Shown here: piece after piece, positions 1 to 64,000 of the stretch
Layout: the number at the start of each line of letters is the position of its first letter
Numbering within the stretch: the first letter of the stretch is position 1
Assembly (NCBI RefSeq): GCF_030684315.1
Contig: NC_081366.1
Span: 38,354,078 to 38,418,077 of the forward strand
Direction: 5' to 3'
DNA: 64,000 bases
From: Stegostoma tigrinum
Lineage: Eukaryota
Position numbers and translations under genes: made by a program
The notes under the pieces: generated by a model
The model's database searches: none
The model's input: only the letters and a program-made list of their open reading frames with translations
What the model was told of the DNA's origin: nothing

Positions 1-59
1 TCCTGGCTCAGAGGTACAGAAACTACTGCACAGCAACAGCAAGGTCCTGGGTCTAATCA

Positions 60-650
60 TCTTCAGCTGTTGTTTAAATTATGTTCCTTTATCATAGTAC
101 AGTCACACATCTGTGCAGCAATCACCGAGCCTCAGTTACTGAAACCGCGTGTCCATATGCGCCTGGACAGCATTCAGGCTAAAACTGTGAAGTGGCACAT
201 AACATCTATTCCACAAAGTACCAGGCAACGAAAACTTGCAATGACAGAGAATCTCACCCTCTTTCCTTGATTTTCTATGGCATTACCGTCATGGGGTTCT
301 TCATTATTAATATCCTTGGGGTTGTCACTGACCTGAACTAAACCAGCCATGTAAATATTATAATAAACAACAGGTCAGAGACTAGGAAATCTAGAGTGTG
401 TATTCATCTACTAACTCCCTATGCCCGGCCACCATCTACAAAGTCACTAGTCAGGAGTTTAACTGAATATTCTCCTATTGCCCGGATGAGTCCAGTCCCA
501 ACAATACTCAAGCAACTCAACCATCCAGAGAAAGAAAGCAATCTGCTTGATTGGTACCTCAGCTACCACATTCAACATTCACTCCCTTCACTACTTTACA
601 GTGGCAGCAGCTGCAAGATACACTGCAGTAACTCACAAAGGTTCTTCCAA
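60..650 (+). mobile_element. Decayed LINE fragment (CR1/L2-group, RT 3' region)
   Basis: Resembles other copies at ~19930-20410, ~30520-31050 and the minus-strand copy at 56340-57790; LDSIQA/KWHIT-like RT-thumb remnants. Boundaries approximate. Confidence 0.55.
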
Positions 651-1561
651 AACACATTAGATGGTCTCTTTCTATTCTGGATGATCTTAAAAGGCTAGTG
701 AAACACTAAACTATGCCAGAAAACAAACTAAATGCATGGTAGCTAATGACCTGAACAGTTGCTGACTGAATGCTGGCATTGCTTATTGAGCTAACTATTC
801 CTTAAATCATAGCTCATGTGAAAGCATCTGGAGAGCATTGCAACTGAGTGCAGCTGTTTCCTTATCCCAATTATGCAACAAGGTACAAGTGACCTAACTT
901 TTTTACATTTCCGTCAAATCAGGAGGGAACCACAATATTTTCCCACATAGCAGCTTGACGACATTAGTTAACTTAGTGGGAAACAAGTGGATCATTTGGT
1001 CAGCTTGGCTTATAAATGCCCTTATTCAGCAGATATCAGGGAAGCTCCATGACTGCTGAGTTAAGCCAAATCAGGTGAACTCAAACAGGAAATGTATCTT
1101 GGATCTTCTTGTTAGAATGGTATGGCAAGATTAGCACTTCTTAAAAAGTTGTGTTTCCTTGAGATTTTCTTGAAAAAGGCAAAAAAAGCTACTTTATAAA
1201 CATTAAAATGGTTGTCTCTTGTACTTGTAAACATGGCAATTCATGCAAATTTATTGCTTAAATTGAACTCAAGGAGTCATTTAGGAAACCAGTAGTGTAT
1301 TCAGTATTTAAATCAAAACTGAACCTATCCCTACTTTCTCATCTAAATTAGCCTTTCAGATGTTCAGATAGTCAGTGCCTTGTCCTCCTTTTAGCCCAGG
1401 GCTGAAGAGGACAATTGTCCTGCTTGAATGGAAACCAAAAGTAAAATCTAATGATAGTTATGATGAAAAGTACACTTCAAAATTTGTCAAGTCAAATAAA
1501 ACATGTAGTTCTTAGATTGAAAACAACATGTTAGTTGATGTAAAAAAAGAATTCACCATGA

Positions 1562-4500
1562 GGTCAGGGCAGTCGAATGTTCCTCCTGCAGAATGTGGGA
1601 GGTAAGGGTCACCACTAGTGTCTCTACTGACTAGATCTGCGGGAAGTGCACCCAACTTCAGCTTCTCAAAAACCGCGTTACAGAACTGGAGTTGGAGCTG
1701 GATGAACTACGGATCATTCGGGAGGCATAGGGGGTTATTGAGAGGAGTTACAGGGAGGTAGTCACTCCTCAGGTACAAGAAAAAAAGCAGATGGGTTACG
1801 GTCAGGGGACGGAAAGGGAACCGGCAGGCAGTGCAGGGTTCCCCTGTGGCCATTCCCCTCAACAATAAGTATACCATTTTGGATACTGTGGGGGGAAGAG
1901 ATGACTTACAAGGGGAAAGCAGTGGGGCACAGGTCTCTGGCACAGAGTCTGTCCCTGCTGCTCAGAAGGGAAAGGGGGAAAAAGACGAGCAGAGCAGTAG
2001 TCACTGAGGACTCCATAGTTAGGGGGACAGATAGGAGGTTCTGTGGGGACGAGTGAGACTCACAGTTAGTGTGGTGCCTCCCAGGTGCCAGGGTGTGTGA
2101 TGTCTCTGATCGTGTTTTTGGGATCCTTAAGGGAGAGGGGGAGCAGCCCCAAGTCGTGGTCCACGTTGGCACCAACGACATAGGTAGGAAGAGAGATGGG
2201 GATTTAAGGCAGAAATTCAGGAAGCTAGGATGGAAGCTTAGAGCGAGGACGAACAGTTGTTGTCTCTGGTTTGCTGCCCGTGCCACGTGCTAGTGAGGCG
2301 AGGAATAGGGAGTGAGAGGAGTTGAATACGTGGCTACAAGGATGGTGCAGGAGGGTGGGTTTTGGATTCGTGGATAATTGGGGGTCTTTCTGGGGTAGGT
2401 GGGACCTCTACAAGCAGGATGGTCTTCACCTGAACCAGAGCGGTACCGATATCCTGGGGGGGAAATTTGCTAAGGCTATTCGGGTGGGTTTAAACTAATT
2501 CAGCAGGGGGATGGGAACCAAAATTGTAGTTGGGAGTATAGAAAAGGTTGAGAGTAGGAAGGTCCGAAATAAAGTTTCAGGGACGCAAGATGGCATCGGC
2601 AAGCAAGAAGTTGGTTTGAAGTGTGTCTACTTCAACGCCAGCAGCGTCCGGAATAAGGTGGGTGAACTTGCAGCATGGGTTAGTACCTGGGACTTCGATG
2701 TTGTAGCCATTTCGGAGACATGGCTAGAGCAGGGACAGGAATGGTTGTTGCAGGTTCCGGGATTTAGATGTTTCAGTAAGAACAGAGAAGATGGTAAAAA
2801 GCGGGGGGGAGGTGTGGCATTGCTGGTCAAGGACAGTATTACAGTTGCAGAAAAGAGGTTTCGGGACTCAAAAAACTGAGGTAGTATGGGCTGAGGTTAG
2901 AAACAGGAAAGGAGAGGAGAGGTCACCCTGCTGAGAGTTTTCTATAGGCCTCTGAATAGTTCCAGGAGATGTAGAGGAAAGGATAGCAAAGATGATTCTC
3001 AATACGAGTGAGACAGACAAGGTAGTTGTCATGAGGGACTTCAACTTTCCAAATATTGACTGGGAACACTATAATTTGAGTACTATAGATGGGTCAGTTT
3101 TTGTCCATTGTGTGCAGGAGGGCTTCCTGACACAGTATGTAGATAGGCCAACAAGGGGCGAAGCCACATCAGATTTGGTACTGGGTAATGAGCCCGCCAG
3201 GTGTTAGATTTGGAAGTAGGTGAGCACTTTGGTGATAGCGATCACAATTTTGTTATGTTTACTTTAGTGATGGAAAAGGATAGGTGTATACCACTGGGCA
3301 AGAGTTATAGCTGGGGGGAAGGCAATTATGATGAGATTAACATAGAACATAACAGCACAGTACAGGCCCTTCGGCCCTCGATGTTGTGCCGACCTGCCAT
3401 ACCAATCTGAAGCCCATCCAACCTACGCTATTCCATGTACGTCCATATGCTTGTCCAATGATGACTTAAATGTACTTAAAGTTGGCAAATCCACTACCAT
3501 TGTAGGCAAAGCATTCCATATCCTTACTACTCCGAGTAAAGAAACTACCTCTGACATCTTAATAAGAAGGAACCAAAGTTCAAACTTTCAAAAATAGAAA
3601 AAAATTATGGTGCATTTTTATTCACTTCATTATTTTTGTGCAGCTAGGTAATATTTAGGGAGCATAGGATGGGGAAAGCAGCTGCAGGGGATGGGCACAT
3701 TAGAAATGTGGAGCCTATTCAAGGAAAAGTACCAGTGTGTCCTAGATAAGTATGTACCTGTCAGGCAGGGAGGAAGCTGTGGAGAGCGGGAGCCGTGGTT
3801 TACAAAGGAAGTGGAATCTCTGGTCAAGAAAAGAAGGCGGCTTATGTTAGGATGAGATGTGAAGGCTCAGTTAGGGCACTTGAGGGTTATGAGGTAGCCA
3901 GGAAAGACCTAAAGAGAGAGCTCAGAAGATCCAGGAGGAGACATGAGAAGTTGTTGGTGGATAGCATCAGGGTAAACCCTAAGGCTTTCTATAGGTATTT
4001 AAGGAATAAAAGAATGATGGAAGTAAGATTAGGGCCAATCAAGGATAGTAGTGGGAAGTGGTGTGTGGAGTCAGAGGAGATAGGGGAAGCACTAAATGAA
4101 TATTTTGACAGTATTCATTCTAGAAAACGACAATGCTGTCGAGGAGCATACTGAGATACAGGCTGCTAGACTAGGTGGGATTGAGGTTCACAAGGAAGAG
4201 GTATTAGAAATCCTACAGAGTGAGAAGATAGATAAGTCCCCTGGGCCAGATGGGATTTAACCCAGGATCCTCTGGGAAACCAGGGAGATTGCCAAGCCTT
4301 TGGCATTGATCTTTAACTCATCATTGTCTACAGGAATAGTGACAGACGACTGGAGGATAGCAAATGTGGTTCCCCTGTTCAAGAAGGGGAGTAGAGACAA
4401 CCCTGGTAATTATAGACCAGTGAGCCTTACATCAGTTGTTGGTAAAGTGTCGGAAAAGGTTATGAGATAGGATTTATAATAATCTAGAAAAGAATAAATT

Positions 4501-5620
4501 GGTTAGGGATAGTCAGCACGGTTTTGTGAAGGGTAGATTGTGACTCACAAACCTTACTGAGTTCTTTGAGGTGGTGACCAAACAGGTAGATGAGAGTAAA
4601 CCAGTTGATGTGGTATATATGGATTTCAGCAAGGCGTTCGATAAGGTTCCCCACAGTAGGCTATTGTACAAAATGCGGAGGAATGGGATTGTGGGAGATA
4701 TAGCAGTTTGGATCGGAAATTGGCTTGTTGAAAGAAGACAGAGGGTGGTGGTTGACGGGAAATGTTCATCCTGGAGACCAGTTACTAGTGGTGTACCGCA
4801 AGGGTCGGCATTGGGTCGACTGCTGTTCGTCATTTTTAGAAATGACCTGGATGAGGGCGTAGAAGGATGGGTTACAAAACTTGAAGACGGCACTAAGGTC
4901 GGTGGAGTTGTGGATAGTGATGAAGGATGCTGTAGGTTGCACAGAGACATAGATAAGCTGCAGAGCTGGGCTGAGAGGTGGCAAATGGAGTTTAACGCAG
5001 ACAAGTGTGAGGTGATGCACTTTGGTAGGAGTAACCGAAAGGCAAAGTACTGGGCTAATGGTAAGATTCTTGGTAGTGTAGATGAGCAGAGAGATCTCGG
5101 TGTCCTTGTACACAGATCCTTGAAAGTTGCCACCCAGGTTGACAGGGCCGTTAAGAAGGCATAGTGTTTTAGCTTTTATTAACAGAGGGATCGAGTTCCG
5201 GAGCCAAGAGGTTATGCTGCAACTGTACAAAACTCTGGTGCGGCCACACTTGGAGTATTGTGTACAGTTCTGGTCACCGCATTATAAGGAGGACGTGGAA
5301 GCTAGTGGTTAGATAGGGAGAGCCTTTTTCCTAGGATGGTGACGGTGAGCACGAGGGGGCATAGCTTTAAATTGAGGGGTGAAAGATATAGGACAGATGT
5401 CAGAGGTGGTTTCTTTACTCAGAGTAGTAAGGGTGTGGAACGCTTTGCCTGCAACAGCAGTGGATTCGCCACCTTTAAGTACATTTAAGTCATCATTGGA
5501 CAAGCACATTGGACATACATGGAATAGTGTAGGTTGGATGGGCTTCAGATCGGTACGACAGGTCGGCACAACAACAGAGGACCGAAGGGCCTGTACTGTG
5601 CTGTAATGTTCTATGTTCTA
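1562..5620 (+). mobile_element. Near-full-length, frameshifted CR1 LINE (ORF1 zinc finger/esterase + ORF2 APE endonuclease/RT) within RUFY1 intron 9, antisense to the gene
   Basis: ORF1 remnants CSSC..CGKC..LELELDEL and SGNH-esterase VVVHVGTNDIG. ORF2 remnants [70 protein letters not shown]1-type tail GTTCTATGTTCTA ends at 5620. Multiple stops and frameshifts. Confidence 0.95.
3339..3560 (-). mobile_element. 5'-truncated CR1 3' end nested in inverted orientation inside the large CR1
   Basis: AACATAGAACATAACAGCACAGTACAGGCCCTTCGG... is the reverse complement of the CR1 3' end at ~5395-5620. Confidence 0.9.
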
Positions 5621-6527
5621 AAAGATTGCTGCTGAGTATAATGCATTAAAGCTCCATGTTTTGGGACCTTACAGCCTAGAAGGAGATAAGCCTTTTGAGC
5701 TTGTACCAATACTTTGACAGAGTAATCATGCTTGGAACTACATTTTGTTCATAATCCTGCAAGATCCTCATAAAGTGCCACCGTAGAAATCTACAACACA
5801 GAAATAGGCCTGTGGCCTACTGCATTTGCAATCAAAAACCACCACCTAACTTGCTCTTATTACCTCAACAGCCTGACAACTTTGAAATTTTTATTTTTTT
5901 TTAAGAAGTTTGTGTAAAATTATTTACAAAAGACCTAAAGTTGACCCTGAATGAGTCAATAACAATTGGAGCAAGACAGCAAAAGAACAGGCATTATTTA
6001 GTCTTATCAAAATCTGGACTGACAACTTGTGTTCGGTCATCTCCTAACTATATTTGTTGCAAGGAGGACTTTTCCAACTTCTACTCACAAGTAGCCTCCA
6101 TCATTCTGGTAACATTGCAGTGCACCTCCTCTTAACCTTTTCCAGGAGTTTTATATCTTTCCTGAGAATGTGGTGCCTGAATTGTCCATAATACTGCAGC
6201 TGACACCTAATCAGGTTATTTATGAAATCAGAACAATTTATTTGACAATGCCTTTTAAAAACTGCAGATACAGATATCCACACACATCCGCCTACATCAC
6301 CAATCTTCTCTATTAACACAAAATTAACCAAGATGGTCAGATAGGATTTGCCTTTCTATAAAAAATCAACGCTACACCTGATTAACCCATACCAGATCAA
6401 ATTAATGTTTATTCGGTCTAAAGTGAAAATATAATTAAATGGCCTCAATTCTTTGTACAGCAGATAAAGGGTTACTGAAAGCCAGTTTAGCACATCTCAG
6501 AACACCGCAATAGCTCTTTTGACCAAC

Positions 6528-6629
6528 CTCTACTCGACGTTCACTTGTTTCAAGGATCGATGAATTTTCTTGCTTCAATTGATTCTGCTCCTCCTGAAGA
6601 GACTGAATTCGATCATTTGCTGCTGCAAG
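6528..6629 (-). CDS. RUFY1: RUFY1 exon 9 (102 bp) [34 protein letters not shown]
   Basis: ttttgcAG acceptor, GTtggt donor; coiled-coil sequence matching RUFY1. Confidence 0.9.
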
Positions 6630-9600
6630 CTGCAAAAATAATCAAAACAAGCACAGAATCAGACCATACACTTAAGATAGCATATTTTCAACATCAGAAA
6701 AAGACCAGTTCATTACTATTTACCTCTTCCATTAGTTTTGCATTAGTTTTTTCCAATGAATCCAGTTTTGTCTGTAGATCAGAAACTGTACCACTGTTTA
6801 AGAAACAAAAAAAAAAATCAGCTGTTGTTATTTTCAGTTGATGCAAGACATCAACATACCCAGACCAAGTCACGAGGTGAAATGCAAATGATTAGTTACT
6901 AACAGGTGACTGTTAGCGCACTGCAATGAAATTTCAAAAATGGTATTCAAATTTAATCTTTTCTTAAAAAAGTCTAGAGGGACCAGAGAGGACACTTGCT
7001 GAAATTAATACAAAATAAAAACTTGGTACAGCAAGCATGTAGTACAATAAAGATTTTTGATGGTTCACCTCAAGTGTCTGTTGAGTTCTTCCACGTAATG
7101 TTTCTGATCCAGGATATTAGTGAGTTCGGAGTCCCTGCAGGTCAATAAATAGTAAAATCAATAATAGACTGTTGATTTTTGAACACTCCTTTAGGCAATC
7201 TTGTCTTTCCTAGAGCATTCTGATTTTACAATGTGAACATTTTAAAATGGCTGCTGCAGAATTTTCCACTCTTTGCTCATTTTGCCAGTCTTTTGAATGG
7301 GTGGGGCTGCCATTTTTGGACCTGCCCAAAGCTCCAAAAAAAAACTTTTGATATTTCCAGAGTATGACCCGATTTTGCATCCTGTTTGGTCTCACATTGT
7401 GTTGAACCACTTGCACAAGTAGAAAGGTGGTCTTTTGTCTGCAAAGTCAAAAAGCTTTTCATTGCGAACTTCAAAAACAAGTGGAGAATGAGTTTTTTCA
7501 TTTTCCAACGCCTTGTATTGAAAAAGTCAGTCAGCACCAAATGCTATCGGCACTGCTGTGCTAGCTAAAGCTTTATGGCTAACCTTCCAATGAACAATGA
7601 TTTGACAGACTCTCCCTGGCCTTTGGGACTGCCGTCATACTCGCTTAAACATGGAGGTTCCAGCTGAGGCCCAAGTAAACATTGTGAGGACCACTTCTTC
7701 TAAATGTTCTTTATTTTTGGACTGTGAAGCAGAATAGCTACCACTTTTGTAATTATTTTATAGAATCATTTGCAGCCTGCAAAGCCAATGGAGCCAACAA
7801 GTGCCTGAGAAATGATGTTACAGTTCAGGGGATTTCAAAGCCAGACAAATTGTCTGCACTTGATGCAATTTTGCCCAGAGACACTGGCTTGATTGGCTTT
7901 TCCACTGACCAGTTTGTGCGATTGCAAGAATGCTCAACAACAGTAACTGGATTGGTTGATATCTAGTTGATGAGGTTGTGTTTAAGTAACAGAGCAGAGA
8001 CAGGTCTGAAGGGAAAGCATCAAGATAAAGCTCTCTCTCAATCCTGTTTATAAGATGGCCCAGGATAGCCAGATCCTGCAAGCTATTCTCACCCACTTTT
8101 TCCTCTAACTCCACTCTCTGCACACCCTGTCAAAGGAAAGGGGGGGGGGGGTGGGGGGGGGGGGGGGGGGGGGGGGCGGAGGACGGAAAATGTCTTCAAG
8201 GTTATTGAAAGGATCAATTCTCAACCAGTGACTGGAAGACAACATTTCTGACAACACAAGGTTGTTTGCACCAAAAGACTGAAAAAGGATTGAAGAAAAT
8301 GGGAAGATGTCAAGCTAAAATAACGAATGGAATCCTGTACTCCAGACTGGCACTATTGCCTGCTTTTCTTTTAAAAGCACTCAAAATCCATACCTTTGTT
8401 ATATCGGTTTGTATATGTGGGTACTTAAGAAAGGATAGTTTATGTGTTTTCATTAGTAATTCACATTTATCACCAGTTAAAGATAACTTGTTTGCAATAA
8501 ACACTTTTGTTTGATTAAGTACAGAAACCTGATGGCATATTTACTTTCAATCCAAGTTAGACAGTTAGGTAAAACTGGGTAATTTTGTGATAATCAAACA
8601 TGTTCACCTTTGTTACAACTCTGGCAAGAGCAGGGTTTGATTTCTAGCAAGTTATCCCAGTGGCCTGTAATAGCATTAAATGTTTTAGGATGTCTTCAAA
8701 AGCTACAGAGGATTCTTCTGCTTGTATCTGCCGAGGTCCTTCCTGCATACACGAATGCACTAACCTGTTTCTTGTGCTCCTTGGTATGCAAACCTAATGT
8801 TGTTCAATACCTCTGGAACTGTCTTTTCCATAACTCTTAACAGTGCTGTCTGTACCTTTGAAGTTCTCAAACTGCTGTGGAAGAAACAGCAGCTATTCAA
8901 CTGAGGTGGACATTGTGACTGATTCTCAGATTGCCTCTCACCACAATAATGGTCTTAATTTTTTTCTTTGAAGTTGTCCTTTGATTGGAACAAACAAAGT
9001 GATGGCATTGTTAAATTGAGATTGTTACCACTGCCACATTAGTTTATAGTTTGGTTCCCTTTTTGGATGCTCCTTTGGGTGAACTGTGGCCTGGTATATA
9101 TTAGGAAAGCTTCCCCTACCAGAGGATGGCTACACTCCGATTCTGGTAGGTTTCTACCAAACTCTATTCAGCTACACTATAATACATATGTAGGGATAGT
9201 ACATCTCTCTGGTGCTGCTTGTTCTTGCTCGCTTCTCAGACTCTAGCATACATCTACTGACGTCACTGTTACACCACAACACATTTGGAACACTGTCAAT
9301 TGACTCTCAGGTTTTGTTTTTGGGGTAGCAGAAAGGAAATCACAAAACTCTGCTCTTGTCCATCAAACCAGGTGTTCCTCATGACATATTGGCACAATCT
9401 TTTATGCAATCCTATCCTAGTAAAAAGCAACCACCACCTTCTCGAAGATAGGTGTGAAGTGGAGAAAAAGTAAAATATTTTAGTTACATTTAATAGTCCA
9501 TAGACCAGTCAACATAGAAATGGCTTGTTAATAAGGTGTGCTAGATCAAACATGGAATTAGAATTAGATTTCGTTGTCATGTGTATTCAAGCACAGGGAT

Positions 9601-12600
9601 ACAGGAGTACAGTGAAAAGTATACAATACTGCAATTCCTGATGCCATCTTAGGTAAAAACTTACCTTGGTACAATGTAACAAAATAAGGAAATATGGTTA
9701 AAAGTTTAACATTAAAATCCTTAACTCTAGATCTAGATTCTAGGTTGATTGGGGAAAAAGGTCAATGAAAACAGAAAAAACTAAAGTGAGCTAGTCAAGT
9801 CTGCATCGGTAAATGCCATTTTACAGCACAAAAGGAAATATCACTGTTGGAATAGCTCCTTCTCAAATTTGATTATTAATATGCACAGCTGTGGAGGTAC
9901 ACATGGGACAGCAATTTTATCACAATTTGAAAAATACAAATATCCACCATTTTAAAAATTTCCACGCCAGTGGATTTGACTACTCACTGTCTGCAGTCAG
10001 CATGATCCTGAGTTCCATCTTTAAGATACAGTGAAAAGTCAATCACCCCAACCTGAAAGTCAATTCGATACATCTATGAGAATGAACTTGCCTGAATGAA
10101 CTTGGTCTGAATCTAAAATATTTTAAATTTAGCCATAACTTTTAAAGTACTAATTTTGAAACAGAGGTATGTAGTCCGGGGGTCTGCACAAACAAAAATC
10201 TCTCCAGTCAGCAAGAGACAAAAACACAAAAAGGAATAAAAGGCTGGCCACCCATTTAATATGATGGCAGTTAACTTTTGTCTTACACAAACAGTAATAA
10301 ACTATTTGCAAAGCTTCTGAATACACTGCCCCTTTCAAAGCGATAGACGCATTGGTGTTATGGTTTTCAGCAATGAATCTCTTATTTACTTTTTTGGGGG
10401 AGGAAGGAGAGGAACTGCTGTGATCAGAGGCACAGTGAGCAACTGCCATTAAAGCATTCCCTGGCTGCTGTGTATTTCCATTAATTTCTGTATATATTAA
10501 GCTTATTGGAATTTTTTTAAAAAGTCATGGAAAAGCAGTCACTAGGATGTACTCATGCAAATTCCTTACATAATAATGTAACTGACAATGGGTTTAGACA
10601 GGTGTGTAAAATATTCTAGATGGTGTCACATACACCTAAGTACTCTGCAATAGAATTGTCAGAATAGAAATTGAGATTTCTAAACAACAAAATACTAACT
10701 AGCTTTAAACATATTGAACATGTAAAAAATTTGCTGTTAAAATTGATTTGACCAATAATTGGCTTTGGCTCACAGAGTCATACAGCACAGAATCAGACCT
10801 TTTGGTCCAAGCAGTCCATTCTGAACATTATCCCAAACTAACCTGGTCACACCTGCCTGCTCCTGGCCCATATCCTTCCAAACAGTTCCTATTCATGTAC
10901 TTATCAACATGTCTCCTAAAACGTAGTGGCACCCACAGCCACGACTTCTCTCAGGACCATACGACTATGCGCACACGCACAATACGTCATTTCTAAAATC
11001 CCACTCCTCTCACTAAATAAAACGCCCCCTAGTCTTGAAGTCCTCCATCCCAGGGAAAAAACAACCATTAACCCCATCCATATCCCTCATTACTTTATCA
11101 ATTTCTGTCAGGTCACTTCTCAATCTCCTACATTCCACTGAAAGAGTCCCAGCCTATCCAGCCTTTCTTTGTAATGTAAACCTTCCATACCTGACAACAT
11201 CCTGGTAAGTCTCTTCTGAACTCTCTCCAGCTTAAATAATTATTTTACATAACGGACAACCAGAACTGAACACAGTATTCCAGAAGAAACCTCACCAGTG
11301 TTGTTATGTACAACCTCAATGACTTCCCTATACTCAAAAGGGCTGAGCAATGAAGGCAAGCCTGCCAATTGTCTTTTTAACCACCCTGCCTACATCTGAT
11401 GGAAACTTCAAAAAGAATTATGTACCTGAACCCCTAGATCCCTCTGTTCTACAACACTACCCAAGGCCGTACCATTAAATTGTATAAGTCCTACCCTGCT
11501 TTGTTGTACCAAAATGCAACACCCCACAGATTGAAGTCCATCTGCCATTTTTCAGCCCATTGACCCAATTGATCTTCTTTGTAATCTTAGAAAACTTTCA
11601 TTTTCTACTAAGTCACCAATTTTGGCGTTGTCTGTAAACTTACTAACCATGCCTTCATATTCTCATCCAAATCATTTATACAGTATAAATTACAAAAGAA
11701 AGAGGATCCAGAACCAATTCCCGTGGAATCAGGGAATTATAGAATCCCTACAGTGCAGAAACAGGCCATTCAGCTCAACAAGTCCTCACCTAGCATCCCA
11801 CCCAGGCTCCTCCACCCCCCCCCCCCCCCCCCCCCACCACAACACCTGTAACCCTGCATTTCCCATGGCTAACTCACCTAACTCTCACATCCCTGGACAC
11901 AATAGACAATTTAACATGGCCAAAGATTATCAGCTAGTTTTTCCTTAGGATATTTACAGTTAGGTGTTAGTCATTCTCCGTATGTTCATTTGAAAGAAAT
12001 ATAAATTTAACACAAAATTAAAACATTTAAATGAATCTCAGTCTTAAAACATTTAACTAATACTAGCAAAACTGTGTAGATGTTGAAAATCCGAAAACAG
12101 AAAATGCTGAAATTCTCAGTGGCTCTAGCAACGTTTGAAAAGATTTCCCCATGGACCGTAAAAGGTGTTAACATTAAATCAATCTCTCAGTGGAGCTCAT
12201 GGAGCATGAGGTCTCTTGGTAGTAGGCAATGGCCTGCCCGACTGGAATTCATCACCTAATTCATCCATCACCCTTTGTAAAGGAGGCCCGAATGGTGATA
12301 TTCATGTCAGGTATCCTTGGGAAGGGAGTGTGCTGTCCATCAATGCTCTAGATGCCTTCAGGGAGAGCTAGGCACCCTGGGGGATACAGTGCTTTATTTC
12401 CCCCACCAACTCCATTTTGAATTAGCCCCTTCCGTCTCCAACTTCCCCTCACTTTTGATAGTTTGTATTGCCCATAATGAGCTTTGCTTGCAAATATTAA
12501 ATTGGTTACACTGGTGATTACTGGTCATAGATAGTAGTCTTAAAACATGAACACAAAAACTGTCACAGTGATTTTGGTGGGGAGAAGGTTACTCAGGAGT

Positions 12601-15600
12601 GAAAGCGCTTTGTGCTGTTTAAAAAGAAAAGTAGTAATGCAGATCCAATGAGGGTTCTTGCAGAACACTGGTATCCCTAGGTCTGATCAAGGAAACCTAG
12701 GTTCAAGTAACACCTGCTCCACAGATGGCTAATATCAAAACACTTGTTCAGTGATGTTAAGAGGTCACTGATCTGAAAAGTTAACATGCATCTTTGTCCA
12801 CAAATGTTGTCTGGCCTGTTGTGTATTTCTAGCCTTTACCATTTTAATCTTAATTGACAGATTTGTTCAACAGGTCATTTAAACGCAAGTGAACTTGAAC
12901 TTATTCAACGACTATGTTTTTAAAAATCCTACACTGAAATCCCTATATTTCTCACATATTGAATATGTCAAATGAGTTTTAAAGAATGTTATTTAAATGC
13001 TGGTATTTCTTAAAGGGGCAAGTGATCAGAAAAAGCTAACAATAAACAGTGCTAATTATCACGTTTTGCAACAGAGAACAGAAAAGATATAATATTTTGT
13101 TTTTCTGTATAAAGAAACAGGAATATGGAGACAAGTCTTTGAGACACAGAATCTTTCAAATAAAGCAGATCTATAAACTCTGAAGCAACAATTCTTAAAA
13201 TAAACAGTAAGCAAAGTCCAGAACATTTCTGCAACAAAAGCAGGGTTTGAATAAAAAAACTGGTACAGAATATCTATTATTACCTGAGAATCCAAGTCTT
13301 CTCCTTTTAAACAAAGATTTGCATCAATAACCGTAAGGCCCACCAGCAGGCCAACAATGATTGCTCCCTCATCGTGCAGCATCAGTGCATTTGGATCATA
13401 GAATTCACTAGAGTAACAAAATGCATTAATTAATTCAAAGCAATTTAAATTGTCAACTGGCATCCATTTTACTACAGAACAGTATGAACAAGTCATAAAA
13501 AGGATATGAACTACTAAAACCATTGTTAGCATGTATCTTCCTTTCACTAAGAAAATTCCCCACTTTTCAAACAAATAAAATTGCATCATGCAATCAAATT
13601 TCAGAGCAACATCAGATTAGTAACCAGTGTAATTAAGAATTCTAAAACTCAACTTCAAAACAACATTATGTTCACACATTTAATATAAAAGAAAACAATG
13701 AAGGCTTTCAAGATTCTGGAACTACTACAATCTGTGGTGCTGTCAACGTGGCATCATGGTACTATTAAATGGAACCAAATATGATGTGTGACCCAACAGT
13801 CGCCTATACAAATCTCTATTCCTCTTCCAAAATATTTAATGACAACAAACAGAGTCCTGAGTAAGCATGAAAAACTGGTGAACAGTGTAAATGTGAGATA
13901 AAAATGAACATCTTAGAATTCTCAAGCTGGATGCACTGAAGACATTTGGAAGGCTGCTTCTGTGAAGTTTACTGAGCTCCAAATATTGAAAGTAAATATA
14001 ACAAAAAGCTATTAATAGATCAGGCTGAAGAAAACCATGCAGCACACAGGAGTGCTAGAGTCAATTTCCAAGCAGCCAGCTCTGAATATCTCAATCAAAC
14101 CATCTTTTTATTTTATATTTCAAATCCCCTCACCCTATGGCCAGGTAACCACTCACCATCTGGGATTTAAACCCAGGTCCCCAGAACATTACCTTGGTCT
14201 CTCTAGATTAATAGTCTAGGTGATAATAGTACTAGGTGATCACCTCCCCCAACATTACCTTGGTCATATTAATGAAAGCTGAGGAACCACAGTAGCGATT
14301 AAAACTGAAAATCAACACATCAAGCATAGCTGCATGTAGGTTAATTAAATATAGGTCAGTATAATTTGTTTTTGGGGAGGGAACTGATGGAGAAAATGGT
14401 AGTTATTATAATTAAACAACGTCAAAAGTTCTGGAGTTAATGAGTTAAAATGTGAAATGACACAAACAAACACACTTTATATTGGTGATAATGGGAACTG
14501 CAGATGCTGGAGAATCCAAGATAATGAAATGTGAGGCTGGATGAACACAGCAGGCCCAGCAGCATCTCAGGAGCACAGATCTGGAGATAACAAGGTCTAC
14601 AGATGCTGGAAGTTAGAGTCGATAAAATGTGGAGCTGGAGGAGCACAGCAGGTCAGATAACAGCTGAGCAGGAGGAAAGTCAGACCTTCTATGCTCCCCC
14701 AGCTCCACATTTTAATCAATTTTACATTGATCTAGCAGTCTGATCAAACAGTGCAAAGGAAAAATAGATGAAAATTTTAGAAAAAAGTTAAGAGCAATGA
14801 CGATAATAGTTATAAAATGGAAATTCAGTTAACCAAAAAAAAGCAAGGTAAGATAGAAAAGTAATTTAAAAAAAAGACAGACAGAGACAGTGTGTGTTTC
14901 CCTCAATGATAAGTTGCTGCTCCAACGAGACAGTCATCCTACTTGGGATAACAAGGTGTAGAGCTGGATGAACACAGCAGGCTAAACAGCAGCGGAGCAG
15001 AAAAAGCTGATGTTTCGGGCCTAGACCCTCCTTGGAAAATTTTCTGAAGGGTCTAGGCCTGAAACGTCAGGCTTCCTGCTCCTCGGCCTGCTGTGTTCAT
15101 CCAGCTCCACACCTTGTTATCTCAAATTCTCCAGCATCTGCAGTTCCTACTATCTCAGTTACACTACTTGAACTGGTTCTGGGTAATGCAAGTAAGTGAC
15201 TTTAAAGAGTGGAATAGGAAACAGTGGCTACAATTAAACCTCAAGAACTAAAGGGGAGAACAGAAAGCAAATGACAGTGAAATAAGATGACATCACTTCC
15301 ATTAAAATAAAAATTGATAAGCATAATATTGGGGATTGGTAATAGTCCACTCCTTCAGGTTTTACCAGGTTGACAGAACCACAGTTATTTGTAAACTTTA
15401 ACAGGTTCCCAGGAACTTCTACTGTGAACTGGATTTCAGGATTTTGTCTTCCAGCTTCTAGGATGCCTTCTTAAACTTTAATTCTTGGTCTGTAGAAGAG
15501 AACTCGAAGTCAGAAAAGGGTTGATGTGTGTCAGGTTGAAGAAGTACTTTGCTTGGGCATTCTGATTTAAACAGGATTCGATAACCACTAAAAGTGGATA

Positions 15601-18600
15601 AAAAGGAGCAAGTTGCATTATTACTCCTTCAGACTAAGAAAAGATCCCACAGCACATGAAAGTGTAAGGAAGAAATTAATAGAAAATCAAGAATATATTC
15701 AGAAGAATGAATGATCAAAATTTTGATCAAAGAAAAGCTCAAAACCAAAAAAGCAGGTAGCTAAAGGAATGGGCCAAAAAAATAACTGTTTCAGAGAAAA
15801 CAGAACACGGGGTAGAGGGTTGGAAATAAGGCTGGAGAAAATAGAGAGAACAGAGCAAGACCATTCATGATTTAAACACAAGATAAAAATTTTATTTTTG
15901 AGGCATTGTGATCAGCTTAAATAGGTTCAAACGGACGAATTGAAGAATGTGAAGAATGGAGGCTTAGAGTTATCCACAAAGAGACTTGAGAACCTAAGAG
16001 CTCTCCATCCCTACAAGGTATAACTCAACATTCAAAGTGGTGAAACGTTATGTTAACCTTAACAGTAACAGGCTGCAATAATTATATAGATTATTAAACA
16101 AAAGCTACATAATAACTGTAAAAGTCATTGGGAAAATCCTGAGGGATTGTTAAAACACAGTCAATAAGTTGAAGAGCAATTGGCTACATCATGAAGCGTT
16201 TCTAGGCAGGCTGTACAAGGAGAATTTGAACCGGTATCATAGTGTCACTGGGTTAGTAGTCCAGAGCCCCAGGCTAATACTCTGGGGATCGAAGTATAAT
16301 ATGGCAGCTGGCAAAATTTTAATTCAATAAAATCTGAAAAGCCAAAACGTTAGTCTAAACACAACCACCACTGTCAGGAGAGTGCATCTGGCACATTAAG
16401 TTCCTCTGGGGAAAGAAATCGGCTGGCCTTGCCTCATCTGGCCTGAGACAGACTCTGGAACAACAAATGTGATTACTTCTTTTTGCTTTTTATATTTATC
16501 AATATGGTTCCATTGAGGAGACTATGATGTCATCCTTCCTCACTCCTGTAATCAATTCCCATGAAAAACTGACAACTCCTCCTCTTTTACCTCTTCCCTT
16601 CTCACCTGAAAACCCTACACCCTCTTTCAACTATGATTCACTGATAGCAATTATATCAAACTCCCATGTTTTAGTTTGTCCTCAACTCATCTGTCTTGTT
16701 TGTCAGACTCCTTGCATTAAAATAAATACCATCCAACATTGCCAAACCCCTTTGTGCCTTAACAGGTCTTTAATTTCTGTTCCTTCCTGATTCACTTGCA
16801 GTCTCTTCCGATTTCATTTTTGTGCTGTACAATTCTGACTATTAGAAAAGGGGCTTGGCGACAGGGGACTCCTGTACTAACAAAAACAGCAGTTGCTGGA
16901 AAAGCTCAGCATGTCTGGCAGCATCTGTGAAGAAAATATCAGAGTTAACGTTTCGAGTCTGGTCACCCTTCCTCAGAACTGACGGTAGCCGAGAAAACGT
17001 CAGTTCATTAGCAGAAAATAGGGAGGGGTTTGGGGGAGTAAATAATTGGATAGAACCACAAGGAGAGCAGTTGGATAGACAAAGCAGTTGATAATCCTCT
17101 GGCTAGGAGGGTGAATAGTTGTTAGTACAGAACGTTAGTGACTAACAATATGTAGTGTATAATGGCATGCTCTGTGATAACAGGACCTGGTGTATGGCAT
17201 AGGGAGCTGGGACATGAGAGTGAAGGCCCTAAAATTATTGAACTCGATATTGAGTCCAGAGGGATGCAAGATTCCCAAGCAGAAAATGACGTGTTGTTCT
17301 TCTAGCTTGCACTGAGCTCCACTGGAACCTTGTACTACCTGCCTTCCTCTACTTAGTCTTGTGGTCACCCACACCCTTTCTGCCTGTTCAGTCTTCACCT
17401 GCAGTGTGACCACCTCACTGAGTGTGCTCTCCACAACATGCTCAGCATCATGGCTGCTGCACAGCAACTTAGAGACTAACTCCTATCTTCACACGTAGGA
17501 TGCCCTCCAATGTGTTATGTGGCACAACCAACTACACTGAATGTCTAGCTACTCAAAACTAGTCATCCATCATGGGCTGTGGGTCATTAGGAGAACTGTA
17601 TTTAAATGCTAACTACAAGCTCATGGCCTGGTTCTACTAGCAAACCATAAAGATCAAACCTGTTTCAAAAAAGAATGCAGGAGACTGCAGCAGGAGCAGA
17701 ACCAGGTATATCTAAAAATGATGGCTCAACCTAGTGAAGCCAAACACAGAATAACTTGCAAGCCAAACAGTAGAAGCAGCTTTTAACATAAAGACCTGAG
17801 CAATCCCACCACCAGCAGTTGTATTCATCCAGCTCTACACCTGGTTACCCCTGCTCACAATTACGCTTTGCAATCCTACCACAGCCAATCGTAAATGCTG
17901 GTGGTCTATTAAACAACTCACTGGATTGGAGGATGTTCAAATATTCCCATCCTCGACAATGGGTCAATGCCATATAAAAGACTATGCTTAGGTATTTGCA
18001 TCCATCTTCAGCCAGAAGTGCCAAGTGGATGATTCAGTTTAATGAAGTCCCCAGCATCATAAGTGCCAGTCTTCATCCAATGTGATTCACTGGTTGGAGA
18101 TTCTAGAACTAGGTGGGCACAATTCAAAAATTAGGGCCAGGTCATTCCGATGCTAGGAAGCACTTCTAGACACAAAAGGTGGCAGAGATTTGGAATTCCT
18201 TCACAAACAACAGTTGATGCTAGATCAGTTGCTAATTTCAAGTTCTAAGTTAAGCAAACATTTTGAGGAGTATGGATCGAAAGGAAGTATGCAGAATTTG
18301 GCCACAGATAAGCCATTACCTCACTGGTCATGAGGGAATTAATGGCCTACTCCAGTTCCTATGCTCCTATGAACTAGAATAGTTTTTTTTGATATATGGC
18401 AAAGCTGAAGCCATAATAAAGCTATTGGAAGCCAGTTTCAATCAGGAACGCATTTTTATAAGAGGGAAGAGCTTAAAGAATGAAGAGACAAGGGGAAAAG
18501 GTAAAGATCCAAAAACAATAACTGTACAGCATGGGAACCAGACTGCTCAGGCACCCTCTTCAAGGTTGTATGGTGTGGATCACGAGTTTTCAAATTCTAA

Positions 18601-21600
18601 AAGGACTTACAGTAATGAGGAATAGGTACATAACCATATGTAACATAGGTACGAGAATCAGACAGTTGCCTGTGGGAGGATAAATTAGCTCTAACAAGAT
18701 GCCACTGGTCCAGGAACACAACAACAAAAGTAGACACTAAAGTTAAATATTTATCAGAAAGGGCTAGTTGATAAAGAAATGTAATAAGTAGGAAAGGCCA
18801 TTGAAAAAAATTTCTGATGGCCGAAGCCCAAAAGTAGCGAACGCACCCTGCAAGTTAAACAAACGAATAAATGGTCTAAACAATGCCTCAAGTTCGGAAC
18901 TTCTCAATAAAGGTCCATCTTAGTAAACTTGCGCTGTCTCCAGTTGAAAGTGGGCTTCATGTTTTACTGACATCAGGGGCATGAGGAAGCAGCTTTCAGG
19001 CATCTTTATAAGACATAGATGATTTTTTTTTAAAAATAGGGGCGATGGATTTTAAGAAGTGCCATAAAAAGGGGTAAGAGCAGAATTCAAAATTGGAAGT
19101 CAGGCTGCAAGGTCTTTTAACTACAGATTGTAAAATGGATTGAGTATAACTTTGCATCAATCTTATTTTGAAAAGTTAACCTTATTGTTACTGTTCAAAG
19201 TACAGCCTCAAGAAAAGATGCAGCAGCTGACAAAAGTGAAATGGATGCATTCCAACATCTATTTGTATGATGGAAATGGGTGACACCTAGATGAGACTAG
19301 ATGCTTGTTTTGAGGTCTTCAGAGTTAAGTGAGAAAGATCCCAAGGTGGAAGATAGTATTCAAACAAAACACTGAATAAATTTAAAATGAAGCAGATATT
19401 TAGAAATATTCAGCATTAGAAAATTCCAGGAACATAACATTGTTTTCAGTGATGCTTCTTATGCAAATCTCCATGAGCATCTCAAATACAGGATGGCTTA
19501 AGTTTTCTTTTTAGGACACGGAAGTAAATTGTTCTTTGCTCAAGGAAGCTAAAAAGATCAGAAGAATAGTAAAAACTATTTTACCTACAGAAACTCTTCC
19601 TCTTGAAGCAATAGGTACGGTGACACTTTAAAACTAAAATATTGGAAGTAATTCTAAATAAGGGATTCATAAGTCACTGTGAGATAAAGCATCTTCAAAG
19701 TATGTTACTGTAAGAAGATTGAGTATCGATATTGCAGGGTTTAATTCAAATGCTGAAGAAGAAATCTCCAAACTGAAACACATGGGTAGCAGCAGTCAAT
19801 TATCTGACTGCTTTACAAAGAAAGGAAGGAACTGTAAGAAATACTGGAAAAAGGAAATTTAGAATTAAGGCTAGGAAATCTGCAGCATGTAATTCAGCTG
19901 GTGACCCCTCCCCATACCTGTCAGTCAGAAATATGATGAAATGCTTGCCACTTAGGTGAACGAGGCAACATTTGGAGTAGTCTGACACCATCCAGGACTA
20001 AGCAACCGCCTGGATTAGCACCACATTTACTACTTTTCATATTCAGTTGTTTCACCAACATAAGATATTGCCTTGTTGTGATGCAGAGACAGCAGTGTGT
20101 ACCATTTACAAAGTGCACTATAGTAACTCACCAAGGCTCCTTCAACAGCAGTTTCCAAACTTGCAGGTTCTACCATCTAAAAGGATAAAGGGCAGCAGAT
20201 GCACAGGAGCAACACCAACCGCAAGCTCCCTCCAATCCACACCATCTTGACTTAGAACTGTATGATTTCCCCTTCAGTCACTGCTTTTAAGTTCCTAAAA
20301 CAACTAGCACTGTTGTATACCTACACATCAAGGAATGCAGGGGTTCAGCAAGGCAGCTCAGTCTTTTAAAGGGAAAACAGATGGCTACCAAATGTTGGAT
20401 TAGCATACACTCTAGAATCAATAACAACAAAAAGACAGATCAGGTTCTAGATAGTACGAAGTTAAACGCAGTGGGTGTCCAGTTGCATAGGTCTTTAAAA
20501 TGCCACAGGGATAGAAAATAATCAGGACAGCTAATGCTGGCCTTTATAGCTACCAGACTGGAGCAATAATGATGCAGAAATTATGCTGCAGTTATACAAA
20601 AGGTTAGACCCCACTTGGACTAGAGAGCAGATCCTGGGCACCATATCTTAGGAAGGATATGCTGGCCTTGAAGGGTCAACACAGGTTTTTAAGAATGATA
20701 CCTGGATTTCACAGGCTAATTTATAAGGAGCGATAACAAAAATTAGGCCTGTTGTGTCTAGAATTTAGAAGGTTAAAAAGGGATTGGATGGTAGTCTTCA
20801 AGATATTAACAGGACAAGACAGGATACATTAAAGTAAGCTATTGCCACTGTTTAGGGAATCTAGAACCAGGCAACATATTTTTGAATTAGGGCCAAACAG
20901 TTCAGGAGAGATGTAAGAAGGCACTTCTGAACAGAAGAGCTGGCAGGAGGTTTGGAACTTACGTCCACAACAGCAGTGGATGTTAGATCAGTTGTTAATT
21001 TTAAATTGGAGATGGATCATTTTTCGTTAAGCAAAAGTATAACGGATATGGACCAGAGGCAAGTATACAGAGTTAGGCCACAGATCAGACTCACTAACAT
21101 GGCAGAGCTGACTTGAGGGGCTGAATGACTTACTCTGTTCCTTTGTTATTAGGCCACATGCTAATGGGGAATAGCACTGATACAGATTTGTAGGTTGATC
21201 ATGGCCCATTTGTATAGCAAGAGTCAAAGATTTAATTTCATTTAGCAACTAACCGTCCCAGCAATCATTCCAGGGTCTTTTGATTCAGAGTAATGATTAT
21301 GAACTTTATCAGAGTTAAAGTACGCAATTTATCCAAAAGCAAATCACCTCAGCAGATCTTTCCGATCAAGCAAGGCCTTCAAATAATCGGCTAATTTCTT
21401 CTGCATTAAAGCAAGATTCAGCCATGCTCGTCCTCTTCCTACAGGAGTTCTGAAAAGTAAACATTATGATTTTTTTTGTTAAAAAAAATCCAATAAAGCA
21501 CCTTAACGTAAAACAATTTCCAAACTTACTTTAGTCCTGGCAGGTCTCTAACGCTGGCTGCTATTTCAGCAGCTTCAGGGCAAAGTTTTTCCACCAGCTC

Positions 21601-24600
21601 TAGAGGACCCCAAAATGACTTGTTTGGGCCAAGGAAAGTCTTTTTAACTGAGAAAGAAAATAAATGTTTTGTCAGTTTTGTGATCTTTCATTGAATGAAA
21701 AGCAGACCACTAAAACAACATGCCCCGACGTACCTTTCAGTCCATGTTTAAGGCATTGCTCCATAACCACAAAAAACTGCTGAAGAGGAGGGAAATCTGC
21801 ATCTAAAGTCCTTCCCAGGTTTAATGCAGACTGAATAAGCACTTTGATACTAAGTTTCATCATATTCATGAGGTTGACTCGTTCATTTTTCATATGCTCA
21901 TTATTATCTAAATTTTAAAAAAATATAATGATTAGAAAGAGCAGATAAGTGCAATTGAAAAAATGATTTTACAATGAAATTAACATCTATACAAAAGTAT
22001 TGTAAGTTGTTCGAAAACCAACCATCTTAAAATATTTTTGCAGCATGCTCACTTTAGTGCAGTTGTTTTCAGGCCTTGTCTTCACCACTTTTGTAATTTG
22101 AAGTTGATTGGCTCGCCAAACTGGTTTGTTGTTTTGCAGATATTTTTTGTTACCATGCTTGGTAACATCCTCAGTGCGGCCTCTGATGAAGCGATGTTTT
22201 CCTGCCTGGTGCTTAAACTCTGGGTTGTTGAGATGGATTGCCTCACTTGTGGTTTTCCTTCATAGTGGAATGTCTATGGGGTCGAGTTCAATGCATTTAT
22301 TAATAGCATGCTTCGTGGAGTGCCAGGCTTCCAGGAATTCTCGTGCTCGTCCCTGCCTAGCCTGTCCCAGGATGTTGGTGTTGTCCCAGTTGAAGTCGTG
22401 GTTCTCCTCGTCCATTTTGATTGTGACGAGTGAGTATTGGTTGTGTCTTTTTGTACCCAGTTGGTGTTCATGTACATACAAACAGGAAGGAAACTAACAA
22501 CAAGAGGACACCCTTTGCAATCCACATGGACATGGAGAACCACCACTCGACTGGGACAACACCAACATCCTGGGACAGGCTAGACAGAGACAAGCACAAG
22601 AACTCCTGGAAGCCTGGCACTTCACGAAGCATGCTATTAATAAATGCATTGAACTCGACCCCACAGACATTTCACTACAAAGGAAAGCCAGAAGTGAGGC
22701 AATCCATCTCAATGAACACCAGAGATAAAGTGTGGAACTGGATGAATACAGCAGTCCAAGCAGCATCTCAGGAGCACAAAAGCTGATGTTTCGTGCCTAT
22801 ACCTGATGAAGGGTCTGTTGTGCTCCTGAAATGCTGCTTAGCCTGATGTGTTCATCCAGCTCCACACTTTGTTATCTCGGATTCTCCGGCATCTGCAGTT
22901 CCCATTATCTTCCCTCTCAATGAGCACCAGGCAGGAAAACACACCAACGCTTCAGCAGAGGCTGCACTGAGGATGTTACCAAGCATGGTAACGAAACTCT
23001 GCAAAACAACAAACCAGCTCAGCCAGCCAACCAATCTCACACCCACAACCTGAGCTACAGATCTACTCCAAAACCTTTTGTAATTTACCATTCCCCAAAC
23101 TTGGGAAAATACACTAAAATCTTCCCTAGTTGGTTAAGCCACTTTTTGGTGAAGCTTTTCAATTTCAGTCACTAATTAGCAGTTGCTAAAGGATAGTGTC
23201 TTTTTACTTTGAGTGTTTTTTTAAAAGAAAAAATGGATTGGATGAGAAAATTTGTCTTTTATAAAAAAAAAATCAGTGTTTAAAAAAAAAGGTGTCAGTA
23301 TAATTGGAAAGCAAGTAACCAGAGACCTACATGAAGCATTACGTAGGCAAATGTTTGGACAAACATTAATTGAAGTTTGAGTTGCAGACAATTTGGATCC
23401 AAGGGGGGGGTGTACAGATGTTGTCTTTGCGAGCTAAAAGTTGATTTGTTTTTGAACTAATGAGTTACCAATGACAGAGACTTTTTGCCTACCACCAACT
23501 GACTTATTGGTTCTCAGATAAACGAACAGTTGAACTGGAAACAAGTTGTACAGAAGGGGAAGTGTTCAATTCTCTGCCAGTTCCAGGGCAATGTGTCTGT
23601 TCTGTGCAGTCAAAACTCACTGTTTTTGTTTCTTCAGTTTACTGAGTGCTGAATAAACTCAGCAGGTCTGGAAGCAAGTGTGGAGAGAGAAGAGGAGTCA
23701 ACATTACACCATTTCCCAGATGCTTTCAGTTCTGATGAAGGATCACTGGTCTTATAACATTACTGTTAATGTTAAAGATCCAGCAACCCTTCGTCTGAAC
23801 TAAATATGTTGGGAAATGGTGGTAATTTCAACTACTCTTCTCTCTGCAGAGGCTTCCAGAGCTACCGAGTTTCTCCAGCACTCTGCTTCAGATTTCCAGC
23901 AGTTATTTGTTGTAGTTTAATGAACTGAATAAAATGTTAATCTTTCATGCAACAGCTGTGATAAACTATGAGCTTTAACAATAGTCAAGAGACTTTTACT
24001 AAGTGAACCAACTACCTCAAATCTGTTATCAACCAGTGAAAACATCCAGGAAAAGAAAAATCCCCGAAGCAACATGCTGGTCAGCAAATAATCTTAAGGA
24101 TCATCTCAAACGATCCTGGTACCAAAGGTCAAAGGAAAACTGAAGTATTAGGGCCAGTGTCAGCTGTATTTTTACCTTCATTTACTTCAAGAATTTTTGA
24201 ACGCCTCACATCTGGCCATGGTGCCTCATTAAGCTTAAGTGCCAACCATCTATCCAAGACTTGTTCCTTATTAATTTTGACCCCCACTAGTGACAGATTT
24301 TTTTCCTATCACCATGGCCTGGTTTTACAGACCAGACCAAACCCCCTAAAAACATAATAAGAAGGTGGCTTTGAAGCTAAAATTTTCAAGCTCCGACAGA
24401 ACAGGATTTTTAGATTTAGTTTTTCAGTAACAGTTGCTGGGATCTTGAAGCTGGGTTTGGAAGCTGCAGTATATCTGTCCCTGCTACTGAGTTTTCGTTT
24501 GTTTTTCCTCCGAGACAAGAGAGTTACATGTGAGGCAATCTATTTTACTGAATTTACCTTTGCCAAGGGTTTGTTTTGAGATGTTGCTCTTGGAACAATT

Positions 24601-27600
24601 CCTGTTTAGGAATTGAATAATCTTATTGTCCTGTTAAGTCTTCCAATAGAGTTGTATTTCTTTCTTTTTTCTATTTTAACTTGTGTATGAATAAAGTGTG
24701 TATTTCTTCAAATCTGGTAGTTTGACCAATCAAATTGCATCCAGAATGCAAAGCCTGTCACTTGCCTTTAAAATAAGAAAATTTTAGGTAAGTGACAGGC
24801 TTTGCATTCTGGATGGAATTTGATTGGTCAAACTACCAGATTTGAAGAAATACACACTTTATTCATACACAAGTTAAAATAGAAAAAAGAAAGAAATACA
24901 ACTCTATTGGAAGACTTAACAGGACAATAAGATTATTCAATTCCTAAACAGGAATTGTTCCAAGAGCAACATCTCAAAACAAACCCTTGGCAAAGGTAAA
25001 TTCAGTAAAATAGATTGCCTCACATGTAACTCTCTTGTCTCGGAGGAAAAACAAACGAAAACTCAGTAGCAGGGACAGATATACTGCAGCTTCCAAACCC
25101 AGCTTCAAGATCCCAGCAACTGTTACTGAAAAACTAAATCTAAAAATCCTGTTCTGTCGGAGCTTGAAAATTTTAGGTTCTAAGCCATCTTCTTATGATG
25201 TTTTGAGGGGGTTTGGTCTGGTCTGTAACACCAGGTCATGGTGATAGATTTTTTTTCCTGTCACTAATGGGGATCAAACTTAATAAGGGACAAGTCTTGG
25301 ATAGATGGTTGGCACTTAAACTTAAGGCACCATGGCTAGATGAATCGCAACCAAGAATTCTTGAAGTAAAATGATGGTAAAAATACAGCCGACACTGGCC
25401 GTAATATTTCAGTTTTCCTTTGACCTCTGGCACCAGGATCTTTTGCTGCGATGATCCTTAAGATTATTTTGCTGGCCAGCATGTTGCTTCAGTCATTTTT
25501 TTGCCTCTGGTTGATAACATTGAAGCTGCTTCCATTGTTCCAATTTTTAAAAACCTCAGGTCTCATAAGCTGTTTACTTTATTGGATTTAAACAGACAGC
25601 CTGTCACCACCGTCTTAACATGTTTTCATACGAAGAAAAATCCAGTCAAAATACACCTCTTAAAGCGTAGTACCATCACAATGAGTAGCCTTTTTGGTAA
25701 AGACAGATGCAAAGTATTTATTTAGTACCACAGCCATGCCCCATGCCTCTAATTGCAAATCATCTTTTTGGTCTCAGATGAGTCCTACTACTCCATTAGC
25801 CACTCTCTTGCTATTTATAGGTCTTTACAAGACTTTAGGATTTCCCTTTATGTTAACTGCTAGTCTTTTTTTCATAGTTCTGCTTTGCTTTTCTACTTCC
25901 TCCACCAAACAGGACGGCGTCTAACAGCTACAACATTATGAACAATGCATTTCTAATGTAACAATAATTTCAATCCACTTCGAAAGTATTATAGAGCAAA
26001 CTATGTTGTCAACAAATAGGGTAATTTCAGGGCAGATATCCAGAAGCTTGGTCATAGAGGCAAATATGAATTCATTTCTTAAAAGGAGGAAGGAGTTACA
26101 AAGCTGAAGATGTTTACAATGGGAACTCCAGAGTTTGGGGCCTCAGGAGCTGAGGGCACAGCTACCTATTAGGGAATGATTAAAATCAGGGGGATGCTCA
26201 AAGGCAAGCATCAGAGTCAGATATCTGAAAGGTTGTGGGCTGCAGAGGATTAGAGATTGGAAAGGTGTGCCCATGGAGGAATTGAAAAAGGATGAGAATT
26301 TTAAAATCAAGGGATCATTTACACCAGGAGTCAATGCAAGTCATATGGTGAATACACCTGATCACGCACAGAGGTTTGAATGCTGTCATGATCTTAAGAG
26401 TAGCCTACAAGCTGTCAGTCAGAAGTCAACTGGAATATCAAGTCACAATAACAAAAAAGGTATGCATAAAGGATTTGGCTAATTAGCTGAAGCAGGACAG
26501 GGTTGGGTTATGTTGCAGAAGTGGAAATAGGCTCTCTCAAAGTATGGGCAAAATATGACCAGCCAGGCAAAGTCCTTAAATAGGGAACAGTTTGCAACTG
26601 GAAACCAGAGGCCATGGCTTCTTTGTGCAAGCTTAACCAGAGAAAACTACTAATTCAATATTTTATGTCCAACAAATAGGCTAACATTTTAGCATCAGTG
26701 GGATAAGCAAAAACAGGTAATGACAAGGTAGAGATGGACGCCATCATCATACACATCAAAAATGACTGCTTTTGGATAATGTCACAGTTGGGTACCCTGG
26801 TGAGAAACAAGAGAAGGAAGCCAACAATAAATCCATCAGACATGCCTGTTGAGATGCAGGGTTCAGGCAGCACAGTCACAAGCTCAAGTTCCAGACCAGA
26901 TGCAAAGGTAAAGTTGATACAGTACTAGCAGACTACAAGACTGCTCTCTCATTAGAGAACTGGCAGTGGTTTAACCCCATGGGTCACCATACCTCAAAAC
27001 AAGGGGAAAAGTTGAGATGGAAAGTTGTTGATGGAACTGAACCCACTACACCAACAACTAACTGAGATGCCAAAAGAACCAGGGTTAAATCCCAATTGCC
27101 ACAAGAGGTATGTGACAACATATCTGAACAGGCTTTAAAGTAAGTTGAAGCTGCTGCAGGCAGAACAGTTAGCCAACAATAGACAGGCACCGCAGTAAAA
27201 TGACATGTCAACCGATCACCTCGCAGACAGGTCAAGAAGGTAAACGTTATGTTAAAATGACTGTAACAATCGCAAAAGCGGGCTGGTGAAGCCTCCAAGC
27301 TCTTCAGTAGCTGTATTTCAAAACGATTAGCAAAACCCCAACTCTTTTGCAATGAGGGGATCCGGCCGGGATCAGTACTCGCCACCGACCATAAACCTCC
27401 CACTCACCCCACACCTCTTGCACCCGCGCGCTCCCTGGTCCCACACTTCGCCAACAGCATGGCGCGTCCCCGAGCCTCGCGCCCCGCTACCCCTTGCCAG
27501 CTCTGCCCGTTCCCCAAGGCTCGCGCCTAATTGGCCCCGCCTCTCGGGCTCGGGCCCGCGCTCGTGCCCCCCCCCCACCCCATTCCAAAACCTACTTTTA

Positions 27601-27836
27601 GTCATCGTGTTGTCGCTGCTGCTTGCTTTGACCGCGAATCCCACCGCCGCTGATTTCAAAGCGCTCCCGTAGTTCGCCGATAGGGTCTCTGACGCTTTCC
27701 TGGCGAGTGACAGTATGGGGGTCGACCAGCCACCATCCTCCAAGCCTCGAACGCTTGCGACAGGTGACGAAGGCGATCCAGTCTTGTGGTCTGCCTCAGC
27801 CGCGGCGCTACTCAAATCCTCGGTTTGGTCCGCCAT
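6528..27836 (-). CDS. RUFY1: RUN and FYVE domain-containing protein 1, spliced gene, exons 1-9 (3' part lies outside the window)
   Basis: Nine exons with canonical GT/AG and consistent phase. Translation [145 protein letters not shown] follows the RUFY1 N-terminus, RUN domain and coiled coil as I recall them. Confidence 0.93.
6724..6793 (-). CDS. RUFY1: RUFY1 exon 8 (70 bp) [23 protein letters not shown]
   Basis: aaacAG acceptor, GTaaat donor; phase 2 in, phase 0 out. Confidence 0.92.
7069..7134 (-). CDS. RUFY1: RUFY1 exon 7 (66 bp) [22 protein letters not shown]
   Basis: ctgcAG acceptor, GTgaac donor; [14 protein letters not shown] motif. Confidence 0.92.
7400..7960 (-). mobile_element. 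Possible highly decayed Ty3/gypsy gag relic
   Basis: Minus-strand fragments RQSQRPGESL, KALASTA..FGA and EKTHSP resemble the gypsy gag pattern RQRxQxPGES...LASTCxFG...EKT. Frames are broken. Confidence 0.3.
8140..8176 (+). repeat. Poly-G tract (36 of 37 bases G)
   Basis: Directly visible homopolymer; its length may be unreliable in the assembly. Confidence 0.9.
9988..10052 (-). CDS. RUFY1: RUFY1 exon 6 (65 bp) [21 protein letters not shown]
   Basis: tttcAG acceptor, GTgagt donor; [12 protein letters not shown] is characteristic of RUFY proteins. Confidence 0.92.
10770..11725 (-). mobile_element. Decayed CR1 LINE 3' fragment
   Basis: Reverse complement of CR1 RT C-terminus (EYCVQFW-like GAATACTGTGTTCAGTTCTGG) and 3' UTR/tail. 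Confidence 0.75.
11738..11925 (-). mobile_element. HE1-like (V-SINE) 3' fragment with internal poly-C run
   Basis: TAGAATCCCTACAGTG..ACAGGCCATTCAGC tail and GGACAC..CAATTTAACATGGCCAA body, recalled as typical of elasmobranch HE1-type SINEs. Confidence 0.6.
13284..13407 (-). CDS. RUFY1: RUFY1 exon 5 (124 bp) [41 protein letters not shown]
   Basis: ctctAG acceptor, GTaata donor; C-terminal half of the RUN domain. Confidence 0.95.
14480..14715. mobile_element. Tandem/inverted PLE-terminus-derived short repeats
   Basis: GATAATGGGAACTGCAGATGCTGGAGAATCCAAGATAA..GCTGGATGAACACAGCAGG, the same family as 30577-30798. Confidence 0.75.
14946..15157. mobile_element. Palindromic PLE-terminus-derived short element with degenerate hammerhead core
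   Basis: Inverted arms GATAACAAGGTGTAGAGCTGGATGAACACAGCAGG / CCTGCTGTGTTCATCCAGCTCCACACCTTGTTATC; degenerate flanking direct repeat CAGTnnnnCTACTTG. Confidence 0.8.
16230..16480 (+). mobile_element. tRNA-derived Deu-domain-type (SacSINE1-like) SINE, decayed
   Basis: Same family as 44610-45100 and 60100-60555. Family name is from recall, not a database search. Confidence 0.5.
16875..17335 (-). mobile_element. Penelope-like element 3' fragment (GIY-YIG C-terminus + terminal region)
   Basis: Minus frame [27 protein letters not shown]; homologous to 48385-49010 and to the end of 42360-44350. Confidence 0.8.
16943..16980 (-). ncRNA. Minimal type I hammerhead ribozyme motif
   Basis: AGUU-CUGAGGA-A-GGGU(GACCAG)ACUC-GAAA-CG-UU-AACU: intact core, stem I AGUU/AACU, stem II GGGU/ACUC, palindromic ACGU stem III. 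Activity untested. Confidence 0.65.
17620..18090 (+). mobile_element. Decayed LINE fragment (region between endonuclease and RT)
   Basis: TGCTGGTGG..ATTAAACAACTCACTGGA..ATATTCCCATCCTC..TTTGCATCCATCTTCAGCCAGAAGTGCC; a similar stretch occurs at ~34000-34440. Confidence 0.55.
18400..19830 (+). mobile_element. Decayed Ty1/copia-type pol (RT + RNase H) relic in RUFY1 intron 4
   Basis: Ordered motif remnants: [10 protein letters not shown] (K..YGL.DAS), GIFIRH-DDF (HVDD), [17 protein letters not shown] (TRPD-like), [46 protein letters not shown] (ADxxTK). Confidence 0.8.
20450..21150 (+). mobile_element. Decayed CR1 LINE 3' fragment
   Basis: MLQLY..VRPHL-type remnants and CR1-like 3' UTR; a similar fragment lies at 18090-18365. 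Confidence 0.7.
21348..21449 (-). CDS. RUFY1: RUFY1 exon 4 (102 bp) [33 protein letters not shown]
   Basis: tttcAG / GTgatt; RUN-domain GRGRAW motif. Confidence 0.95.
21530..21647 (-). CDS. RUFY1: RUFY1 exon 3 (118 bp) [40 protein letters not shown]
   Basis: tctcAG / GTaagt; RUN domain. Confidence 0.95.
21734..21907 (-). CDS. RUFY1: RUFY1 exon 2 (174 bp) [57 protein letters not shown]
   Basis: tttAG / GTacgt; start of RUN domain; in-frame ATG at 21893. Confidence 0.95.
22723..22914. mobile_element. Palindromic PLE-terminus-derived short element nested in the Penelope fragment, with 16-bp TSD
   Basis: Flanked by TCTCAATGAACACCAG (22707-22722) and TCTCAATGAGCACCAG (22915-22930). Confidence 0.8.
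22963..23003 (+). ncRNA. Minimal hammerhead ribozyme motif in Penelope terminal repeat
   Basis: UGCA-CUGAGGA-U-GUUACCA(AGCA)UGGUAAC-GAAA-C-UC-UGCA: perfect 7-bp stem II and 4-bp stem I; stem III is one base short. Confidence 0.6.
24024..25519. repeat. ~1.5 kb inverted repeat (palindrome) in RUFY1 intron 1
   Basis: Mirror ORFs 24309-24518(-) and 25035-25244(+). Symmetry centre ~24776.5 with 18-bp spacer 24768-24785. Inner arms nearly identical, outer arms diverged. Confidence 0.95.
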
Positions 27837-27960
27837 CTTCCCTCGTGACACAGGCGTACGCAATCACTCGCCGAGAAACAGAGCGAGAGTCACGTAGCTG
27901 AAGACGGTTAATCCTTGAGAAATTAACCAGCAGGCGGCGGCTGCGCAGGCGCACTAAGTT
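27340..27960 (-). promoter_or_regulatory. CpG-island promoter of RUFY1 with YY1-like and NRF1-like motifs
   Basis: Local GC/CpG enrichment; AAGATGGCGG over the start codon (27830-27839, minus); TGCGCAGGCGCA at 27942-27953. Confidence 0.75.
27596..27836 (-). CDS. RUFY1: RUFY1 exon 1 coding part (241 bp) [10 protein letters not shown]...[29 protein letters not shown]...MTK
   Basis: ATG in strong context (AAGATGG); GTagg donor; phase 1 joins exon 2 in frame; W-S-x-P-I-L-x-L-A-R motif of long RUFY1. Confidence 0.9.
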
Positions 27961-28254
27961 TTTTTTCCAAACCTGTCGTCAGTTGTTGTGTTATGACATT
28001 TCTAATGTACAATCCGGGAACTAGGCTCATCCCAGAGCAGAGGAAATGTGCCTTCGTATAAAGCTCCATCTTTCATACTGGCTGGTGAGCTAGCCGGAAT
28101 CCCGCCTGTAGGAGTCAATAGAACAGTGGCCCATTCAGCCCGTCGAGCCAACCCTATCGTTTAATGCGATCGTGACCCATCCAATATTTCAATGACTTTT
28201 ATTCAACCCATCCCCATGACTGTTTAAACCACCGTGATATATCAATTCTGCAAT

Positions 28255-28950
28255 GATTGCAGCATAGTGACACAGTGCCGGGGTCCTGGCTTTGATTCCA
28301 GTCTAGGGAAACTGTGTTGAGTTTGCACATTCTCCTTATGACTCCGTGGATTTCCTCCCGTGCTCCGTTATTTTGTGAGGTTCAAGGGGATTACCTCATT
28401 CTGTGAAACTTTAAACAATATCGGGCCACTTTGCCCAAACTTTAATCGCAGAATCGTCGCATCATTCCTGGAGCAAATTTAGTGAACCTTTGTGCACTCC
28501 ATGACTCTGATATAATTTCTGAGATAACGAGACCAAAGACTGCACACATAATCCAAGTATGGTTTAAGCAAGATCATATACAATTGAAACCAGACTCCAC
28601 TACTGTACTCAAATCTGCTCGCAAGAAGGACTAACAGTTCATTACCCTTCCTAATGTCTTACTGCACCCACATGTTAATCTTCAGGGACTTATCAGCAAG
28701 GACACCTAGGGTCCTTTTTATATGTACATTTTCCAACGTCTTGCCATTTAATTAGTATGAGATTCAATTCAAGTAAGTATGAGGTGATGCACTTTGGCAG
28801 GAATAACATGGTGAGGGAATACACAATGAATGGTAGGATCCTGGGAAGTCTCAAGTATCAGAAGGACCTTGCTTTGCATGACTGCTGGTCCCTTAAGGTC
28901 GTGGGACAGTAAGATAAAGTGGTTGAGAACGTATATGGGATACCTAGTTT
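28255..28950. mobile_element. HE1-like SINE head followed by two oppositely oriented CR1 RT fragments
   Basis: GAGTTTGCACATTCTCC V-domain-like motif at ~28319; minus-strand CR1 piece ~28370-28750; plus-strand piece GAGGTGATGCACTTTGG.. ~28755-28950. Confidence 0.6.
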
Positions 28951-30071
28951 GATTCCCTCATTTAACTAAGTCTGCAGATTTTGAACTGTTTCTTTGATTC
29001 CATACCCCTTCCCAGTTTGGTATCACCACAAATTGGACCAATCAGTATTAACTCTTTAATATAGCATTAATACATTAATGTCCTCAGGGATCCTGCACAA
29101 TGATTTCCCTCCTATTCTTAACATTACCTCTCTGACCAGTACCCCTTAAGCAAGTTTCTTAATTCCTACTGTTTACTGCTTAATAAGAAATCTTTTGTTT
29201 GACATGTTATCAAATGTTTTTTGGAAGTCTTAGAACAAATATGGTTCAGGATTAACACAGTTTTAAAAGTTAAGGAAAGACATACAATGATGTCACAAAG
29301 AATCTCAAGCAATTATTTTTGAAGCATTGTTACTGATATTATGTCAGTGGTAGAAATGCAAGCCCCTTTAAGCATCAAACAGAACCTTTCAGAGTTGTTG
29401 GAGAACAGATGATGCTAATTTTAGTACTGACTTCTTCTCCACTAGGTGGAAGGATTCTTGCAGCGCAGTGGTAATATCTCTATCTCTGAGTCAAGTCCCA
29501 CCTGCTCCAGACATGTGTAATAACATTTCTGAACAGGTTAATGAAGGAAAAAAGTATCTTCTCCAGTAGGGCGTTAACTTCTGGATAGGGACCAGAAGAG
29601 TAAGTTGAAAACTTCTGTTGGTGCTAAAATATAGATGAAGAAACACATTGCAAATCTCTGAAAGCGTTGCACTGCCTGATTTAACATATCAATACTGTTC
29701 TGTTAAATAGTAACACAACCAAATCCAGTCAGCAGTTTGTAATGCCAATATTCCACAAACAGCCATGAGGTAAGTTAGAAGAATTAGTTTTATGTCACAT
29801 GTACTCACATGAGTACAGTGAAAAGTTTATAAGTCGCCCTACTTATGGTGCCATCTTAAGTACAAATGTAACTAGAAACACAATCTTTGGTACAAATTCT
29901 TAGGGGAAAAAAATAGAAAAATAACGAAATAAAAAGTTCAGCTTTACAGATCTTAGTGCCATCTCAGATGCAAAAGTACAAGATTGTCAGAATAAATTAG
30001 AAAAATAAATAAATAAATAAAACATTCAGAATAACAGTCTTTCGGAATAACCAGACAATCTGATGTAGTAA

Positions 30072-30184
30072 GATAATAAAGTGTGAAGCTGGATGAACAC
30101 AGCAGGCCAAGCAGCATCTCAGGAGCTCCAGCTTCACACTTTATTATCTTGGATTCTCCAGCATCTGCAGTTCCCATTATCATT
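30072..30184. mobile_element. 113-bp internally deleted PLE-terminus-derived element with 15-bp TSD
   Basis: AATCTGATGTAGTAA at 30057-30071 and 30185-30199; short inverted arms GATAATAAAGTGTGAAGCTGGA / TCCAGCTTCACACTTTATTATC. Confidence 0.85.
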
Positions 30185-30576
30185 AATCTGATGTAGTAAT
30201 ATTACTTTAGGGCTAAATGTTTGGACAGACTACCAGAGTAAAATCCCATGCTTTTTTTCCAAAAATAGTTCCATGATACACTTTTGCAACCTTAAGGGCA
30301 GCCATTTTAAGTTTTCATCTGAAATTTGGAATTTCTTCAGTATGTCACTAGATTATATGCCAAGATGTTACTGGCATATGTTCAAATCTGAAGTGAGGTT
30401 CGAACCCACCGCCTCTTTTGCTTCCCAGATTGTCACATGCTCAAAGATATCAAGGAAATCAGTAAAATAGGATCTTCCCTCTTAAAAGCTAAGTTAACAC
30501 TGTCCATTCACACCTATATGGTTGCAGTACGTACCACCTACAGCAAGCAATGCAAGAACTCACTAAGACCTATTTG

Positions 30577-30798
30577 GTGATAATAAAATGTGAGGCTGGA
30601 TGAACACAGCAGGCCAAGCAGCATCTCAGGAGCACAAAAGCTGACGTTTCGGGCCTAGACCCTTCATCAGAGAGGAAGGGTCTAGGCCCGAAACGTCAGC
30701 TTTTGTGCTCCTGAGATGCTGCTTGGCCTGCTGTGTTCAACCAGCCTCACATTTTATTATCTTGGAATTCTCCAGCATCTGCAGTTCCCATTATCTCC
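30577..30798. mobile_element. 222-bp palindromic PLE-terminus-derived element with 12-bp TSD and hammerhead core
   Basis: 87-bp inverted arms (30579-30665 / 30675-30761, one mismatch); TSD AAGACCTATTTG at 30565-30576 and 30799-30810. Confidence 0.9.
30641..30672 (-). ncRNA. Minimal hammerhead ribozyme core
   Basis: CU-CUGAUGA-A-GGGU(CUAG)GCCC-GAAA-CG-UC-AG: canonical core and GUC site, but stem I is only 2 bp. Confidence 0.55.
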
Positions 30799-31589
30799 AA
30801 GACCTATTTGCTGTCTTCTGAACCTGCAACCTCTACCACCCAGAAGGACAAGGACAGCAACCGCATGGGAACACCATTATCTCTTAGTGACATACCATCC
30901 TAGCATAAGCATTAATCACTGTCCCATTGTTGCCATTGTGTCAAAATCCTGGAGCTCGTTACCCAATAGCATTGTGGGAGCACCTTCACCAGACATAGTG
31001 CAACATTTCAAGAAGCAAGCTTTCCATTATTTTCTCAGGTAACTAAGAAGAGACAAGAATGTATGCAGCTGAAATCAAAAGATTTGCTCCCGATAATCAA
31101 TCCATTATTGTGCATCAGCGTTGTCTAAGGTTAATGTATCCTTAATCATCTAATTATTTTGCCAATTTTTGAAAATATGGTTTTATTAGCTGACCACCAA
31201 TCAACAGATAATTTTCCCAGTGTACTTTAGACTCCCTAATGAATGTCAATGCAATTTAAATGTGCATGTTTATCTTTCTGAACACTGTAGATCAATACTG
31301 TTTAATATTGGGCAGTTATCTGCTTTAATTCTTTATAGCCTGTCTAGACTTCAGAAACATTTATGTCAAAGTTGAAGTTTTTTGCTGAAGTTATGTTGTT
31401 CATAATTTCTTCACATTAATCATTCAGAATATTTACTATCTGTTGCTCAACATGAGTTCAATTTTTGTGCATCTTCTAATAATTCCCATTTCTTCTCTTA
31501 GAGTCCCTTGATGTATCAATATGGCAAGTGTGAAGACTTTTTATTTTTATTTTTCTGTACTTCTCATTACTGGCTGAAATAGGAAAGGA

Positions 31590-32480
31590 ACTGTTTTTAA
31601 AAGACTAGGGTTGTTGAAGAATGACTGCCCTTTATAAAGAGCAAATAAGCTGACACTCGTTATAAGTACACATTCGCTCGTTCAAGCAGTAATGGAAGCC
31701 TGGATTTCCAATGAGTTTGACCAAAGGGTTGTGTACGAATGGAGCATTGACTGGCAACAAGTAGCTGATTGGACTGTGGTCGAATGACCAGTTATTGAAG
31801 ACAAATCCTTTCCCCTACAAACAACTATGTAATTGGCTTCCGAATAGCTGAACAGCTTGGGTTTTGAGTGTTTTGGCAGAAACCATCAGACTTCTGGAAG
31901 TGCAGGCTCTGTTTATGTTGTACAGTAAAAGTTGCCTTCAGCCTGGAAAAAATCCAGTTCTTTAATTCCTCTCAGCAGTTACTGTAACCTGTGACCTTAG
32001 GCAGTAATCCAGAGACTTTATAAGTGTGACTCTCTGCCTTCCACAAGCAAGTGAAAGTGTCTGGAAAAGCAGGAACATGGAGCAGTACATCCTGACAAGT
32101 CACAAGGATCATCTCAGCAGACACTGCTAACAGGATCACAGAACTACCTTCTGTATCCCTACGCCTATTACACTTTTGTTTTATTTTCTTTTCTGCATCT
32201 GACTCAATGTATGTAGAGGGGGAGTTTATAAGGGGGTTAGAGTTCTAGCAAGTAAACTTGTAGGCCAACATTTATAATGTTTACCTGTAGCTAAAGTTTA
32301 TTTGTAAGAAATAGTAATTTTTGTTAAGTATAGAAAGCAGATCTGTGCTTTCTGTCAACCTGGGTCTAAAAGATACGTAAATTGAAGAACTCTGTGTATT
32401 TTTCAAAATCTTTAATTTCTAGACAACTCTGGGAATAGCAAGGTTTGATTTCCTGTGCAATACCCCTAAGAGGTATAGCA
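31590..32480 (+). repeat. Unclassified dispersed repeat, possibly solo-LTR-like
   Basis: 3' part (ACAACTCTGG..GCAAGGTTTGATTTC) resembles ~8490-8670; no coding motifs seen. Confidence 0.35.
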
Positions 32481-35400
32481 CAAGGAATGATATCTTTGTG
32501 TTATGGTTCAGCTTTCCTTCTCATATCTCACTGCTTTAACGTTATGGTTGGATTGAACATTAATGTTTGAAACCAGAGACTAGGCAAGTGTCTTAGCCAT
32601 AACCATGTGGACATCTTCCCTTGGTGGCCACCATTTGCATTAGCTCAAAATTACTGTTTTGTGCGGAACTATTAGCCATGGTATTCAGCAAAGCTAAGAT
32701 TCACCAGCACATTTGCAATTGCTCCTGAAAAGTAATAAGTCACTATTAAGCATGTTGTCACTCCAAATTATAATCAGTATCCAGTAAATCAAATGAAATT
32801 TATTAGTTGTGGGTCAATAATCTCATTAAAATTGTATGGTGCCGCTGATCTTGGAAAGTTTCTGGCAAACCTATGGATTTGTGGACTCCACTTCTTGAGG
32901 AAAGAAAACCCGCCTAACAAATCCAAAAAGACAAGTCTCTATCTCAAAGTAATTTCCACATTTAAGGACCACAGAATCAGGTCACTATGGGACATGAGAA
33001 CATGTCACAGAGCTAGTGCCTTTCCTTCCCTTCCAACTGTGACTAAATTTGTAACATTTACAATCAGATTTGCAAATTAAGTTTTAGGTTAACATCAAAT
33101 ATGAGGTAACACCAATCTAGATAGTGAATAACTGGTCCCCTTGTTGAACATTCAGATGTGAATAGTGGTCGCCGAATCTGTTGTCGTGCAACTTTTCTAA
33201 TAAAAATAAAATTGTTGGTAATTTTTGCTTTCACATCAGAAGACTGAAAAATAAAAATTAAAATAAAGTTACATTTTGACTGATTTAAAACACTGATTTA
33301 AAAATTGATATAGTATCCAATTTAGTACAGAGCTTGCAGATTCTTTGATCAAATATTTTAATGTGCTGTTCTCCCGCAAATAATTCATGTCTAATATTTT
33401 TGTGCATGTTATGGACATTGTTCCACAGTTTTCTTCCTATTCTTTGGTAAATTTCTACTTTTGTTATAATCTACCAAATTAAAATTTTTTCCACAGTTTC
33501 AATTTCCTCTCCAATCACATTGTAAACAATCTCTGCAATTCTACCAAATAACAATTCCATCCACAAACCGCCTTAAATTTATCATGTAAGATGTAATCTC
33601 TAAAACTCTAAGCAAACATCTTCTATGATGTTCTCTACAAGTTCCTTCTATATATTGTCTACTGCAGACAGTCTGTCCATGACAGCATATTAAGAATACA
33701 GTCCTTTGCCAACAGTCCTGTCTTCAATCTGAGGACACCCCACAACCTTTGTATGGTACTATTCCCTTGCAAAATTAGATTAATTCAAAAGAGAATTAGT
33801 GGCTCAATGCTGGGTACCTACGAGGTGTTGTAGCTATCACAGTCTGTAACAACGTAGATTGGCACATTCCTCACTCGGGTATCATTACCATAAAAACAAG
33901 GGACCAACCCTGATTGAATGGGAAGCACCAAATTTATCTAAAAGCAAAGTGTTAAACTGGTGAAGTTCAAGTACAGATTTATATGTGTGCTAAGGAGTGG
34001 AGGTAGCATGCTATAAAGAGAAATTAACAGTCCCACAACAAACTGAATTGGATCAAAAATTTGCAGTCCTGCCATATGTAGTCATTAATCATGGTCAGTA
34101 ATCTACAACTAGCATGAGGAAATAGCACTATGAATGTTCCCATTATCCATGATGTTAGAGTCTAGCATGTCAGTACAAAAAACAAGGCTAAAGCATTTGC
34201 AACCATCTTCAGTCAGAAGCACTGAATAGATTCATTAACTTAGCCTCCTCCTGTGGTTCCCAGCCTTTTCACTACGCTTCACAAGATATCAAGAACTTAG
34301 CATGTAGGACGTAGCAAAGATTAAGCATCCTGGCTAAAGTTCTTCAAGTGTATGATCCAGAACTTGGGGTGCTGTAGCCATCCTGTTGTGGTACAGCTAC
34401 AACACTGGCATCTACTGAGCAGGAAATTGGTCAAGTGTATGAAAGAATCGTAGAATGTCACAGCACAAAAGTAGGTCATGTGGCCCATTTTCGCTAAGAG
34501 CGTCTCACTAGTCCCATTCTTCTGCCATTTCCCTGAAGCCTTGCAATTGTCTCTGTTCAGGTTTTAATGCGGTTCCTGATTGAAAGCCATGAATGAATTT
34601 GCCTCCACCACTCTCAGGCAGTGCATTCCAAATCATAAAAGATCATCACTGTGTAAAAAGAAAATTAAAGTCACCCTTGATTCTTATGCCAATCACCTTT
34701 AATTTATGTTCTCTAGCTCTTGATCTTTCCATTAGTAGGAACAGTTTCTCCCAATCCATTATTCAGATCCCTCATGATTTTGAGTACTATGATATGCATT
34801 ACCATTCTTTCTCTTATGAATGAATAAAAAAACTTCATTCTCTTCTTTATAACATTGGCAGAGAAGGAATGACAGTACTCAATCTCCTACAAATTATAAA
34901 TTTGCCTGATACTTGCACTCTTACTTAAGTAGGCTGTCTCTTCAATAAACCCCACAATATAACAAAATCTAAATAACTGTCCTTTAAAAGGGATGAGGAG
35001 AAATTACTGTCTCAAAGGGTGGTGTATCAGCGGAATTCACTACCCCAGAGTGAGGCGTCTGCCAGGCACTGAGTAAATTATGGAGAAGATAGGTTTTTCA
35101 TTTGAAATGAGTTGAAAGGTTAAGGAGAGAGTGGGCAGGAAAGTGAAGATGAGACTCAGATTGGCTGTAATCATATTAAATGGCGGAGCGGCTGAACTGT
35201 CTATTCGAACTCTTAGTTCTTACGTTCTTATCCTCCATTGAACTGAATTTTAAAATACAAAATGATTTAGAAAGTTGTCAAAAGCTAAATTTACAGGAAT
35301 TCATCCTGTTTAGTTTTAGAAAGCTAAAAGAACTCATAATTACCTGAAACAGCAAGGAATGTGGAGTCACATACTTGGCAGATGTTAGCCTCAGAATATG

Positions 35401-36027
35401 GAGAGGGCATCTGCTGTTTTTATTTCCAGTTTCAGTTCTGCCTGAATTCTGTCAGAAATGAGGGAGGGCTAAGACGCATGATCCCCAGAAAAAATACAAC
35501 AATATAAAGTGATGCCAAAGTGATATTATTAAACCTAAATTTGCCATTTCCACTGATCTAATGTATGCCAGCATAAATTTAGAACAACATCTGAGAAAGG
35601 AAATTGAAAGCTGATCTGTATTTAATTGTGATCTCATATTAGAGAAACATAAGAGTTATTGGGCGGGGGATGTTGGGAATAGAAAATTTACTATCAAATT
35701 TAGGCTGCTTTATTTTCAAGGTTTAACTCATTCCTGTCCTGATAAAGGGTATCAGCCCAAAACATTGACTTTCCTGCTCCTTGGATTCTATCTGACCTGC
35801 TGTGCTCTCCCAGCTCCACATATATTGACTCTGGCTTCCAGTATCTGCAGTCCCTCCTCTCTTCAACTCATTTCTTTCTCCTTTCAATGCTACTCCTGAA
35901 ATTCTAGTTAAATTTGATAATTAACCCTTATTAGAATCAAAAGACCAGTACCATATCTGACATTTTCAGTCATTGAATTAGCTTTTGTGCATCAGCGAGG
36001 AAGCTGTTGTGTTTGTCTAGAAATTAA

Positions 36028-36041
36028 CCAGCAGAGGGTGC
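36028..36041 (+). promoter_or_regulatory. Candidate CTCF site
   Basis: CCAGCAGAGGGTGC is close to the CTCF core CCAGCAGRGGGCGC. Confidence 0.4.
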
Positions 36042-38019
36042 TTGCATTGTACCTTCAGTTCAATGATGCTCCGGCTTTAAGGTTGAAAGGGGTTACTTCC
36101 TGTAAAAGTTTTGAGTTTTGTCACCAGTTTATGCAGCCAGGCACGAACAGTGTATAACCAGGTTATACCTTACATTAGGCACAAATTTAGGGCATAAATT
36201 TGGCTGTCACTTTCCCCACCATGTTATAGCTTGCACAATCCTGACAAATCCTTTGATGTTAGAATAATACATTTCAGATGACATAAAAATGTGGCCACCA
36301 AACAATAGTAAAGTAAAACGTTTTACAAAAAAAACCTTTAAAATTTCATAACTAGCCTTTTAAAAGTTAAATATAAACGATTCTTGGGAATAATAACAAA
36401 ACTTAAATTGACATAAACCTGAATTGCTCCACGGGCTGCACGTTAGGGATACAACATTAATTGTATAAAAATCGTACTTAATAGTATGCATGTTGGTAGG
36501 CATAAACAGGAGGTTCACTTGAGCCCCTGGAAATAGACATAGACTTATACTGTAGTTATTACGTTTAGAGGTGCATCTTGTAATGTGTAAATAAATGTTT
36601 ATAACGGTGTGTAAAGAATGGCCTCCCATTCTGTCTTTCACCACCTGGCTTTCTGGAATAGTAGCAGAGCACAGTTACCTCAAGGTGAAGTTGGAAAATA
36701 TGGAAAAAACAATTTCATTTGAAACCTAAATCAAAAAATAAACTTTCTCGAATATCTTGGTTAATGTTGTTTTCTCTATTATTTATTATGTAAATATATT
36801 TTATGTTGCGCATAACAACAGAAAATAATTGAAGTAAAAATTACAGTGTCTTCTTAATAGTCACCACAATTCAAGGTCCTTGAATTTGTTTGGATACTGT
36901 TATAAATACAAACATGAGGAACTTTGGAAAGTCAGCCAACTAGATATAATAATAAATGCAAATAAGACTTGCATTATTAAATGGAAGTATAGCTCCACAG
37001 TTTTCCATTTGCCTTGCATACGTCGGAAAAAAATGCTAGACTCCTGCTTAAAACATCTGCAATCCATGTAACTGAGGTCACACTGAATAATGCATGATAA
37101 TAGCCTCAAGGGTATGTAACAAAATTCTAATTTGTATACATCATATTCCAAACATTTGCATGTAGGAAAGTAGAGAAATAAGAATATTCTATTTTAAACC
37201 AGACGTTAGTGGGATTACAGGGATGTTTAAATTTTTTGAACTTTTGTCCAGATGGATAAATATAAGTAGCATTAACAGCAATTTTAAGAAATCCACAACG
37301 ATCTTAGTTCACATTTAGCTGAAAGCAACTTAATCAGTATGAATTTTTCATAATTCATTCTTATATTCATTCACAATGAATTTAATTTCACAAGTTTGAA
37401 ATTTGCCAAATATTCAACTTGCTTAACGTTAGGTTCAGCTCTGAGGCAAAGATTTAGCAAGGTGAGGTAAGGTGTGGCCCTTGGGGCTATTAGTGAAAGC
37501 TGAATGAGTCATAAAGTCTGATTGCTGACAAAACCCATCCTTGTAGATGGGTGTAGTTGCTTACCATTCAGAAACGCTTAGTAATGTCTGGTTTATCAGA
37601 TCACTAATTTTGTTAATATTTTTGTTTAAGAAGAAACAGGTGGTGGCTATTGATTGTCTAAGCACACATATATGAAACTGGGCAGGGGAGGCAAGGGACC
37701 AGTGATACTGTCACTAGATTGTTAATCTGGAATTCTGGTTAATATTGCGGCAATAAATACCTAGAATCTCATATATAGGAAACCTCTTTCAACTCCATTT
37801 TGATTTAGCTCCCTCTCCCTCTACTTCACATCTGGTGTCCTGCATTTGCCTTAACCAGCTTTGCATGTAGGTTAACAGTGAGAAAACATGGGTGATTTAC
37901 TGATGGTGAAAATAGGTGAAAAATAAACCACAGGTGATTTGATGATGGGAAAAAAATTGTTCAGTTATGTATATGAGAACCTCTGGATATTGAGAATAAA
38001 CATATTAGATACAATGGAG

Positions 38020-38362
38020 AATGGGTCATGCTCTAGTGGTGTTCCTTCCTATGAAACAGGAAACATAGTTAAAATTCCACCTGCTGTGAGTCATAACATG
38101 TCAATTGATTAAGAAATCCATATATTGAGAGCAGGGCTCTTGCACTTCCGGACGAGGGTCCAAGGTTTGAGTCCCACCTGCTCTACAGTGTGTAATAACA
38201 TTTCTGAACAGGTTGATTAGAAAATAAACATATGTTGAGAGCAGGGCTCTTGCAGCACAGTTTTAAGTGTTCCTACCTCTGAGCCAGGAGATCTGGGTTC
38301 AAGTCCCAACAGATCCAAAGGTGTGTAATAACATCTCTGAAAAGGTTGATTAGAAAATATCT
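38020..38362 (+). repeat. Three tandem diverged copies of a short tRNA-derived repeat
   Basis: Units with B-box-like GGTTCAAGTCCC and tail GTGTAATAACATYTCTGAAMAGGTTGATTAGAAAATA; dispersed copies at ~12655, ~29452 and ~41205(-). Confidence 0.7.
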
Positions 38363-39603
38363 ACACATCTAGAGAGCATCTCTAACATCATGAAGTTGGG
38401 GGATATCTAGAAGGTGCAGTCAATAAACTGTATCCACCAAGGAGTTTGCCTTGGTTGGCTGATTTACCATGCTTGACTTCAGATTTATAATGGCTATCTC
38501 TAAGGTTCATCACACATGGTATCTGAATAGAGAAAATGGAGTGTATGCCATAAATGCCAAGATGTTTGGCAAAGATTCCAGGTTGTGCTAGTGATTCTTG
38601 TCATTCACAGCCTTTGCTCAGGCTGTGAATCAGTACCCTTGGTCATAACAAAGGAAAAATTAATCTGTCCGATATAAAATTAAGTATTGAGCAGTTCCTT
38701 CAAAATAGCTAAGAAGGAGACCCCTGGGGAAATTGGTAAAGAAAGTAAAGAAGCCAATAGTCAAGAAACAATTAGTGATGTAAACAGCAACAAGAAATAA
38801 AAGGTATAAAATGTATAAATCTAAAGCCAATGGCTCTTCTAAAAGCTACTTCATCTCTCTGAAAAGAGCTGACCTAAAATAAGATGATGGCTATACCATA
38901 GTTGGGCTCATTCTCAATGCAGATAAGTTCAAATTAATATTGCAGATGCTGAATTTCTTTGGAATTTTATATTAATTAAATCCTCACTTTCTCTGCCAGA
39001 ATAAAAATGTCTGCTATGTGTCACTTGATTTCTTTGTGAATGTGTGGTCCTTGCTCCACCTAGGGGTTGCTTTTGCTAAGTATGACTTGACTCATTGGTT
39101 CGGCAATCATTTTCTGTTGACAAATGTAGGAGCAGACTTCCAGTCATCAATACACTTTTAAACGTTCTTGCTAAACTTTGTCTAGAGCCAGTCATTTGTT
39201 CCCTGGCATTGTGCCGACACTGTAATTTATACACAATTTTGTTGATAGCAGAATATCTTTTTTAGACTGGTGGTGATGTTCTGTTGGTGGAAAATATCAT
39301 ATGTATAGTAATGCTGTGAAATGGGGCAATGCCAAGTATTTAGGTTGTCTGAATGGCTAGTCAAGTCAAACAGTTTGCTCCTTTGGTTCTGCATGATAGA
39401 AAGAGTACAGGCTTTGCCAAAACAGCCGGCACTTACAAAAACTCCAAAAATGTGTTTACTCTTAGGTGTGATTTCATGATCAGGCAACACTTGCTGAACA
39501 ACCCCGACAGTGTTCATTGCTAAACCAACAACCAATTTAAGATAATCAATTAAGCTCATAACATGGCTCATTTAAGCATTCTACAAGTAACATGCATACA
39601 TAT

Positions 39604-39716
39604 TCAATGCTATATGGAGCTGAAGGAACGTAGCAGGTTAGGCAGGCAGCATCAGAGCAGCAGGAAAGTCGACTGTTTGGGTTTACACCCTTCATTCTGC
39701 CATTCTTGCTATCTTC
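39604..39716. mobile_element. Short PLE-terminus-related insertion with 16-bp TSD
   Basis: TAACATGCATACATAT at 39588-39603 and 39717-39732. Confidence 0.7.
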
Positions 39717-41821
39717 TAACATGCATACATATGCAAGGACACATTTTTTACAAACAAAAGAAGTGTGTTCAAGCATTATGACTTTTATGTATTTCCCAGG
39801 AGCTTGAGAAGCTTATAGTTTCCTTTTGCTTTCTCCATGACAATGAAATAGCAAATCAGAGTCAACTTGTAAACCAACTAACACTCTTTACTCAAGTAGT
39901 ATAAATTGCTGTATTGTTTAAAATTTTGCATTTTGTTTGCTCATCCTGATGAAGGTGAAATGAAAAACTTAATCACCCTGTCTTTCTTTTCAGCTTCTTC
40001 AAGTTCTAAACTACCCAATGATTGTTTGATTAAAACTGCATATTTGATGGTGGAATCAATTCTATGTTCTCAGATTAAAGTTGAAGAACTTCAAACCCTA
40101 AAATATTGCAACTGAACAAATAAAGGGGAAAGTGCACCCATTATATTTTATCTTCTTCAATATCCCTATTGGGAAGATACAAACTTCAGCTATTAATTGG
40201 ACTTCTTTTTGAAATGCATGTGAACCTTTGTACATTGGGAAACATTGCATCTATTTCATATAAACTTGAAGCCAGTGAGACCTGCTCGTGAGAGGACTCT
40301 ATTGAGGATCAGTAGGATTCAATCCTAGGTCTTCATGTTGATAATAAATGATTTTGCATTCCTTCTAACAACTAGCTCTTTAGGCACATTATCTCTCCCT
40401 CCAAATAGATTTGTCATTTTCCCCTGGTAAATACAGTCTGACTGCTCTGGACACAGCTGTTGTGAATATCAACACATAATCCTGCTTCTTACTTTGTCAG
40501 TAGTACAGTCAATAAAGTCCTCATTCACCAGACATCAGTCATAGCACTTCCAAGTTATTAGGAAACCCAACCACCAAGATGATTCATACACTGACCAAGA
40601 GCACTCGTTTTATCTTGAACTCCTGGCTGGATATACAACTCAAGGTGAATAATTAGTACTGATATTACTTTCACAGCTGCCTTCCATATATAGGGCATGC
40701 CAAAGTAGTGGTTATAAAAAAATAAATTAATCTCACTTCATTTAGCCAAACATGTCAGCCAGGCAACTCTGCAATTCAGACCAAACACTAACTTGTTGAA
40801 AGACATATAATTAACTACCCGAAGAACCAAATTAACTTGTAACAGTGTTTTTGTTTCATTGCCATAATCTAATAACCCCATATTAAAGCTCAAGATTTAA
40901 AATTTTAAATATTAAATATATAGCTCAAATTTTGTGTTACAATATTTGTTGCCTCTTATCAATTGAAATCTGTTCAATGGCATCCTATTCTCAATGTATG
41001 AAACCAGTACGATAATTTGTTGTGGTATTTATAAATTCAAAATAAAGACAGAAAAGAAATGATTACAAATGTTATAGGCTTTTACCTATTTGGTAAGTTT
41101 TAGAACTCAAAAGTTTGCCATTGATCATTCATCTAACAGATTCCGTGTTAATCCCATATTCATATTGTCATGTAACTTGTGGAAGAGTTATAACATGTAC
41201 CCTGTTAATAGGTATTTTACATCAACTTGTTCAGACACATCATGGCACACCTCTGGAGCAGGTGGAACTTAAACCTAGACCTTTTGGCTCAGAACTCAGG
41301 ACAGTATAATTGCATCAGAAGAGCCTGATGAATCCTGTTTATTACAGACCTTCAGATTTTCAAACACTTGGTGAAAAAAGTGAATAAACAATTTAAACTG
41401 AGCAATACTAAACCTTAGTAATATTCCCCTAATATTACATAGAATACATGTTAATAGCTTTTTTTTCCAGCTTGTGAATTTCGCAGCACATTATACTACA
41501 ATATCTGTAATATTGAAGCATCCGAAATATTTTTAGAAATGAACTGTCATTAGTCAACAGTCTAAAACTTAAACAATCCCATTACACCCTGTGTGAGCTA
41601 GACACAAAAGTAATGAGTTTTTGATGAAAATAACTTCCAATTATACAGCATATTTCATAAGTTTGGGATTTCCCAAAATTCTTGACAGACACACAATTAT
41701 TTTTGACATGTGGTTGTTATTTTAGTGTAGAATATGCAGGTGGAAATTTGCATTCAACAATTTCCCAACAGCCCAGGCCATCAGTGAATCTAACCATCCA
41801 TCCATGAACTTCATTTACACA

Positions 41822-42005
41822 GCTTGTCACCGCAGAAAGGCTACCAACATCATCAAAGACTCAACACACCCCAGTAATGATCTCCTATAAGCTTTTTCTT
41901 CAGGCAGAAGATATAGTAGCTTGAACACACACAGCAGGAACAGCTTCTTCCGGGCCATTATCAGACTGAAAAAAGGACTCTCTAGCCTCAAATAATGCCA
42001 ATCTT
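41822..42005 (+). mobile_element. Rex1/Babar-type LINE 3' fragment
   Basis: IIKDSTHP..SGRRYSSL..NSFF..IIRL C-terminal remnants. Confidence 0.6.
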
Positions 42006-42359
42006 GGTAACATTGATAACAAAGTGTGGAGCTGGATGAACACAGCAGGCCAAGCAGCATCCTAGGAGCACAAAAGCTGACGTTTTGGGCCTAGACCCTT
42101 TCTGATGATCTTTTAAATCCATTTGAGAAAACAAGTTTAACATCTCAACTGAAAAACAGGACATCTGACCACAGCACTTATTCAGTACTGCTCCAAATGC
42201 CAACCTAGATTTTGTGTTGAAACACAACCAAGACAATAAGTAAATAGTAACAATCCTTTGAATTTTACTATAATCAATTATTTCCTTTTCTCTCAAATAT
42301 GGAAGAACAACCAATTTCCTTCTTTCTTGTGAATCTGACCAAACATTGGTTTGATTTTA

Positions 42360-44350
42360 CCAATAAACAAAGAACTGCAGATACTGGAGATCTGAAACAG
42401 AAACAGAAATTACTGAAGAAACTCAGCAGGTCTGACAGCTTCTGTAGGAAGAAAGAGAGTTAATATTTTGAGTCTGTGACTTTTCATCAGAACTGTCAGT
42501 ACCTAGGAAATATTTACGTTGAAGCCAAAGTTGGAGGACGGAGATGAGAGGTGAGTGGGTGGTGGAGATGGAACGCAGAGAGAGAGAAGGAGATATGAAG
42601 GGAGTAGGTAAAGAAGGACATTATGGTAACAGGCCAGAACAGAAAGAAAAGCTGAATAAAAATAATGAAAAACTGAGAGTGAGAAATTGGTTTAGCTGTG
42701 GCGAATGCAACACATGCAAAATGATAAGGGGCTTAGGAGTACATGGGAGTGGGTGACTGTGCTAAAACCAACTCATGTCATTACAGGTGGGGTGTGTAAA
42801 CAAAAAAATGGAAGGATGGAATCAGATTCAATTGAACTTGGTGTTCAGCTCTAGAGGCTGCAGGGTGCCCAAGTGGAAAATTAGATGTTGTTCTTTGGCG
42901 CAAACATGTTAGCTCTGCTTTCTTCCCACAGATGCTTCCAGACTTGCTGAGTTTCTCCAGCAATCTCTGATTTTGTTTCAGATGTCCAGCATCTGCAGGT
43001 CTTTGTGCTGTGTTGTTCTTTGAACTTGCACTGAGACATGCTGGAATACTGCAGCAAGTCTGGGACCGTTAGTATAGGAACACAGTAGAGTACGGCAGTG
43101 GCAGGCAATTGGAAGCTCAGGGTCATTTTTGCAGCAAGAACGTCGGAGTTCTGCAAAAGGTCACCCAGCACTCATCTCCCCATTGGAGAGTTGAACCACG
43201 AATATATTACACAAGATTGAGTGAAGTGCAGGTAAATCGTTGGCTCCCCTGAAAGGAATGTCTGGGCCTTTGGATTATGAGGAGGGAGGAGATAAATGGG
43301 CATGTATTATACCTTCTGCAATTGTAAGGGAAGGTGCTGTGGGGGTGTGAGGAGTTGTGGGGAATGGAGGAGCAGTCTACCAGACCAAACCAAAGGGAAT
43401 GGCCCCTGTAGAATGCTGACAAGGGAGGGGAAGGGTATATGTGTCAGATTGTGACATCCTATTGAAAGTGACGGAAACAGTGGCTTATAAGCCTTTGGAT
43501 GTAAATGCTCGCAGGGTGATAAGTTAGGACTGGGGGACCCTATCATGTCGGGGAAAGGGAAAGGCGAAGGGCAGAAGTGTCAGAGATGGGTGAAAAATAG
43601 CTAAGAGCTCTGATGACATTGTAGTGGGGAATTCCTGGTTGAGGAAGAAGGTGGACATTTCTGAGGACCCCCTGCAAAGGAAGATGGAATCAATGGAGCT
43701 GATGTGATGGAGACAGCGAAACTGGGAGAATTGAATAGATTTCTTACAGGACGCTGGATGTGAGGATATGTAGTCCAGGTAACTGTGGGAGTTGGTGGTT
43801 TTATAATGGATATCAGTGGCCAGCCTGTGCTCAGAAATGGTAACAGAGATGTTCAGGAGGGGAAGGGAAGGGAAGGGGAGAATCAGAGATGGACCAGATG
43901 AAGGCGACAGCAGCGTTAAAATTGGAAAAGGAATTGATAAATATTTCCAATTCTGAATGAGAGAGGGAAGCGCCAATGATGTCATCAATGGGCCAGGGAA
44001 AGAATTGTCAGGTAGGACTGGAACAAGGAATGTTCCATGTATACCACGAAGAGACAGACATATCTGGGCCTCATGTGGGTACCCGAAGCTACACCTTTGA
44101 CCTGAAGAAAGTTGGAGGAGTTAAAGGAGAAGTGAGGATGAGCTAGGCCAGGCAGAGGATGGTGGTGGTGGTGGATGGGGGCAGTTCAGGCCTTCTTTCC
44201 AGGAACAAGTGGAGAGCCCTGAGACTATCTTGATGGGGGTGTAAAGGGATAACACATCCATGGTAAAAAGGAAGTGGCTGGAACCTGCAAACTGGAAATT
44301 TTGAAGCTGATGTAAAGTGCCAGAAGAATCATAGACATAAGTGGGGAGAG
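42360..44350 (-). mobile_element. Decayed Penelope-like element (RT, GIY-YIG region, terminal repeat)
   Basis: LQVKGVASGTH (QxxGxxMG), IDDI, TDIHYKTTNSHSYLDYISSHPASCKKSIQFSQF, FPYNCRRYNTCPF, QRFTCTSLNLV; terminal sequence with degenerate hammerhead at ~42458-42495. Confidence 0.88.
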
Positions 44351-44609
44351 ACTTGAGAAAGGGAGAAAAAAATCAAAAAATAGTGGTCATTAAGAAAGTG
44401 ATGGTGAGCTGTCTACTTGAACTGTGTGTATGTGTGATGTAGTTAAACACGTGCGCTGGTTGGGAGGGATATGTAGGAGTTTGAGTGTAGGAACAGGGGT
44501 ATAATGCAAAGTCAGGATGTAAAGATGTGGAGGAGGCAGTGTTGGATTGGGGCGGACAAAGTCAGAAGTCACATGACTCCAGGTTATAGTCCAAAAATAA
44601 ATAATATGG

Positions 44610-45100
44610 GGAGGCAATGGCCTCATGGTATTATCACTGGACTGTAAATCCAGGGACCCAGATAATGTTCGGGGGACCGGGGTTCAAATTCTACTATGGC
44701 AGATGGTGAAATTTGAATTCAATAAAAATATCTGGAATTAAGAATTTAATGATGACCCTGAACCATATTCGACTGTTGGGGAAAAAAACCCCATTTGGTC
44801 TACTAATGCCCTTTCAGGAAAGAAACTGCTGTCCTTCTGAGTTCTGAGGAAGGGTCAGCGGTCCTGAAATATTAACTCTGGTTTTTTTCTTCACAGATGC
44901 TGCCGGACATGCTGAGCTTTTCCAGCAACTTCTGTTGTTTTCTTGCACTTTTGTTGCTATCCTTACCTGGTCTGGCCTGCTTGTGACTCCAGACCCCAAG
45001 CAATGTGGTTGGCTTTTAACTGCCCTCTGGACAATTAGGGACGGGCAATAAAAGCTGCCTGGTGAGCAACACCATCATCCCAAGAATGAATAAAAACAAA
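44610..45100 (+). mobile_element. tRNA-derived Deu-domain-type (SacSINE1-like) SINE interrupted by a PLE terminal fragment (44837-44954)
   Basis: A/B-box-like head (TGGCCTCATGG..GGTTCAAATT), CCTTACCTGGTCTGGCCT..GTGACTCCAGA core, GGGCAATAAA..GAATGAATAAAAA tail. Confidence 0.7.
44839..44878 (+). ncRNA. Minimal hammerhead ribozyme motif
   Basis: GAGUU-CUGAGGA-AGGGUC(AGC)GGUCCU-GAAA-UA-UU-AACUC: 5-bp stem I and intact core. Confidence 0.55.
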
Positions 45101-45591
45101 ATCCAAAACTATAAAAAACTAATTAAGATAAAGTGATAATAACTAATAACAAGTCATCAAAGTTAGTTTGTACAGTTTTGGATTACTTATTACTTTGGTT
45201 AGACTCTTGTGATGTGACTCTTCTACCTATTATGTTATTCCAGCCATTTGTTTTGTCTCTAGCACCATCCTATTTTTGATTTTTTTTGTCAGTGTTCGTT
45301 GTATTATAGGTCATCCTTCACTTGCTATTCAGTTGTTGACAGTTTACTCCCACTATTTGTATTTATCTTTTGACACTCTTAATTACCTGAAATTATTTTA
45401 CCATTATTGCTCTGCACATAAATTCTGTGCCTTGATTCCTACGCTACTTTTCACTTTTTCTTTCACGTAAGCACTGCCCCTACTGAGTTCTGCTGTTACT
45501 CGTTCCCTGGCCACATGGGTGTTTCTCCTAATTGTGGAAATGTTGAAGAAAATTATTTTGCGAATGGTGTTTTTATTGATTGCTGCACTTA

Positions 45592-45630
45592 AACACACAA
45601 ACATACACACACACACACACACACAACACA
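45592..45630 (+). repeat. (CA)n microsatellite
   Basis: Directly visible imperfect CA array. Confidence 0.85.
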
Positions 45631-48047
45631 GGTGCTGTGGAGAAAAGTTAAGTACTGCTGTTGCTTGGCAGTAGTGTGGGTGTGCAAAACAAACAAAAAA
45701 AAAGAAAAAATAAAAGAAGAATAAAACATATAAATTCTGTGCCTGCACACTTCCCTCCACTTCACCTGAAGAAGGAGCAGTGCTGCAAAAGTTTGTGATT
45801 TTACATAAACCTGTTGGACTGTAACCTGGTGTTCTGTGATTTCTGTGGATTGTTAAGGACATGGGAGAAATGTGATATAACTTGCCCCTTTCTCTACTTC
45901 TCAACTGACCTCAATAAGATATATCTTTGAGAAGACATGTTTTCATCCCTTTAATGCTGTGACTTAAAAGAACAAATGGAAAGCAGTCTCTTTGTAAGTT
46001 TAAATCAAAACAAAGGATAAATGTTTATTTTTCACAACACCTGAAGCGTAATTGAAAGAAACATCTTCACACCCACAAGATACACCCACAGGCAAAGGTG
46101 ATTTCTAAAAATGTAATATGTATTTCAATTATTTAATGTGCCAATAGCTCTATTTCTTCAAGTAGGATATTGAAAGAGTTGTAGGCCTGAAAATACCTGT
46201 TTGGTTTCCTGAAGAAAAAATGAAGGTTGGAGATTTCTGGTGATGAATTAGCAATGATATACTTAAGCAATATCATTTCTCTGACTTCTTTCTCGTCAAA
46301 TGCTTTGATGAGCTATTGTAATCAAACATGTAATCCAACTGTATAAGAAAATACTTTCTTGAAGCAGGTTTATTTTCCTTTTAGCGGAAAAAGTATTTGT
46401 CTCTGAGTTCCTTACCCCAGATGGAATTTCCTGTATCATTCTAATAAAAATAAGATATTTGCTATCTCAAATCAGTTTCTGTCACATGGCAAGTGTATCA
46501 ATGAGCTGTATATTTTTTTTTGGCTTTGTGTCAATTTGGGCAAGTTTCTTGGAGTGTTTATCTCCATGAGGCTTAGCGATTTATTACATGCTATCATTCC
46601 AAACTTCCCTCTTTAACTACCTACCCCACCCATCTAGTACCATGACAATTGATGTCAATTCTCCCACTGCCACTGCCTGGATATCACAGAATGGATCGGC
46701 ACCTCTAACACCGGTGCCATCTTTAAAAGGTAGATGCGAGCCCAGACAAGAACAGCCAGTCCAGATCAGCCATGCCCTGTTCATGATATTTGTCAAAGAT
46801 GCAGCAAATAAGGAGAAACTGGTATCCTAGTTTGGACCTGGAGGTCCTGGTGGGTGGGCTGGTGCAGAGGATGGACATCGCGTTACTTACCCTGCAGCAG
46901 CAATGGTGTTCTCATGCATCTGTCGCTTCTCTTTTTCTAGATGGTAGAGGTCATGGCTTTGGACAATGCTGTCAAGGGAATCTCGACAAGTTTAAAACAT
47001 TCATGAGTTTCTGTCATCTTTCTGCTACCAATATTATTCATCTCTCCCTCATCTTCCAAGGTCCAAAATTTCCCAGTCTCCTTCACTTCTCTGTACTCAG
47101 CCCTTGTAAATTCAAGGATACCATAATTTCATAAAATTCCCCTGCCAGTGACAGAACACCTTGACTTCAAAGATGCTCCCAGTTTCAGAATGCACTGTGA
47201 ATTCCAACACACTGAGTTCCAACTCTTCAGTCCCTTCCTGAAGGCACTGCACACATCTACTGCTTTCTACTGTGGCAATTAGTGACAAAAAGGACAAGGA
47301 TGTCTCTAATTGTAGCCAGCGACATCATGAAGTGGAGGAGGGGGTGCTCTATGGCCAGAAATTTAAAATTACTTAATTTCCAGACTGCTGCAGGTCAGAG
47401 GAAACCCTGATTCAAGAAACTCTCAGTAATTCAATGTTGTTTGGAGCCCTAATTTACTGTACTGTTCTACTTTTCTCTCTGGTTAGACCACACACAGAGT
47501 ATTGTCTATATTTCTGGCCGCCATGCTATAAAATGGAGATATGGACATTTGTCAGGGTAAGGGGAAGATTATAAGGATGTTATCTGAAATGCATGGGTAT
47601 ACATAAGGTTTAATTGGCTTTTTTTCGACATCATGGAGGCTGAGGGCCAGGTGACCTAATAGAAGCATTTAACATTTTGAAAGGTTTTGAGAGAGTGGAT
47701 CCAGAGAGACTATTTTCTCAGTGGGGAAGACCATAACTAGAGGCCACCAATATAAGACAGTCATTAAGAAATGCAAGAGGGGGTTTGGAAACACCTTTTT
47801 TTTAAGCAAAAGAGTGGCTAGAAAGAAGGCCTCAATGCCACACACAGCAGTTGAAGGAAATATTGGTTACAGATTCATTTAAAGGAAAGTTGGACAAGCA
47901 TTTGAAGGGGAAAATAATAGATGATAGAGGAAATAATAACTAAATATAATAACAACTTGCATTCTATTGTTTTCCCAGTCACTTTGTTCCTTCCACTCTC
48001 ATTGTTCACTTACCTCTTCAACATCTTACTATCCACTGCATGAGCTG

Positions 48048-48380
48048 GATTTGATTTGATTTGATTTATTATCATCACAAGTGCAGTGAAAAGTTTTGTT
48101 TTGCACACAGTACAGTCAGATCATAACGTACAAGGACATAGAGATCATGGGCGACTGAACAGATTGAGGCATACAAACTTATGGCTGCACAGAAGGTGTA
48201 AAGGAAACAAGATCAACATTCCATCTGAAATTTGAAAGGTCCATCAGCAGCTAGATTACAGCAGAGAAGAAGCTGTTCTTGAACATATTGGCATGTGTGT
48301 TTAAGCTTTTGCATCTTCTGCCTAATGGAAGAAGTTGGAAGAGATCATAACCAGGGTGGGAGGGGTCTTTGATAATGTTA
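48048..48380 (-). mobile_element. Rex1/Babar-type LINE 3' fragment with (GATTT)n tail
   Basis: IIKDPSHPGYDLFQLLPLGRRCKSLNTHANMFKNSFFSAVI. Confidence 0.7.
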
Positions 48381-48384
48381 AGTA

Positions 48385-49010
48385 AAAGCTGAAAGAACTG
48401 TACATACTGTAAATCAGGAATAAAACCAAAGTTGTTGGAAAAGCTCAGCAGGTCTGGCAGCATCTGTGAAAAAAACATCAGAGTTAACATTTCGGTCTAG
48501 TGACCCTTCCTCAGAACTGATGTAGATGGGAAAATGTCAATTTATATGCAAAAAAAAAGGACGGGTGTGGAGTAGGGTGTAAACATGAGGATAGAGTCTA
48601 AAGGGAGAGAAGAAGAGTTGGACAGACAAAGGCGTTGATAATGATCTGGTTGAGAGGGTGAATAGTTGTTAATGGGGACGATTAGTGACTAACAGCAGGT
48701 AGTGTGTAATGCTAGACTATGTGATAACAAGGTCTGGTGTGTGGGGTTGGGGGCTAGGACGTGGGAGAACTTAGGTCCTAAAATTATTGAACTTGATATC
48801 GAGTCCGGAGGGCTGCAGGGTCCCCAAGCAGAAAATGAGGTGCTGTTTTCCAGCTGTGTTGAGTTTCATTGGAACACTACAGCAAGCCAGAGATAGAGGT
48901 GTTGACCAGGGAACAGGATGATGTCATGAAGTGGCAGGCAACAGGTAGCTTAGGGTCTTCTTTGTGAGCAGAACATAGATGCTCTGAGAAGCAGTCACCC
49001 AGTCAATGCT
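48385..49010 (-). mobile_element. Penelope-like element 3' fragment with hammerhead core (~48481-48518)
   Basis: Homologous to 16875-17335; minus strand reads AGUU-CUGAGGA-AG-GGUC(ACUA)GACC-GAAA-UG-UU-AACU. Confidence 0.8.
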
Positions 49011-50020
49011 TCAAAGAGGAAGAAGAGCCATTGTTGCACCTTTTTGACTGTCACATCATGTGGGTGGTCCAGGACAATCTGTTGATTATTTCCACTCCTA
49101 TGTATTTGACCTTCCAGCATCTGCAGTTCCCATTATCTCTAATGTTCTGGGGACCCAGGTTTGATTCCCACCATGGGTGGACCATGAAACTTGATTGTCA
49201 GAAAAGAAACCCGTCTGGTTTACTAATGTCCTTCAGGGAAGGAAACTACCATCCTTACCTGGTGTGGCTTACATGTGACTCCAGATCCACAACAATGTGG
49301 GAGAAAGAGATTTTCTCTGGTGGGGTAAATCTCAGCAGGGGGCACAATTTTTTAAAAAAAGTAGTGGGGTAGTTGGGCCATTTGGGATAGAAATCAGGAA
49401 ACACATTTAAACACAAAGGGCAGTGGCAGGGTGAAACTCTGTTATCCAAATGTCCTTGGACACTGGTTCAACTAAAACGCTTAGACATGCAAAGGAGCGT
49501 TAGAAAAGTTGTGCCTGACATTTTCCATACTAATACTCGCAGTAAACTGAGGATGTTTTGCAACTAAATAAATACAAAAACTACAATTAACAAAATAATC
49601 TTGGATAAACTTATAGCAAGGCAGCAGGGTACCACAGAAATGCACAGGAAAACTCTGGTTAAACTCTGCACTGCACAGGATCAACACAGCTCCCGGAGTC
49701 CGATCTCAATGCATACATACATTACTCCCACTCAGCAGCAGTGGGCTGCAGAGCGTCTGAAAAGCCTGTACTTTCCCATACAAATTAAATGAATAATAAC
49801 TCGCTAAACTACTGCCAGTATTTGGGATAGAGCAGTGAAAAAGGTATTTAAGCTGCAGTATTCCTATGTTTGTTCATTTTGATTCGGTTTCGTGGTGGCA
49901 AGTAGCGTTTGCCTCAGATAATTTTGACAGTTTTGAAGTTTTCTGCACAGAAACTGACAGTGATCCTAAGCCTGCCAGGAGCTGCCGGCCCCAACAAAGC
50001 TGCACTCTGTGCTCTGCCCT

Positions 50021-50072
50021 CCAAATAAGACACGTGGGATGGCGTCATTCTCGTCGGTTCGCTGCCTATATA
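50021..50072 (+). promoter_or_regulatory. HBEGF proximal promoter: CArG-like, E-box, CRE-like and TATA elements
   Basis: CCAAATAAGA (50021-50030), CACGTG (50031-50036), TGGCGTCA (50040-50047), TATATA (50067-50072), ~260 bp upstream of the ATG in a CpG-enriched region. Confidence 0.6.
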
Positions 50073-50333
50073 TCCAGAAGGCTCCAGTTATTCTTAACTC
50101 GCCGCCAGCCTGCAAGGAATATGAATAGTACTCGAGATATTTAACAAATCGCCTGTCTGGATTTGCCCCCGGCCCCTGACTGCCGATCCAGGTTTATTTT
50201 AAATTAAGGTTGCCAGAGTTGAGCTGGTTATTAGGGAGCTGGGATTCTGCCGGCTGCTTTCTGAACTCGGTTCCATCAAAGCGCCGGAGGGGAACTGAAA
50301 GGTTGCGCTTGTGCAAGGTGGTCTTTGCTCAAC

Positions 50334-52770
50334 ATGAGGATTTCAATCGCAGCTGCTCTCCTTGTCCTGGTCGCAGGTGAGTCTGCCTTTTACTTGGCGG
50401 GTTTCAAGTAAAACACACAAAAGTATCGACGTGAACCGAACTGGGCGAGGCTTTTTTTTTGATGTTTGAATTTCGAAGAGAACGTGGCAGTGCCAAAGGA
50501 GCGGCGCTGTCTTATCAGATACACGGCTGCTTTTTATTTTACAGAACTCCAAAGTAGTAATGAGCACGACCCTCCCCCTTTTTTTTACATTTTCTGAGGT
50601 GTTTGTTTGTTTGTTAGTTCTTACTATACTCACTTGAACATCTCATTACCTGGTTGGTGAAATGAGGGGGATTTTGAATCGAGCGTCTGGTTGATGTTTT
50701 CGTGATGGAATTGTTGTTCCTCAGTTCCTTGCCGTACCGCCATGGGGGCGGCGATCGAAGGCTATGAGAGTGAACTAACTCGGAGTCGCAGAAGAGGGGA
50801 GGCGGATGTTATGTCCATGCTCGGAGAAGTTATTGACGGGGAACCGACTGTACAAACAGCGGAGGGTCCACCCAGTGACCGGACTCCTGTAGTACCAGAA
50901 GGTAACGTTACAGGAAGATTTCCACAGACCTCACTACTGCAAGCGATAAACATGTAAGGTTACAAACTGCGGATTCTGCCCCCTGGGAGCAGAATTTGTA
51001 TTCCTGAACAAAGTTGAACCAAGTTTTCTTGAGTGGGGGAGGGAGTATAGTGTCCAGGGCACCTATTAAAAGCTCAGTGAAATTCGAGCTGTCTCTACCT
51101 TCTCCTTTCGCATAATCATGTAGACACCATGTCTTGTTTGTTTTAAATTAGTGGCCCTTTACAAACCTGCGGGAAACTCCTCAACGACCGAAGTGGGCAA
51201 AGGCAAAGGAAGACGTCAAAGGAAAAACAGACGTGGCAAGAGAAGGGGTAAAAAGAATCCCTGCTACAGAAAATACAAAGATTTCTGCATTCATGGGGAA
51301 TGTCATTATTTGAAGCACATTAAAGAGGTATCATGCAGGTATTCACTTTTTAACTTTCTGATCTGTTGGGTGGGTAGGTGGAGGGATGGTTTCGTGTAAT
51401 TTAAAGTGGGGGAGGAAAAGGGGGCAATCGGGTAAATCTGGCCACGTAGTTAACATCGAGATGTCTCCAGTCAGTGTGGGAAACGGATGGCAGTAAACAG
51501 CTAACTTTACATATATACCTGTGTCCCAGCAAGTCTAGACAAAGCGGATATCTCCAGCGCCTCCGGAGCAAACAAGGAAACGGATAACGCTTGATGTTTA
51601 ATAGCGCCAATTTAGTTTAATTTGTACTGTTGCTGTTGACGCAAAGCGAGAGGTATTTGTTTAGGAATTTTGCTCCCAAAATTCGTCAAGCCAATGTCTC
51701 TTCACACCTTTTTTTACGTACGAGTTTCTGAAATTTGGAAGACTACTTTTAGTCGACAGAAAGACTAGAGTATTAATGTTGCACCCTAAGAAATCAAACA
51801 AGAATAATGAAATGCTGCTGCTCAGACTATTCACACGCCACTAAGGATTTAAAATTAAGTCTAGTGGGATCTCTGGTGATCCAAAATTTGAACTTCCATA
51901 TATCTTTCCTACATGGAAGTGCAATGATATTTGTTCAAAATATTAATGTATTGTGTGCTTTGCATAGTACTTTGTACAACAGCTTAGAAATAATGAACAG
52001 TAGCTATTTAATAAACATCTTTTTTAGTTGAAGTCTTGTGACCACAACTGCATAAAATTCAAATAGATGTAATTGCCTAATGTACTTCCCAGAGATATTT
52101 TGAATCACTTATTTTAAGAAAGCAAATCCAGGTCACAGTTGCATATAAAAGTCATTGGTGTGGCATTTTAACTTGTTATATGTTGTATTTAGTAAGCAAA
52201 CTAAAATGTACTTGATTTTAATTTAGGTGCTTTTCAGGATATGAAGGAGTCCGATGTGGTACTTTCATTTTAGCTGTCGAACATCCAAAAGATCCAAATG
52301 ACAATACAACTACTCTGGCAATTGTGGCGGTGGTGCTTTCCTCGCTTAGTCTCACTGTAATCCTTATCCTTTTGGTTCTTGGGTGTGTAATCTGTTTTTC
52401 TCTATCTTTTTAAAAACTGTTTCTAATTCTAGAGCATCATAAAGTTATTTTAAAATACATAACTAATGCATTGTTCGCATAAAGAAAGGAAAATGAAAAG
52501 AATTCCAGTAATCAAGCCACTTTAATCATCTGAAAAATGTGTATCCAAATAGTTTCTGATAACTATTTATAGTTAACAATGGTTTTTAAAGTAGGTTTTT
52601 TTATCAAACATAAGCATGGCAGAAGAAATGTCTGTGAAATAATTCTGTTTTTAATATGCTGTTGCCATTGCCTTAAATCTTAACTTTTTGATAGATATCA
52701 CAGACGAGTTGCCAGTTATGATGTAAAAAATGAAGAGAAGATTAAACTTGGGAATAACAACAGTCACTGA
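50334..52770 (+). CDS. HBEGF: Pro-heparin-binding EGF-like growth factor, 5 coding exons: 50334-50376, 50725-50901, 51152-51338, 52227-52382, 52695-52770 (212 aa)
   Basis: Signal peptide MRISIAAALLVLVA; basic heparin-binding tract GKGKGRRQRKNRRGKRRGKK; EGF domain PCYRKYKDFCIHGECHYLKHIKEVSCRCFSGYEGVRC; TM TLAIVAVVLSSLSLTVILILLVL; tail YHRRVASYDVKNEEKIKLGNNNSH*. All introns GT-AG and in phase; adjacent to PFDN1 as in mammals. Confidence 0.93.
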
Positions 52771-53957
52771 CTCCAAGGAAATGGTAAGGTATTCACAAAT
52801 TATTCTGGGGATTCACATTACATATAATATATTTTTAAAAAATGCAAGATAACATTGGGTGCATAACGTGGCCTCAATGTTTTGCACTACATTGTTACAA
52901 TCAACTATGGATCAGGCCTGTTACCTACTTCCTAAACTCTGTGTGGCTGCAAAGAGGATCCAAGTGGAGACCAGATTTTTTTCACTACAGATCAAGAAAA
53001 GTTAAGCAGAGTTACCAATGCACATTATTTTATCAGCTAAAGTAGTAACACAGCATGCCTGGGTGAAAACTGCTTGATGACACTCTGGGATGGGAAGAAT
53101 GATGGTGCAAGATAGCTAGTTCATGAAGCAGACAACGTGCCAGTAAACCATAGTTCGTTTAAGTGTCCCTTAGTTATGGCATAGACAACTAACACAATGA
53201 CTATTGGAATGAACTCTTTGAATATTCAAAGATTAGAATTAGTTATGTGGAATACATGGCCCATAGTTTGTGAATGAATCACCTGACTCAATGTATCTGT
53301 TTCCATTTGAAATACAGTTGCAAAATCAGTAAGACCCTGAAACCATTCCCAGTAAGCTGACTGGATTCATGAACTCCATTTCATCCTTTTTGAAATGTGT
53401 GGTTATCAGTTGAACATTGCTGATGTGTGATAATACCAGCCTATTTCGAATCTGTCTTGCCCTACTTTGAAATATAGAAGACAATGTTTTAACAAAATGG
53501 TCAAGGTTTTTTAACTGACCTTTCATTTGTTCTCCAGTCTGATGTGAATCTTTTGGTGAACTGTTAAAGTTAAGGAAAGATTACATAAATATATTTTACT
53601 ACTCTAGAGATTTACCCGAGTACTTTACAAACCAAAGTGATCTGTGAATTGTTTTGATAAGACATGATATGACTCCCATTTTAAAAAAAATTTAAAAAGG
53701 GATGAGACTGCGTTCTGTGATACCAGGGTAGGTATTAATTCATAGTTAAAACATATATTCCATGCGGTTGGGCTCATACTTCACAACAGCATGAAAGCTT
53801 CAAAAATGATTGCAGGGCAGAATTGGTGCTAGTATGGATGAAGTGACAATTTTTAAAGTCTATACCCATTTATTCACTACTATGACAAAAATGTGTACAA
53901 TTCAAGCTGTTTGTGTTTTTTAAAGTAATCAATTCAATTGATAATTTTTAATTGCAG

Positions 53958-54635
53958 GTACAAAATGGCTACAAAATCTACCTCACTGATGGAAGAAACC
54001 ATGAAAGAACAAGTGACTTTTAAAAGGAAAAGAGACAAAAAGTCAAATTGTTCGTGTACTGAATGAGTAGAATAACTGCATCCATTGGGTGCATATCTTT
54101 TCCCCAGCAACTGGGGACAGTAGAAATTGCAGTGTATTCACCACTTGTAATTTCTTATTATACTGTTAATATTTAAAACAACTTATTTATATTCATCCTT
54201 TAAATTGTCAGTATATATTTATTTTAGTATTATTTTATATCCTAACTTATTTTAGGTTATATGCAGCTTATTTAAAGCATGTCATTTCTGCTGCTGTTTG
54301 TTTAAAATGTGTATGTGTTACTATTGAGATATGACTTTGTAAAGAAACTTCCCTAAAACACACAAAAGAATAAAAGAACTTCAGTATGAATTGCTAATGT
54401 AAAATAAATGTGTTCTTTTTGTATAAGTCTGACTATATGGATTTCATTTATTTATTACAAGGGGAGGGGGAGGGAAGAAAATCACTGACCAAAAATATCT
54501 TTGCAACACCTGCACAGAAAGGGAAAACCACTAGTTTATAGTATTTTGATAAAACATAATACTGGATATTGAAATATTAATGCATGGAGTTTTTTGTATT
54601 GGTTATTTTCAATAAAATAATATAAATGTAACAAT
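53958..54635 (+). other. HBEGF: HBEGF non-coding last exon (3' UTR) with AU-rich elements and polyadenylation signals
   Basis: Donor ATG|GTAAGG after 52783; acceptor ttttaattgcAG at 53957; several ATTTA/TTATTTAT motifs at 54170-54455; AATAAA near 54369, 54403 and 54611. Confidence 0.7.
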
Positions 54636-56339
54636 TTCCTTGCACATCTAAAAGAGGTGGGGCAAGCTTCCTCTCTTGTTTGCTCAAATGGTGACTGTAT
54701 CATTTATGTAATTATTTGAGAACACGCTCTAGTTCTAACTCCGGTTTTCTGTATCATTACTCAAAGCTGGGGAAAATGTATGGCACTTGTAGGTGTACCG
54801 ACAGCAAATGGACTGCTATGGTTCAGGAAGTCAGCTGCCTATTAACTTCTCAACAGCAAGGAGGGATGGGCAAGAAATGCTGGCACTGTCAGTGTTACCA
54901 ATATCCCATGAATAAATTAAAAAGGAAATAAACACAGGATAGAAAGAGGAAAATGCAGACAAAGTTGACCATTTGTTAGCTTCTATGCTCATATGGTAGC
55001 TCCTATTAGAACCACATTTACATCGATGTTAAGTGAGGACAAAATTGAAAATTGAGTACTGCTGTCTTGGATCCAGATTCAAATAGCCTTCCAAACTGTC
55101 TAGACTTAGGCATGAAGAATGGTCACTTAAATAAGATGCCAGATTATGAATGGAGCCTGCAGGATCATTACCAGGAACAGTTGCCACCTTCAAGAGGGGA
55201 CAGCCTGGAGCTAAAATAGAAGTGGAAATGGTGGGGGCAGGCACCATAAAGAAAAGAAATTATATAAATTATTATCTACTGAAAGCAAAATATGTTCTGT
55301 AATGTCACCCAAAGAAAACGCAAGTGTCTGCATTTATTTGCAATCTGTTCGTCCTATTATACATAAACACTTTCATCTGCTTTGTTTCAATTGAAGGTAA
55401 CTATAAGATTTGGGCTAACTTATAAGAATTTCTAAAAGAATGAAAGATGTCCATTTATATGACCATGTTTTGTGACCACCAGACATCTGAAAACACTTTA
55501 CAGCCAGGAGTTTTAAAATGTAGCTACTGTTATAGGAAATAATTGTGATGTACTGCTGTTCAGGCTTTAATGCATTCAAACACTTCAGTCATAGTGTAGA
55601 AGTTAAGCATGTTCCTTCGTACTGACATTATTATGGTCTTTGGTGGTCAAGACTATATATGTAACATTAGGCTCCATGTCATGGTTAATTTCAAATAAGC
55701 TAATACCAAATGTTACATCAAAGCTTTAGAAGCTAATAAATGATAAATCTCCAGCAGAGACGGTGTTTGAGGCTAAAAAAGATTCAATTCCTTGTCCATT
55801 GTGAAATTATTAAGTTCAGTATGGATAGCTGTAGAAACATTACAACCAGTCTCTTAGACTAGAAAATAGAAATGGCGGGGAGCATATCTACTTTTAATCA
55901 CTTACCTATGATCCCTGTGGCAGTGTGCATGTGGACATCAGATGAGAACAAGATTAAGTTTAACTCAATACATCATAGTTTAATAATCCACTGACATTCA
56001 TCATACATGCTGGAAATTTCAAAACAGTGTTCCACAGCTACAAGCAACTTGATCCCCAGAGACTTGTTCCTTGAAGAGTAGGGTATTTGGTTTAAAGTTC
56101 AGGTTTATATCTATGTCACCATCTCTCCTGTAATATTTTTATGAGCTTAACATTTTCAATTGGATCATTCTGTTACCTGGCTGGCAGTGATGTGAAAATC
56201 AGAACTTCAAAAATTCTTAGTGACAGTAGCTTGAGATATTGCAGAAGTAAGAAGTAAAAAGTAAGTTGTGAACTTCTGTCACCCTGAAGGTGAATGATAC
56301 ACATGATTTTGGCCTGAAGGCTGTTCACTTCTAGTTGTT

Positions 56340-57790
56340 TTTGTTTTTGTCATGCATGAGATGGGAAATTGCTGTTTGGGTTAGCATTTATTGCCCATTT
56401 CTAGTTGCCTTTGAGAAGGTGGTAGTGAGATGCCTTCTTCCAAACTGCAGCCCATAGACCGACACCACTGAAATAGAGGGTGTTCCAAGCCTTTGACCTA
56501 GTGACACTGAAGGAATAGTGTGATATTTCCAAATTAGGATGGTGAGTGGCTTAGAGGGGAACTTGCAAATGGTGATGTTCCTCTGCTACCCTTGTCCTTC
56601 TTGATGATAATGGCCATGTCTTTGAAAGGTATATTCGAAGCTATCTTTGAGAATTTCTGCAATGTGTCTGGTGGTGGATGTGGTGCTAATCAAGCAGGCA
56701 GTTTTGCTGGATGGTGTCATGCTCCTTGAGTTATTGGAGCTGCACTCATCCAATTAAGTGGGCAGTCACACCATCACAATCCTGACTTGTGCCTTGTTGA
56801 CCATGGATGCCAATTAGAGTCAGGAGTTGAGTTACTCTCTGCAGGGTTACTAGCCTCTGAACCTGTAGTTACCCACATTATTTATATGGCCAGTTCAGAT
56901 CATTATCTGATAAATGGGGCCCCAGTTTGTTGACAGTAGGGTTCAGTGATGGTGGTGCCATTGAATGTCAATGGTCAACTTCTCTCCTGTTGGGGGTGGT
57001 CATTGCCTGGCAATTGTGTGGCATACATGTTTCTTGCCACATGTCAGTCCCATACCTGGATATTGTCTACATCTTGCTGCATTTGGGCATGGGCTGCATC
57101 AGTACCTGAGGAGTTGTGACCGGTGCTGAACATTATGGAATCATCAGTGAACACCCCCCACTACTGATCTTATGATGGAGGGAAGATCATTGATGCAGCA
57201 GCTGATGATAGTTGCACCTGGGACATTAACCTGAGGAACTTCTGCACAGAATTCCCGAAGTTTAGATGACTGATCGTCGACAACCCCAGCTATCTTCCTT
57301 TCTACCAGGGATGATTCCATTCAGTGGAGAATTTTCCTTCTGATTCCCATTGACACTAGTTTTGCTATGGCTCCTTGATTTCACACTTGATAAAATGCTA
57401 CTTTCATATCAAAAGCAAATGGTCTCACTTCACCTCTGGTCAGGCCTTTTGTCCATGTTTGAGTCAAGGCTGTAATAAGGCCAGGAGCCACGTGGCCCCG
57501 GCATAACCCAAACTGTGTCAGTGAGCAGTTTATTGCTAAGCAGGTGCTGCCTAATAGCACTGTTGATGACACCTTCCGGCACTTTGCTGATGATTTAAAG
57601 TAAACTAATGGAGCGTTAATTGGTCAGGTTGGAATTGTCATTTTTGTGTACAGGACACACCTAGACCATTTTTCACAGTGTAAGGTAAATGCCAGTCTGG
57701 CAGCTCTACATGGAACAGCTCAGCTAGGAGCAGACCAAGCTCTTTACTATAAATATTCAGCACTACTGCCAGAATGTTGTCAGAGCCTGA
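56340..57790 (-). mobile_element. Decayed LINE (CR1/L2-group) RT + 3' end
   Basis: APGLITALTQTWTKGLTRGEVRPFAFDMKVAFYQV (DxxxAFD), VPQVL (GVPQG-like) remnants, and a 3' tail GGGCAATAAATGCT. Confidence 0.75.
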
Positions 57791-59146
57791 AGCCTTCAAA
57801 AGTCATAAAAGAATGGGCACTTAAGTAAAATGTTGGAAGGCTGCAGGTATGCAGTGAACTGTATTACGGACTGAGTTAATGTCACTAAGAAAAGAAGGCA
57901 AAAGATAGAAGAAAGATGTTTTTGATACAAATTACTTATGAATATGAATGCCAGCAATTGGAATGTTCTGCCCGATGGCTGTTCTCTTTGTGCATAACTT
58001 AGGGCTTTTCATATTTTGGAATCTTCAAGACGGTCTGTGATAACCTCTTAATTTTGTCGTGTCAAATATGACATTTGTGCTACACCTACTCATTTCTTCG
58101 TGGCTTGCAGTGAGACAATATACTTTTCATGTGGTCTAGCTGGAACTTTGATTCTTAAATGCAATAGAGACCTCCTCCACAAGCAATTAGAAGGAAAATG
58201 TTTTGTGTACAGGCCACAGAGAATGCATTGTCTAAACATTTAAATTAAATGCATGTAGCGGTAGGTTTCAAAAGATTTTTAAAATGCAGTTTGACATTGT
58301 GCCGTAGTTGCACCATCTGCGGTGACAAATCAAATTAATCCGATCTTTAAATTTACAGTACAACTTCAGTAATACTTGAACAGTGAAAACTGCTTAGTAG
58401 AATGCTGATGTTGTACTGTGAATGCGACTTTAGATATTTTTTTGTCAACGCAGCCTGTGATGACTTCTAACTCCCAAAATAAAGGTCAGCTGTAATTAAC
58501 TTTACTGCTGTAGATTGGATTTCTCTGAATACGTTCACCAAATTCATAGGAAATGTTTTGCTGGCACAAGAACATTCTGCTTGATTGAGGCCAACTGGGG
58601 TTTTTCCAGAATGATATATAGTAAGAAACTGCTTACTTTCTTCATGAACAAAGTGGTTGTTCATCCTGTCCTGAAATCCTGAACTAGAGCAGTAAAATTG
58701 AACAATGTCACAACAAGTTAGAAATTAGAGTAAATCTTTCCTTTGCTCCTACCAGCTTTGACATGAGCTATCACAGGAAGTGAACCCTGGTAACATGAAC
58801 TCTGAATAACAATTAGTCTTGTATTATAAAGTTATAGTAATGAGGTTGGACTCACTTATGCCCAGTTAAAGGTTGCAAAATACTGACAACATTCATATCA
58901 CACTACACTGAAAAACGAATTTTAAATGTGGTGATGACATTTGAAAATTTTTTGGTTATGAATGGAGAGTTCCAAACACTCATAACCATCTGAGAGCAAG
59001 GCAAGGAGACAGCTCATTACCGCCTTCTCAAGAATACTTAGGAATGGACAATAAGTGTTGTTTCAGCCAGCAAAGCTCACATTCCATGTATGAGTCAAGG
59101 AAAACATTATGCAGAGAGGGTGTAATGCAGTCGACGACTTTCTTGT

Positions 59147-59775
59147 TCAGCTGGTAAGTTTGTTTGCAGACGTTTTGTCATCATACTGGGTAACATCATC
59201 AGTGTGCCTCTGGTGCAACGTCGGTGTTCTCTCCCGCTTACTATTTATATGTCCCACTTTCTTGGTATGAGTGACATCACTTCCGGATTTGGTTCTTAGT
59301 GGTTGGTATATGGGGTCCAGCTCTACATCATTGTTAATGAGTCCTGGTTTGAGTGCCAGGCCTCCAGAAATTCTCATGCATGTCTTTGGTTGGCTTGTCC
59401 TAGCTTGGCTATGTTGTCCCAATCGAATTGGTATCCTTCTTTGTCCAGGTGTACTGAAATGAGTGATAGTTGGTTATGTCTCTTGGTAGTTAATAGGTGT
59501 TTGTGAATCCTGATGGTTAGTTTCCTTCTGGTTTGCTCCGTATAACGTTTTTGGCAGTCTTTGCATGGTATCTTGTAAATAACATTGGTTCTGTTAGTTG
59601 TGGTTGTGAGACCCTTTCTTTATTATCAGTAGCTGTCGCAGTGTAGCTGCCGGTTTGTGGGCTACCATGATTCCTAGGGGGTGGAGTAATCTGGTAGTCA
59701 TCATGCAAAGGCTGCCAAAAACATTTCATACGGCAAACCAGATGGAACCTCCCCATCAGGATTCACAAACACTAA
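59147..59775 (-). mobile_element. Penelope-like element 3' fragment (GIY-YIG endonuclease) with short inverted segment
   Basis: Minus frame [34 protein letters not shown]; 59702-59772 is a plus-strand copy of the same region; degenerate hammerhead at ~59165-59205. Confidence 0.85.
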
Positions 59776-60099
59776 CATTATCGCTACACCGCTATCTTTT
59801 CCTGCTGTAAAGTACTAGGGCAGCAGATATCTTATGCAAACTCAGGAAGTGATTGGGTGGAGGAGCAACGTTATGCTGCTCATGTATCTTGAAGACGTGG
59901 TAGGATTGCAGTAATGTCAATGGTCTAGTAAACCAGAGGCCCATGGCAACGCACTGGGGAAATAAAAGCTGAAAGAACTGTGGATGCCATAAATCAGGAA
60001 CAAAACAGAAGTTGCTGGAAAAGCTCAGTAGGTCCAGCAGCATCTGTGAAGAAAACTCAGTGTTAATGTTTCGGGCCCAGTGGTTCTTCCTCAGTATGT

Positions 60100-60555
60100 A
60101 ATGCACTGGGGACATTTGTTTGAATCGCCACTACAGAAACCGATGGAACTTAAGTACAATTAATAAATCTTGAATTGAAAACTAGTCTCAGGTAAGAATC
60201 ATGAACAAAAACAAAGTTGCCGGAAAAGCTCAGCAGGTCCGGCAGCACCCGTGGAGGAGAAAACAGAGTTAATTTTTCGGGTCCAGTGACCCTTCCTCAA
60301 AACACAGGATCATGAAATAGTCCTTGATTGTTGCAAAAACTCACCTTGCTCATTAATGTTCTTTAGGTTGAGGGAAATCTGCCATCCTTACCTGTTTTGG
60401 CCTATGTGTGATTCCAGATCCCATTGGAATGTGATTACCCTTTTAACTGCCCTCTGAAAAGGGCAAGCAAGCCACTCAGTATAAAGTGCAATAACAAATG
60501 GACAATAAATGTTGACCGGGTCAGTGATACCACAACCCATCATGTTAAAAAAAAA
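60100..60555 (+). mobile_element. Deu-domain-type SINE interrupted by PLE terminal fragment (~60205-60305)
   Basis: GGAAATCTGCCATCCTTACCTG..GTGATTCCAGA..TTAACTGCCCTCTGAAA core; ATCATGAA duplicated on both sides of the insert. Confidence 0.65.
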
Positions 60556-61299
60556 ACTGGCTTCCCAATGTTTAAATTGGTGAAATAATGCTGCTTCATC
60601 TGGATGATGTTATAACAGGAAGTGATTCTATATTGAAAAAAAGGTGGTGCTTTCACTAGGGAACAAGAGATACCAATTACTTCAACAAAGCGTCACTTCC
60701 CTTAGAAGGTTAACCTGACAGAAAACCAGGGTCAAATCGTATCTTCTCAACTACCTAATCAACATGAACCAGTTGTTTACAAAATGTAGAGAAACTTAAA
60801 GCAAACAACGTGTCCAAAGATTGTGGAGACCTCAGAACTGCGCCAGTTCCGGCACACAAGCCTGACTGTGCACATGAAGGGGCTATGAGAACGTGAATAC
60901 ACCATTCGGCTACTTCTGTGGACGGAGAACAGCGGTAGCGTTTCGAGTCCGATGTGACTTTTCTTCAGAACTCAGGAACTTCCTAAACACTGACTTCTGA
61001 CTCGAAACGTTAGCTCTGTTCCTGCATCCACAGACGCTGCCGGAGCTCAGAGGAAGGGTCGCTCGACCTGAAACCTTAGCCCTGACTTCTCTCCACACGG
61101 ATGCTGCCAGACCCGCTGAGCTTTTCCAGCAATCTCCGTTCCACGTCGCTGCTGTTTGTTTTTTAACTTCAGGTTTCCAGCATCCGCAGTATTTTCACTT
61201 TGATTTGATAAAATGAAATCGGAAACCCGCTTCAATCGAGCATTGTTGTGTGATATTAGACGGGACCCAAGAATAAAAACCACATGACAGTGCACATCG

Positions 61300-61380
61300 A
61301 ACTCTCTCGCTGCTCCTCCTCCTCGCCGCCGGTAAGGAGCGGTCTGCGCATGCGCTCATCCTCTAAAGATGGCAGCCCCC
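61300..61380 (+). promoter_or_regulatory. PFDN1 CpG-rich promoter with NRF1 and YY1-like motifs
   Basis: TGCGCATGCGC at 61345-61355; AAGATGGCAGC over the ATG. Confidence 0.7.
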
Positions 61381-61401
61381 GTGGATCTGGAGTTGAAGAA
61401 G
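61369..61401 (+). CDS. PFDN1: Prefoldin subunit 1 exon 1, MAAPVDLELKK
   Basis: Matches the recalled PFDN1 N-terminus; GTacag donor, phase 0. Confidence 0.93.
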
Positions 61402-63419
61402 GTACAGGAAGACACAGGGGTCTCATTGCTTCGCGTTTTTATCCTTTTTTGATGACCGATCGCTGGCTTTAACTTTCTCAGAATAAAAGGCACATGTTGT
61501 GGGAGGGTTTTAGCATTGATTTGTTTTCGGTGGTTATTAAAAGTGAGTGGTTGGTGCAGGCCTGGCTGCGCTGGAAGTCTTGCCCACCCTGTTGAGTTGA
61601 AAATTTGCCATGTGTATAATCCATAGACAGCAATAACACGATTTCTGACTTATTTTGGAGTGAGATATTTCTAGAGTGTTAAAGAGTACAAGATGTTATC
61701 ACTTTTGTGTACTGTTGAAATGCATTTATTTTCCTTCATGTCAGATCTTACCTGTTGTCTTAACGATTATGGTTTACGCCTTAATATTTTAAAATTTTGG
61801 AAGCGCACCACAACAAGTAAGTCAGTACGATCGGTATCTGGACAAATACCGATCATTTTGGACGGGTTTGTTCACGGGTCGTCTGTTTTAAGTGTTCCTA
61901 TAAATGTTCAGATTTTAATTTCCTAAAGTGTTTGTAATATTGTTTATTATCTGAATTAACAGAATTTTTATTTTCTTGTCAATTTCTATCACACTCAGCA
62001 TGGTTAATTCGGCAAACTCACTTTTTAAAGTAGACAGTTCAAAGACCTTTGTGCTCAGAGGACGATGCAACAATAATCAGTTATTCAGCAGTTCTTTTTT
62101 AAAAAAAAAACTGAGGATGAGGGTGTCACCCAGAAGGCTGCATTCACTGTTCATCCCTAGTTGCTTGAGAAAATGGTGGCTTTCACCTTGAACTGCTGCA
62201 GTGAATGGTACATTCACTGTGGTGTTATATAGAGAATTCCAAGATATAACCAGTAACAGTGATATTTTATTTGCACTGGGATTATGAGTGATTTGGCAAT
62301 AATGCTTCACTGCTTCTTTTGCTCATGTGGTGGAGGTTTATGGGTGCCAGACTGTTAGTATAACCATGTCGAGTTGCTATTATGCGTTTGTAGACTGAAT
62401 TTACTGAAGCTAGTGCCTGTGATGGAACAAGTGGATGTGAACCACTGTGCCTGGGGGACCTATTTAGTGAACTGTAGCATTGTGAGTTACTTCCACTATC
62501 AGATGTGTGTTAGAATAAACAGTTTATGTAGTAAATGTAAAATTTGTGGGCACAGACTGGATTACATTGAGGTTGCAACGACAATAAAGTCTGTTGCTTG
62601 TGTCATCTGGATGCATTAATGCTATTGTATTGGCACAACCAATCGTTGATGGACTATCTTCTTTTCTTTCAGCTTTTTCCCATATTATGTTGGGTCACTG
62701 TACTTTAATGTCAGTCATCCTTTGGGATTTGGCAGTTGATTTTACAGCCAGATGCTGTTTCTGTCGCTCACTGTTCTCATTCATCTGGGGGTTGGGAAAC
62801 TCAGCACGGTTCACCAGGCAAACTCTTACATTTAACCCCTGGCTTGAGCATGTTGGAAGGATTAAACCTCTCATGAATGGCATCCCACCTATGGTAGCTT
62901 GACTTTGTGGTTGTTGTGTCGATAAGACTATTTTATTGCAGGAACATTTTTTTTGAAAGACATTGTCCAGCTGTATTACTATTACTACTATAATTATTGA
63001 TATGCTGTTTAATTTGAATGCAAGATTAAAATAATTAGACCCTTGCCTTTCTATCTTGGCATCCAGGACTTTAGCAGGATTACATTTGAAGTGTTTGGTT
63101 TGCACACTGCTGTTCACCAAACTGAAACTCTGTCACGAGTTAATTTACACATGGTTCCGTCATTGGTATTGACTGCTAAAAAAAACTTAGGCTTTTGTGT
63201 TCGTTTCTAGAAATTCATGAGAAAAGAAATGAACTGTGGAATCATATTTAATTTCTTATGAATTTCTTTTGAAAAGCTGGAAGTTCAGAGTTGTATGTGA
63301 AATTAAGAACTTCAAAAGTGCTTTATATAAGGCTATTACAGGTTTTTAAAGGAATGATAAAGTTGCATGCTTGAAAATTATAGTTAGTGAAACTTTAAGT
63401 GAAGGGATTGAGAAAGTAG

Positions 63420-63830
63420 ACAGATTTAAAATCGGTCCTTTATATAGGTACAGGAATAGCTCTCTGAGACTGCTTGGTCATTTATTACGATCATAGTCGA
63501 TAGAATGCTTTCATTCCTTTTAACCACACTATCTCTATAACCCATTTGCCATTGGTAATAAGAAATGTATCAAACTTTAAATGTACACCAATGAATGGTC
63601 TTCTGTAGTCATTTGAGGCAGAGAATTCCAAAGATTCACCACACTGTCAGGACTCATGATTTTTTTGTTACTCAATGGCTTCCTTTTTTTTTTGTTGTAC
63701 TGCAGTTCTGGACTCCCCAAACAGGATGAACATCTTACCTGCATGCACCCTGTTATCTCCATGAGTGTTTTGTAGGCTTCTTTGAGATCATGTCTCTTCT
63801 TCAAAACTTTTGAGAATATGTGGCTAGATG
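63420..63830 (-). mobile_element. Decayed CR1 3' fragment in PFDN1 intron 1
   Basis: Minus frame DLKEAYK..VVNLWNSLPQ, typical of the CR1 ORF2 C-terminus. Confidence 0.7.
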
Positions 63831-63934
63831 AAGATTCTGTAATTACTCTTAATGTTAATAAGTAATGGTAATTTTGACTTGTTAAGTCAATTACAGTCAC
63901 ACTTTTTAAATCCATTCTTGTGTGCTTTCCTCAG

Positions 63935-64000
63935 GCTTTTGCTGAATTGCAGTCCAAGGTACTTGATACACAACAGAAAGTGAAACTTGCAGATTTGCAG
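63935..64000 (+). CDS. PFDN1: Prefoldin subunit 1 exon 2 (truncated by window end), AFAELQSKVLDTQQKVKLADLQ
   Basis: Polypyrimidine tttcctcAG acceptor; in frame with exon 1; matches recalled PFDN1 AFTELQAKVIDTQQKVKLADIQ. Confidence 0.93.

Follow-up and report, generated by a model that had tools for sequence, protein, structure and literature searches.

A two-tier palindrome in the first intron of a RUFY-family gene, probably formed by a templated inverted duplication with two template switches

The palindrome at 24024-25519 of the window (the whole 64-kb stretch of DNA that was analysed) is about 1.5 kb long and consists of two tiers. Its inner arms are best explained as a near-identical inverted copy of 387 bases within an inverted repeat that is older and 10% diverged. 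The copy probably arose when a polymerase switched template twice during a single recent round of replication or repair. We give this explanation, in which the palindrome is probably a by-product without function, a probability of roughly 0.8. As a class of event it is best read as a two-switch templated inverted duplication of the four-point type 3-2-4-1, or as a miniature DUP-TRP/INV-DUP.

Gene context and architecture

Judged from its sequence, the host gene is a member of the RUFY family. At about 13.3-13.4 kb lies an exon with a match to the RUN domain in RUFY3 structures (E 1e-16), and on the minus strand the coding part of exon 1 (27836-27596) joins exon 2 (from 21907) in frame across a GT..AG intron. 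The location in intron 1 of RUFY1 that was given in the initial annotation is therefore supported at the level of the RUFY family. On the plus strand, a donor-like junction is considered a by-product. The features are the following.

21908..27595, minus strand: intron 1 of the RUFY-family gene, 5,688 nt, with GT at 27595 and AG ending at 21908; the whole palindrome lies inside
24024..24387, plus strand: left outer arm A; single-locus in about 24024-24229, with a match to a high-copy repeat in about 24289-24387
24377-24387, plus strand: homology a, 11 bases within arm A, putatively used at one switch
24388..24776, plus strand: B, which separates the arms of the older inverted repeat and belongs to an unnamed high-copy repeat family; 24764-24776 were left uncopied
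24777..24789, plus strand: central copy of the 13-mer, start of A'; weak pairing is possible with 24764-24773, the microhomology junction
24790..25178, plus strand: the added 389 bases, i.e. the inverted copy B' (24790-25165) followed by the second 13-mer (25166-25178)
25166..25519, plus strand: right outer arm A', which differs from A by about 10%
24024..25519, minus strand: pre-mRNA hairpin, by prediction only (-1185 kcal/mol, uninterrupted helix of 360 bp)

Walking outward from the centre, which comprises 26 bases, the inner arms 24377-24763 and 24790-25176 are identical at 386 of 387 positions, and their sole mismatch is 24737/24816. At the wider limits 24377-24767 and 24786-25176 a second mismatch (24764/24789) is included, and the two mismatches near the centre that were described earlier are correct for these limits. 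The first mismatch of the outermost tier, counted from the boundary, is 24376/25177. The outer arms (24024-24376 and 25177-25519) show 296 matches and 34 substitutions over 330 aligned bases together with 8 gap events, which corresponds to a p-distance of 0.103. The difference in divergence between inner (1/387) and outer arms (34/330) is highly significant (Fisher p = 2.7e-11), so that the two tiers with a sharp boundary noted in the initial annotation hold up.

The same is true for the 13-bp direct repeat which brackets the inner inverted copy. In the window the 13-mer GAAAATTTTAGGT has only two copies on both strands, at 24777 and 25166, which are 389 bases apart; the chance of such a match between centre and boundary is roughly estimated as 8e-5. 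The variant GAAAATTTTAGCT, which had been reported for the left arm, is present there as reverse complement at 24375-24387. No target site duplication (TSD) of 4-12 bases was found within 6 bases of either outer end, and no further copies of A or B were detected in the window at low stringency. Rfam gave 0 matches in the window and Tandem Repeats Finder no match in the palindrome region. Across the window 16 inverted-repeat matches of at least 40 bases within 3 kb were found, some of them nested. Two further hairpins lie in the same intron 1, which indicates that intronic hairpins of such type are common.

Repeat family, contigs and a related organism

A high-copy repeat family contributes B and the innermost 90-100 bases of either outer arm, and the high copy number is seen in both organisms; in run X4 the summed contig depth over B is 20- to 4000-fold that of the unique flank. 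The outer approximately 200 bases of the arms are single-locus, the depth over 23935-24229 being largely explained by the two arms. For 24024-24229 it is near the two-arm level in both runs of organism A and low in both runs of organism B. Among the loose ends listed, at least 114-173 contigs leave the window behind 24781 in three of the four runs. Of 30 positions behind this point, their majority letters agree with A' at 22 and with the sequence now found there at 13, with 5 matches common to both. The listed family copies go from B to A'-like sequence and not on into B', in favour of A-B-A' as the earlier arrangement. The direction of the event is taken provisionally from these repeat-family copies, in place of an aligned outgroup sequence. 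A metagenome scan returned 0 matches for a 26-base pattern and two loci for a 20-base pattern (L001 and L002, 52% GC). Both were rejected as related loci and regarded as chance matches, because only the 20-21 searched bases are common to them.

Independent evidence for B' was sought in the contigs of four runs (20 listed, among them three raw-read runs which are bisulfite libraries), which were compared over 23050-24810 only, i.e. left flank, A, B and centre. Both samples of organism A (S1 and S2) come from one study, and one of them may be the source of the window. In a simulation with k=31 a unique contig end at 24406 is predicted only if B' is present. Contig 3 of run X3 (sample S2) covers 23712-24406 with 0 differences and terminates at 24406 as simulated, and another contig, with the A' base at 24372, ends 35 bases away from it, in agreement with the same point; in principle a paralogue with a common 31-mer could be an alternative cause of this break. 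Contig 15 of run X4 (sample S1) covers 24541-24735 with 0 differences at a depth of 14, which is 2.4-fold the 5.8 ± 1.1 of eight single-copy pieces. Taken over both samples, the contig graphs are consistent with two real copies of B. Contig 15 breaks one base short of the predicted 24736, as could happen when paralogues are merged in; this break at 24735 was dropped as support for the mismatch at 24737 since paralogues differ at 24705. None of the 32 pieces listed (28,346 more lie beyond the listing) spans the central junction, which is therefore not directly visible in the independent data, and run X3 (92% read) has no own-locus contig over 24589-24615.

In organism B, which differs from organism A by 8.5% in the flank, both outer arms are present at the same boundary and appear nearly identical. 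The older outer duplication would thus predate the split of the two organisms. Its orthologous inner region is spread over more than one piece. The likely B contig of organism B has a depth of 9.3, near single copy (7.8-9.9), but a contig interpreted as a merger of both arms likewise has 9.4, which makes the depth an ambiguous guide to the presence of B' there. The depths of merged contigs are below the sum of the arms (7.1 vs 10.2 and 9.4 vs 17.7), and the 2-3 differences between the arms in 207 bases would also fit slow evolution, provided that changes amounted to no more than 1% per arm. For these two reasons we downgraded homogenisation of the arms in organism B from likely to possible. 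It is tempting to see here a self-renewing palindrome, in which an old inverted duplication was re-perfected independently in two lineages, in organism A through the templated insertion of 389 bases, in organism B through patchy conversion between the arms that would keep the outer pair about 99% identical, but we hold this idea only tentatively and consider it rather unlikely. If it were true, a long intronic dsRNA stem would have been kept over evolutionary time, perhaps under selection.

Mechanism and rival explanations

We propose that an older local inverted duplication of about 360 bases, which took in unique DNA as well as the end of a repeat element, would have given rise to A-B-A'. 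The polymerase would then have departed from its template at 24789, copied B in reverse and re-entered A', with one switch via an imperfect microhomology of 7-8 pairs at 24764-24789 and the other via the a/a' homology. The product would contain a three times and B twice. The a/a' homology comprises 11 perfect bases, and the centre forms a bulged stem of 7-8 pairs whose stability is unexceptional. With about -2 kcal/mol it makes a weak fold-back primer, and among 390 nearby positions 15% are equally good. Fold-back with plus-strand synthesis and an inter-strand route are indistinguishable from the product, because the mirror route (minus-strand synthesis, a/a' switch first, return via microhomology) yields an identical product; following the logic given in extracts of PMC7954356, point 2 comes before point 1 only if the plus strand was the nascent one. 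The initial annotation had proposed a fold-back duplication. The local two-switch addition of an inverted B to an older A-B-A' is upheld by the repeat-family junctions, the contigs of two samples and the single-locus four-part structure, while intra-strand fold-back is reduced to one of two equivalent routes. That annotation contained neither the high-copy repeat origin of B and the inner arm ends nor the outer duplication common to the related organism.

Inverted repeats are able to mediate inversions, and another history would begin with one. On part of the chromosomes B would have been inverted between its arms A and A', and microhomology would afterwards have allowed an inverted and an unaltered allele to exchange and be joined at the centre, with the same product A-B-a'-B'-A'. 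We consider this unlikely, as it requires two events and an intermediate allele, finds just 11 perfect bases beside B in arms which are 10% diverged, and leaves no sign of a flipped allele among the 15 joints listed (231 more lie beyond the listing). An assembly or read chimera, in which the inner copy stems from a fold-back read and is absent from the chromosome, would account for the near-perfect identity of the arms and for the central junction being absent among the contigs listed. It is very unlikely in view of the short-word contig graphs of two samples, which give the predicted break at 24406 (X3) and the 2.4-fold depth of B (X4). A simple fold-back chimera also lacks the second junction back into A', and the one internal mismatch between the inner arms speaks against it too.

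That a single old palindrome of 750 bp was lately homogenised in its inner part, by arm-to-arm conversion or quasi-palindrome correction, appears similarly hard to believe. A conversion tract would also be expected to produce a sharp step in identity, the near-identical look of the outer arms in organism B suggests that homogenisation may occur at the locus, and template switching can maintain stems according to extracts of PMC8794818. Nevertheless, the central A'-type 13-mer, whose spacing equals the length of the insert, and the identity step inside the 13-mer would be left unexplained, and the family copies go from B into A'-like sequence. The high copy number of B and the inner arm ends in both organisms and the many hairpin-type repeats in the window would fit a foldback or MITE-type transposon with long terminal inverted repeats which was inserted whole. 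This is extremely improbable, since in the outer approximately 200 bases of each arm most of the depth comes from the two arms and not from a family. Moreover, there is no TSD of at least 4 bases within 6 bases of the ends, and the family copies lack the B' continuation behind 24781. Many genomic copies of the four-part structure with TSDs, which the initial annotation had named as the sign of a transposon, were not borne out, as the structure is single-locus in the contigs compared.

Comparison with known systems and predicted hairpin

The two-switch templated duplication resembles the four-point template-switch mutations of Loytynoja and Goldman and of Walker et al., which according to extracts of PMC7954356 combine a nearby reverse-complement copy between two switches with one insertion, a perfect inverted repeat and a short direct repeat; the '4 before 1' events described there produce one large insertion, with a direct repeat left behind. 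Here, a reverse-complement copy likewise lies between forward segments, and short homology is found at both switch points. In contrast, the 387-base tract is three times the longest event of the ape gold-standard set (median 12, maximum 128 bases, as given in the same extracts), and for its second switch an arm of an already existing inverted duplication of 360 bp was used.

DUP-TRP/INV-DUP rearrangements (Carvalho; Grochowski et al.) have, in the parts of PMC11293582 consulted, one junction at an inverted-repeat pair, one microhomology junction and an inverted segment, and the same pair of junctions is found here, with a in three and B in two copies. The scale is different: the 389-base insert is about a thousandfold smaller than these kilobase-to-megabase rearrangements and changes no gene dosage, and the repeats are 360 bp long with about 90% identity and 11 perfect bases at the switch, compared to low-copy repeats of 0.9-140 kb and at least 98% identity in those parts of the source. 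The locus works like this class and is not filed in it. Quasi-palindrome correction (extracts of PMC8794818) and the conversion known from sex-chromosome palindromes also make or keep arms identical by mutual copying and may apply to the outer arms of organism B; the event described here adds 389 bases, whereas conversion adds none. Literature listings by subject, on long palindromes in cartilaginous fish and on intronic arm-to-arm conversion, contained no such locus.

The locus belongs to a known class of events and no model is changed by it. It is an unusually readable natural template-switch duplication with both junctions at base resolution, in which an older inverted duplication appears to have seeded a younger one. 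Its size falls in a little-sampled range between short events of tens of bases and disease rearrangements of kilobases and up, and a near-perfect palindrome of 387 bp with a 26-base centre appears to be present in two samples of a vertebrate. The palindrome is likely a by-product without function; it would be more important if the arms of organism B were actively homogenised, or if the stem were heavily edited or diced.

The unspliced transcript is predicted to form a stem of about 730 bp with a perfect core of 360 bp on the minus strand, i.e. the long duplex within one transcript that characterises ADAR substrates and hairpin RNAs. Editing by ADAR would be likely before the intron decays, and dsRNA formation, cleavage by Dicer and cruciform extrusion are likewise predictions. 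A long near-perfect stem of repeat-derived sequence in one pre-mRNA is also known from ADAR-edited intronic dsRNA of palindromic Harbinger repeats in Xenopus (Porath et al., PMC5625713), but there it goes back to two insertions or a palindromic element and here to a local duplication. When the inner copy is removed, the predicted fold drops to -563 kcal/mol with a helix of 33 bp.

Two-tier architecture of the palindrome

Self-comparison places the palindrome in one inverted repeat at 24056-25500 with 92% identity, and terminal 13-base arms are found at 24024-24036 and 25507-25519. Base-by-base alignment of the arms reveals two tiers of identity, built from the following segments (plus-strand coordinates):

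24024-24387, A, outer left arm
24388-24776, B, spacer
24790-25165, B', inverted copy of B
25166-25519, A', outer right arm
24790-25178, the 389 added bases

The inner arms (24377-24763 against the reverse complement of 24790-25176) are equal at 386 of 387 bases, the sole difference being 24737/24816, whereas the outer arms agree at 296 aligned positions and differ by 34 substitutions and 8 gap events (Fisher p = 2.7e-11 for inner versus outer divergence). A second mismatch, between 24764 and 24789, and a bulge of 2 bases lie in the 26-base centre. With both strands of the 64-kb window considered, GAAAATTTTAGGT occurs only at 24777 and 25166, 389 bases apart, and the identity step between the tiers falls inside its second copy; the left arm carries a variant with C. 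The initial annotation had described these two tiers and the direct repeat accurately. Hairpins as such are ordinary in the window (16 inverted-repeat matches of at least 40 bases within 3 kb, the studied palindrome counted); this one stands out for how long its near-perfect core is.

Reality of the inner copy and its repeat family

Four sequencing runs of organism A, the organism of the window, come from two samples of one study and contain 0.82-0.86 of the sampled words; in ten runs of organism B, a relative, 0.07-0.09 are present. Contigs of X4 and X3 (organism A) and of X9 and X8 (organism B) were aligned to 23050-24810, a target with one arm, to which both arms therefore map.

In a simulation with 31-base words a unique contig from the left stops at 24406 if B' exists, and without B' there is no within-locus contig break. 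X3 contig 3 spans 23712-24406 with zero differences and stops at 24406, and one contig has the A' letter at 24372 at a distance of 35 letters from its end, compatible with an end at 24406 or a start at 24338. X4 contig 15 (24541-24735, zero differences) reaches a depth of 14, 2.4 times the 5.8 +/- 1.1 of eight single-copy pieces. Three points count against a real inner copy: no contig over the palindrome centre is among the 32 pieces listed (28,346 further pieces are unlisted), X3 has a coverage hole at 24589-24615, and one organism A sample may be the source of the window itself. The two-tier palindrome is a real feature, and that its inner copy is an artefact is unlikely.

The summed contig depth of X4 is at the two-arm level at 23935-24229, about 130-fold at 24289-24406 and 20- to 4000-fold over B; according to the tool this measure does not equal copy number, the contrast between segments being plain nonetheless. 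A similar rise from the outer arm into B is seen in organism B. B and the inner arm ends are members of a high-copy repeat family, which is abundant in both organisms. The repeat (25231 downwards on the minus strand; 24289-24788) seems to start within A', with TGTTACAG as read on the minus strand. A TG end is a typical LTR feature.

Among the rows listed, 154 (X4), 173 (X3) and 114 (X8) contigs exit the window behind 24781; the six rows listed for X9 do not include this exit. Over 30 positions the majority letters of these contigs agree with the start of A' 22 times and with the present continuation 13 times; beyond the shared 13-mer a hand count gives 17/22 versus 8/22. Several paralogue contigs of organism B are aligned to 24788 and diverge after it. 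The normal junction of the family therefore runs from B through a', the 11-base homology at the inner end of A', into A', which matches the ancestral A-B-A' state proposed in the initial annotation. By contig depth the arms are locus-specific over their outer 200 bases, and no target-site duplication of 4-12 bases flanks the outer arms within 6 bases of their ends. The best reading of A is therefore that A' (repeat end and adjoining unique flank) was locally duplicated in inverted orientation at an earlier time. The same two observations speak against A as a transposon terminus, and a local event is favoured over the foldback transposon that had been named as alternative.

Origin and age of the inner copy

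The palindrome is likely a template-switch duplication nested in this older inverted duplication. On the plus strand, synthesis would have traversed A, B and the first 13 bases of A', left at 24789, re-primed on 24764-24773, copied B backwards to 24377-24387 and rejoined at a', giving the switch-point order 3-2-4-1. According to Walker et al. (PMC7954356) the "4 before 1" class yields one large insertion, and copied tracts of the gold-standard set have a median of 12 and a maximum of 128 bases; with 387-base arms, the inner copy is long for this class. On the minus strand an equal product would result from a first switch via inverted-repeat homology and a subsequent microhomology return, the order proposed for DUP-TRP/INV-DUP (PMC11293582). 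The fold-back primer reaches only about -2 kcal/mol and is equalled at 15% of 390 nearby positions. Since it is weak and commonplace, the sequence does not favour a fold-back; of the fold-back template switch suggested initially, the two-switch duplication is likely and the fold-back route is not favoured.

The inner arms diverge by 0.26% (95% range 0.007-1.4%); the outer arms diverge by 10.3%, and the two organisms by 8.5%. Provided there was no later conversion, the inner event is therefore recent by comparison with either. The orthologous left flank into A is present in organism B (X8 contig 17, 23070-24102, 86 of 1009 letters differing), and bin arithmetic places the start of a second contig at 24024 in X8 as well as X9; the two outer arms, with their boundary, are therefore older than the species split. 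X9 has one contig only at 24112-24170, followed by two 109-base contigs (24171-24279) with 9 and 10 differences from the window. At 24201 this pair shows the two letters found in A and A' of the window, which suggests a retained old arm difference; at 24181 a letter absent from both window arms is common to all three X9 contigs, a possible sign of arm conversion. The outer arms of organism B are apparently near-identical (2-3 differences in about 207 bases of X9, versus about 10% in the window), and the X9 contigs indirectly suggest that they are just 1-2% apart. Slow evolution, with at most 1% change per arm, would account for the 2-3 differences. Merged-contig depths are low (7.1 versus 10.2; 9.4 versus 17.7), and part of one outer arm was possibly lost. 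With regard to B' in organism B, X8 contig 21, likely its B contig, has a depth of 9.3, and no organism B contig among those listed carries an A' letter well beyond 24372. Template switching both creates and maintains hairpins (PMC8794818). That the same palindrome was repeatedly re-perfected in the two lineages appears rather unlikely.

Gene context, predicted consequences and other repeats

An exon on the minus strand, at about 13.3-13.4 kb, has a match to the RUN domain of RUFY3 structures. Further exons of this RUFY-family gene were placed via short motifs of RUFY proteins. Exon 1 (ATG at 27836) and exon 2 are in frame over a GT-AG intron (27595-21908, minus strand), and the palindrome therefore lies within intron 1; the earlier assignment to RUFY1 intron 1 holds for the family and the intron. 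Two further hairpin-type repeats are located there, 22099-23039 and 23644-23883. The former has a predicted fold of -651 kcal/mol and could be another layered duplication.

Components of the nested inverted repeat at 22099-23039
Outer arms, 22099-22213/22923-23039: 100 matches, 12 substitutions
Middle arms, 22228-22393/22547-22712: 153 matches, 13 substitutions
Inner arms, 22394-22432/22509-22547: 30 matches, 9 substitutions
Small hairpin, 22727-22870: 49 matches, 7 substitutions

The minus strand of the palindrome is predicted to fold into a single hairpin (-1185 kcal/mol) whose uninterrupted helix spans 360 bp, versus -563 kcal/mol and a longest helix of 33 bp without the inner copy. Across animals ADAR acts mainly on long repeat-derived duplexes that are nearly perfect (PMC5625713), so by analogy editing of the unspliced RNA would be a fair expectation. 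Dicer processing of the predicted hairpin and cruciform extrusion of the DNA would be weaker guesses, because the hairpin RNA belongs to an intron and the 26-base centre has a bulge. The palindrome is without sign of function.

The central junction (24787-24793, plus strand) reads TAG/GTAAGT, a donor look-alike which we judge to be a by-product of junction homology; the added segment (24788-25176, plus strand) has GT at its start and AG at its end. We know of no plus-strand transcript at the palindrome. Short hairpin-type repeats are found at 23644-23883, which is extremely high-copy, and at 30579-30761, 14943-15125 and 22727-22870, which are mutually related; 30579-30761 is self-complementary at 96%. 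Elsewhere, 1742-5617 presumably represents fragments of a LINE-type reverse-transcriptase element, a label taken from translations, and self-comparison reveals an inverted pair within it (3339-3559/5395-5617). An ORF at 51124-51399 (plus strand) combines a basic stretch with cysteines in an EGF-like pattern and presumably resembles HB-EGF.
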